Of a stretch of DNA of 64,000 nucleotides, positions 1 through 64,000 are shown piece by piece; within the stretch, counting starts at the first letter, position 1, and the number at the start of each line of letters is the position of its first letter. A program made the translations under genes and the position numbers. Source of the DNA: Malacoraja senta (taxonomy: Eukaryota); NCBI GenBank assembly GCA_038087875.1, contig CM075992.1, forward strand, positions 2,172,001-2,236,000, read 5' to 3'. Below the pieces are notes generated by a model, which did no database searches, was not told where the DNA came from, and saw only the letters and a list, made by a program, of their open reading frames with translations.

Positions 1-45
<45 letters not shown>

Positions 46-2539
46 TTTACACTCATATTTACACACACACTCACTCACTGTATGGAGTTTCTCACTGTGG
101 GATTTCTCCGGGTGTTCTGGTTTCCTCCCACACTCCAAGGACTTGTAAGATTGTAGCTTCTGTAAATTGTCCCTTGTGTGTCGGGTAGAACTAGTGTATG
201 GGTGATCACTGGTCAATGTGGACTCTGGACAGAAGAGCCTGTTTCTATGCTGTATCTCTAATCCAGTGAATGCCTATTGCACTTGTTTGGCAAGTACTTC
301 CTATTGCACGTGTTTGCCAAATACTTACATTTTTTTTAAAATATGTACAGATATGGTCTCACCAAAGCTCTAAAATTACAATACTTATACAATTCTTTTC
401 AATGGTTCTTTTATCATGTGGCAAGGAAAAGTGAAATGCTATCTTTGCAGACAGTTCAGTAAAGTATTACTATACATAAACACAATCCCAGATTAAGTAC
501 AAAGTGTATAGAAATACAAGAGTTGCCATGTTGTATCTGCTTCCACCACCACACTTCCAAACACCCACCACTTTTTTCTGAACTTGCCCTGTGAAGCCCG
601 TTTAAACTTTGCCTCCGTCACCTTAAAGCTATGCTCTCTCGTCTTTGATATTTTGATCCTAGAGAGAAAAGGTTCTAATTATCTACCCTTTCTATAACAC
701 TTGATATACTTAATTTATTCTGTTGGCTTCCATTGTATTTGGTTTCAGTCAATTGTTATTTCCCATGCTTTTCTCTGAATTTAATTTTATAGTTGTTTGA
801 CTGCTTAAGCAAATCTTTCCTTTTATGTGCTGTTTATTTATTGCAAATATTGCATATTCCAATGCTGAGCCTTGCCTTTAATGCCTTCTGCCTGTTACCA
901 TTATATGCTAATACCGAATTTGCCTTTTAATTCTCATCCTGGGTGACTGCTTATCTAATTTAAGCCCACACCTTTGCTTTTTCTGTTTTCTATGGATCCT
1001 TTCTTGAATCCTTTAAGGCACTTCCCTTGAATATCTCCACACTACCTCAACAGTGCAACAAATGAACTTTATCCCTATTATTTGTCACAGGCTGTGCGTA
1101 TTGGCTTTTCCAAGCTGCCAATTCAAGTCAATGAAGTATTTGTTCCCTTTGTTGGCATGTTGCTATAGAGTTGAGGCACCCAAACACTGATCACTTCCTA
1201 TTGTGTTGTAATCCACCCACCCCTTACCTTGGTGCCTGCTAATTATTATACAAGAACTGTAAGTATGAATGTTTCTCTGGCTAAACAGTAAAGACATTTA
1301 TTTTTCTATTTGTTTTGCTACTTTTTAATACAAGATGTCGGGTTGGTAGCTTTTGGCTGCGCTTGCATCATTGTTCATGGATTTGCAAAGCTCTAGTGTG
1401 TACTTTGAACCACAATCAATGCACACCGTAGTGGTGGTGAAGACTTTTCACACATAAAAGTAAGCAGGTCATTTCAAAATCATCAGTTGCACAATACCTG
1501 GGCAGCACAGGAAAGCACCTACTTTTGCACTAGCTGGAAAGGATGCAGAGAAGCTTTAAGGCTGTTGCCAGGACCTGAAGGCCTGAGCTATGAGGAGAAA
1601 ATGGGCAAGCTAGGACTTTATTCCTGGTAGTGCAAGAGGCTAAGGGGTAATCTTATAGAAGTGTATGAAATCATGAATGGGATAGATAGGGTGAATGCAG
1701 TGTGTTTTACCCGGAGTAGGGGAGCTGAGGACCAGAAGGTGAGAGGGGAAAGAATAGGAACCTGAGGCGCAGTGTTTTCACTCGTGGTGGTGTGTGCATG
1801 CAATGAGCTGCCAGAGGTGGTAGTTGAGGCAGGTACAATAATGTTTCAAGGATACTTTGACAGGTGCATGCATGGGAAGATTTGGAGGGATATAGCCAAA
1901 TGGGACTAGCTTAGATGGAGCATCGTGGTTGGCATGGACAGGTTGAGCTGAAGGGCCTGTTTATGTACTGTATGATTCTGTGACTGCTGCTGCTTCCTGA
2001 GATAGATATGGAGCAAATTATTCAATGAACTGCATGTACATACAGTTCAATAGAAATTTAAAAAAAATGCTGTGTAAATCTGAATGCTGGAAGCATAGTG
2101 AACCAAACCATATACGTAGAGAGAATTTCTAGTTAATTCAAACTAGTAGCAAATGAAATATAATTGATACGTTGAACACATATTGCCTGCTATTTGCACT
2201 TTCGAACCCTTTATTTAGTTTATTGTTTTTTTTAGTTTAGCTTATTGTCATGTGTGCTGAGGTACAATGAAAAGCTTTTGTTATGTGCCAACTAGTCAGT
2301 GGGAAGTGCTGTTCAATTGCATTTAATGCAAAGAATGGGTGGCTCGGGGAGCTGGAGTGGCAGTTCCAATTGACCGATCTTGAAGTCAGAAGGGTTCCTA
2401 TGGAGTGGTACTTTTAGAGAGGATATAATTGGATTCCTTCCTTGTCTCTCTGCCTCATTGAAAATATATCAATGCTTGGAACACAATTAGGGAGCGGAAT
2501 TGGGCCATTCAAACTAGATCTGAATCAGACCAGATTCAA

Positions 2540-2845
2540 GGGCGGCACGGTGGCATATCGGTAGAGCTGCTGCCATACAGCGCCAGAGACCTAGGTTCGA
2601 TCCCGCCTACAGGTGCTTGTCTGTACGGAGTTTGTGGGTTCTACCCGTGACCTGCGTGGATTTTCTCCAAGATCTTCAGTTTCCTCCCACACTCAAGATG
2701 TACAGGTTTTGAAGGTTAATTTGACTTGGTATAACATGTAAAATTGTCCCTAGTGTGTGTAGGGTGTTAACGTGCGGGGACTGCTGGTCGGTGCGAATTC
2801 GGTGGGCCGAAGTGCCTGTTTCCACGCTGTATCTCTTAACTAAAT
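2540..2845 (+). mobile_element. tRNA-derived V-SINE (HE1-like); other copies near 9035-9325(-), 10903-11210, 30590-30875, 41665-41994, 42560-43182, 47115-47420, 49080-49300(-), 51870-52180(-)
   Basis: tRNA-like head with A/B boxes (GGTTCGATCC), V-domain core GGTTTCCTCCCACA, and (TAAAC)n tail in the fuller copies. Confidence 0.8.
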
Positions 2846-4189
2846 ATGCCAATGGAGAGACAAGAGAATACTGGAATCTGGAGCAAAAAATAAATCATTG
2901 GAAGAAAGCAGGTCAAACAACGTCTGGCAAAGAAATGGTTGATGTTTGGGGTTGACGCTCTATATTAGGACTGCGAGTGGAGATAGAGAGAGGAGCATTT
3001 TGTGTATCTGAGGTAAAATTGATGGATGATAAATGTTGCTTGTGTTTCTTGGACCAAATACATACAGCTGTGAAGTGTGGAAATTAATTGCTCTGAACTC
3101 AGCTGCTCTAAAAGTGCTTTAGGCTATTCCACAGGAGTGTGAAAGCTCCAAGTTAGCTATTTATAGCGTACAAAATAATTACCCTCACACCTGTGCCTGA
3201 GAATGTTCGGCAAACAATAAAAAGCACCTTGGCAGACTGCAAGCATTAGAGACTTCAAACTGGAACTCGAAGCAAAGAAAACTGCTTGAGGAACACAGCA
3301 GGCCAGGAGGGTATAGAGAGGTATGGGGCATGTGGTAGCAAGCAATGGGTGGATGTTGATGAGGAAGAGTGATTGAAGAATCATCAGGAGGAGGAGGAGG
3401 AAGGAATGGTGGAGAAAAGTTGCAGATAATAGAGGCTGCCGATTCTGAGGGTAGGTAATGAGTGGAAACTGGGTTAGTGGCAGATGGAAATAAAAGCATG
3501 AGGAATGGTGATGACTAAGGGAGAGGGGGAAGAAATGTGGGTGACAGCTGTGGGAAGAAGGGTGTGTGAGAAGGACAGGGTAGACGGAGGGAGAAAACTG
3601 GATGTTCAGTCTATTGTATTTAGATTAGAGGTGGAATATGAGGTGCTGTTAATAATTATCATTTGGCTTCTCCCATGCATTGGAGGAGTAGGATAAGTTG
3701 GTATGGGAAGGAGGGGTAATTGTTAACAGCTGAGAAATCTGGGCATCGTCTCCCAAGAACAGAGGTGGGTGATGTTTTGTGTCTGCATCCTTCTTCAGAC
3801 CACTTCTTCAATCCATCTCAAAGGTTGTATTAATGCTGGTCAGCGACACTGTACACGACGAATAAAGTAAACTTCCCTTTGCTTTACACTCTCTAAAGCG
3901 ATCAACATGACTAATAAACAAAAGGGGAAATGGTGGTTTTCAAACAAGGCGTTAAGGGGATTTTTACAAGATGATTTGAGATGAGGTGATCCCATGCCTG
4001 GGGCAAAATGGGGAAGCTGCAGGGAACTCGCAAGTGGTGAGTTAGTCACGTAGTATGATAGAACTTTATTTTTCCCAGGAGGGAAAATGATAATGGTGAT
4101 GGGACAATCCCAGAGATCATGAGTACAGGGACTGACAGCCCAAAGGCGATCACTAGAGGGTCCATTGCCTACAATATGATGGTGGAGAC

Positions 4190-5712
4190 AGCCCAGAGAT
4201 GATGAGCAGTCCACCAGCTACATAATGGTGGATCAGGCAGCCCACAGCCTATGAGTAGAGGGTCTGCCGCCTGCAATAATGATGGGGTAGACAGCCCAGA
4301 GGCGATGAGTAGAGAGACCACCAGCCACATTTATGATGGGGAGACAGCCCAGAGGTGGCGAGTAGAGGGTCCTCCAGCCCCTTAATGGTGGATCAGAAAG
4401 GCCAGAGGTGGTGAGTAAAGGGACCTCTAGCCACATTAATGGTGGATCAGACAGCCCAGAGGTGGTGAGTAGAGCAAAAAGATACCAGTGTAGAGGGACC
4501 TCCAGCCACATAATGGTGGATCAGACAGCCCAGAGGTGGTGAGTAGAGGGACCACTAGCCACATAATGGTGGATCAGACAGCCCAGAGGTGGTGAGTAGA
4601 GGGACCTCTAGCCACATTAATGGTGGATCAGACAGCCTGGAGGTGGTGAGTAGAGGGACCACCAGCCACATAATGGTGGATCAGAAAGGCCAGAGGTGGT
4701 GAGTAGAGGGACCACCAGCCACATAATGGTGGATCAGAGAGGCCAGAGGTGGTGAGTAGAGGGACCACCAGCCACATAATGGTGGATTAGAGAGGCCAGA
4801 GGTGGTGAGTAGAGGGACCGACCACCAGCCACATTAATGGTGGATCAGACAGCCCAGAGGTGGTGAGTAGAGGGACCACCAGCCACATAATGGTGGATTA
4901 GAGAGGCCAGAGGTGGTGAGTAGAGGGACCTCTAGCCACATTAATGGTGGATCAGACAGCCCAGAGGTGGTGAGTAGAGGGACCACCAGCCACATAATGG
5001 TGGATCAGACAGCCCAGAGGTGGTGAGCAGAGGGACTTCCAGCCACATTAATGGTGGATCAGACAGCCAGGAGAGGTGGTGAGTAGGGAACCACCAGCCA
5101 CATAATGGTGGATTAGAGAGGCCAGAGGTGGTGAGTAGAGGGACCAGCCAGCCACATAATGGTGGATCAGACAGCCCAGAGGTGGTGAGTAGAGGGACCA
5201 CCAGCCACATAATGGTGGATTAGAGAGGCCAGAGGTGGTGAGTAGTGACCCCACCAGCCACATTAATGGTGGATCAGACAGCCCAGAGGTGGTGAGTAGA
5301 GGACCACCAGCCACATAATGGTGGATTAGAGAGGCCAGAGGTGGTGAGTAGAGGGACCTCTAGCCACATTAATGGCTGGATCAGACAGCCCAGAGGTGGT
5401 GAGTAGAGGGACCACCAGCCACATAATGGTGGATTAGAGAGGCCAGAGGTGGTGAGTAGAGGGACCACCAGCCACATTAATGGTGGATTAGAGAGCCCAG
5501 AGGTGGTGAGTAGAGGGACCACCAGCACATAATGGTGGACTCAGACAGCCCAGAGGTGGTGAGTAGAGGGACCGACCACCAGCCACATTAATGGTGGATC
5601 AGACAGCCCAGAGGTGGTGAGGTAGAGGGACCACCAGCCACATAATGGTGGATCAGACAGCCCAGAGGTGGTGAGTAGAGGGACCGACCACCAGCCACAT
5701 TAATGATGGGGG
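4190..5712. repeat. 53-54 bp minisatellite, about 28 copies (unit GGTGGATCAGACAGCCCAGAGGTGGTGAGTAGAGGGACCACCAGCCACATAAT)
   Basis: Tandem unit read directly; copies degenerate toward the left end; explains the repetitive ORFs in the track. Confidence 0.95.
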
Positions 5713-5714
5713 AG

Positions 5715-5990
5715 TCGCTACTTCCTGGTTCCATCCCGTTACCCCTGACAACGGGTGGGAGGGGGGGGACGTGCTCCGTCCAATCACGGGGCGTCAAGTG
5801 ACGCTGGCGGTGACGCCATACGCCGGCGCCGCGCCACGTGGTGTTTTGTGACGCGAGGAGAGCGCGCCGCTGCATGGGCGGGCGGGCGGGCTGGCTTGGT
5901 CGGGATGCGGCAGGGACGGGGACAGGGGCAAGGCCCGGGGACGGGTTGCCGCCGGCCTGAGGTACACGCACCGCCCGCTCCTCTTGCTGC
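5715..5990 (+). promoter_or_regulatory. CpG-island promoter and putative non-coding first exon, probably of FBXW9
   Basis: CpG-dense; CCAAT 5780-5784; GTGACGC x3 (5798, 5810, 5848); E-box CACGTG 5835-5840; possible donor GAG|GTACAC at 5961/5962. The link to FBXW9 is inferred. Confidence 0.55.
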
Positions 5991-6375
5991 TTGGTTTCTT
6001 GGTCCTCCAAAATATTCCAATTGGAATTTAAACTGGAGGTGGTGGAGGGAGGACTTAAGCCAGAAAGGGTTTTTGGGAAGAAAGAGCTACCTTAAATTTA
6101 ATTGCATCTGGTTGGGTAACTATGGTAACTATGGTAGGGTGAAGATTATTCCATGCTTCACCTTATTATTCCATTGCTTCACCTCCGCAGCGCCCAGCCC
6201 AGCCAGCCCAAGGCGCTCATCTCACAAGGTGTTAGGAGCAGACTCAGGCCATTCAGCCCATCAAGCTGATCTATCTTGAGGAGGGAGCAGTTAGAGAGGA
6301 GGTGTGTAACTCTCCGGAGGGAGGAGGAGAACTTCTTCAAAGTAGGCATACCTTGAGGAAGGAGAACTTTCTATC

Positions 6376-7044
6376 CCTTGTCAATTCTTCCCTTCCCTCC
6401 CATACCACCCCCTCCCCTGGTACTTTCCCTTGCAACCGCAAGAGATGCAACACTTGTCCCTTCACCTCCCCCTCCACTCCATTCAAGGACCCAAGCAGGC
6501 GTTCCAGGTGCGACAGAGGTTCACCTGCATCTCCTCCAACCTCATCTATTGCATTCGCTGCTCTAGATGCCAGCTGATCTACATCGGTGAGACCAAGCGG
6601 AGGCTTGGCGATCGTTTCGCCGAACACCTCCAGTCGGTCCGCAATAACCAACCTGAACTCCCGGTGGCTCAGCACTTCAACTCCCCTTCCCATTCCGTAT
6701 CTGACCTCTCTGTCCTGGGTCTCCTCCATGCCCACAGCGAGCAACACCGTAAATTGGAGGAAATGCCCCTCATATTCCGCTTGGGCAGTCTACATCCTGG
6801 GGTTTGAACATTGAATTCTCCCAATTCTGCTAGCCCTTGCTGTCCCCTCCCCTTCATCAGCCATCTGGTTGTCTCCTCCCCTCCCCCAGCCCTCGGGCTC
6901 CTCCTCCGCCTTTTTCCTTTTTTCCTTTCTTCTCCCTACCCCCTATCAGTCTGAAGAAGGGTTTCGGCCCGAAACGTTACCTATTTCCTTCGCTCCATAG
7001 ATGCTGCTGCACCTGCTGAGTTTCTCCAGCATTTTTGTGTACCT
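6376..7044 (+). mobile_element. 5'-truncated Penelope-like element (GIY-YIG endonuclease C-terminus plus 3' tail), frameshifted
   Basis: PCNRKRCNTC linker, then FTCISSNLIYCIRCSRCQLIYIGETKRRLGDRFAEH (GIY-YIG); 14-bp TSD GAGAACTTTCTATC at 6362-6375 and 7045-7058. Confidence 0.85.
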
Positions 7045-10000
7045 GAGAACTTTCTATCTCTCCCTCTTAACCCCATTCTCCTGCCTTCTCCCCATAACCC
7101 CTGACACACACTGTACCAATCAAGAATCTATCTGTCTCTATCCACTGGCTTGGCCTCCACAGCCTTCTGTGGCAATGAATTCCACAGATTCACCACTCTC
7201 TGACTGAAGAAATTCCTCCTCATCTCCTTCCTAAAGGAACGTCCTTTAATTCTGAGCCCATGACCTCTATTCCTGGACTCTCCCACTAGTGGAAACATCC
7301 TCTCCACATCCACGGTAGACAAAAGTGCTGGAGAAACTCAGCGGGTGAGGCAGTGTTGCCTATTTCCTTTGCTCCATAGATGCTGCTGCCCCGTTGAGTT
7401 TCTCCAGCACTTTTGTCTACTTTCGATTTTCCAGCATCTGCAGTTCCTTCTTAAACTCTCCACATCCACTCTATCCAGGCCTTTATATTGGGAAGGGAGC
7501 AACGACTGGCGTTTGCTGTTGTGGGTCAGGGTGGGGGGGGAGGTCTAGGGTCACTGGGGTCAAAGAACTAATAATTTCCTTTTTGCTCTGATTGCCAATC
7601 CTTAGATTACTAACCCTCCAACCAATGTAAGAAATTGCCTTTGTTTGCAAAGTCACGATTTGAACATTTTAATCCATTATTTTTTTTGGAGATTTTGTTT
7701 AGATTTTGAAGCATGGGAAAATTTACTTTGTTTACTTAAACGTGGGGTAAAGTACTTGTGAATTTTATTTGATCAGACCTGGGGGGCAAGAGAGCCGGAG
7801 TGGGTTGTGGTGTGGTTTGGAGATGATGTCTGGTGTTAGCCTGCTCCCATTTCTTCTCCAGTGGGTCTGGTAATGATCTAAATGAGCCACGGAGCTTCAG
7901 TGAATGAAGATTAACAAATCTCGTCCAGAATAGGTGAATCGAGAACCAGAGGACATAGGTTTAAGGTGAAGGGGAAAAGGAATCTGAGGGGTAACTTTTT
8001 CACATAAAGGATGGTGAGTGTATGGAAAAAGCTGCTTGAGGAGGTAGTTGAGGTTGGGATTATACCAACATTTAAGAAACCAGTTAGACAGGTACATGGA
8101 TAGGACAGGTTTGGAGGGATATGGACCAGAGGCGGGCAGGTAGGACAAGTGTAGCTGAGACATGTTGGCTGGTGTGGGCAAGTTGGGCTGAAGGACCTGT
8201 TTCCACTATTTTCACTCTATGACTAAATAAGTCAGTGTAAACATTTTGTGTCCAGCTTCAGTAAATGAAGATGAACAAATATACAGCAGATGCTACAACC
8301 CGAAAATTCACAAATGTAAAATGCTGGGAACATCACAGGTCAGGCCGCATCTGTGGAAGGACAAACAGAGTTGATGTTTCAGGTCTGAGACTCTTTGTTG
8401 AACTGGGAAAGAATGCTTTATATCACCGAGACGATGAGGGAAGGAATTGGATTGTGCGTTACATTCAGTGTTCACGAGTTGATCTCTTGCCTGGGAGAAA
8501 CCAAACATCGATTGGGCTATTAGAGATTGGTTGGGTTATTGCTTTGTGGAGCATCTATGTTTGAGTTCGCTGTGGCCTGTCACTTCAATTCACCATCCCA
8601 ATTTCACTCTGATCTATCTAGTTGTGTTCTTCCTGCACTGTTTAGATATTGAGCATGGGAAAATGGCTTATTTGCTTAGACGTGGGGTAAAGTTCTTGTG
8701 CTTTTTGTTGATTAGACCTGATTCTTCAGGCATCACCTGGGAGCAGAGTCTTCCTCACCCCACACTGTCATATCGATCCTCACTGTGAGAGACAGGCTGG
8801 TGAGACTGAGACTTCAGTCCAACTGATGAACCGCAATGTGCCATCACGTGATTTGTGGAGACGTTTTCCATCCATGTTTCTCCGCTGAGGACCATTCCTG
8901 AAATGTATGTCTGGTATTCACTATTTTCTATTTGCACATCATGAATTTATAGCTTGGTTATTGGTGTGCAGTTCCTGTTTGCTTCTCTTTGACCACAAGG
9001 ACTAGCACTGTCAATGTTCTATTGATCTTTGTAGTTTAGTTTAGATATACAGGCGGAAATAGGCCCTTCGGCCCACCGAGTCTGCAACGACCAGCAATCC
9101 CCGCACGTTAACACTACCCCTACACACACTGGGGACAATTACATTTATGACATGCCAGTTAACCTACAAACCTGTGCGTCTTTGGGAGTGTGAAAGGAAA
9201 CCAAAGATCTCGGAGAAAACCCACACAGGTCACGGGGAGAACGTACAAACTCTGTACAGACAGCAGTCAGGATCGAACCCGGACTCTAGCGCTGTAAGGC
9301 AGCAACTCTACCGCTGGGCCGCCCAGTATTTCATTTCCTTTGTGTCTTTTGTAGAGCCGAGTTCATCTCAAAGCTCCTCACAACCACTGTAATTATACAT
9401 GTGTACGGTCCAACTGATTTGTAGGCCCACAATATCAGATTTCTGCTACAATGGGAGGTGGATGGTCTGACTCACTCCTGGCCCCACGGCCTTCATTTCA
9501 CCTTGTTATGTTCTAGGCGCAGAATTAGGCCATTCAGCCCATCAAGTCTAATCCACCATTCAATCATGGCTGATCTATCTTTACCTCTCAACCCCATTCT
9601 CCTACCTTTGCTGTATACCCTGACACCCGTACTAATCAAGAATCTGTCAATCTCCACTGTAAAATATCCATTGTGTTGGCTCCCACAGCTCTCCTTGGCA
9701 ATTCCACAGATTTACCACCCAACTAACTAAATAAATTCCTTCTCATCTCCTTTCAAAAGGTATGTATTTTTATTCTGAGGCTATGGCCTGGTGATCCTAA
9801 ACTCTCCCTCTAGTGGAAAGAATCCTCTCCACATATTGCCTGCTCCTCTGGTCTCTGACCACCACCTGGGACACTTCTGGAGCCTGTCATCTGCCTCCTG
9901 ATCCCAGACGCCAGACTTGGCATGATTCTGCAGCAAACCCACAAAACAATCCCAAATTGAAACTATGTGTTCTGGAGTGCATTGAGGAAATAATATCGGG

Positions 10001-11405
10001 GGAGAAGTGGGGCTTAATGATAGTTACAATTGTAAAATAGTCAACAGAAGTGGTTTAATTAATGATTTAAATGCTTGTTTTTAAAAAGTATGTGTATACT
10101 GAATATTCTGCTTTTGCATATAATCTGATTTAATAAAAGTTATTTTACTTTTGCGCAAGTTTGTCTGTCTTGTCCACAATTCAGCCACAATTTGTTAAGT
10201 TTACCTTGTAAGTTAGGCAGGGTGGTTATTTATCATAAGTGATAGGAGCAGAATTTAGGCCATTCGACCCATCAAGTCTATTCCGCTATTCAATCATGGC
10301 TGATCTATCTCCCTCCAAACCCTATTCTCCTGCCTTCACCCCATAACATCTGACACCTGTACTAATCAAAAATCTATCTATCTCTGCCTTAAATACATCC
10401 ACTGACTTTGCCTCCACAGCCTTCTGTGGCAAAGAATTCCACAGATTCGCCACCCTCTGAATAAAGAAATTCCTCCTCATCTCCTTCCAGAAAGAACATC
10501 CTTGAATTCTGAGGCTATGACCTCTAGTCCCAGACTCTCCCACTAGTAGAAACATCGTCACCACATCCACTCTATGCAGGTCTTTCACTATTCTGTACGT
10601 TTGCCACTGGGACACATGATGATGCACTAATTTATCCTGCTCTGGTAGAGAGGGGTGAAAGTCACCATAAGCCACACATTAACCCGTTTTCCGAGGTAGG
10701 AAGGCTGAAGGTCCCGGCCTGAAAAGTTGTTATCCATATCCTCCAGAGATGAAGAGTAGAAATAAAGAGCTACACAAAATAAACACAGAGTGCTGGAGTA
10801 ACTCAGCGGGCCAGGCAGCATCTCTGGAGAACATGGATAGGTGACGTTTTGGGTCGGGACCCTTCTTCAGACCCATCTCCTTCAGAGATGCTGCTGGAGA
10901 GAGCACGGCATGGTGGCGCAGCGGTAGAGTTGCTGCCTTACAGCGCCAGAGACTCGGGTTCGATCCAGTCCATGGGTGCTTGTCTGCACGGAGTTTGTAT
11001 GTTCTCCCCGTGACCTGCGTGGGTTTCTCCAGGATCTCTGGTTTGCTCCCACACTCGAAAGACGTACGCTTTTGTAGGTTAATTGTCTTGGTATAATTGT
11101 AAATTGTCCTTAGTGTGTGTAAGATAGTGTTGGAGTGCAGGGATGGCTCGTCGTCGTGGACTTAGTGGGCTGAAGGCCTGTAACTGCGCTGTATCCCTAA
11201 ACTAAACTAATTAATGTTCTGTGAAGCAGCGGGAGACTGGTTGGTTTGAATCCATGTGCAGAGCAAGTCCCGACAAGCTTTCAGCAATCTAAGTTATTTG
11301 CTGCATGCCTGCTGACAGAGGGATTACAAGGTTAATTCCTGGGGATGGCGGGACTGTCATATGCTGAGAGAATGGAGCAGCGGGGCTTGTACACTCTGGA
11401 GTTTA

Positions 11406-12272
11406 CAAGGTGTATCGTTGGGCGGCACGACTCTCGTTTGCAGCGGCCTCTGCAGTCCGTCTGTCTTTTTATTATTTTTGTCTCGTTTTTATGTAGTTTT
11501 TTGTTATTTTTTTGTCGGGGTGTGTGTGTGGGGGGGTGGGGGGGGGGGGGAAACTTTAAAATCTTTCCCTGCACGGGAGACCCGACCTTTTCTTTGTCGG
11601 GTCTCCGTTGTCGTTGGGGCTGGGCAACGTGGAGCGGCCTCCAGCAGGAACGACCTGGGGCTCCAGTTGTGGAGCTGCGGACTGCTCACCGTCGCGGGGC
11701 TGGCCGAGTCCGGAGCGGGTGGAGCCTGTGGTGGAGCGCTGCTGCTACCCGACCCCCGGAGATTCGGAGGCTACAACCGCGAGTCTGGCGGATGGCAACA
11801 CCGGAAGCCCGCGGGTCCCTGGTGGGGGGCCGCTTTTCGGGGCTTCCGCAGCGGCGACTTCTCCCGCCCGAGTGCGGGGTTGAAGAGCACCTGGAGCGGG
11901 GCTTTATCCACCCGCGCGGCTTGGAATGGCCGCCGGACTTTGCGAACGCGCGCCGGGGCTCTAACACCAAGACCCGGTGCACGACCCTTGCATTAACCGG
12001 CGTGGCTTTAATGGCCATGGGATAATCACCATCGCCCGCCGGGGGCTTTGACTTTGACTCTGACATCGGGGGAGGGGGGGGGGGGAGTGCAGTGGAGAGA
12101 TACGTTTTTTTGCCTTCCATCACAGCGCTGTGATGGATGTATGTGTAAATTGTGTTGTGTCTCGGGTCTTTTTCGTTTTGTAATGTATGGCTGCAGAAAC
12201 GACATTTCGTTTGGACCTCAAGGGGTCCAAATGACAAATTTGTCCAAAAGACAAATAAATTGTATTATTATT
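11406..12272 (+). mobile_element. GC-rich non-autonomous SINE-like insertion nested in a CR1 fragment
   Basis: Splits a CR1 ORF2 3' fragment (11325-11405 and 12273-12670); TSD AGTTTA at 11400-11405 and 12273-12278; ends ...GACAAATAAATTGTATTATTATT. Confidence 0.75.
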
Positions 12273-12740
12273 AGTTTAGAAGGACGAGGAGGGATCTTAT
12301 CGAAACATATAAGATTGTTAAGGGCTTGGACACACTAGATGCAGGAAACATGTTCCCGATGTTGGGGGAGTCCAGAACCAGGGGGCCACAGTTTAAGAAT
12401 AAGGAGTAAGTCATTTAGAATGGAGACGAGGAAACACTTTTCTTACAGAGAGTGGTGAGTGTGGAATTCTCTGCCTCAGAGGGCGGTGGAGGCAGGTTCT
12501 CTGGATGCTTTCAAGAGAGAGCTAGATAGGGCTCTTAAATATAGCGGAGTCAGGGGATATGGGGAGAAGGCAGGAACGGGGTACTGATTGGGGATGATCA
12601 GCCATGATCACATTGAATGGCGGTGCTGGCTCGAAGGGGCCAAATGGCCTGCTCCTGCACCTATTGTCGATTCTCCAGGTAAATGTGTGCTCCTGTGTTG
12701 CAGCAGCCTCTTCTGCTGACGGTGGGGCAGCGGAGGCAGG

Positions 12741-13184
12741 ATGGCAAGCGGAGTGACTGACGGCCCGTGCGATCCGCCTCCAACCGAGGGAGAGTTGGAG
12801 CAGGAGGATGAGCTGGAGCTGCAGGCCCAGGAGTACATGGACCACGTGCGCAACCCCGAGTTGTGCGGCCCCCGGCCCCGCAGCTGCCCACTGGAGCCGT
12901 GCAGCGGCAGCAGCAGCAGCAGCAACGCGGCAGCAGGTCCAGCGCCTCTGACCCAAGTGTCCGGCTGCGGACCAGTCAGGTGCAGCCCGTCGACAACGTG
13001 CAGTCCAGTCTCCTCTCCCTCCCCTGGGAGCTGGTCCTGGAGATCTGCTCCTACCTGGACGCCAGGTTCGTGCTCGGAGTCCTCCCCTTGGTGTGCCGAG
13101 CATTCCAGTGCGTCCTGACCGATGAGGTGACCTGGAGAATACGGGCGCAGAAGATCCTTGGCTTGACCTACCCAGTGTTGGAAG
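12741..13184 (+). CDS. FBXW9: F-box/WD repeat protein 9, first coding exon (F-box), with a frameshift; downstream exons absent at the gap
   Basis: ELQAQEYMDHVRNP in one frame and SASDP...SLLSLPWELVLEICSYLDARFVLGVLPLVCRAFQCVLTDEVTWRIRAQKILGLTYPVLE in another both match the recalled FBXW9 N-terminus; acceptor TTGCAG ending 12703; donor G|GTTGGT at 13184/13185. Confidence 0.85.
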
Positions 13185-13205
13185 GTTGGTGACCAGCGCA
13201 TAGAC

Positions 13206-13376
13206 CAGGGGTTCCCAACCTTGTTCGTCCCGTTTACCCCCGGCAACTTTAATAGCACATAACAATGTTATTTCACTTATTTAAGAACAACTAATGATGA
13301 ACAGATACCAGAACCAAGCACAGTCAGTCAATGAGAAAACATATGTACAAATCAGAATTGACACATTTACCCCCTA
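13206..13376 (+). mobile_element. hAT (Charlie-like) DNA transposon left-end fragment
   Basis: Begins CAGGGGTTCCCAACCTT, a hAT-type TIR; no matching right TIR seen. Confidence 0.55.
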
Positions 13377-13604
13377 ACTTTTGTCCATGCATCGAAGCTA
13401 GTCCCATTTGCCTATATTTAGTCCATATCCTGCTAAACATTTTCTACCCATGTACCTGCCCAAGTGTCTTTTAAATGGTGTTAATGTACTTGCCTCGACC
13501 ACCTTCTGTGGCAGTCTGTTCCACATAGCCACCGACATCTGAGTGGAAAAGTTGCACTTCAGGGAGGTATTAAATCTTGCCCCTCTGAAGTTATTGTCCT
13601 CTTG

Positions 13605-13804
13605 NNNNNNNNNNNNNNNNNNNNNNNNNNNNNNNNNNNNNNNNNNNNNNNNNNNNNNNNNNNNNNNNNNNNNNNNNNNNNNNNNNNNNNNNNNNNNNNN
13701 NNNNNNNNNNNNNNNNNNNNNNNNNNNNNNNNNNNNNNNNNNNNNNNNNNNNNNNNNNNNNNNNNNNNNNNNNNNNNNNNNNNNNNNNNNNNNNNNNNNN
13801 NNNN
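13605..13804. other. Assembly gap (200 N)
   Basis: Run of N. Confidence 1.
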
Positions 13805-14309
13805 TTGTTCATTGTATTGTTTTCGACATAATTAAACACTCGTGACTCTCTTGACACTTTACGTTCATCAGTATTTGAGATAAAATGTATTACTGAGAAG
13901 CAGGGGAATTGGACTAATGAAATTGCTCTGATAGCCAGCATGATGGGCTGTAAGACCACCCACATTTGAGGTTGTTCTGAGAGCCAGCATGGACTCGATG
14001 GGCTGAAAGGCCTCCTACATGAGATTGCTCTGAGGACCAGCATGGAAACGTGAATGGCACGATTGTAATCGTGCATTGTCTTTCTGCTGACTGGTCAGCA
14101 CTGGTTACCAAAAGCTTTTCACTTGCACACGTGACAATAAACTAAACTATATGAATAGAAAGGAACTGCAGATGCTGGCTCACACCAAAGGTAGACACAG
14201 AATGCTGGAGTAACTCAGCGGGACAGGCAGCATCTCTGGAAAGAAGGAAAAGGCTAAACTACATGAAATTGCTCTGAGGGCCAGTATGGACTCCATGGGC
14301 TGAAAGGTC

Positions 14310-14457
14310 TCAGCTCCACCACGTGACCAGTCGCGGTGTCCCCCGTGTGCGCACGCGCCTAACCTACAATGCATCGCGCGGCGAGAAGATGGCGGCGCCC
14401 ATGGACTGGATTTAACGGGTCGTTTTTGCTCACGAAGGCCTCCTTTTCCTCGGCGTC
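14310..14457 (+). promoter_or_regulatory. ALKBH7 CpG-island promoter and 5' region
   Basis: CACGTG E-box near 14320; NRF1-like TGCGCACGCGC 14348-14358; YY1 motif AAGATGGCGGC 14386-14396. Confidence 0.7.
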
Positions 14458-14721
14458 ATGAGTCCGAGCGGCCTGTGTGTGCGGGCCCTGGGCCGGGGCA
14501 GGGCGCTGAGGCCGCGGGAGTTGCTGCTGCAGCCCCACAGGCCTCACGGAGCGCCGGGCCCGCAGCTGATGCTCGCCTCCAGCCCCGCGCTGGCCCAGCG
14601 CTTATCCCGGGACGTGGAGCTGCGGCCCGGCTTCGTCAGCCCGGCCGAGGAGGCGGCGCTGCTGCAGGAACTGGAGCCGCGGCTCAAGCGCCAGCGCTAC
14701 CAACGCGATCACTGGGACCAG
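14458..14721 (+). CDS. ALKBH7: ALKBH7 exon 1
   Basis: MSPSGL...[10 protein letters not shown]...RYQRDHWDQ, then GTAGGC; Arg-rich presequence-like N-terminus. Confidence 0.92.
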
Positions 14722-14891
14722 GTAGGCTGCACCAATGGCGATCAAAGGCCAAAACTACCAAGGTGACCACCACCTTCTGTGTGGGAAACCTACCCTTAGA
14801 TCTCCTTTAAATGTCTCCCCTCTCGCCTTAAAACTCTACACTCCCCTGCCCGACCCTATCTATGCCTCTCATTGTCTTATCAATCTTTAAG

Positions 14892-14960
<69 letters not shown>

Positions 14961-17218
14961 GTGTGTGTGTATGTATGTGTGTGTGTATATAGATATATAG
15001 ATATATATATCTATCTATATATATATATATATATATATATATCTATATATATATATATATATAAATATATACACATCTTGCATTTTTTTCTCGTTTGTTT
15101 CTCGAGTCATGGGATATGGGGAGAAGGCAGGAACGGGGTACTGATTGGGGATGATCAGCCATGATCACATTGAATGGCGGTGCTGGTTCGAAGGGCCGAA
15201 TGGCCTACTACTGCACCTATTGTCTATTGTCTATTGCTTCCTATAAGCAGTCCCTGTAAGCCTAACCATCGTAAACACACTAAGATCTAATATCTGTCAC
15301 TTTTTCCATGGTTGGTTGGTTCAACGATTCCACTGTCCCTTCAATTCTCCAAATACCGCATCCCTTTCTAAAGGAAAATCAGATGTGATATATTCATTTT
15401 AGATTTAACCTCTGGATCCACACACAGGTTGCCACCTTGATCCCAATGGTCCCTACTTTTTCCCTAGTTGACCGCTTGCCCTTAATATACTAATAGCATA
15501 AAGCCACAGACATACAACGTTGAAACGGACCATTTTGATCCAACTCATCCAAGCGTCCAAAGTGCCTTCCATTTGCCCACAACCTTCTGAACCTTTGCTA
15601 TTCGTGAACCAGTCTAACTGTTTTAAACATAGTAATTGTACTCACCGCAGGGATTTTTCTCAATCTTGCCTGTTGGGGACATTTTGTGCCACTTCACCCT
15701 GCTATTTACATTGTGAAGAGTATGCTGTAGTAGATAGCTCAGGGTTGTGATTGATTTTTTTCTCCCTATTTCTGTTAACTGATCTGAGGCAATCCATGGT
15801 TATCGAGAGATTGAGAAGTCGGAGTGGAGTGAGCAGAATGCAGCTATCCTGCAGCGGCTGCGGGATATAGCATTCCCCCCGGGGGTGCCTCAGCTCTCAA
15901 TGGTGCATGTACTGGACCTCGAGAAGACGGGTTTCATCAATCCTCACGTGGACAGTGTGAAGGTTAGTGTCCAACCAAAGCAAGCTTGACGTATTTGGAC
16001 TCTTCTACCTTTTACCCTCATTCATGTGTTGGAATTGGTCTATTCACAGTATTTGGGGATTTGGACCCCAATGCAAAAGAATGATAGTAAATACTTTATG
16101 TACTTTCCTTCCTAAACCAATTTTTGAAAATTTCTGTTGAGATCGCCTTCCACAGCCCCTCAGGAAGCATTACCCAGAGCACAACAGCTCGCTCCATATC
16201 ATGCACACACCCGCTTACATTGGCATGGACACACACACACATTTGCTCATTCATTCACATCCATTGGAGCATTATGTAACTATTTGTCTTTCTTAATTCC
16301 TATCAAAATGTTTAGTTACGTTCCTATCTAGTGTCCAAATGTGCAGTAAAAATTGTTCTTAAAATGTTTTTAGATGGGCTTTGATTAAGATACAGTGTTG
16401 TGTGTGCAATATGTGTGCGCACTGGCACAGTTGTGTGCTTGCGTGATAGAGCACTGGTCATTCTGTGGTGAGTTACCTGCCGGCGCCCCCTCTCTCCTGG
16501 CAGTTCTGTGGGGACACGATTGCCGGCCTGTGCCTGCTGTCGGGCAGCGTGATGCGGCTGCTGAGTGAAGACAACAGCGAGGACCGAGTGGATTTGCTGC
16601 TGCAGCAGCGGTGTGCCTACGTCCTGCGGTGAGCTGCAGAGTGGGGCCAGACTGGAGAAATGGGAGGAGGGAGAAGAACAGCAAATGACAGAGGAAAAAA
16701 TAGAGGGTGTTTGTGTAGTGGAGGATGTGTGAGGGAGATAAGAGGCATGCGTGTCGTGTCTGCATCTGGATATGTGTCTCTGTGTCTGTATGTGTGTGGT
16801 TGTGTCTTTCTGTCTGTGTATGTGTTCCTTTCGGTCCGTGTGTGTGTCTCTGTCTTTTTCTCTGTGTGTGTGTGTGTGTGTGGTTGTGTGTTTGGTGTTG
16901 TGTGGTGTTGTGTGTGTACCCGCCCGCATGTGTATAAAAGAGAGAAATGAAGATGTGGGTTGTAACGGAAAGAGTTAGGAGGATGAAGGAAAGTGGGAGA
17001 ATGTCCGGGATGGGATAGGAAGGAGCATTGCATCCTTTCTCCCCTCGTTCACTACGGGGCCGGGGGTGTTTTACAGGGGAGCCGCACGATACCAGTTCAA
17101 CCACCAGATCCTGAAAGAGGAGGAGTCGTTCTTCGGTGGACAGAAGGTACTTCGCGATCGTCGGATCTCAGTAATCTGCAGGAACCTGCCTGTTAGCCCA
17201 GTGGCAGCGACAGGGTGA
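14458..17218 (+). CDS. ALKBH7: AlkB homolog 7, mitochondrial 2OG-Fe(II) dioxygenase; 4 exons, 234 aa
   Basis: Exons 14458-14721, 15789-15962, 16504-16628 and 17077-17218 join in frame through GT-AG introns (705 nt); [19 protein letters not shown] (HxD), distal His (FNHQI) and RRISVICR. Confidence 0.96.
14893..15072. repeat. (TG)/(TA)n microsatellite in ALKBH7 intron 1
   Basis: Read directly. Confidence 0.95.
15789..15962 (+). CDS. ALKBH7: ALKBH7 exon 2
   Basis: [13 protein letters not shown]...[20 protein letters not shown], then GTTAGT. Confidence 0.95.
16504..16628 (+). CDS. ALKBH7: ALKBH7 exon 3
   Basis: [19 protein letters not shown]...AYVLR, then GTGAGC. Confidence 0.95.
17077..17218 (+). 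CDS. ALKBH7: ALKBH7 exon 4
   Basis: [20 protein letters not shown]...[11 protein letters not shown]...stop. Confidence 0.95.
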
Positions 17219-17358
17219 CCAGGTCTGGGTAACTCCACTGATTCATTCATGGTCTAACATGGTGTTGTGCCATTGCATTTTGTTGGCTATGTGTCCCTCC
17301 CTCCCTATAATCACACACCAGGTCATCTCTTCAGCAATCTTTATTTGAATAGAGAGCG

Positions 17359-17402
17359 AATAAATCTTAAGCATTGAACAGCAGTCTTTAAAATAAATAA
17401 AT
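17359..17402 (+). terminator. ALKBH7 polyadenylation signals
   Basis: AATAAA at 17359-17364 and overlapping copies from 17392. Confidence 0.6.
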
Positions 17403-18391
17403 AATTTAGATACATAAATATTTCTGACAACATGAACCATCAGCAATCTCTGGCTCCCGCTGTTCGTCACTGAATCTGCCTCCTGCTCTCTCTCCGCCCA
17501 CCCCCACCCCCACAGCCCAAACTTCAAACCACCTTCATCATGGAGAATGGAAATGTTAAATACTAGTGACCAGAGGGCCAGTTTCAATATAAATACTTGT
17601 CACATTTACAGCATTGAGCTTAGCTGCAGTTCAGCAGGCGAGATAAAGTCTGTAATTCTCTAAAGGATTGACTTGAACAACTCCTAACCCTTGGTCCGAA
17701 ACCCTTGGTCTGTTCTGACCTGACCCTTGTATTTCAGGAATGTTTGTTTGTCTGGGTCCGTGTGTGTCGGGGTGTGGGGGTGCGTGTGTGAGTGTGTGTT
17801 GGGGGACGTGGTACATGTATGACTGTGTGTTGGGGTCTGTGGCTGGGTGTGTGTGTGTGAGTGCCTGGGCGTGTGTCTGTGTCTCTCGCCCCAGTTGTGC
17901 ACAGGACGGGTTGGTTCCCCGGGCTGATCGCTGCAAAGTGCGATGAATCCCGAGGTGGTCCTGCACCATTTCCCCCCCCCCCCCCAGCTTCGCCTTGTCT
18001 GACAGCGCATGTCCCCCGCCAGCAGGCTGCTGGTACTGAGTCACATCCAGCCCTCCAGTCCAGCCTGGCTGGGATTAGTACATTGGGATGGTTGACAAGG
18101 ACAGAGCGCTCCACGGGTATGGGGAACTAGTGTCTCGCATACGAGGCACTGTCAGAACACCCCACCCAACACCCTCCCCCCTCCCCCATCTCAACTACAA
18201 AGTTGGTTATGTACCCTAACACAGCACTGGTGGGGATCTGCGCTGGAACTTAATCACTTTGTTTTTTCAACGTCCCCCTGCCCATCTGGCTCAAGAATTT
18301 GCCTCCTTTTCAGACCTGGTCTTCTTAAACTCCCCCCCCCCTCCCCATAAACCCCCCCCCCTCCCCCCCCCCCCCAACCTCCCCCCGCGGG

Positions 18392-18852
18392 TTAACCAAT
18401 GCAGCTGCACTCTGATGCGGAGAGCTTCTCCACAGTTTGCCAGCGGTTGGTGGTGTCGAGGAAGGTGACGTCCTTGAACTGCGTGGGGCGGCAGCAGGGG
18501 TAGCTGACGATCTTCTCCCGGGACAGGTTGAGCAGCTCGGCCTTGCGCAGGAGCAGCGACAGGGTGAGGTCGTGGTTGGTGAGGGTCAGGGGGCAGCTGC
18601 CGCTGCAGTACTTGAAGAGGACTATCTCGTCGGACTGGTAGCCCAGGCCCAGGTCCTGCACCCGCAGCTGCAGCGCCCGCAGCCTGCAACCCCGCTCCTC
18701 CCACGCATCGCCCTTCCTCATCACAAACATCTTGCGCTTCCTGCGGGACCTGCCTGGGAGCGACTGCGGGTCGGAAGCTTCAAGCGACAACACTGGAATG
18801 GGAGATGGTGTAGACTCCTCCTCTGGCCCGAAGTCAGAAACTCTGGACATCA
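18392..18852 (-). CDS. PSPN: PSPN exon 2 (pro-region end and mature cystine knot)
   Basis: Acceptor TTCTTGCAG; CRLRALQLRVQDLGLGYQSDEIVLFKYCSGSC...PCCRPTQFKDVTFLD...ECSCIG stop. Confidence 0.9.
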
Positions 18853-20059
18853 CTGCAAGAAACAGCACATCAATTAATACCCCAACAACGGATGGCTCTT
18901 GTGCTTCAGTATCAGTTTATTGTCACGTGTACCCAAGTACAGTAAAAACATTTTGTTGCATGATAACCAGTCAGTGGAAAGACAATACATGATTACAATT
19001 GATCCATTACATTGTATAGATACATGATAAGGGAATAACATTTAATGCAAGGTAAAGCCATGAATTAATATCCCAACAAGCAATCGGAAACACCACTCAG
19101 TAATCACACGTCGGTGGCAGGCGTATAATTTGAACAAGCAGAAATATCCATTTCTGAGATTCTGAATATGAAAGCTGACTTTAGTACGTTTCCACACATC
19201 TCCGAATCCTGCGGTCCTAAAGACTACTCCTCTCCAGGCTTGAGTTGTTCAAATACATTTATAGTATCATGCATAGGAAGGAACTGCAGATGCTGGTTTA
19301 AACCGAAGATAGACACAAAAAGCCAGAGTAACTGAGTGGGACAGACAGCAGCATCTTCAAACCTTTCATTCTTTTGATCTTAGCACCTTTTCATCTCCAG
19401 TTTCCCTCTCTCCTGACTGTCTGAAGAAGGGTCTCGATCCGAAACGTCACCTATTCCTTTTCTCCAGAGATGCTGCCTGACCCGCTGAGTTACTCCAGCA
19501 ACTTGTGTCTATCTATAGTATCGTACACCTGATTTAAGCACAACATTTAGGCACCAGGATGAGCAACCAGCTGAATGTTGTCAAATTCCTTAAACTGTTG
19601 TTTACAGACTAGGAACATCAGGCTTCATAACTGAAAGCACGCATGTGAATCAGATGGTAGATAAAAATGCTGGAGTAACTCAGCGGGTCAGGCAGCATCT
19701 CTGGAGAAAAGGAATAGGTGACGTTTTGTGTGGAGACCCTTCTGTCTGCCCTTCCAGTCTGATGAAGGGTCTCAACCCGAAACGTCACCTATTCCTTTTC
19801 TCCAGAGATGCTGCCTTACTGAGATGCTGAGTTACTCCAGCATTTTGCGTCGATCTTCAGATAAAACTAAAATATCACTAAAAAACTAAAGTACACACAC
19901 ACTCCAGAACGTCACCGAAAGTCATCCTGTAACCGTGATGGGATGGGGGAAGCCTCACTTACCAGGCAAATGCGGTGCTGGCTCCCTGGTTTCTGGAGGT
20001 GCACTTCCCCTGACAATGGGGAAAGCAATGAGTAGGGCGAGCAGTGTGGGGACTGCCAT
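18392..20059 (-). CDS. PSPN: GDNF-family neurotrophic factor, persephin by synteny; 2 exons, 185 aa
   Basis: Exon 1 20059-19963 (signal peptide MAVPTLLALLIAFPIVRG), phase-1 intron, exon 2 18852-18392; RRKR furin site; LGLGY, YCSGSC, PCCRP and ECSC give the seven-Cys knot; lies between ALKBH7 and GTF2F1 as human PSPN does. Confidence 0.85.
19963..20059 (-). CDS. PSPN: PSPN exon 1 (signal peptide)
   Basis: ATG, hydrophobic leader and donor G|GTAAGT; phase matches exon 2. Confidence 0.8.
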
Positions 20060-23000
20060 TGTCCTAGCGTCCGGAGATCCCCTCTTGCGGCGAGCAGGCA
20101 GAGCGGCTATCCCCGCGATCGCTCCCAGTTCTTGATCTGAATCTAATTTCAGCCGCTCTTGCCCCGCTGCTGCCGAATGTTGTGTGATGGAGCGAGTGAA
20201 TTGAAGTATTTAAAGCGCATCGCTCTCCCTGAATCCTTGCACCGGCACATATTTCATAGGACATTCCTGGCATGTCTAGCCGGTGAGCTGCCGGGTGTCA
20301 GCAAGTCCACATACCTCAGGGAGCTACAGAAACCACGCTCACCGTGAGCAAAGCAAAGCTCATCCTGCTCCTGCCAATGAATCATCGGCTGCAGGCCAGC
20401 AGTACCCGCCCAGCCCACCAGAGGCAGCACCTGCCTCATGACCGCCCTCCACCAGGTCTCACTCCGCATCTGCCCTTCTAGTCTTAAAATTCCTTAAAAG
20501 GATGGCAGTGGAGCAGACATCACTCTCACTGTTGCGTTAAAATGGGGGTCTCTGTCTCAAGCCAAAGCCTTCGGTTTAATCCGAATCGCAAGTGTGCACA
20601 GATCTCTCAGCTCACGTGGACCAGACACGATACAAACACCTGTACACAAAACCCATCGTATCTGTGAAGACACAAACCTGGTTGTATCCAAGTACACCTG
20701 GTCGCATGCAACACCTATGCTGCACCCAAAGCCCCATGTTCCTGCACTGTGAACCAAGCCCATCCAACACCTGTTCCATAACCAGAACCCATTGCCATTC
20801 CAGGGCATGTTTCACACCTGCGAGATCCTCAACCCATCACACACCCAGAGTGCGCTCTTAAAAATCTCCCACTTGCACCGTGTCCAAAACCCGCTCACAT
20901 CTGTACTGGGTCTGGAGTCCCTCGCACAGCAAGAGGCCAGCACGCAGGTGTAAATAACCTGGGCAGTAAATGGCCTTGGACGTCAACGAGACCTTTACAT
21001 TCACAAGTGACAGGCAATAACCATCTTCAACAAGACCATCTAATCACCTCTCATAACATTCAACATTCACCAGCCCTCTGCACTCTGTGGGTCAATGTTG
21101 ACCAGGAGTTTAACTGGCCTGGGTTGCTACAAGGGGTGGATCTGCAATCACGCATTCAATCACTCTTTTAAATCCATACTCCAACAGCAGCATTTCTTAC
21201 TTTCCCTTTTATCAAGTACCTAAACACTGGACTGCCGATTGTAATCATGCATTGTTTTTCTGCTGACTGGTTAGCTCACAACAAAAGCTTTTCACTGAAC
21301 CTCGGTACACGTGGCAATAAACTCAAACTCTCTCCTCCTCATCTACAAAACACAGTTAGAAACACAATGGAACACTCTGCTTGCTGCAACCAAGTGCAAT
21401 GCTCAAGAAACCCATCAACAAACAGAGCACTTTGCTTGAATTAGGGATCTAAGTAATCTCCTCCACAACTGTTATACAATAACTGCAGTGGTTATTTGCT
21501 AAAGCTGCTATGTCAAACTGGTGACCTCGACCACCATGTAGAAGGATATCAGACAGACAGGAGTGTTAATACCACTGGATTCCCCTCCACTTAGCACACC
21601 TTTACCACATAGACTCTCAACTCCCACTGCACCATCACATAATCTCTCAGAGTATGGAGTAACCCATCATCATGGGTTACTCCATCAGTGCAGAGGGAGA
21701 AGAGGAGGGAAGAGACTGCAGACCTAAGACTTTTGCCTCCATCACAGTGAGGAGATGTTGGGTGGACTCACTGTGGTGGATGTTAATATGTGTTTATTGT
21801 TGTTTTATGTATGACTGTTGCAATTTCGTTCAGACTTCGGTCTGAATGACAATAAAGGGCTATCTAATCTATCATGTCCATACTAAAGATAGACACAAAA
21901 TGCTGGAGTAACCCAGCGGGACGGGCAGCATCTGTGGAGAAAAGGAATAGGCGACGTTTCGGGTCAAAGCCCTTCTTCAGACAGAACCCATTCAGCATGC
22001 AGAATAACTGATATCTTCAGACTGAAGAAGGGTTCTGACCCAAAATGTCACCTATTCCTCCTCTCAAGACGCACTGAGTTACTCCAGCATTTGGTGCCTA
22101 TCTTCGGTATAAACCTGTGTGTGTATATATATATATATATATTCTACACATATATATACAGGCAGACATTGGAGAAGGTCCAGAGGAGGTTTACGAGAAT
22201 GATCCAGGGATGATTGGGTATGAGGAGATCGACGGGCCTGTACTTGCTGGAGTTTAGAAGGATGAGAGTGGATTTCCTTGAAAACGACTGAATAATGAAG
22301 GATGTGGAAAAGATTTATTTTAATAGTGGCAGAGTATAGGATGAGGGCATGGCCTCAGAATAAAAGGACATACTTATAGAATGGAGATGAGGAATTTCTT
22401 TAGCCAGAGGGTGGTGAATCTATGGAATTCATTGCCACCGATGGCTGTGGGGGTGGAGACCAAATCATTGGATATTTTTAAAGTGGAGATTGATAACTTC
22501 TTGATCAGTAACGGCATTAAAGATTATTGGGAGAAGACAGGATTGGGGTTGAGAGGAAAAAGTAAGAGGAAGAGTAAGCCATATTTGAACGGCAGAGCAG
22601 ACGATAGGCTGAATGGCCTAATTCCGCTCCTATGTCTTATGGAACTGGCTGCTGCAGCATTTCTTTCTGAGCAGGAGGGGAATGCAGAGGGAAATACCCA
22701 CAGCAAAGCCATCCAACACTGGTGCTTCACTGTGAAGAGGGTGCTTCCTTTAGTGATCCATCACTCACAAGGTGCTTTTGATATTTACAACTCCTCGAAA
22801 TGCTTGGTTGAATTTTCTCGGTATAACCCTGCAGACTGTGCTCGTAAATCCCTCAGCACCTGATCTCCAGCCTAATCCCCTCACAAATCACCCTGGCTGC
22901 TTCAGGGAGAACATTTCCACCTGCAGGCTCCCCTCACCAGGACCCTGAGCAAAAGCAAAGCAGTCGTAGAGATTGCAAGGCAGCGACTGCCTGCACTCGG

Positions 23001-25979
23001 ACATTGGAGAGGGCAGTCCGGAGAGGCTGGGGCCACATCAGGTCTCAGCTCCCTCTAGATAGACACAAAAAGCTGGAGTAACTCAGCAGGACAGGCAGCA
23101 ACTCTGACCCGAAATGTCACCCATTCCTTCATTCCAGAGACGCTGCCGGTCCCACTAGCTTTTTGTGTCTATCTTTGATTTAAACCTGCATCTGCAGTTC
23201 CTTCCTACACGTTTCCTCTGCACCGCTCTCCTGCCCCACAGTCTGTGGAAGGTTGCAGCCACCCGCTCTCACTGTTCTGGTCAGGCATCCAGCCTCAGCT
23301 ACAAAGGTGACAGTCATTTGTGAACCTTTCTGCTTGGTCCAGGCTAGAGAATGAACTGTAAATAGTGGAGCTTCACCAACTGATGTGGGTCCTCTGTGCA
23401 GCTTGACTCAGCTCAGTCTGAAGCACAGCAGAGGCACCATGGCCACCAGTGCAAAGCACAACCCCTGGGTCCTGGCTGATGCGAGGACATGCATTGAGAA
23501 GGGCAGCAAAATTAGTTCCTGAGAGGTTGAGGTGCCCCCTCTGTATCTCACAACTCCTCATGCAACATTAGGAGCAGTTGGAAAGATGCACTGCCTATAT
23601 CACATAGGAAACTGAAGATGAGGTCTAAAGAAGGGTGTCAACCTGAAACGTCACCTATTCCTTCTCTCCAGAGATGCTGCCTGACCCGCTGTGTTACTCC
23701 AGCACTGTGTCTCATCTATGAGATTTTCATTGTTTGGACACATCTCCATAACACAATTTTGTTCACCTGAAAACCAAATAACCAGCACACCAAACTTCAA
23801 CAACCTCTAAAGTTGACTTACGCCAATCTTTCGACACTATTCAATGTTAAAACCCGACATTCCAATAACCCCCTTTCCCCATATCTCAGCCTCAAGGAAC
23901 TCCCCCTCTCCATATCCCAACCAAGCAAAGAAATTCCTTTATCCACATCCCTTAACTCCAGGAACTCCTTGTATGTGTGCCACATTAGTCCACGGGCTAA
24001 GCTATGTTTACTGGGGGGGGGGGGGGGGGGCAAGGTTAATAGTGTAGGAATCTGACATTAACAGAGAAAGCTCTGACTGGGGACCTGAGAGCAAGTGGAT
24101 ACAACGTAGAATTAGAACCAGGCCTTACCAGAGAAAAAATCAGGAACCATTTCTTCACACAAAAAGGTGGTGGAAATCTGTTCTTCCAAAACGCTGGCTG
24201 CTAAAGGGCTACGACAGTATATGTTAGTTGGGAAAGGATATCAAAGGATGAAAGAGCTGGGAATTCTTGATCGGTCCGGGTGTCAGGGGTTATGGGGAGA
24301 AGGCAGGAGAATGTGGAGAGAAGGCAGGAGCCATGATTGAATGGCGGAGTAGGCTTGATGCACTGAATGGCCTAATTCCGCTCCGATCACTTATGACCAA
24401 AGAGGATTTCAGAATCATATTCCCTCTCGGTAGGAGGTTCCACACTGAACTACCTTTGCAGGAGCTTCCCATTAAGGCTGAGGAATGGGAGTTATTTTAT
24501 CAATGGCACATTCCTGGTATGTTCTCTCACTGATAAGGGATGAGAGCATAACAGATACTTCCTGGAATTCAGCTGATACGTCCCACTTAGAGTCCAGACA
24601 CCACTCCAGCTAATTAAGCCTCTAATTATCGACAAACCTCCTGTGAGGAAGTGAGAGGAATGATGATGCAGCATCGTGATGGAGGATACAGAGACCCACG
24701 CCATTGTTGGTCCTTATTACTGCATTTTTTTCCACAATTGATTTTCGTCAATAGACAATAGGTGCAGGAGTAGGCCATTTGGCACTTCGAGCCAGCACCG
24801 CCATTCAATGTGATCATGGCTGATCATCCCCAATCAGTACCCCGTTCCTGCCTTCTCCCCATATCCCCTGACTCTGCTATTTTTAAGAGCCCTATCTAGC
24901 TCTCTCTTGAAAGCATCCAGAGAACCTGCCTCCACCACCCTCTGAGGCAGAGAATTCCACAGACTCACCACTCTCTGTGAGAAAAAGTGTTTTCTCATCT
25001 CTGTTCTAAATGGCTTACTCCTTATTCTTAAACTGGCGTTTAAGAAGGAACTGCAGATGCTGGAAAATCGAAGGTAGACAAAAGTGCTGGAGAAACTCAG
25101 CGGGTGCAGCAGCATCTATGGAGCGAAGGAAATAGGCAACATTTCAGGCCGAAACCCTTCCTCAGACCTAAACTGTGGCCCCTGGTTCTGGACTCCCCCA
25201 ACATCGGGAACATGTTTCCTGCCTCTAGCGTGTCCAAGCCCTTAACAATCTTACATGTTTCAATGAGATCCCCTCTCATCCATCTAAACTCCAGAGTGTA
25301 CAAGCCCAGCTGCTCCATTCTCTCAGCATATGACGGTCCCGCCATCTGCTTTTCGAAGGCTTTTTATTCAATCTGCTTTCATGAGCCAACCTGGCAGCAG
25401 ACCCCATACACCCTATGTTCCCACTCTGCTGAACCTTGTGATCTTCACTGCCACCCTCACCCACGTCTGAAAAACAGCCATTTATCCCAACTCTTCTCAT
25501 CGTCCTGCTTAAAGGCTGTCCACTTTAGCTGATGTTATTGGCCATCCAGCCACCAGGAACAGTTGCTATTTTCTGTCTAAACCCTTCTTAATTCTAAGCT
25601 TCTATCAAACCTCCTCCTGACATCCTCTACTCCTACAACAATGCCATCTTCTCCAGTTTCCCCACAGAACTGAAGGTTCACGTTCTGGGGGACAGTCTAA
25701 GATATCTCTCTGAAGCCTCCCAAAAAACCTCAAATGTAAGGGGAAAATATATTGTTTTGTTTTGAGATAAAGTGGGTTGTCTTCTGGGGTCCGTCTAAGA
25801 TCACCCAGTACACACATGAGTCGGGAGGACTGAGAGGTGATCTTATTGATCGAGTCATAGAGTGATACAGTGTGGAAACAAGACCTTCGGCCCAACTTGC
25901 CCACACCGTCCATCATGTCCCAGCTACACTAGTCCCACCTGCTGCATTTGGCCCATATCCCTCCAAACCTGTCCTATCA

Positions 25980-26540
25980 AAGTCAAGTCAAGTCAAGTCA
26001 CATTTATTTATATAGCACATTTAAAAAACAACTCTCGTTGGCCAAAGTGCTTTACATTTGTTATAAGAATAGCACAAACAAAACAAACTACATACATATA
26101 TACATGTAGCCCTCACTCAGAGGACGTCAGGAAAGGCTTGGGAGTATAGATACGTCTTTAGTCTTGACTTAAAAGAGTCGATGGAGGGGGCAGTTCTGAT
26201 GGGAAAGGGGATGCTGTTCCACAGTCTAGGGGCTGCAACCGCAAAGGCGCGGTCGCCCCTGAGCTTATGCCTAGACCGTGGGACATTCAGTGACCCCAAG
26301 TCGGCCGATCTGAGGGGCCTGGATGTGGAGTGGTGGGTGAGAAGACTTTTTATGTAGGTGGGGGCAAGCCCATTGAGGGCTTTGTAGACATGGAGGAGGA
26401 TCTTGAAGTTTATACGGAACCGCACAGGGAGCCAGTGGAGAGGGGCCAGGATCGGGGTGATGTGGTCCCTTTTTCGGGTGCCCGTCAGGAGTCTCGCTGT
26501 GGCGTTTTGGACCAGTTGCAGGCGGGACAGGGAAGAAGCT
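25980..26540 (-). mobile_element. L2-clade LINE 3' fragment
   Basis: FRINFKILLHVYKALNGLAPTY...GDRAFAVAAPRLWNSIP...FKSRLKTYLY; tail ends in (GACTT)n. Confidence 0.85.
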
Positions 26541-29500
26541 TAGAATCAATGTTTCTTAAACGTTGACAGACTTGTGCCGGATTCTCAGATTCAACCTTCA
26601 ATCGATGTAAGTGCATCCATTGTTAGGAACAGTGTCTCCAAAGCCTGCTACAGGACTAGAGGGTGTGAGCTGTAGGGAGAGGTTGAGTAGGCTGGGTCTC
26701 TATTCCATGGAGCGCAGGAGGATGAGGGGAATCTTCTAGAGGTGTACAAAATCATGAGCGGAATAGATCAGGTAGATGCAGAGTCTTTTGCCCAGAGTAG
26801 GGGAATCGATGACCAGAGGACATAGGTTCAAGGTGAAGGGTAAAAATTTAATAGGAATCCGAGGGGTAACTTTTTCACACAAAGGGTGGTGGGTGTATGG
26901 AATAAGATGCCAGAGGAGGTAGTTGAGGCTGGGACTATCCCATCGTTTAAGAAACAGTTAGACAGGTACATTGATAGGACAGGTTTGGAGGGATATGGAC
27001 CAAACGCAGGCAGGTGGGACTAGTGTAGCTGGGACATGTTAACCGGTGTGGGCTCTAGGACTCTTATCAGCTCCACCGACCTGTGATGCCGACCAGCGGG
27101 TTGTATATTAGATCCCTCAAAGGTCACATTTCTCATTCCCCGGGAAAGTAACTTCACCAAATAAAGAGAGGATTGTGTAGTTTTTTCCCCTTTAAATTAA
27201 ATGTTTTGCAGTTATTCAACTAATTCAAAATCCATGCGGGATTATCAATATTGTCGCTCCTGCGATAAACAGCAGGAATAACTTGGGCAGCCCACAACTA
27301 TGCAGGAAAGCTTAGAAGAATGGAAGGAATTCTGATAATAGCCAAATAGGAAAAATTCCGGAATCTATAAATACTGAATTGCCATAAATCAGGCTGGGTG
27401 TTCGAGCTGCTTCTGATGGTCAGTTGTTGCAGGGTCCGGGTGCTTGGGGGGCGGGTGTGGTCTCCACAATAGCTGTCTGTCTGCCGAGACCCAGGTCGAT
27501 GAGGAATCAGGGGGTTGTAGATTCATGTCTGAGATAGCATCTGACCATCAAAGTGTAAACAGGCGCGTTGCAGACAGGCAGGGGCGATGGAAGCGGTGGG
27601 TGGTTTTGTTTAGGGCAAGCTGATAGATAGTGTGTTCAGGAAGGAACTGAAGATAGACGCAAAAGACGAGTTCAGGCTGATGGGAGTCCGGGCAGAGGGA
27701 GGATGCAACCCGGGGGACAGGCTGGGGTTACTCGCTCGTCCAGCGGGGTTTAGTCTCAATGTGTAGGAAGGAACTGCAGGTGCTGGTCTACACCACCGTG
27801 GGAGCAAAATGCTGGAGTAACTCAGCGGGTCAGGCAGCATCTCTGGAAACAAGGAATGCGACGTTTCAGGTTGAGACCCTTCTTCAGACTTCAGAGTCTC
27901 TGTAAAACTAAAAGAAAAATTACTGGACATAAGTAGATAAGAAGACAGAGACAGCTCGAATTGAATCTGAAGAAGGGTCTCGACCAGAAACGTCACCCAT
28001 TCCTTCTCTCCAGAGATGCTGCCTGTCCCGCTGCTGAGTTACTCCAGGATTCTGTGTCTATCTTCGAATTGAGAAAGGTTGGAGTTGATGATGCATTTCA
28101 ACACTGGAGCAGAAACATTCAGGCTGACACTCTGTTGTACAAAGGTCGCGAGTGCTACACTGTGACTGGACAAATATTGAGGAAGTGTAGCAGAGGTAAA
28201 AAGGCAGTGTCAAAGGAGCAGTGCACTGTTGGGGGGGATAGACACAACATGCTGGAGTAACTCAGCGGGACAGGCAGCATCTCTGGAGAGAAGGACTCAG
28301 TCTGAAGAAGGGTCTCGACCTGAAACGTCACCCATCCTTCTCTCCAGAGATGCTGCCTGTCCCGCTGAGTTACTCCAGCATTGTGTGTCGATCTTCAGTG
28401 TAAAGCAGCAGTTCCTTCCAACAGTATTCTCACCAGCGTGTAGTTGTTCCATGTGCGTTAACATTCTCTGGGGCCCAGAGGCAGAGGAGGAGAGAGGCAG
28501 AGAGAAAGACAGAGGGGCAGCAAGGGAGGGAGAGGGAGAGAGGCAGAAGGAAATAGGGAGAGAGATAAAGAGAGAAGGAGAAGTAGAGAGAGGGAGAAAG
28601 ATTCACCTGGTGGTCTGACAATAGACAATAGGTGCAGGAGCAGGCCATTCAGCCCTTCGAGCCAGCACCGCCATTCAATGTGAACATGGCTGATCATCCC
28701 CAATCAGTACCCCGTTCCTGCCTTCTCCCCATATCCCCTGACTCCACTATTTTTAAGAGCCCTATCTAGCTCTCTCCTGAAAGCATCCAGAGAACCTGCC
28801 TCCACCTGAGGCAGAGAATTCCACAGACTCACCACTCTCTGTGAGAAAAAGTGTTTCCTCGTCTCCATTCTAAATGGCTTACTCCTTATTCTTAAACTGT
28901 GTGTGGCCCCTGGTTCTGGGACTTGGATCAGTGCAAAACTGAGAGCTGAGCCTTTTTAAAGAGCCGAGGAAATGTGTGTGACATGAGTGAGTGAGTACCT
29001 GGTGTGTGGACCACACTTTCACAAGCTCCACTGATGCTGGGACAGATAGGAATTGCATTTTAGAGACGGCTTTTTTTCACCACAGATATCTAACAAAACA
29101 AGGTGATGAATGGTTCTAAGGAGTCAGATCAGAGAGCAGCCATGATAGAAACATAGAAAATAGGTGCAAGAGTAGGCCATTCGGCCCTTTGAGCCTGCAC
29201 CGCCATTCAATATGATCATGGCTGATCATCCAACTCAGTATCCTGTACCTGCCTTCTCTCCGTACCCCCTGATCCCTTTAGCCACAAGGGCCACATCTAA
29301 CTCCCTCTTAAATATAGCCAATGAACTGGCCTCAACTACCTTCTGTGGCAGAGAATTCCACAGATTCACCACTCTCTGTGTGAATTTTTTTATTCTCATC
29401 TCGGTCCTAAAAGACTTCCCCTTATTCTTAAATTGTGACCCCTTGTTCTGGACTTCCCCAACATCGGGAACAATCTTCCTGCATCTAGCCTGTCCAACCC

Positions 29501-31797
29501 CTTAAGAATTTTGTAAGTTTCTATGATCCCACTGAACAGTGCAACAGGGTTGAATGGCTTCCTCCACATTCAGTAGTGCAGCTGCATCACACCTTCAACA
29601 ACCCAGCTCAAGTCGTGACCTCCGCTGCTGCCCGTGTGGAGTTTGCACCGTTTACCTGTGCCCGCGTGGAGATTCCCCTGGATGCCACAGTTACCTCCCA
29701 CATCTCATAGACGTGCTAATCGGTCGCTTCCTTGGCTGCTGAACATTGCCCCGGGAATGTCAGCTCGTTGGTGGCCGGAGATGTGAGACAGAATAGTAAG
29801 TAAGTTTATTGGCCAAGTATTCACATACAAGGAATTTGCCTTGGTGCTCCACCCACAAGTAACAACATGACATACAGTGACAGTTACGAATGACTCAGAA
29901 AACACAAAACATTAATAATAATAAAACATTAATGATAAAACACTAATGATAGAGGGAAGTAAGTGGGGAGAATGGGATTGCTCTCTGGACCGGTATAGGT
30001 TTGATGGGCTGAAAGGCCTCCTCTGTTGCAGGGAGATACGAGTTGAATATTGTACTCCATGCACACTCCAAGCCTATACTTTGTCAGAAGATAGACACAA
30101 AAAGCTGGAGTAACTCAGCAGGACAGGCAGCATCTCTGGAGAGAAGGGATGGGTGATGTTTGGGGTTGAGACCCTTCTTCAGACATTCTTCAGGGTGGAG
30201 CAGTGAAGGGTTACTTGTAGCATTGGGGGCTAGTGCTGAAATAAACACCAGGATTCTGACTGGAAAGAGCTTTCAAAAGTACAACGCGAGGACACAGACC
30301 CATCAATCGTGTACACTTCTTCACAGCCGCTCCGTGCCAGCTCCTAATCCCAGATAATCCTCTGATAGTTGAAGAATTCCAGCCGCCTGGCCCTTGGCAA
30401 GAATCAAATCGGAATCAGCGTGCGGGTGCCACAGCTCTCCCCCTGGCACTCCATATCGATCCTGAACACCCCTCGCCAGCTCCAGGAGCTTGCCCGTGCC
30501 AAGGGGGTAGCCCCGACGCTGCACAGGTACCTCAGCTGGCAATGGAGAGGGGTCAGGGCAGTTGGAGAAGGGAGGTTGGAGAGAATGTGGAGCGGCACAG
30601 CGGTAGAGTTGCTGCCTTTTACAGCGCCAGAGACCCGGGTTCCATCCTGACTACGGGTGCTGTCTGTACGGAGTTTGCATGTTCTCCCTGTTACCGTGTG
30701 GGTTTTCTCCGGGTGGTCCGGTTTCCTCCCACAATCCAGAGACGTACAGATTTGCAGGTTAATTGGATTCTGTAAAAATGTCGCTTGTGTGCATGATAGA
30801 ACTAGACTATGGGGGATCGCTGGTCGGTGTGGGCTGAAGGGCCACTTTCCACACGCTATCTCTAAAAACTAAACTGATTACAGCATCTACAACACAGCTA
30901 TGCTGAGACTGAGCCCCCATCGCTGAAACATCCAACCAAGTGCGAGATTTAATCTCAATTAATTTAAAGTGATCCAAAATGCTGCTGCCCTTGACCCGTT
31001 GTCATTCTTGCTGGCCCTCACTGGCCTCTGGTTCCCACACTTAGACCGTGCATCAGGGACTAGCTCACACCACAGTCTTGCAAATTCTTTCATTTCACAC
31101 TTTTCCCAGTCAACATAAAGCACAGAACTCTGTACAATGCCTTCCAGGACGGAGATCAGGAGAAATGGCTTTCGTCGGACGGTGGTGAATCTGTGGACTT
31201 CATTGCCACAGAAGGCTGTGGAGGCCAGGTCAGTGGATATATTTAAGGCGGAGATAGAAAGATTCTTGATTAGTACGGGTCCAGAGGTTATGGGGAGAAG
31301 GCGGGAGAATGGGGTTAGGAGGGAGGGATAGATCAGCCATGATTGAATAGCGGAGTAGACTTGATGGGACAAATGGCCTAATTCTACTCCTATTCCTTAT
31401 GCCAATAGGTGCAGGAGTAGGCCATTCAACCCTTCGAGCCAGCACCGCCATTCAATGTGATCATGGCTGATCATCCCCAATCAGTACCCCGTTCCTGCCT
31501 TCTCCCCATATCCCCTGACTCCGCTATCTTTAAGAGCCTTATCCATCTCTCTCTCTCTATGACCTTATGAACACAGCCTGAAGAAGGGTTCCGACCCAAA
31601 ACATCACCCATCGTTTTGCTCTGGAGATGCTGCCTGACCCGCTGTCAGTCCAACGCTTTGTGTCTAACTTCGGTCTAAACCAGCATCTGCACTTCCTTCC
31701 TACACAGGAACAGGCCCTTTGCTCACAATATCTGTGCTGACCATGACGCCAGATAAACTAATCTCATCTGATTGCACAAGATCCATTTCCATGCCCT

Positions 31798-32425
31798 TCA
31801 TGCCTTTATAACAAGAGGAATCAAATATAGGAGCAAAGAGGTCCTTCTGCAGTTGTACAGAGCCCTAGTGAGACCACACCTGGAGTATTGTGTGCAGTTT
31901 TGGTCCCCTAATTTGAGGAAGGACATTCTTGCTATTGAGGGAGTGCAGCGTAGGTTTACAAGGTTAATTCCCGGGATGGCGGGACTGTCATATGTTGAGA
32001 GAATGGAGCGGCTGGGCTTGTACACTCTGGAGTTTAGAAGGATGAGAGGGTATCTCATTGAAACATATAAGATTGTTAAGGGCTTGGGCGCACTAGAGGC
32101 AGGAAACATGTTCCCGATGTTGGGGGAGTCCAGAACCAGGGACCACAGTTTAAGAATAAGGAGTAAGCCATTTAGAACGGAGACGAGGAAACAGAGTGGT
32201 GAGTCTGTGGAATTCTCTGCCTCAGAGGGCGGTGGAGGCAGGTTCTCTGGATGCTTTCAAGAGAGAGCTAGATAGGGCTCCTAAAAATAGCGGAGTCAGG
32301 GGATATGGGGAGAAGGCAGGAACGGGGTCCTGATTTGGGATGATCAGCCATGATCACATTGAATGGCAGTGCTGGCTCGAAGGGCCGAATGGCGTGCTCC
32401 TGCACCTTTTGTCTATTGTCTATCT
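31798..32425 (+). mobile_element. CR1-clade LINE 3' fragment, the longest of many copies (others near 12273-12670, 24750-25345, 28615-28920, 29147-29527, 32868-33089, 39836-40187, 42705-43032)
   Basis: LYRALVRPHLEYCVQFWSP...IEGVQRRFTRLIPG...LYTLE (CR1 ORF2 C-terminus); 3' (CTATTGT)n tail. Confidence 0.9.
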
Positions 32426-34483
32426 AAATCCCTCCTGAACTCCACATGAGGTATTACCCAAAGTTAGAACCAAACCACTTGGCAACCGCAAGTCGTATTT
32501 CCTTATAACAAAATGCTGGGGGAACTCGGCAGGTCAGGCAGCATCTCTGTAGAACATGGATCCACGTCCTCCACACCTGCTGCCTGACAAATTACATGTT
32601 GTTTCTAATCGCTCCTGTGCAGCACAAAAGATAACCAAGCTGCTGATGTCTGTAAGAGTGCATCCCGGTGAGATTTGACACCTCAGGGCAGTCTGAAGAA
32701 GCATTCTGACCCAAAACGTCACCCGCTCGTTCTCTCCAGAGGTGCTGCCTGACCTGCTGAGATACTCCAACACTTTGTGTCTATCACCGGAGAACATGGA
32801 TAAGCAACACCCTATCGAAGGGTTGCCTGTCCATGTTCTCCACAGATGCTGCCTGACCTGCTCAGCTACAATAGACAATAGACAATAGGTGCAGGAGTAG
32901 GCCATTCGGCCCTTCGAGCCAGCACCGCCATTCAATGTGATCATGGCTGATCATCCCCAATCAGGACCCCGTTCCTGCCTTCTCCCCATATCCCCTGACT
33001 CCGCTATTTTTAAGAGCCCTATCTAGCTCTCTCTTGAAAGCATCCAGAGAACCAGCCTCCACCGCCCTCTGAGGCAGAGAATTCCACAGTGCTACACCAG
33101 CACTGTGTCAGTATCTCTGGAACTTGTACTCCAATGAGGATCTGTGCAGGTGGAATTACACTCCAGTGAGTGTCCATGGAATCAGTACCCGGTAGGAATC
33201 GTTTCTGTATCCATGTGTCAGCTGATGCCCATGAGGTACGTTACAGAGGAAGGGCCAGGATCTTGGGACTGCACTGAACTCAGTCAGAGCCCATGCGTGT
33301 AGCTGTGTCAGGTCTGCATGGGCACTATCTTTGTGCAATATCTCCATGCTGTCCACTTTCGAAGAGGTTTCAGCCTACAGTAAATGGAGCCCGGTGTAAA
33401 GCCGCTAGAATTTTGTTTTTGGGAGAAGGGAATTATTTCCTCGTGTGGTTACATGAAGCTAGACAGCTGGCATTGTTTTGAGATTTACCAGATGCACTGA
33501 TCGCCAAGGCAGGAATGCAATGCCGGCAATGGAACAAACCAGGAAATGGAAGACAACTATCTGTCCGGCCCCAAAACCTTCAACCCGTAAATAAATTTCA
33601 TTGACGGAAAAATATTCCTCTTTGTTTTTGAGAAATGTGTGGATTGCAGTGGGGATGATTAACGGGCCAGTCACTGCTTCAGGAGCTCCCGCTGTAGTCT
33701 GGGGTTGCTCCACACTCAGCCCGAGTGAGGGTCCCTCTCTTTAGCCCCTCCAGGTGACGGAGCCTCAGGAATGCTTTGAATACAGTCACTAGGTGAATCA
33801 CGCCTGTGGTATTAAGATGGTATCTCAGGCATTTCCAGCGGCTGCTCAGCCCCAGGCTTGTCAACAGCCCGAGGCCTCCGCCATGTTCACCGGGCAAAGC
33901 GACACCTCCCCACCCCACCCGCCACGTGCCCCATAACCCATTCACCGAGGGCACTGCCCACCACCAGCCGACTCCAAGTCATCACCTCAGATCTCACCAT
34001 TTAAAGGCAAACTCAGATCATCCGTGGCTCAGAGATCGTTCTGGCCTCCAAGTCAGGGGATTGTAGGGGGCAAGACGTGCTTGGGACAGCCGATGGAACA
34101 GTCCACGAGGGAAGACATGTACAAAGTGCTGGAGTGACTCAGCGGGTCAGGCAGCATCGCTGGAGAAAAGGAATAGGTGACATTTCAGGTCGAGACCCTT
34201 CTTCAGATTCAGACTTCAGAAGGGTCTCGACCTGAAACGTCACCCATCCTTTTTCTCCAGAGATGCTGCCTGATCTGCTGAGTTCCTCCAGCATTTAGTG
34301 TCTGTCCGAAGGCTTTTCCTCTGGTTAATGTTTCCTGAGAGCGAGGCTAGGGTCAGCAGGGGTCAGCCCAGTCCGTGTGCCCATTAGGACAAGAGAAGAG
34401 ATCCCCCTCCCTACCCCCAGAGTGCCCACAGCTTACACACCCACTGCAGTGATGCAACAAATGGGATGAAAACCATTGGCCAT

Positions 34484-34489
34484 TTTATT
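34484..34489 (-). terminator. Likely GTF2F1 polyadenylation signal
   Basis: First minus-strand AATAAA I found downstream of the stop, about 1 kb away. Confidence 0.5.
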
Positions 34490-35478
34490 ATAGGATGGGT
34501 CCTGCCTCGAGAATAAACTGTAAATTACAACCTCATCAATTCAGAGCAAAAACAACACACAAAATCCCGCATGTCTGCCACACACACACAGATAGGCAAC
34601 GTTTCCAGTCAGAAAACTTTCTCCATATGAAGGGGCCTGATGCAAAACGTGGCATATCCAGTCCCTCCAGGGATGGCTGCCTGACCCGCTGAGTTACTCC
34701 AGCACTTTGCGTGTTTTTTGTAAACCAGCATCTGCGGTTCCTGGTGCCCTGACGAAGAGCAAGGCACTGCCCCCACTCCCAGCCACGAGAGTCCCAGTGG
34801 ATCAGTCCTGTTGTGTCCTGACCCCTTTGCACAGGGCCCCAGTCAAGATGGAGGTGCCATGAGTTCACAGTCCTGGCTCCTCTCCTTGGGCAGGCCCCCG
34901 TGGACTGTGATCACCTCCGTGGACCAGTGCTGGCACTGGGGAGCACAAGGGGAAGTGGTGAATGGCGCTGCCGAGAAGGGACTTCTTGTGGTTCATTCTA
35001 CAGTTTATAGAGGCAGTGGCCACCTCTATCTGCAAGTTTAAACGCTCTTGCGTACAGTATTGTCGTTACGTATCTTGGTCCCAATTCTGGATATGTTGCC
35101 GTTCCCCGTGAATCCAGGGCCCACCCTATGGCGCTCCCACTAAAAGCTGTTCCCCGGTTGGGCTGAGGGGGGGGAGGTGTCACAGCTCCAATTACCGGAG
35201 GCAGCTCTCTCTTCGGTCTGGAGACAACTGCCTCCTGCATCTCGGGGGGAGGGGGGGCCTGCTCCCACTTCTCACACCCTGGCCACACCAGACGCACAAC
35301 CACCCTCCCCAGCCCTGGTCAGGTCACTCCACCCTCAGCCCTTGATCCAGGCCAGGAGGGTGAAAGGTAAAAATCCGTGAACCACAATTATGTACAGAGA
35401 CAGACTGGTCTGGGATCATCCCTTACTCAGGCAGGACAGAGTCAGACAGCTACCTACACACACACGCCGGCCAAGTCC

Positions 35479-35688
35479 TCAGTTGACTTCCTTCAGGAAG
35501 AAGTGCATCTTGTCGTTGATCATCTTGCGCTCGGGTTGAGCTTCTTCAGGATCTGTGCCAGCACATTAACAGTCTGTTCGCTGCTCAACCCTGTCTTCTT
35601 CGTCTGGAACTTCTTCAGTAGGTCCTTGGTGGTCATAGGTTTGCGGGTGAGGTATCGACGCACCGCCTCCTCTGTCAGCTGGATATCA
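35479..35688 (-). CDS. GTF2F1: GTF2F1 last coding exon (winged helix)
   Basis: DIQLTEEAVRRYLTRKPM...KKLN[frameshift]ERKMINDKMHFFLKEVN stop. Confidence 0.92.
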
Positions 35689-38600
35689 CTGTAGGGCAGG
35701 CAGCGTTAAAATAAGTAAGTAAGTAAGTTCTATTTATATAGCACGTTTAAATCAACTCGCGTTGAAACCAAAGTGCTTTACATAAAATAAATAATGAAGT
35801 TTCCGTACATCCATAGAAAAAATAAAAAAAAATTTAAATGACACAACACATTATAGAGTTCAACACAAACGTCTCCCCACAACAGAATCAAACATTTTCC
35901 ACTGTGGGGAAAGGCACCAGAAAGTTAAGTCCTCTTCCTCTGTGACCATCCGAGGTCGGGGCCTATTTGTGGCCGGCCTCCGCAGCCAGTCCCATGTTTT
36001 CAGGCCCTCTTTGCCGGGAAGATGGAACTCCGGCGTCGGGTGAACACTCCTCAGCGGCTTGTAAATGTCTGGAGCGGCCGCTTCCTCCCCGGAGACCACG
36101 GCACCCGAACTCCTCAGGCCGCGCTGGTTGGAGCTCCGACTCTGGTGATCTCGGATCCCAGGCTCCGCGGTGTTCTAAATTCAGCGTATCACAGTCACAG
36201 AGACAGGCCACTCGGCCCATCGACCCTCCCTCTGGCCATTTACACTCATCACATTTTATTTTCCCCACATTTAGTTTAGTTTATTGTCACGTGTACCGAG
36301 GTACGGAGAAATGCTATGTTGCATGCTATCCAGTTAGCGGAAAGACAACATATGATTACAATGAGACTCTTCATTTAGTTTGAAGGCAGGCACAGAGTAC
36401 TGTAGTAACTCAGCGGGATAGGCAGCATCTCTGGAGGTAAGGGATAGGTGATGTTTCGGGTCGAGACCCTTCATCAGACTAAGAGTCAGGGAGTGGGGAC
36501 AATGGAGGTATCTTAGTTTAGTTTATGGTCACCTGTACTGAGGTACAGCAAAAATTAATAGAAGCTGTGTTAATATGTAATTGATAAACAAATTGTGTTT
36601 TGGTTATGATATGTATATGCTTCTAATAAAAATATTTTTTTTAAAGAAAAAAAGTTATTTGTTGTGTGCTGACCATTCAGTGGAAATACTATACATGATT
36701 ACAACTGAGCTGTCCACAGCGTACAGATACCTAATAAAGGGAATAATGTTTAGTGCAAGATAGTCAGAGGGTGTGCAGTGAGGACAAGTCTCGCCATGGG
36801 CTGGCGCACTCACCTGCTGCTCGGTGTGGATTTGCCGGACTGCGGCTGAGGCGTTGATTTACCAGACGCCGACTGCGCTCCTGCGTCCATTTTCAGCCGT
36901 TTGGCCGCGGGGGTTTCGGCGGAGCCGGCCTGCCGTTTCCCTGGGAACGAGCGCAAAGACGGGAGGTAAGTCAGCTTCAATTCCCACGTGTGGAATCATC
37001 CTCTTCACATTCCCATTCCTGTCCTCCAGCAGGGACCTTGGACCCTGGCCCTACCGAGATCGAGGTGCTGGGCAGGGATGGTTTCTCCATCATGCCCAGC
37101 CCACACAGCACCCAGCACCCTCCTCAACCCTGGACCTACACATGCTAGTGCTTCACCATTCATGTTCATGTCAAAGGAACACAATTAGGCCATTCGGCCC
37201 ATCAAGCCTTCGCCCACCATTCAATCATGGCTGATGTCTCTTTCCCTCTCAACCCCATTCTCCTGCTTCTCCCATAAACCTTGACACCCGTACTAATCAA
37301 TCTTCAGTAAGATTACAGCTGATCTTTTACCTCAGTGCCATTATTTCTGTACTATCCCCTTATCTCTTGATGCCTTCAAAATCCAGTTCTTATAGATCCT
37401 TGCCTTGAATATACTAAGCCACCAAACCTCCAGATCCTTCGGGAAAATGATTCTCTACGCCCTGGGCGAAAACATATCTCCTCCTCCTGACCCTTTATAT
37501 TCAGGCAGTGCCCACGTCAATATAGGGAAGCAACATCCTTGCATCTACCCTGTCATGCCCCATGAGAATTCTGTGCTCTTCAATAACATTGCTTTTGATT
37601 CTCCTCAACGTGCAGAGTACCAGTGCGGTTTGCATCATGTCTCGTGACAGAGAAAACCCATCAGTTATCTCACTTGGTCTCTGGCAAGTTTATTGTTACT
37701 CAGATAAGGAGACTAGACCCATATGCAGCATTCTAGGTGCCATCTCACCATCCTGTATAGTCCCAGTAAGACATTCTTATCCTTGTAGTTCAATCCTTTT
37801 GCAATAGAGGCCAACATACTACCTGCTTTTCCTAACTGCTTACTGCAATTGCATGTCAGTTGATGTTTTATTTCCAAATATAAACTTCATTCAGAATAAA
37901 AATCAAAACACAAAACAAGAACAGTGCAAAAGATCTTGCGACATTCTCAGCATCGAAACATTCATTAGTGTCATTCATAGTGTTACGGGGAGAAGGCAGG
38001 AGAATGGGGTTAGGAGGGAGAGATAGATCAGCCATGATTGAATGGCGGAGTAGACCTGATGGCCGAATGGCCTAATTCTGCTCCTATCATTTATGACCTC
38101 ACCTTGTTCCAGCTTGCTGGCGGCTGCTCTGAGTGTATTGGAGGTGCTGATCTGCGGCGTGGGCGTGCCAGGGCGACTATTCCCGTGCGAGCTGTTATTC
38201 GAGCCTCTCCAGTCTTTCTTCGGAGGGGTTTTCTTCTTCTTGAAACAGAAGCAGAAACGGGAGGTTTAACCATGGGTCTGGCTCCAGGGGGAGTGGGTCT
38301 GGATTGTAACTGAGACACTCACCAGCATGAAGAGAGCAGAGGCGGCTTCCGACTCGATGTCACTTTCATCCGACGATTCCGACTCCTCACTGCTGTCTGT
38401 AAGAAGCACAAATGACCAATGGATATCTTTACGGCAGAGATAGATAGATTGTTGATTAGTACAGGTGTCAGGGGTTAGGGGACAAGGCAAGAGATAGATC
38501 AGCCATGATTTTAATGGCGTAGACTTGATGGGCTGAATGGCCTAATTCTGCTCCTATCACATGATTTGAGGCTATAATGTCAGGTTTCAGTGATCCCCGC

Positions 38601-41600
38601 GGCTCAGGGGGTGTGTATGGAGTGGTGGTGCTCTGCGCTGGGGGGTGGTGGTGGGGACAGTTTGTAGCACCGGAGTATTGTAGCCTCAGTAAAAGCACTG
38701 TGACCTGGTCTCCAATGTTGCCGCTTCCGACCAGGGTCTGAACTCACCCACAAGCAGACATACGGTAACCAGAACCATTGAGGACACTTTGCAGGGTTAC
38801 GTTAATAGCGTGCTCAAATTTGCACAGACGAGTTGTTCTCAGTTTAGTTTATTGTCACGTGTACCGAGGTACAGTGAAAAGCTTTTGTTGCGTGCTATCC
38901 AGTCAGCGGAAAGACAATACATGATTACAATCGTGCCATTTACAGTGTACAGATACATGATAAGGGAATAACGTTTAGTGCAGGGTAAAGCCAGTAAAGT
39001 TTGAATAAAGATAGTCCGATAGTTGGTCAGGCCGGCTCACTGAGTATCATAAAATCATGCAGCACGCAACAGGCCTTCGGCCCAACCCATCCATGCTGAC
39101 CAAGATGTCTTATGAGCTATTCCCTGTTTGATTATTTGACCCATGTCCCTCTACACCTTTCCTCTTCATTTACTTTTCCAAATGTCTTTATGATGCCTGT
39201 TGTACCTACTCACTCCGGACGTTTCATATACGTGTGAAAAAGATGCACCTCAGGTTCCTATTGAATCTTCCCCCAACACCTTAACCTGTGCTCTCCAGTA
39301 GTTAACTCCACAATCCTGGAAAAGACACTGTGTATTCATCCTATCTATGATGACTTTATAAGACTCTGTAAGATCATTCCCTTAAGTCTGGAGTAACTCA
39401 GCGGGTTCTTCAGGCTGAAGAAGGGTCTCGACCCGAAACGTCGCCCATTCCTTCTCTCCAGAGATGCTGCCTCACCCGCTGAGTTACTCCAGCATTTTGT
39501 GTCTATCTTTTAAACCAGCATCTGCAGTTCTTTCTTACACATCCCCTTAACTCTCCTGCACGCCAAGGAATAATGTCATACTCAGTCCAAACTCTTCTGA
39601 TAACTTAATTTCACATTATTCAGATTCAATTTATTGAAGTTCAGGAGGACCTCAGCACCCAAATCAGCACTATCCCAATCATTGGAGCCCAAAGCGAGCA
39701 GGTCTAGATGTCTGGACCCTGTGGCAGAAACATCACTGGCACAGCGAGCTTCAGCAGCCGTGATAGTTGTCTGTTCATGAGACCCCCAGAGTCAGAAAGT
39801 TAGCAGATGCCACAGTCAGTGAGAGGGGGCTCAGAAGGGGTTGGACACGCTAGAGGCAGGAAACATGTTCCCGATGTTGGGGAGTCCAGAACCAGGGCCA
39901 CAGTTTAAGAATAAGGAGTAAGCCATTTAGAACGGAGAGGAGGAAACACTTTTTCTCACAGAGAGTGGTGAGTCTGTGGAATTCTCTGCCTCAGAGGGCG
40001 GTGGAGGCCGGTTCTCTGGATACTTTCAAGAGAGAACTAGATAGGGCTCTTAAAAATAGCGGAGTCAGGGATATGGGGAGAAGGCAGGAACGGGGTACTG
40101 ATTGGGGATGATCAGCCATGATCACATTGAATGGCGGTGCTGGCTCGAAGGGCTGAATGGCCTACTCCTGCACCTATTGTCTATTGACTTGGGGCAGTGA
40201 CAGGAGATGGGGCAGAGTGCAGCGCATTGAGAATAATGTCTAACAAATGAAGGATTTGCGGTAACCCAGTGGGGAGCACTACAGAAGACAGCACCATCGT
40301 CACAAAGCCGCCGCACAACACAACTGGAGCAGGGGACGCAAGGAACTGCCGGAACCGCGAGTGGAGGAACTCAGCAGGTCAGGCAGCATCCGCGGAAGGA
40401 ATGGACTGGTCGGGACTCTTCATCAGACTGAGGGACAGGGAGAAACGCAGCAATAAGCAGATTCCAATCCTCACCTTTCTTCTTCTTTTCTTTTCTCTCG
40501 GGGCCCGTGGATTTCTTCTCATCGTCCTCCTCCTCTTTCTCTTCCGCCGGCTTCTCCTCTTCGCTCTCCTCGCTGCTCTCCGAATCTTCGTCAATTCCTG
40601 AAAAGCAGAATTCCCCACGACATCTGGAAAACTCAAACCACCATGGGGTGGGGAGGGGGAGCGGCGTGTGGCGGAGAGGAGGGGGCAGAGCGAGCGGGGG
40701 TGAGGATGGGGGGAAGGGGAGAGTCAAGAATGGGTTGGGCAAGGACACAGGAGAGTGGTGGGAACCTCATTCTTCTTATGTCACCCATTTCCCCGTGTCT
40801 GAGGCAAGTGGAGGTGTCCAGTGACATTTCTGTTGCTGCTGAGTACATAATCACCAGGCACGGTCCAATAAAGGGTGTAGTCTCCTCATGTACCACAGAC
40901 AACACCCATTCTATGGACTAACCCATTATCTTGCCAGAGGCTTCATGCTTTGAACAGATGGCAGATATTTCACCCAGGAACTAAAATCTTTTGTGCTTTG
41001 AAATCCTTCCCAGTATTAAGGGGCTGGTTTAGAGGGCACGGCTAAACCAAGTCTCTCTCGTGGGACAGCGTGGGTTTCCTCGGAGTGCCAGGTTGACTAA
41101 GCTCAGTCACAGCCAGTGCACAATCCCAGTGGATGCAGCTCAGCCACCACATCAGCTGGCTGCCCGCATGGGTATTCCTGGGATCTGGAGCGCCGGACCA
41201 ATGAAGCATGGGACCAACGATGAGCAGCTTCAGCGTCGCATTTACCTTTCGGCCCATCCTCTTCTTTATTGGGCTTCGCCTTTTCTATCTCCATTTCGTT
41301 GTTATCACTGTGAATCAGAGAGGGACGTGTTGTGAGAGCTCGGGTTTCTGTTCATCACTCGACAACTCACCCAGAGTTTTATCAGCATGCAGCAGATTTC
41401 ACTTGGGACCTCTCTAAACTGGGCCTTGAAGGCATCTGACTGCTCACAGTTTGGTGACCATCTCCCTGAATCAGCCCAGGGTCCCAGGCCATTGTCCCCT
41501 GTTGGAATGTACTGATGGGAGCAGGATTGAGATGGGACGCGATGCACGTACAATCCAATTTCTCGCACCAAGCCTCACCTGGATGGGTGCCCAGTCTTTG

Positions 41601-42532
41601 ATCCCCCTAGTTCTGAACCCTGCATGAAAGGGCAGCAGCCTCCCATTGCAAACCCTCGTGCGAAGGGAGGCACAGTAGCACAGTGGGTAGAGCTGTGGCT
41701 TCACAGTACCAGAGACCCAGGTTGGATCCTGACCTTGGGTGCTGCATGTGTGGAGGCTGAACGCACTCCCTGCAACTGTCGGAGTTTCTTACGGGTGCTC
41801 CGGTTTACTCCAACATCCCAAAGAAGTGCGGATTTGTAGGATAATTGGCCCTCTGTAAAACTGCCCGTGGAGTGTAGGGAGTGGATGTAAAAACAGGATA
41901 ACACGGACTAGTATGACTGGATGACTGATAGTCGGCTTGGACTCGGAGGGCCCTTGGGCCTGTTTCCATGGTGCATCTCTAAAACTAAACTAAAGATCAG
42001 TAGCTCCAACTTCCTGGTATCAGCACCTTACCTCACCACCGCAGTTATAACTGTGCCTGGACACCTGCAGGGAGCCCCTCCACACCCCCCTCTGACCGGG
42101 GAAGGGCAAGATGCAGAGCAATCAGGTACCTGGAGCCATCCTACTTGTTCCACTGTCCGCATTCCTTGGTTATCACCTCTTCCCCGGCCAACAATGGACC
42201 ACTGTGGGCTCCACCCTTCCTTGGTCTTGGTCATCAGTCCTGCTTCGCTCTGGCCTTTCCTCACCTCCAGTTCCCTCCCCTATACTTTCAGTCTGAAGAA
42301 GGGTCCCGACCCAAAACGCCACCCATCCTTCATCTCCAGAGATGCCGCCTGACCCCGAGTTAGTCCAGCACGTTTACCTGGAGTCATCGTCGGAGATGTA
42401 ATCCACCTCCTGGCCCTCAAAATCACCGTCATCGCTGTCCTCAAACGCCTCATCATCAGAGCCTTTCTTCTTCTTTTTCTTCTGTGCAGCTTTCCCTTTT
42501 TTCTTGGTCTTCGGGTCTTTTTTAGTATCGCC
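35479..42532 (-). CDS. GTF2F1: General transcription factor IIF subunit 1 (RAP74), last seven coding exons; 5' exons missing at the gap; 1-bp frameshift in the last exon
   Basis: Exons 42532-42378, 41307-41246, 40597-40475, 38396-38323, 38238-38103, 36940-36814 and 35688-35479 have consistent phases; KKKKKGSDDEAFEDSDDGDFEGQEVDY, GNSRPGTP and TEEAVRRYLTRKPMTTKDLLKKFQTKKTGLSSEQTVNVLAQILK. Confidence 0.95.
35708..36180 (-). mobile_element. GC-rich SINE-like element with an L2-type tail in the last GTF2F1 intron
   Basis: Tail nearly identical to the L2 tail at 26005-26057; ends in (ACTT)n. Confidence 0.65.
36814..36940 (-). CDS. GTF2F1: GTF2F1 penultimate exon
   Basis: GKRQAGSAETPAAKRLKMD...SGKSTPQPQSGKSTPSS. 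Confidence 0.92.
38103..38238 (-). CDS. GTF2F1: GTF2F1 internal exon
   Basis: KKKTPPKK...GNSRPGTP...TLRAAASKLEQ. Confidence 0.92.
38323..38396 (-). CDS. GTF2F1: GTF2F1 internal exon
   Basis: DSSEESESSDESDIESEAASALFML. Confidence 0.92.
40475..40597 (-). CDS. GTF2F1: GTF2F1 internal exon
   Basis: GIDEDSESSEESEEEKPAEEKEEEDDEKK. Confidence 0.9.
41246..41307 (-). CDS. GTF2F1: GTF2F1 internal exon
   Basis: DNNEMEIEKAKPNKEEDGPK; phases 2/1 fit both neighbours. Confidence 0.8.
42378..42532 (-). CDS. GTF2F1: GTF2F1 internal exon
   Basis: GDTKK...GSDDEAFEDSDDGDFEGQEVDYISDDDS. Confidence 0.92.
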
Positions 42533-43608
42533 CTGGTGAAGAGAGGGTACACGAATCAGCCGGTACAGTTGCTGCCTTAAAAGCACCAAGACCTGGGTTC
42601 GATCCCCACTACGGGTGCTGTCTGTACGGAGTTTGTACGTTCTCCCCGTGACCTGTGTGGGTTTTCTCCGGGTGCTCCGGTTTCCTCCCACACTCCAAAG
42701 ACACACAATAGACAATAGACAATAGGTGCAGGAGCAGGCCATTTGGCCCTTCGAGCCAGCACCGCCATTCAATGTGATCATGGCTGATCATCCCCAATCA
42801 GTACCCCTCCCATATCCCTGACTCCGCTATTTTTAAGAGCCCTATCTAGCTCTCTCTTGAAAGCATCCAGAGAACCTGCCTCCCTGCCCTTTGAGGCAGA
42901 GAATTCCACAGACTCACCACTCTCTGTGAGAAAAAGTGTTTCCTCGTCTCCGTTCTAAATGGCTTACTCCTTACTCTTAAACTGTGGCCCCTGGTTCTGG
43001 ACTCCCCCAACATCGGGAACATGTTTCCTGCCTGTATAGATTTATAGGTTAACAATTGGTTTGGTTAATTGTAAATTGACCCTAGTGTGTGTCAGACAGT
43101 GTATGTGTGTTGGGATTCGCTGGTCGGTGTGGACCCGGTGGACTGAAGGGGCCCCGTTTCCGCGCTGTATCTCTAAACTAAAGCCCAGACAGAGAGTGCC
43201 CCAATCCAAAACCTGCCCATGGGGGTGGGGCTGAGAACCTCAGTGACATTCAATTCAGCAGACATGACTGGGACGTTGTCCACTGAGGGAGTGACCCAGT
43301 CCGTGACCCAAAGCTGCAGAACTGGGGAGTGTAGGTCGAGGCCAGCCGTGACAGGCCGCCATCATTTTGTACAAGGAAGAGGTAGAATTATTGGCATTGT
43401 CAGTTTTGGCATTTAAGAGACATTTGGACAACTATACGGATGAAAAGTAGACACAAAATGCTGGAGTAACTCAGCGAGTCAGGCAGCATCTCTGAGAGAG
43501 AAGGAATTGGTGATATTTCGGGTTGAGACCCTTCTTCAGACTGAGAGTCAGGGAAGACAGGGAAACCAGGTTTGAAAAGGTCCAGCATTTACTGTCTATC
43601 TGCAGGTG

Positions 43609-43808
43609 NNNNNNNNNNNNNNNNNNNNNNNNNNNNNNNNNNNNNNNNNNNNNNNNNNNNNNNNNNNNNNNNNNNNNNNNNNNNNNNNNNNNNNNNNNNN
43701 NNNNNNNNNNNNNNNNNNNNNNNNNNNNNNNNNNNNNNNNNNNNNNNNNNNNNNNNNNNNNNNNNNNNNNNNNNNNNNNNNNNNNNNNNNNNNNNNNNNN
43801 NNNNNNNN
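43609..43808. other. Assembly gap (200 N)
   Basis: Run of N. Confidence 1.
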
Positions 43809-44810
43809 GGGTTATGGGGGGGGGGTTATGAGGGGGGTGGGTTTATGGGGGGATGGGTTTATGGGGGACGGGTTTATGGGGGGGTGGGTTTATGGGGGAG
43901 ATGGGTTTATGGGGGGATGGGTTTATGAGGGGGGGTTATGGGGGAGGTGGGTTTATGAGGGGATGGGTTTATGGGGGGGGTTATGGGTTTATGGGGGTGG
44001 GTTTATGAGGGGGTGGGTTTATGGGGGATGGGTTTATGGGGGGATGGGTTTATGGGGGGGGGGGTTATGGGGGGATGGGTTTATGGGGGGAGGTGGGTTT
44101 ATGGGGGTGTGGGGAAGGGTTTAATGGGGGGATGGGTATATGGGGGTGGGTTTATGAGGGGGTGGGTTTATGGGGGATGGGTTTATGGGGGGATGGGTTT
44201 ATGGGGGGTGGGTTTATGGGGATGGGTTTATGGGGGGGGTTTATGGGGGGATGGGTTTATGGTTTATAGGGGGGTGGGTTTATGGGGGGGGGGGTTTATA
44301 GGGGAGGTGGGTTTATGGGGGGATGGGTTTATGAGGGGGGGTTATGGGGGAGGTGGGTTTATGAGGGGATGGGCTTAGGGGGGGGGTTATGGGGATGGGT
44401 TTATGGGGGGGGGGTTATGGGGGGATGGGTTTATGGGTGATGGGGGATGGGTTTATGGGGATGGGTTTATGGGGGGGGTTATGGGGATGGGTTTATGGGG
44501 GATGGGTTTATGGTGATGGGGGATGGGTTTATGGGGATGGGTTTATGGGGGGGGGGGTTATGGGGATGGGTTTATGGGGGGGGTTATGGGTTTATGGGGG
44601 ATGGGGGATGGGGATGGGTTTATGGGGGGCGGTTTATGGGGGGGGGGTTATGGGGATGGGTTTATGGGGGGGGGTTATGGGGATGGGTTTATGGGGGATG
44701 GGGGATGGGGATGGGTTTATGGGGGATGGGGGTGGGTTTATGGGGGGCGGTTTATGGGGGATGGGTTTATGGGGGGGGGGGTTATGAGGGGATGGGTTTA
44801 TGGTTTATGT
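43809..44810. repeat. G-rich degenerate minisatellite (about GGGGATGGGTTTAT)n
   Basis: Read directly; about 1 kb, abuts the gap. Confidence 0.95.
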
Positions 44811-44811
44811 G

Positions 44812-45200
44812 GCGGATGGGCGCGGGGACACGATGGCAACGAGCGCTACCTGAGGGTCTCAGCGAGAGAGAGAGAGAGAGCGGCGTCGACGCACCCTGGA
44901 TTTACAGGAACTTCCAGTCTTTCTTTCATACAAAACTGCCCCCCCCCCCCCCCCTCGTGGGAAATAAACACTGGACAAATCGATCCGCGATAGGTTGGCG
45001 AGGATGTGAAGACGCCGCTCGGTAAAAGACCATAAAGGGAAGGCCGAGAGCCCCTTGTTAGAGCAGCTTACCGGAACCGGAACCCGGTCCGTCGCTCAAC
45101 CCGGTCCGTCACTGAACCCGGTCCGTCAGTCAACCCGGTCCCGACCACAGATTCTACAGCTCCTCCAGTATCTTCGGTCCCGACCCGGACAGACACAAAG
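44812..45200 (-). promoter_or_regulatory. CpG-rich promoter and candidate non-coding first exon, probably GTF2F1
   Basis: CpG-rich; minus-strand donor CTCAG|GTAGCG at about 44850; CCGGAA ETS-like motifs 45071-45082. Assignment across the gap is inferred. Confidence 0.5.
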
Positions 45201-47588
45201 TGCTGGAGTAACTCAGCGGGACAGGCAGCAGCATCTCTGGAGAGAAGGAATGACTGACGTTTCGGGTCGAGACCCTTCTTCAGTTCTTTCTTAAATACAG
45301 ACGACGATGTAGAGAATGAAAGAATTTGCTCCCCCTCTCTACAGAGGAGGAATGGGTCTGAGGTCTCAGTCTGATGAAGGGTCTCGACCCATCCCTTCTC
45401 TCCAGAGATGCTGCCTGACCTGCTGAGTTACTCCAGCGTTTTGTGTCTGTCTTCGGTGTAAACCAGCATCTGCAGTTCCTTCCGACCCACCCCGTCCAAA
45501 CCTGGTCCCACACAAACTTCCATGCCTGAGGGAGGTGTGGAAAACTGTTCAAGAGGCGCCACATATGTCATTGATCCGACTGATCGCTGAGCAGGCATGG
45601 CCAAGCTGGAAAGAGTGAAGAAAGGATTGACAAGGATGTTACCAGGACTGGAGGTCTCCAGTGATATGTAGAGCCTCAAACAGCTTTTCCTGGAGTGTGG
45701 AAAGTCGAGGGAAGGCGTTAGATGTATATAAAATCATGAGTGGAATACGTAAGGTGGATGGTCCCATCCTTGTTTCTCCCAGGCAAGGGAGTCTGCAGTT
45801 CCTACAAATCTCTGAAGTTATATGGATAGTCGACATTTTGGGTCGGAACCCTTCTTCAGCCTGTTTCCGTGCTGTTCAATGCTTCCAACACTAGTTCAGT
45901 CCCAGTGGCTCAACACGACAACCTGTGCTCTGTAGGGTGTTCCTAGGGAAACATGCAGCAATTGCTACCAAAAGAACGTAAGAGAAATGGGCCTCATGGC
46001 CTAACCAGTCCTTCCAGTTTCCAGCTGAAGAACCTGCCAGCTGAGTATAGTTGACACACTCGCCATGCTTCAGGATGCATTCAAGAGAAATGTAAACCAT
46101 GCAAAAGGCCCTTTAGGAGGAGACTACTGTGTAATATCTACTTCTGTTTTTATTGGAATATTTTAGTAAAATAAATAATTTAATATTGTAAAGAAGTTCC
46201 CATTCAGGAAGTCATATTATTTCATAAGGTTGTGTGATAGGAGCACAATTAGGCCATTCGGCCCTTCAAGTCTACTCTGCCATTCAATCATGGCTGATCT
46301 ATCTCCTTCCTAACCCCATTCTTTTACCTTCTCCTCATAACCCCTGACACCCGTGCTAATCAAGAATCTATCCATCTCTGCCTTAAAAATATCCATTGAC
46401 TTGGCCTCCACAATCTTCTGTGGCAAAGAATTCCTCAGATTCACCGCCTTTCTTTCAAATGCATGTTTGGTCATCACTCTAAAATTATTCTGAACTACAG
46501 TCTTCCTCGTAATCAGATTAGAACAGTTTGGGAAATATCCCACAGCTCCCTTTATATCTGACCCGTTTGATGTTTGACAAGAAACAGATAGGAATCAAAG
46601 GGGTTACCACAACCAAGAGTATGACTAATCGGAAGCTGGGCCTCTGTTCTCCATTCTAAAAATAGGCTGATCTATCAGAAGTCTTTTAACATTTGAAAAA
46701 AAAGTTCACTGGCATGAACTTGGTCCCTGATATATATCCACTTGTGAATGAGACCTAACTTGGTAAATAGTAACAACTAATGAAATAAAGATTCATGGAG
46801 AAACACCTTAACTCAGAATATGAATGATATCAACATCATTAAACACAGTTTTACAGGGAATAATTGAGCCAAGTAACACAGATGTGGAACCTGGCTCAGC
46901 ACAAAAGAGGGTTCACAAGTTATAGGAGTAGAATTAGGTCATCTGGTCCATCGAGTTCAATTATGGCTGATCTCTGCCTCCTAATCCCATTTTCCTGCCT
47001 TCATCCCATATCCGTTGACATGGGGTTCTAATCAAGAATTTGTCTATCTCTGCCTTAAATAGTTTACAGTAATAGTTTTGAAGGGAGCTCAATGAAGCAA
47101 AGCCTACAGCATGAGTGCGGCACGGTGGTGCAGAGATGGAGTTGCTGCCTTACAGCGCCAGAGACCCGGGTTCGATCCTGACTACAGTTGCTTGTCTGTG
47201 GGGATTTTGCACATTCTCCCCGTATCCTGCATGGGTTTTCTTCAGGATCTCCGGATTCCTCCCCACTCCAAAGACTTACAGGTTTGTAGGTTAATTGGCT
47301 TGGTATAATTATAAATTGTCCTTAGTGTGTGTAGGATAGTGTTAGCGTATTGGGATCACTGGTCGGCGCGGACTCGGTGGGCCGAAGGGCCTCCCAATGG
47401 AATCCATAACTAAACTAATAAACCAAAGCAGACAGCAGTTGGCCTGTTGGCGTTTTAAGTTGTGTGGTTTTGTGAACTGGTTAGTCCCATGTTCCAAGCC
47501 TGTTCCTAACTTCATCATGAGGGCAACTCCAAGAACAAAATTCTGGCTAGTGACAAATGTCACAGATTAGTTTCAGCGCACTTATTAA

Positions 47589-47594
47589 TTTATT
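47589..47594 (-). terminator. CCDC130 polyadenylation signal
   Basis: Minus-strand AATAAA about 60 nt after the stop. Confidence 0.55.
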
Positions 47595-47652
47595 TCACAG
47601 GAGTACATTACAAGTCGGGAGTATCAAACAATTATTTACAATCATGCATAGC

Positions 47653-48107
47653 TCAGGAACTGTCTGCATCGGAATTGGAATCAGAGTAATCGGCCACAAG
47701 CGAGTTGGCACTGACATCTCGCTCTGCATCTGTCACAGCTTCAGTCCGTGGGGGAGAATCAGCTTCCCCCTTATAGCAGGTGCCTCTCTCTTGACTCAAA
47801 CCGTTTGAAACAAAACTCTCTCGATCCATTCCGCTCTCTGTTTCCATCATGGGCTGTGAATCACTGCTGGACATGTCTGCCCGTTCCTTCTGGCTCACTG
47901 GATGCTCCGCTGATTTCTTTCGGATTATTCCCAGGTCACTCACGGCAATTCCATTTGGGATATTTAAAGATTTGGCTGTAGATATTTTGTTCAGTCCCAG
48001 TTTCTTCAACACATCTGCAGTTTTCTCTCCTGCTGTGACTTGAGGAGCAGCAAACCAGGACCTCGAAGTGATCTCTTTCCGCTTCATTCTCTGCTTGTCT
48101 TCATAGG
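47653..48107 (-). CDS. YJU2B: YJU2B last exon
   Basis: SYEDKQRMKRKEITSRSWF...DLGII...SLVADYSDSNSDADSS stop. Confidence 0.95.
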
Positions 48108-51100
48108 CTGCGAAAGAAGCCAAGTCGGAATCACGGGTGTAATATCAGCCTGCTCCACAATAATCCTTCTCTACCCAAGGGGTCAACTACTCACTTGTGT
48201 TGTGAGTAGTGTAGCCCCTTGTATCAGGAGTGGTATCACTGCTGAGGTATGGGACCTCAACCCTCTCCCTGTCCACACTATAGATTCCAGCTGAGATCAC
48301 TAGACAACAGCTGATCAGGAGTTGGGATCCTGAAAAGTTGTGGAGACTTTGTGATGTTCCTTTACGCTGACTCTGCTGAAACCAAGTAACTCATCGCAGC
48401 CTAGGGTCTAAGTATTGTGTGACTCTGCCATTGTAGCAGGATCTCTCACCCACTGAGGAACCAGGGCAGGTGATCTATTTCCCAGATACAAGGAACTGGA
48501 GATGGTGGTTTACAAAAATAAGATACAAAGTGCTGGAGTAACTCAGAGTGTCAGGGAGCATCTCTAGAGGACATGGATAGGTGACATATGGGGTTGGGAC
48601 CCTTCTTCCTATCTATCTCTGATGGCATTTTGTTTTGTCCAATCTTATTTAATGTGGAGTCAACTGCAGCTTTCTCTACTCTTAGGTTCCAAGTCTAGAG
48701 AAATTTACTTTGGGCCTTTGAGCTTGTCCAATACCTTGGCTATTACCATCCTCTCTCTACTGATAATGCTGCAATGTTCCTTAAAGAAGAAATAGTTCCT
48801 CATTTCAGTCTTAAATGAGCTCCTGTTATTCTGAGGAAGGGTCTCGACCCAAAACATCACCCATTCCTTCGCTCCATAGATGCTGCCTCACCCTCTGAGT
48901 TACTCCAGCATTTTTGACTACCTTCCTGTTATTCTGGGATCAGCCTCTACCTGTTCGGATTATGTGCGGCCACTTCTTCTCGAGAGCAGGGGTATTCAAC
49001 AAGTCAAAAATAGCCAGACTTGATCGACAGAGATACGGAGGACATGATCCTCCGAAAGAGGTGGTTCCCATTTCAGATAGTTTTTTTAGACTTTTAGGGA
49101 CACCGCATGGAAACAGGCCCTTCAGCCCACTGAGTCCATGCCGACCAGCGATCACCCCATACACTATCCTACACACTGGGGATCATTTACAATTTTACCA
49201 AAGCCAATTAACCTACAAATCTTTGGAGTGTGGAAGAAAACCGGAGCACCTTGGGGGCAGCAATTCTGGAGCAGCAACTCTACCACTGCACTACTGTGCT
49301 GCCCCAGATGACGATGAAGAAGAATCTATTCTGTCAAAGAATTACAGGTCTTTTGAATTCTCACAAGAGGAAGCCTCCTCAGCATTTACTTTGCATTGTC
49401 TCCAAGAATCTTACATACTAAAAAAAACTAGCTCTCATGCTTCTGAACCGACTGAGTGGAATTCCAACTTGCTTAATCTACCTTTGTTGAACAATCACCC
49501 CCATTATCTGGAATCATCCCAGTGAACCAGTTTGTTGTGCTTTGGATGTGTGGCGAGGTTTGGTGTTACTAGCCTAGGTTGTAGACAAGTGACGTTCACC
49601 ATCAATAGCATGGAGACCACACTATTCCAGTCATTGACTGCTAACTTTTTCAGACAAAACTCCAAAATGTAATCGCAAATGAGGATGGGCACTAGCACTA
49701 TTTGATTCATCAGTTGAACAGCGTTCATTTACTCTCAACTTACAGTCTAGAACACGCAATTTAAGAAGGGAAGCCAGGCGTTTATCTTCTTCAGACTCCT
49801 CGAGCAGTGGGATGCTGAGATTTGCTTTGTTCCGAAGAGCTTCATCTTTCTCTTCCGTCTCTTTCAATACTTTCTTCTCATCCTAAAGGTAAGGGAAACC
49901 AAATATATAATCAATATCCTGGGGGGGAGCAGAGCAAAGCCATTGAAGTGGCATGATTCACAGGAGTTGGTAGAATTAAAAAAAAACTAAATCCCACAGA
50001 TGCTGCAAATCTGAAGTTTAAAAAAATCAGGTAACATTAGGGTCAGGCAAGAACTATGAAGTGCGAAGCAGAATTAAAGTTTCAGTACATTATCTTCTAT
50101 TAATTGTTGCCTATCCTGTTGAATGTTTCCAGCATTTTCCCTATTTAGGCGTGAAAAACCCCACTAACAGAACCAAAAATGGTCAGTGATGGATTTAGTG
50201 ATTATCTTGACTGATTTTCCTTAATAATAACACAGCATGGTGGAAGGAGGGGAGGGGGCATCCCTACAATGACGAGTCCTTGTGGGAGAAGCTTTACACA
50301 CTAACCCGTGGTATTTAATGGGTGAACTAGCTGTGAACTACTCATATTTCTGGGGAGAAGGAATAAAGACTGAATCAGCATAGAGTCGCAGCAATAGGAT
50401 TCCATGCTGTAGCATTGTTCCCTTCCTGTGATAGTTAGAGCATCACACCTACCCGGAATTTCTTGCGCAGCATGCTGTTAATGGCAAAGTCATCCTTCCA
50501 TGCACTCTGCATATCCTGGATATTGGACAAGGTGGGAACAGCAATCTTCAGCTTCTCCTGGTCCCCCACTCCATGTTCTAGCTTGTACATGGGATCAGTT
50601 TCCAACTTCTTCTTCTGTTCATGCTCTGAAGAATGAATGGCCGCATCATGATTAAATACAGGGAGCACAAGACTCACCCCTTGCCACACCAACAACTTTG
50701 ATGGAGCAAAACCAACCATTGCACATTATAGGTGTAAGAACAAAGGACAAGTTGAAGCAGAAGATCACACACATACAACCTATTCTGTATTTAATTATGT
50801 GTAGGAAGAAACTGCAGATGCTGGTATACATCTGCTATTATTTGTCAACTGGCAAACCATTTGACCCATTTTCCAAATTTATTTTAGCCAGTGCACCCAC
50901 CATACCAATTTAAGTTGACAATATGTAAGGTGTTGCTTCCGGTTTCCAATCTCCCTCCACCAACAACTCCCTGGTTACGTACCAGTTGTGAGAATCTGTT
51001 CGTTGTCCTTCATGTCCCAGCGTTCCTCCTTCCGCCGGGCTCCGCTCACAATCACATAGTCACAGTTTGCTGGGTCTGTCTGTATCTCAATATAGTTGAC

Positions 51101-54100
51101 ACACAAGTGGCACTTCATCCGAAATCTGCAATATCAATATTGTCATTTACTATAGCGCAGCCCAAGAGACCCATCGATCCATCTATCCCTCCCACCCCAT
51201 CACAAGGAAGATATACCGAGAGAGACAAGGACACAAACCCTGACTAAACCACAGGGAGGATTGAACTAAGGAGACAGACAGATGAACATGGATCCTGTCC
51301 ATGTGCTGAGAGAACACGGCAATATTGATAATATGGGGACAATACCGGGCAGAGGAAGGGTGGATAGAGTATGCAGTGGCTGGGATACAAGTGACACACC
51401 CTGTGAATCTCACCACCAAATTGTGGAAGGTAGACAAAAATGCTGGAGAAACTCAGCGGGTGAGGCAGCATCTATGGAGCGAAGGAAATAGGCGACGTTT
51501 CGGGTCGAGACCCTTCTTCAGACTGATGTGGGGGTGGCGGGAAGAAGAAAGGAAGAGGCGGAGACAGTGGGCTGTGGGAGAGCTGGGAAGGGGAGGGGAA
51601 AGAAGGAGAAAGCAGGGACTACCTGAAATTGGAGAAGTCAATGTTCATACCGCTGGGGTGTAAACTACCCAAGTGAAGTATGAGGTGATGGTCCTCCAAT
51701 TTACCAAAATGTGGATGCCCTTTTAGAAATTGCAAAGCCATATATGATTGCTATTCACTGGTTTTGTGGAGAACAGGGCACTGAATCCACTTCTACTTAT
51801 AGTCAAAGGACAGGGAAGACTCCAAACAATATAATCACACAATGAACAGGACATGAGGAAAATAAAATTTAGTTTAGTTTAAAGGTACAGCATGAAAACC
51901 GGCCCTTCAGCCCATCAGGTCCACACCCAGCATTGATCACCTTTTCACACTAGTTCTATGTTATCTCAATTTCACCTCCACCCCTTACACACTGGGGGCA
52001 ATTTTACAGAACGAAATTAACCTACAAACTCACACGTCATTGGGATGTGGGAGAAAACCAGAGCACCCAGAGGAAACTCATATGGTCACAGGGAGAACAT
52101 GCAAATGCCACACAGAGGTCAGGATCGAACCTCTCTGGAGTTATGAGGCAGCTCTTCCAGCTGCACCACTGTGCAACCTCTAAAAGTTACTTTTGCTTAA
52201 GCATTAATCATGGACGATTAATTTGTCTTGACTTGGCAGTGGAGCAGCTGGGGTGAATTACAAAAAAAAAACTGGTGGTACCTGTAAATGGGGGTCGTGT
52301 AGTAGTTCCCAACTTTCTTCTTCTCTGCATTGTACCGAACACCTGGAACCAGCAAGATCACGGTCACCAACTGACAAGAGCTAAAGTTCCACTGTTGCAT
52401 TCAACCACCCCAGGGAAGCTCTAGTAGGGGTTAAACATAAGGTCATATGTGATAGGAGTAAAATTAGGCCATTCGGCACATCGAGTCAACTCTGCCATTT
52501 AATCATGGCTGATCTATCTCTCTCTCCTAACTCCATTCTCCTGCCATCTCCCCATAATCGCCGACTTCATGGTAAAGTTTTCTCTACACCGTTCCATAAA
52601 ACATTCTTAGTATCAGTTTAGTTTATTGTCACGTGTACTGAGGTACAGTGAAAAGCTTTTGTTGCATGCTAACCAGTCAGCAGAAAGACAATACATGTTT
52701 ACAATCGAGCCATTTACTGTGTACAGATACATGATAAGGGGAATAACGTGAATAACGTTTAGTGCAAGATAAAGTCCAGTAAAGTCTGATCAGATAGTCG
52801 GATGGTCTCCAGTGAGTAGATAGTGGCTCAGGACTGCTCGCTGGTTGTTAGGATGGTTCAGTTCTGGGAAGAAACTGTTGCTGAATCTGATGGTGTGCGT
52901 TTTCACACTTCTATACCTTTTGCCCGATGTGAGAGGGGAGAAGAGTGGCCGAGGTGCGACTCGTCCTTGATTATTTTTACAAATTCTAATATATTTATTA
53001 ACAGTCCCCTGTCTTACCCATTCCGATGTGCTTTCCACAACCATCACACCAGATGTTGTATGGCATCTCAAACCTTTGAGAAAGGAAATGATTTGATTAC
53101 TGATCAACATCCAACTAAACCAGAATGGCATTGCATATGAGTGGGCCATTGTCTGAGTCTTTGTTCAAAAGGTCACTGTGTAAGCACCACCAGACTGTTT
53201 GACCGACCGTGCAATGGGAACCAAGCTGACCGCAGAGAGAACACTGGAGATATTAGTACCTTGGGGTGAACAATTAAACTCTCATTCAGGGTATTCTATG
53301 AGGTATATCAGAGGTTGAGGGGAGACTTGATGGGCATGTAAAATGTTGAGGGGAGACAATAGAAACATGTAAAATTATGAGAGGCATAGATAGGGTAGTC
53401 GGTCTTCAGGGTGGAAATGTCTGACACTAGTTGACATTGCGATAAGGTGAGAGGGGTAAGCTGAATGGAGATGTGTGGGACAAGTTTATTTTTATATGGA
53501 GAGTGGTGAGGGCCTGGGACACGCTGCCACGGGTGGTGATGGAGGCAGATACGATACGATAGTGTTGTTAAATGGCTTTTGGATAGGCACATGGAAGTGC
53601 AGGGAATAGAGGGATATGGGTCACATACAGGCAAATGAGATCAGTTGAACTTGGCATCATGTTCGGTACAAACATTGTGGGCCGAGGGCCCCGTTCGTAT
53701 GCTGTGTACTGTTCTATTCAACGGTACACCACACAGAATACTGGGCACCCCCACACCAGGCACGCAAATACAGCACAACAGGTAGCTTAGAATATAAAAC
53801 AAATGCAGGAAACTTACCGGATGATGAGGATGCCTTGGGATAGTTTCCGGGCCCTTTCCCGGAGAGGATGACTGTTCTTGTATTTGTTGAGGGAGCCATG
53901 CTGTCAGGTTAAAAAGACAGAGAAAACACAAGGAAAATATAAGACAAAACATATTCACAGACCATGTTATTCATCCAAGCACTGCGACTTCCACTTAACC
54001 AAGACTGTTTGGTAGCCCTCTTGCAATGTACTGTGGGATATTGTTATTTTGCTCCCTGAATTCAAAATACGCCACACTTGCATTGGAGGCAGTGCAGCGT

Positions 54101-56160
54101 GATTTCATGGAATAAGGAGGCTTTGAAAAGAGGTCAAGTAGAATTGGCCTGTGTTCACTGGAGTTTGTAAGATTTTGTAGAAACATGTCGGATTCTGAGA
54201 GAAAAAAAAGAAAAAGGTTGGAGTAACTCAGTGGGTCAGGCAGCTTCTCTGGAGAACATGGATAGGTGACGTTTCACAGAGTGCTGGAGTAACTCAGCGG
54301 GTCAGGCAGCATCTGTGGAGAACATGGATAGGTGACGTTTCACAGAGTGCTGGAGTAACTCAGCAGGTCAGGCAGCATCTCTGGAGAATACGGATAGGAC
54401 TGAAGGGTCCAAACCCAAAAAATCACATATCCATGTTCTCCAGAGATGCTGCCTGAGCCACTGAGTTGCTCCAGCCCTTTGTGTCCTTTTTTTGTAATCC
54501 AGCATGTGCCGTTCCTTGTTCCTTCATGATTCTGAGAGAGATTGGCACAGTAACACTGAAAATATCTCCTCCAACTGGTGAGTCTAAATGTGTGGGATAA
54601 TATTCAAGATAATGGGTTTACCATTTTGGATTCACGTGAGCAGACCTTTTAAGAAACTAACAAATTATTATTTATTGAAATAAATTAAAAACATGGTTGT
54701 TGTGCTGTAGGAGAGTGAAGGGGTTCAGACAGGAAATGCTCAAGATCAGGAATTGCCTTTTCTTACTGAATGGCAGAGGTTTGAGGAGCTAGTTTCTAAC
54801 TGGGAAATGCCCAGATTTCTCCTGATTGTCCTGGATTTTGTGAAATAATTAGGCTTCTGGAAATTTGGAATAGTCCTGGTTACTTTGGGCTAAAAGATCC
54901 TTCTTCTAAATCACGAAAGTAAAGCTAAAGTTGCAGCTGTGCAAGCACCCACAAGAACTGTGGCCTGGAAAGTCTCAGAATCAGGAATACTCTAAAACTC
55001 TCAGGTACATGTTAAGGACTGCTCCCATTATATTCTTGTACATGTTAAGGACTGCTCCCATTATATTCTTATGTTTAAAGATGCTTAATACAGAAATGAA
55101 AGCTTTGGTACAATACATTGCTCCACACCTTTCCTGTGGATACCATTTTCATTTTTTGATTTCTGTTTCACCCCACACACAATAAACACTAACCTTGGCA
55201 GGATCAAAGTCAGGTGGGTAATATTTATTGACACCCTTCCGTTCACCCTGTAAAAGAAAAAATAACAACTATGATTGGAAATGCCCTTTTCCTTAAAACA
55301 CACCCCTCCCTTCCTCCCCAGATGCAGTGATTCTTCAGAATGTGTCAATCCAAAGGGAAGGTCACCCTCTGGATCTTAGAGCTGCTCTTCATTAGGTAGC
55401 ACCAGCAGAATATCAATCAACAAGGATTCAACAGTGGAGTTCAGTTTCAGTTTAGTTCAGTTTAGTTTATTGTCACGTATACCGAGGTACAGTGAAAAGC
55501 TTTTTGTTGCATGCTAACCAGACAAACACATGATTACAATCAAGCCATTTACAGTGTATAGATCTGTAGGAGTAGACATTTAAAAGTAATATTTGATTGT
55601 AGAACTGCTTCTGTGGCTGGCACACAAATAGTCGCCTGGGTTGGGCGCCATCAATGTGGAGTTTGCATGTTCTCCCCGTGACTATGTGGACACTATAATT
55701 TACCCCTAGTAAATTACCGCTAGTAATTACCCTCCTAGTAAATTAGGCTGTTAGTAGAATTTGGGATGTTGATGGAAATGTAGGGGGAAAAAATTAAAAG
55801 GAAAACCAGTGGCGTAATGGGAATGCTCTGAGCCAGCATGGACTCAATGGGGCAAATTGGGTTCCAATTTTGTAAGGAAATATTGAAATTCCCATCCACG
55901 TTCAAATTATATAAATGCTTTCACATGATGTAGTTTTGAGGCTCAATCAGTAATAAGCCAACCAGTTTAAGGTCAACAGAATCTAGATGCTGTCAGATTT
56001 AGGAGATAGGATCACAAAGAGAAAGCTCGCTAACTACAAATTATTAGAACGTCTCAATCTTTGTTCCAGGTTCTTGTTGTTTGTTTAAAAGTATAAAGCC
56101 AGATCACTAAAACTTCCCAATCACATTCAAAACATTAAACACTGCCACCAGACTTACCAT
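47653..56160 (-). CDS. YJU2B: CCDC130 / YJU2B splicing factor homolog; 9 coding exons, 388 aa
   Basis: Exons 56160-56158 (ATG), 55247-55194, 53900-53818, 53073-53018, 52342-52282, 51125-50983, 50625-50453, 49882-49744 and 48107-47653 join in frame (1167 nt); MGERKGVNKYYPPDF, FEMPYNIWCDGC, MKCHLC, C-terminal SLVADYSDS. Confidence 0.97.
49744..49882 (-). CDS. YJU2B: YJU2B exon
   Basis: DEKKVLKETEEKDEALRNKANLSIPLLEESEEDKRLASLLK. Confidence 0.93.
50453..50625 (-). CDS. YJU2B: YJU2B exon
   Basis: EHEQKKKLETDPMYKLEHG...AWKDDFAINSMLRKKFR. Confidence 0.95.
50983..51125 (-). CDS. YJU2B: YJU2B exon
   Basis: FRMKCHLCVNYIEIQTDPANCDYVIVSGARRKEERWDM. Confidence 0.95.
51427..51703 (-). mobile_element. 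Penelope-like element 3' fragment
   Basis: KLEDHHLILHLGSLHPSGMNIDFSNFR stop, homologous to the ORF end at about 6750-6830, followed by the shared tail. Confidence 0.8.
52282..52342 (-). CDS. YJU2B: YJU2B exon
   Basis: GVRYNAEKKKVGNYYTTPIYR. Confidence 0.95.
52612..52970 (-). mobile_element. Rex1/Babar-clade LINE 3' fragment (tail also near 18912, 36270, 38840, 55455)
   Basis: PLFSPLTSGKRYRSVKTHTIRFSNSFFP; tail TGACAATAAACTAAAC. Confidence 0.75.
53018..53073 (-). CDS. YJU2B: YJU2B exon
   Basis: FEMPYNIWCDGCGKHIGM. Confidence 0.95.
53818..53900 (-). CDS. YJU2B: YJU2B exon
   Basis: HGSLNKYKNSHPLRERARKLSQGILIIR. Confidence 0.95.
55194..55247 (-). CDS. YJU2B: YJU2B exon
   Basis: GERKGVNKYYPPDFDPAK. 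Confidence 0.95.
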
Positions 56161-56213
56161 TGCTTATTCTGTGCTCTTGGTCCAACTCCACCAGATTCTT
56201 CTACTCCAATACA
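56158..56213 (-). CDS. YJU2B: YJU2B exon ending in the start ATG (only 56158-56160 coding)
   Basis: TTCAG acceptor; ATG|GTAAGT donor. Confidence 0.85.
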
Positions 56214-57239
56214 CTGAATAAACAGAAAGAAACATGAAAGCACATTTAAAGTGTATTATACTAACATTTCATCCACTTTTTTTTCAGCGAGAACTTGAAT
56301 TCCTTTCCTTGTTTTTTTTCTCAGCCCAGCACAACGTGATAAAACAGATATGATCTCAGAAAGTTGAGGTGTGGATGGTAATCAGGAATAGAGAGGGAAC
56401 TCCCATGTGAACCAGAGGTCTGCAAGCCCTCAGTTGCTGTTTATAATCAAAAAAGTGCTCAATAAATTAGTAAGTAATATCAACTATGTCAAAGGGCATT
56501 TTGTTAGTGTAAGGAAAGTGCTGTGGATGTTAAGGACAGCCATGATCTTACTGAATCATGGGGTAATCGTAAGGGGGCTGTGTGAAAGGTCTACTTCTGA
56601 TTCTGTTTCACATTCACTTAAATCATGTACAAATCCAGAGATGAATCCCATTCGATTCTTTTGGGGACATGGTAACTAGGGGAGGGGTGGGGGGAGCACA
56701 AAAAGATGATGGGCTGAGGGTGATAGACATGTTGCTGTTCAGACGAGAGAAAAGGTATCAGGAATGGGTAGAGGGGTGTGCTGTACAAGGAAGGTAGTTG
56801 AAAGTTAGGAGGATCCACAATGCATTGACTGCTATTCCTCATGTCCACAGATTGTAGACACCAACTACTGCCCGAGAGTGGAGGGAAGAGGGGAACAGGA
56901 TGGGGGGGGGGGGGTGGGAATAAGGTAGAAACCCTAATCAATAGACAATAGGTGCAGGAGTAGGCCATTCGGCCCTTCGAGCCAGCACCGCCATTCAATG
57001 TGATCATCCCCAATCAGTACCACAACTGCAAGAGGCACCTGATCCCTAACCAGGGTGAGGGAAGAGAAGAAAGGTCTCGACCAGGAACGTCACCCATTCC
57101 TTCTCTCCAGAGACGCTGCCTGACCCGCTGAGTTACTCCAGCATTTTGTGTCTATTTTAAGAGAATATAAGCTCTGGGCCAGTGGAGGCGCAACGGGTAG
57201 GAGTGAGAAAAGTGTGCCCGACCGCTGACCCACGGCAGA

Positions 57240-57500
57240 GTGGTCCCGGGGCCTGGTGTTGAAGCCTTCCTAGGCCCAAAGGTCGATAGCTGCGGTGAGT
57301 TTAGACCCTTCCCTGGGCAAACCGGACAGGAAAGCGCGGGGGTCGAGGAGGCCCGTGGTATAGGCCCGGTTTCTACAGTAACCCGCCAGCGGAAGTCGTC
57401 GCATCCTTACCTCGGGGCCACTCGCAGCTGCCTAGTGCGCAGGCGCGCCCTCCCTAGCAACCAGCGGGGCCTACAATCACCTCCCACCTCCAGGCGCACC
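57240..57500 (-). promoter_or_regulatory. CCDC130/YJU2B CpG promoter and non-coding exon 1
   Basis: Donor CCGAG|GTAAGG at 57411/57410; NRF1-like TGCGCAGGCGCG 57436-57447; RFX half-site CCTAGCAAC 57453-57461; ETS GCGGAAGT 57389-57396. Confidence 0.7.
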
Positions 57501-57546
57501 TCCTTCACTTAGTTGTAAATATGAAGCTCCACAACAGAGATAGACA

Positions 57547-57773
57547 TATATATATATATACATATATATACAGAGACAGAGACAGAGACAGAGACAGAGA
57601 CAGAGACAGAGACAGAGACAGAGACAGAGACAGAGACAGAGACAGAGACAGAGACAGAGACAGAGACAGAGACAGAGACAGAGACAGAGACAGAGACAGA
57701 GACAGAGACAGAGACAGAGACAGAGACAGAGACAGAGACAGAGACAGAGACAGAGACAGAGACAGAGACAGAG

Positions 57774-57856
<83 letters not shown>
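57547..57856. repeat. Compound microsatellite (TA)n-(GAGACA)~33-(TTAG)~20
   Basis: Read directly. Confidence 0.95.
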
Positions 57857-60497
57857 CTCAGTAAGGACACAAAGTGCAGGGTCTCCACCCGAAACGTCAC
57901 CCATTCCTTCTCTCCAATAATGCTGCCTGTCCCGCTGAGTTACTCCAGCATGATTTTGTGTCTACGGCGTAAACCAGCATCTGCAGGTCAGGCAGCATCT
58001 CTCATACATGTTATTTATTTAATTCAGCTCAAAACCATGAGAGGAATAGGTCGGGCAGATGCACAGTCTCTTGCCCAGAATAGGGGAATCGAGAACCAGA
58101 GGACGTAGATTCATGTGAGGAGAAAAAAATGTAATGGGAACCAAAGGGGTCTCTTTTTCACACAAAGTGAGGTGGGTATATGGAGTGAGCTGCTGGAGGT
58201 GGTAGTTGAGGCAGGTACTATCTCAAAGTTGAAGAAACATTTAGACAGGTAATGGATAGGAAGATTTAGAAGGATATGGGTCAAACGCATGTAGGTCGGA
58301 TTGGTGTAGATGGGACATGTTGGTCGGTGTGGGCAATTTGGGTCGAAGGGCCTGTTTAAGGTTTAGGGTAGATGAGGAGAAGATGGTTCTCCTTGTGGAA
58401 GAATCTAGAACTAGGAGGTTGATGTTTTTCACTTCACCTCGGTACACATGACAGTAAACTGAACTCATGTTAAAAATCAGGGTCGTCCATTTAAGATTGT
58501 GAAGGATTGCAGCTGTGCATCTCTTGCAAATTATTTTTAAGGCAGAGATAGATGGATACTTAATGCAAGAGGGTGAAAAATTACTGTGGATAGGTGAGAA
58601 TGAGCAGTTAAGGTTAGTCAGTTGTGATTATATTGAATGGTGGAGCAGGCTCAAGGAATCAAGTGGGATTGTCCTGGTCCTAATTTGTAGTTCATATACC
58701 TATTTCCACTTCATTTCTTTGCATTCCCATCACCACTTACATTCCATGTACTCTAATCTTTTGTGTTGCACCTAAGATTTCTGAACTCCCAAATACATGA
58801 CATTAACTGATTTGACTTTATATGTCCTGCTGGATACAAGCTAAAAAAAAATGCAGGTTTGACAAATGTAATATCCCATTTGTAAATGTATGAAAGGACA
58901 AAACAGTTGATAGTGCAGGGCACAAGGTAGGATTGTGAGACAGGTGAAGAAACATCACTGTCCTTTATACCACATTGAACAATTTTAGATCATAGCCACC
59001 GTCCCATTGTTTCATATAGCAAGTTTTGATAATGATTCTGCCTTTCCACTGTTGACCATCGGATTTGCACTTCTACATCCCCTCTCAAATCACTTCCTAA
59101 AGGTATTTCATTCTCCTAGTTTCTTCATCTCCAGCTGTCTGACATGTCATCCTTAATTTTTGATATTTAGGGTTCCCCTCCACCAGTTGACAACCACTTC
59201 CCACACTTCTGCTCTCATCCCCTTCTCAATCGCTCCCTCCCAGAACCAGGATAGGGGACTTTTTGTCCTCATCTTCCACCTCACCCTCAAATTCCTTCTC
59301 TTCAGAGATGCTGCCGCCTGAGTTACTCCAACAAATGTAAGGAGATGCTTCCTTCAAGGGACTCTATCACCACTACACCCTTTCTTTTCTTCCCATTCAG
59401 GCATAAAAGACTCATCACGTGATCTTTATCGCCTCTCTTACAGTGCTCAGGACCGCATTTTCAGGTGAAGTAGCGATTACTTATTTCAGTTTGGTACACA
59501 GCTGTCACTGTTTACTATGCAGTTTTCTGTATAATCCTGATGGAACCTGCAAGCTGAAACCTATATTTCTGATTATCATTCTGAAATGCAAACTCTGTAT
59601 TCCTCTCCACTGATTCTGTTTGTCGGCCAAGTACTTAAAGCGTCCATTTTAATATATTTTTCATTATATTACCTTTCATTTCTAGCGAATATTGTTGGCG
59701 TGTTATGTAGTAAACATGGAGGTCAGTTCATGAACCGTTGGTTTCCAAGAACTGCTTTGTTATTAAGAACTGATAATATACTTCAGTGATGTTGATTGTA
59801 GGATAAGTATAGACCAGAACTGTTCTGTTCTTTGAAGTATTACAATGGGATATTTTCAGACCACCCAAGACAACAGATGGGGGCCTTGGTTTGACATCTC
59901 ATCTGTAAGCCAGAGCCCACACTCCCACCCCTATCACAGAGCGTTCCCTCATGTTGCACTGGAATGTCAGACTTTTTTTATGTTCAAGTCTCTGATGTGG
60001 GATTTAGATTTAACCTGCTGACTCAAAGTTGAGAGTGCGACCTGTGGCAGACTGATGCCTTTGATTTGAGATGTGTGTAAAAAGGGAAAGAAATAATCTT
60101 TTGACGATCTGAAGCTCATCCTGGTCTGGAAACTATAACCCACTATGTCACAAATGACACCAAATAAATGTTATTCTGTGTCATTTGTGATATAGTGGGT
60201 TATAGACATGAGTCTTTGCAGATGGTGGAAACTTGAGCAAAAGCAAAGTGCTGGACGAACTCAGTGGTCAGGCAGCATCTGTGGAGGGAATGGACAGGCG
60301 ATATTTCAGGGCAGGTCCCCTCTGCAGATGCTACCTGACCCACTGAGTTTCTTCAAATCTTACTTTAAATTATGTAGAAGAGTAAAGAAACAAAAGTGAG
60401 CTGATTGAAGCTTGTAAATGAACAAGGAACAAGGTACACAAAAATGCTGGAGAAACTCAGCGGGTGCAGCAGCATCTATGGAGCGAAGGAAATAGGT

Positions 60498-60600
60498 GCT
60501 CGGGGGTCGCGTAACTATTTAGCATGTGGGAGTCTCGTTCGTTATCGGAATTAACCAGACAATCGCTCCATCAACTAAGAACGGCCATGCACCACCACCC
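60498..60600 (-). pseudogene. 18S rRNA fragment (about 103 bp), dispersed pseudogene
   Basis: Minus strand GGGTGGTGGTGCATGGCCGTTCTTAGTTGATGGAGCGATTGTCTGGTTAATTCCGATAACGAACGAGAC...TAGTTACGCGACCCCCGAGC matches the conserved eukaryotic SSU rRNA segment with a few changes. Confidence 0.9.
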
Positions 60601-61552
60601 TCCTTTCATGTTTGACCCTTGGAGTCAGTGGAAGTGTGAAATTTCTCTCATCACTTGGATTACACTTTGAGGAGAGAAAAATTTGAGATTCGGAATAAAA
60701 TTCACTCGCACAGAGTTGACGTGGGAAAAAAGTAAATAAATAAACACAATTCTTTTATTCAACGTGTTTGTTGACGCATTTGCAGATAGCAAGATGTTGT
60801 GTTATGGAATGTGATATGGATCATCTTCTAGGTACACAACCCCCCCCCCCCCCCATTCCCAACTTCTTAAATATTGGTGTCCTCTATACTGTTCCCACAT
60901 GAATAAAGGGTTGTCTGGAAAAATAAATGTACTGTGGCGTTAATGCTTTGGACCACCAGGTGGCAGTATGTGGCTGCTTGTGTTGAAAGGAGCTGTTTTT
61001 CCATTGTCAGATTGTAGAGTTAGCCTCACAGTCTGAAGAAGGGTTTCGGGCCCGAAACGTTGCCTATTTCCTTCGCTCCATAGATGCTGCTGCACCCGCT
61101 GAATTTCTCCAGCACTTTTGTCTACCTCCAGTATCACAATAGTTGTACCATGCACACAGCATTCATGTCAGATTTGCTGATGGTTCCAACATCACATCTC
61201 AGTTATAGACCAGTGGATCACCCAAATCCTGGAACTCTCCAGTAATTTATAAAGCTTAGCTAGATACTAGTGACGAGCAGGAACTCCGGCTCACACAGTA
61301 ACATCTACATGGCAAAGTCCATTTGGAAATAATAGTTATTTCTTCTGTTGATTGGCTCTGAGTGGATGGGATGATGGTGGCGTCATAATGTAGCAATGCG
61401 GTTGTCAGAGCAGCATCTCTGGAGAGAAAAAAATGGATGACGTTTCGGGTGGAGATCCTTCTTCAGACCATGGGGCCAGCTGTTGGATTGGCTCCCACTG
61501 TCCATTGCTTTCTTCAGCTGCATGTAAGAAATGGATGGTGGGTTGGGACATA

Positions 61553-62230
61553 TCTCTCTCTCCCCCTCTCTCTCTCCCACCCCCCCTCTCTCTCCTCCCC
61601 CATCTCTCTCCTCCCCCTTTCCCCCTCCTTTCCCTCTCCCCCTCCTTTCTCTCTCCCCCTCCTTTCTCTCTCCCCCTCCTTTCTCTCTCCCCTCCGTTCC
61701 CTCTCCCCCTCCGTTCCCTCTCCCCCTCCTTTCCCTCTCCCCCTCCTTTCCCTCTCCCCCTCCTTTCCCTCTCCCCCTCCTTTCCCTCTCCCCCTCCTTT
61801 CCCTCTCCCCCTCCTTTCCCTCTCTCTCCCCCCTTTCCCCCTTCCCCTCCTTTCCCTCTCCCCCTCTCCCTCCCTCTCCCCCTCCCCCTCCCTCTCCCCC
61901 TCCCTCTCCCTCTCCCCCTCCCTCTCCCCCTCTTCTCCCTCTCCCTCCCCCTCCTCTCCCTCCTCTCCCCTCCCTCCCCACCCCCCTCCCCCCCTGTGTG
62001 TGTGTGGGGTGTGGTTAGTGTGCATGTGAAGCCACAGCCCCCCCCCCCCCGCAACCACACGTTGAGGGGACGGACCCAGCGGTCTCCCCTCCCTCCCCTC
62101 TACCCACCCCGTCTCCCCCTCCACCCCCCCGTGTGTGTGGGGGGTGGTTAGTGTGCGTGTGAAGCCGCAGTGCCCCCCCCCGCAACCGCGTGTTGGGGGA
62201 ACAGACCCAGCGGGTCTGCACTTGGTCTAG
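61553..62230 (+). mobile_element. Candidate non-autonomous Helitron containing a CT-rich minisatellite
   Basis: 5' TC, 3' hairpin CAGACCC-AGC-GGGTCTG (62202-62218) then CTAG (62227-62230), between A and T, no TSD. Confidence 0.55.
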
Positions 62231-63132
62231 TATGTTATATAAACTGACCATTGACCGGAAGTGCAATCACTGCTTTGTATTCCATCCCCTTTCTTTTGAA
62301 ATGATTGAGACGGCACCATTTCCAAGCCTGTGGCGACCAATTGTCCACTTGACCATCATGGCACAGTGCCATCTCTTATCCATTGCCCCAAGGTAGAAAG
62401 CCCGTGTCCTCTGACAGGCTGTGTTGCTGCTTGCATGTTAGGAGTTGTGTGTAGGAAGCTGCTGTGCATACAGATTTTGTTAAATATTGCCATAACTCTG
62501 AAGTAAAGGCCTCTGAACAAATTACAGGAGCCCTTTCTCCAGCAGCTCAAGGAGTCTGGCATTCTGGGGAATCTGGCTTGGAAGGACAGGGCAAGAAACT
62601 GAAAATCCTTGAAATACCACTCATTAATCTGTCTTTCCTTGGTCCATTAATCATGTATTAATGAGTTGGGGGTTGGTAATGAACCTTGAGATACAGACAT
62701 GCTGACTGTGATACCTGTTGTCTATCCTCTAAGTGCTGAAAAGCATTTTTAAATCGGATCCTTTTGAAAGTTGCTTCCGCTTTGCACCTGCGATCTGCTT
62801 CTTGTCAGCGTAGGCTGTCTGTTTCCCTCTAAGATGAACAAAGATAACAGGGTTCATGACATCACAATTTGTTAAGACATTATCTCTCTGGATTGAAAAT
62901 CACTAAATGTCAGTTTCAGTGGAAATGAAATCTTTGATCTTTTATTCCATTACACTTAAAACCTACTGAGGTCTCGTGTTATTTTGCAGTCTTTCCTCTT
63001 GCATTTTACGTCACACCTGTTAATCAGTCAACTTGGGTGTCGTATCCAGACTGAGGGGGAAGTTTCCCCAGTGGAAATATTTTCTTCAGACACAACCCAA
63101 TACCCAGTGGGCTTAAAACGACGGCACTAAAC

Positions 63133-63386
63133 TGCGTAAGAAGGAACTGCAGATGCTGGTTTAAACCGAAGATAGACACAAAATGCTGGAGTAACTCAGC
63201 GGGACAGGCAGCATCTCTGGAGAGAAGGAATGGGTGACCTTTCAGGTCGAGACCCTTCTTCAGAAGTCTGAAGAGACCCTTCTTCAGAAGTCTGAAGAAG
63301 GGTCTCAACCCTAAACATCACCCATTCCTTCTCTCCAGAGATGCTGCCTGTCCCGCTGAGTTACTCCAGCATTTTGTGTCTATCTT
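63133..63386. mobile_element. Palindromic Penelope-tail insertion (representative of many)
   Basis: Two inverted tail copies; 11-bp TSD CGGCACTAAAC at 63122-63132 and 63387-63397. Confidence 0.8.
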
Positions 63387-64000
63387 CGGCACTAAACACT
63401 CATTAGTTTGAAACTATTTTCATTAAAGAGCCCATAGAGATGGAGAATTTCACACACTGCTGATGTGGTTAATGGTATTTTTGCTGCTTAGGTGTCTGCG
63501 CGTGTGCGTGCGTTCTTGGGGATAGGTTTTAGACTGCATCTTAAAGCAGAGAAAGAGCTAGTGAGGGAGATGCAGGGCTTAAGGTCTCAGCATGATAAAG
63601 CAGGGCAACTAAAAGTAATTAACAGTATTAAATTCAGGGTGATCAAGGGACCAGAATTGGAATTCAGTGGTCTTAGAGAGTGGGAATCACAGGTAAAGGA
63701 AGGGATTTGAAAACAATGCCATTTTCAAAACAAGGCATTGAATAACTAAGAGCCCATGTAGGTCAGCAGGCATGTTAAGACTGGGGGAGTAGAGGTTTGG
63801 ACTGTCTCGTATTTTGGGAGAGTGCATCTGATTAATGTTTTGAGAAAATACTAAGGAGGGGAAAGGAAGTCAGTATTGAGGGTGAAGAAGATGCTGGAGA
63901 CGATGAGAAGAAAAACATTCCTATCAGAGAGCCTAAGAGGGTACACAGCCCATCAATTAATTCATTTGCCTATTACCATGGAATTATCAGTGTTACAACA

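What the first reader, a model, noticed from the sequence alone, without database searches (positions are those of the whole stretch)
60431..60600. 18S rRNA fragment fused directly to a Penelope-type 3' tail
Seen on the minus strand: about 103 nt of sense 18S rRNA (60600-60498) run with no spacer into ACCTATTTCCTTCGCTCCATAGATGCTGCTGC...TTTTTGTGTACCTT (60497-60431), the same tail as 6979-7044 and in the same orientation. The tail starts at about the predicted hammerhead cleavage position. Inference: a template-switch or RNA-ligation chimera, or a member of an rRNA-headed SINE family using a Penelope partner. No TSD is evident.
Basis: partly seen in the sequence, partly recalled or inferred. Interest (0 to 1): 0.7.

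Follow-up and report, generated by a model that had tools for sequence, protein, structure and literature searches.

The report
Ribosomal RNA joined at ribozyme cut
A 103-base piece of 18S ribosomal RNA is fused to the tail of a Penelope-type jumping gene exactly at its predicted self-cutting site, and the same joint recurs at seven places in this genome; it most likely records broken ribosomal RNA being ligated to the self-cut transposon RNA and then copied into DNA, which would be rare evidence that this ribozyme cuts in living animals.

Summary
Observation confirmed, except that the tail at 6979-7044 lies on the opposite window strand. 60600-60498 is sense 18S (102 of 104 columns match this genome's rDNA), ending at the last base of a hairpin loop and joined, without linker or microhomology, to the first base after the predicted hammerhead cut of a young Penelope/Poseidon-type element. 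It is no one-off: the same joint stands at 7 loci (10 arms); 6 have target-site duplications, 3 are inverted twins with the joint in both arms, and one uses an older subfamily's tail. The same 18S end also heads two L1 insertions. Ordinary tail copies rarely start at the cut (2 of 98). None of 32 rDNA units carries the joint, and no master copy was found, so a SINE is not supported. Best reading (0.6): repeated RNA ligation, RtcB-like as for U6/L1, before reverse transcription; template jumping is the main rival. Against: no U6 partner (0 of 46), and cleavage and ligation are inferred, not shown. No paper or earlier scan note describing this was found.

The parts
60498..60600 (-). Sense 18S rRNA fragment, rDNA positions 681-784 as counted on the reverse complement of L071 (about human 1320-1423, inferred by offset); ends at the last base of a 7-nt hairpin loop (helix 39, label recalled)
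60431..60497 (-). Penelope-like element tail, +1 to +67 from the predicted hammerhead cut; ends at the nearer of the two tail ends (presumed reverse-transcription starts)
   Evidence: two-start model from PMC11167929
60424..60430 (-). Junctional bases at the 3' end, a 7-nt tandem repeat of the flank (possible priming slip); no target-site duplication
   Evidence: sequence; contigs of two other organisms begin to fit at 60423
60601..60607 (-). Seven flank bases identical to 18S 642-648; chance, microhomology or a skipped 32-nt hairpin, unresolved
6346..6804 (+). Reference copy: GIY-YIG endonuclease end of the partner element
   Evidence: Pfam PF01541 E 5.9e-05, over cut-off; top 40 of 1760 candidates 98-99% identical
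6946..6978 (+). Reference copy: minimal hammerhead motif, predicted cut between 6978 and 6979
   Evidence: sequence; stem II hairpin folds; architecture as in PMC4209133
6979..7044 (+). Reference copy: same tail, one mismatch to the finding, opposite window strand

Best explanation
This is one of at least seven insertions in which an 18S rRNA fragment ending at one loop base is fused to the first base after the predicted hammerhead cut of a Penelope-like element, most likely because the two RNAs were ligated to each other, again and again, before the element's reverse transcriptase copied the hybrid into DNA. Steps: (1) 18S is broken at the exposed loop, presumably leaving a 2',3'-cyclic phosphate (inferred; the recurrent end is shown). 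(2) The element's hammerhead cuts its RNA, leaving a 5'-OH (predicted from the motif). (3) RtcB or a similar ligase joins them (inferred by analogy with U6/L1). (4) The element's protein nicks the target and starts reverse transcription inside the RNA at +66 or +100, reads back across the joint and stops 14-104 nt into 18S (ends and duplications shown; mechanism from the anole element). The copies are dead ends, not a self-propagating family (inferred).
For: Same joint to the base in 10 of 10 arms at 7 loci, no linker; no microhomology except 1 ambiguous base in L069. Target-site duplications enclose 18S plus tail at 6 of 7 loci, so each went in as a unit. At 3 of 7 loci two inverted arms, one from each tail end, both carry the joint: one joined template explains this, jumping needs two identical jumps per event. 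L069 has the linked alleles of another, older subfamily, so the joint formed at least twice. In a search blind to the partner, all 3 other PLE-joined 18S copies are at +1, whereas 2 of 98 other young tail copies in 574 kb start there and 35 of 99 start near -33. The same 18S end heads two L1 insertions with poly(A) and duplications, at different L1 positions, the pattern of U6/L1. Dispersed 18S copies begin at or just after, or are altered at, the m1acp3-pseudouridine position in 4 of 5 that reach it, pointing to mature rRNA templates. RtcB joins cyclic-phosphate to 5'-OH ends (PMC6789731) and circularises hammerhead-cut RNAs (PMC7229834).
Against: No RNA evidence: cleavage, end chemistry and ligation are untested. 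0 of 46 U6 copies are followed by the tail, though U6 is the classic RtcB donor; no other cellular RNA was recognised among 43 other inspected tail starts, so the preference for this 18S end is unexplained; pairing between the ends is no better than shuffles (385 of 500). Bulk copies show no peak at the cut, and the anole study saw no reads at the cut and no need for cleavage. L055 joins +498 back to +1 through 7 untemplated bases, so the cut end can be bridged without clean ligation. A jump that uses one added base as microhomology also leaves a seamless joint. 3 of 4 dispersed copies of the downstream 18S piece cross the loop uncut. The modification signature comes from non-PLE copies. 12 of 52 candidates were not scored.
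Confidence: 0.6

Rival explanations
1. Template jumping: the reverse transcriptase runs off the hammerhead-cut 5' end and jumps onto the 3' end of an abundant 18S fragment held in the particle; no covalent hybrid RNA exists. This still needs cleavage at the hammerhead and a defined 18S end.
For: R2 polymerase does this with up to 5 added bases and microhomology (PMC4117753 passages), and a matched added base is invisible. L055 shows a bridge from the cut end with a 7-base linker. Explains the absence of U6 if particles are cytoplasmic.
Against: 10 of 10 arms have no linker although linkers are common at other 5' junctions of this element; both arms of 3 twins would need the same jump; jumps should also start from the commonest RNA 5' end near -33, and none was seen.
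Confidence: 0.22
2. Hidden master: a full-length element inserted into an rDNA unit at this 18S base is co-transcribed by polymerase I, and internal initiation yields 18S-headed copies (an incipient rRNA-headed SINE).
For: rDNA arrays are collapsed in assemblies; 17 of 32 units seen carry a 28S insertion, so the arrays tolerate elements; six young loci are near identical; internal initiation needs no 3' end.
Against: 0 of 32 assembled units carry the joint; two tail subfamilies would need two masters at the same base; it does not explain the same 18S end on L1; no shared private change.
Confidence: 0.12
3. DNA-level accident: separate 18S retrocopies and tail insertions placed side by side, or an assembly artefact.
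For: This locus lacks a duplication, and no listed contig spanned the joint.
Against: Same joint at 7 loci, duplications enclosing both parts at 6.
Confidence: 0.03

Closest known systems
U6/LINE-1 chimeric pseudogenes formed by RtcB ligation (Moldovan et al. 2019, PMC6789731; abstract and first part of Discussion read)
   Same: Fixed 3' end of a cellular RNA joined in sense to a retroelement RNA, then retrotransposed in cis with target-site duplications; the two 18S/L1 copies here have variable L1 starts like U6/L1.
   Different: Donor is an internal 18S fragment, not U6's natural end; acceptor end is fixed at a ribozyme site instead of made by an unknown nuclease; the carrier is a Penelope-like element with internal initiation and twin arms. 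Ligation is shown there, inferred here.
[quoted passage not shown]
   Same: Recurrent rRNA fragments, mostly sense, fused to a retroelement; ligation or template switching proposed.
   Different: 18 loci of 28S with L1; the words 18S and Penelope do not occur in its main text; no fixed acceptor position.
Poseidon element of the green anole, PAc (Frangieh et al. 2024, PMC11167929; parts 1-2 of 4 read) and minimal PLE hammerheads (Cervera and De la Pena 2014, PMC4209133; part 1 of 4 read)
   Same: Tandem pLTR-ORF units, hammerhead overlapping the start region, two tail ends, nicking and extension of both strands.
   Different: Those studies found weak or protein-assisted cleavage, no reads at the cut and no role for it; no captured cellular RNA is described in the parts read.
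Non-LTR retrozymes (PMC7229834 passages; bioRxiv 10.64898/2026.07.22.740005 abstract and passages)
   Same: Hammerhead-cut RNA ends ligated by RtcB; non-autonomous derivatives of Penelope-like elements.
   Different: Self-circularisation of tandem monomers, not capture of host rRNA; the chimeras here have lost the ribozyme.
rRNA-derived SINEs (SINE28, SINE18; recalled, seen only as terms in one search listing)
   Same: rRNA head on a retroelement tail.
   Different: Those are amplified families with a consensus; here 7 loci, variable heads, two subfamilies, no master.

Membership tests
Penelope-like element (Penelope/Poseidon type), as source of the tail | GIY-YIG endonuclease at the C-terminus | tested here: met
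   PF01541 over cut-off in window 6346-6804 and L189
Penelope-like element (Penelope/Poseidon type), as source of the tail | Reverse transcriptase in the same unit, tandem pLTR arrangement | tested here: met
   YIDD-bearing frame runs into the endonuclease, then hammerhead, tail and next unit in L203/L204; units about 3.9 kb apart on C1122. RT motif recognised by eye, no Pfam RT hit sought on it
Penelope-like element (Penelope/Poseidon type), as source of the tail | Minimal hammerhead in the pLTR and optional tail extension | tested here: met
   Core and stem II present, stem I only 2-3 bp; no Rfam hammerhead hit; tail ends at about +66 and +100
Penelope-like element (Penelope/Poseidon type), as source of the tail | Clade placement by RT phylogeny | not tested
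   No tree built; Poseidon type is by resemblance
RNA-ligation chimeras (U6/L1 type) | Fixed donor 3' end, sense orientation, no linker | tested here: met
   10 of 10 arms and 2 L1 copies end at 784
RNA-ligation chimeras (U6/L1 type) | One insertion, duplication enclosing both parts | tested here: met
   6 of 7 loci; not this one
RNA-ligation chimeras (U6/L1 type) | Cyclic-phosphate donor and 5'-OH acceptor; RtcB dependence | not testable with these tools
   Acceptor chemistry follows from hammerhead cleavage if it occurs; donor chemistry unknown
RNA-ligation chimeras (U6/L1 type) | Chimeric RNA present that matches no genomic locus | not testable with these tools
   RNA runs offered held only 0.06 of the words
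SINE (rRNA-headed) | Amplified from a master with shared diagnostic changes | tested here: not met
   No shared change against rDNA or tail; two subfamilies
SINE (rRNA-headed) | Full-length source copy in the genome | tested here: not met
   None among 10 junction matches or 32 rDNA units; assembly may lack one
SINE (rRNA-headed) | Own promoter in the head | not testable with these tools
   An internal 18S piece has no known promoter (general knowledge)

The most novel reading that the evidence does not exclude
The minimal hammerhead of this Penelope-like element cuts in the germ line and its 5'-OH end is ligated to ribosomes broken at one 18S loop; the same broken 18S end is handed to L1 and nearly the same end to a CR1-type LINE. 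The genome thus keeps a fossil record of rRNA mis-repair and gives a base-exact in vivo readout of a ribozyme whose activity and purpose are an open question, and shows a route by which rRNA-headed SINEs could be born.
Probability: 0.45. Interest if true: 0.8.

Novelty: new variant of a known kind. Interest (0 to 1): 0.66.

Why it matters
Whether the minimal hammerheads of Penelope-like elements cut in vivo is unsettled: activity in vitro is low or protein-assisted and no reads at the cut were seen in the anole. A recurring joint at exactly the predicted base is genomic evidence that they do, under both leading explanations. It extends ligation-type chimeras from U6/L1 to a third retroelement class, names a defined 18S break shared by unrelated elements, and yields one specific junction that RT-PCR or RNA-seq can test at once.

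Tried and rejected
Reciprocal 3' fragment of 18S: one search seemed to show copies starting at the cut, but 3 of the 4 relevant ones cross the loop and end at 839-843; rejected. Peak of ordinary 5' ends at the cut: not seen in 574 kb; a genome-wide count was not obtained, so a small peak stays open. U6 as partner: 0 of 46 (biased to long copies; one is interrupted internally by an older pLTR piece). 5.8S: one dispersed copy, not on this tail. 28S: the one 600-nt probe returned only array units, so 28S partners are untested. Base-pair splint: null. L055 as a clean RNA circle: weakened by a 7-base linker. The inverted tail copy at about 61030-61128 as a twin arm of this locus: other subfamily alleles and no enclosing duplication. 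Reads: only part of the locus could be examined, with contigs; none of the listed pieces spans the joint and a hole proves nothing; two other organisms have flank contigs that stop fitting at 60423, a weak hint of an empty site. Runs with small word shares were not used. miRNA matches are hairpin chance hits. Earlier scan notes: nothing relevant.

Full report
Observation. Window 60600-60498 (-) is sense 18S rRNA (Rfam RF01960, E 1.2e-10) and matches the genome's own rDNA units in 102 of 104 columns. Counted on the reverse complement of L071 it covers 681-784. In the fold of the rDNA sequence, 778-784 is a 7-nt hairpin loop, so the fragment ends at the last loop base (z -1.8; the label helix 39 is recalled). 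The next base, 60497, is +1 after the predicted cut of a minimal hammerhead; 60497-60431 equals +1 to +67 of the young element with no mismatch. The bases either side of the joint share no microhomology between donor and acceptor. There is no target-site duplication here. The copy at 6979-7044 is on the opposite window strand. The window lies on C16 of a 1.94-Gb genome; its repeats look like those of cartilaginous fish (recalled, not tested).

The partner. Upstream of the 6979 copy lies a GIY-YIG frame; the best 40 of 1760 candidates are 98-99% identical, so the family is young. Longer copies show RT and GIY-YIG, then hammerhead, tail and the next unit's N-terminus. Tails end at about +66 or +100, as in the anole Poseidon element, where the two ends are internal starts of reverse transcription, both target strands are nicked and extended, about 55-60 nt beyond the far start are required, and hammerhead cleavage was dispensable with no RNA reads at the cut (PMC11167929, parts 1-2 of 4; its supplementary figures were not seen). 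By analogy, tail-only copies cannot be templates (inferred).

The family. The junction pattern gives 10 matches at 7 loci and 0 for the reversed control; a search by reference found the same 10 among 40 of 74 candidates scored. 18S heads are 14-103 nt long, nearly identical to rDNA, and all end at 784; nine tails start at +1 and one (L069) at +1 or +2. Duplications of 6-18 nt enclose head and tail at 6 of 7 loci. Three loci are inverted twins, each with one long-tail and one short-tail arm, both with the joint. L069 is split by a 590-nt insertion with an 8-nt duplication; its tail is 92% identical to the G-start copy and carries the G-start subfamily's alleles, which are linked among unselected copies (the alternative long-tail ends occur only with G starts; C at +61 is enriched with G starts but not exclusive). 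So the joint arose at least twice. None of 32 assembled rDNA units carries it.

Is +1 special? In one search, blind to the partner, 40 of 52 candidates were scored: 32 array units, this locus and 7 dispersed copies, of which 3 are PLE-joined, all at +1. In 574 kb of unselected DNA, 99 young tail copies were found; 35 start at -36 to -27 and 3 at the cut, namely this locus, an internal deletion and a tandem (one search agrees: 3 of 89 at 0/+1). At 2%, three hits of three have a rough chance of 1e-5. This also means most ordinary insertions come from uncut RNA, in line with the anole work. A genome-wide count was not obtained.

Is 784 special? The other 4 dispersed hits: L073 has 18S 681-784, the same two ends as this locus, on 490 nt of an L1-type 3' end with poly(A) and a 15-nt duplication; L074 has 635-784 on a 352-aa frame (zf-RVT, E 6e-05, under cut-off) with poly(A) and a 12-nt duplication; L075 has 611-778 on a CR1-type tail; L076 has 609-775 joined to another 18S piece (L1 and CR1 labels partly recalled). 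Other dispersed copies end at 648, 665, 667, 769, 776 and 839-843, and three cross the loop, so 784 is a hot spot, not the only end. Position 609 is the HinfI-site U, human m1acp3-pseudouridine 1248, added late in the cytoplasm and blocking reverse transcriptase (passages of PMC4872110 and 10.1101/840132; mapping inferred). Of 5 dispersed copies reaching it, two start at 609-611, one has a substitution, one a 2-nt deletion, one is unchanged: templates were likely mature rRNA.

Other partners at +1. One search listed 56 tail starts with non-hammerhead upstream bases (a filter passing about a quarter of random contexts, exact young tail only). Six are 18S arms; 43 others were inspected and 7 not. 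They are inverted arms, tandems or bare tails; Rfam on 17 of them gave only hairpin chance hits. L055 joins the element's own +498 back to +1 through 7 untemplated bases. U6: 0 of 46 copies followed by the tail. The selectivity for this 18S end is unexplained; proximity of the translating ribosome to the cut is speculation.

Mechanism. A donor with a fixed 3' end and an acceptor with a ribozyme-fixed 5' end are what RtcB needs (PMC6789731 abstract and Discussion part 1; RtcB circularises hammerhead-cut monomers, PMC7229834 passages). The twins are the best discriminator: two cDNAs from different starts both cross the same joint. Jumping stays possible since matched added bases vanish (PMC4117753 passages) and L055 shows bridging. 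A hidden rDNA master fails to explain two subfamilies and the L1 copies. Odds: ligation 0.6, jumping 0.22, master 0.12. Ligation and jumping both require cutting at the hammerhead in vivo.

Known and new. Closest are U6/L1 and 28S/L1 chimeras (PMC11838501 passages; its supplements not seen). Searches listed no paper on rRNA captured by a Penelope-like element or on this 18S break; the library lacks most subscription journals and repeat databases, and a 2026 review (PMC13247085 passages) names only U6/L1 as pro-transposon ligation in the passages seen. No earlier scan note matched. Verdict: real, a new variant of a known kind, interest 0.66.

Noticed in passing
L115, L117, L118, L251 (U6 copies) and L075: U6 joined to a CR1-type 3' tail at four loci; L117 joins at the same LINE base as the 18S chimera L075, hinting at a defined acceptor end in that LINE too.
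   Followed up: partly
window 6946, 25170, 51525, 61030 and many fetched stretches: Most short copies of the element start at about -33, just before the hammerhead core and right after a pyrimidine tract ending in CAG: a transcription start or a splice acceptor.
   Followed up: partly
L055:947-1611: Twin insertion whose long arm reads +4 to +498, then 7 untemplated bases, then +1 to +101: a circular or rejoined element RNA, or a jump from the cut end.
   Followed up: partly
rDNA contigs C3656, C1339, C465, C5075, C2095, C2163; L265:784-4764: 17 of 32 rDNA units are interrupted at one 28S site; one insertion holds an open 1326-aa frame with R2-like motifs (motifs recalled, not scanned).
   Followed up: partly
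L181-L184: Four dispersed 18S pieces share a second 3' hot spot at 839-843, without poly(A) or tail, inside other repeats.
   Followed up: partly
L263:699-849 on the reverse strand: Dispersed 5.8S copy, 100% identical, ending at the mature 3' end and joined to an unidentified sequence.
   Followed up: no
L069, about 1539-2130 on the reverse strand: A 590-nt element with terminal inverted repeats and an 8-nt duplication (hAT-like, recalled) splits the tail.
   Followed up: no
window 60601-60607 and L247: The 5' flank ends in 7 bases equal to 18S 642-648, and L247 ends at 648; a skipped 32-nt hairpin is possible.
   Followed up: no
window 4170-5740: Tandem array of a 53-54-nt unit; further minisatellites at 43800-44800, 57500-57800 and 61530-62000.
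   Followed up: no
window 63141-63389 and others: Head-to-head inverted tail pairs of an older related family, the same twin-arm form.
   Followed up: no
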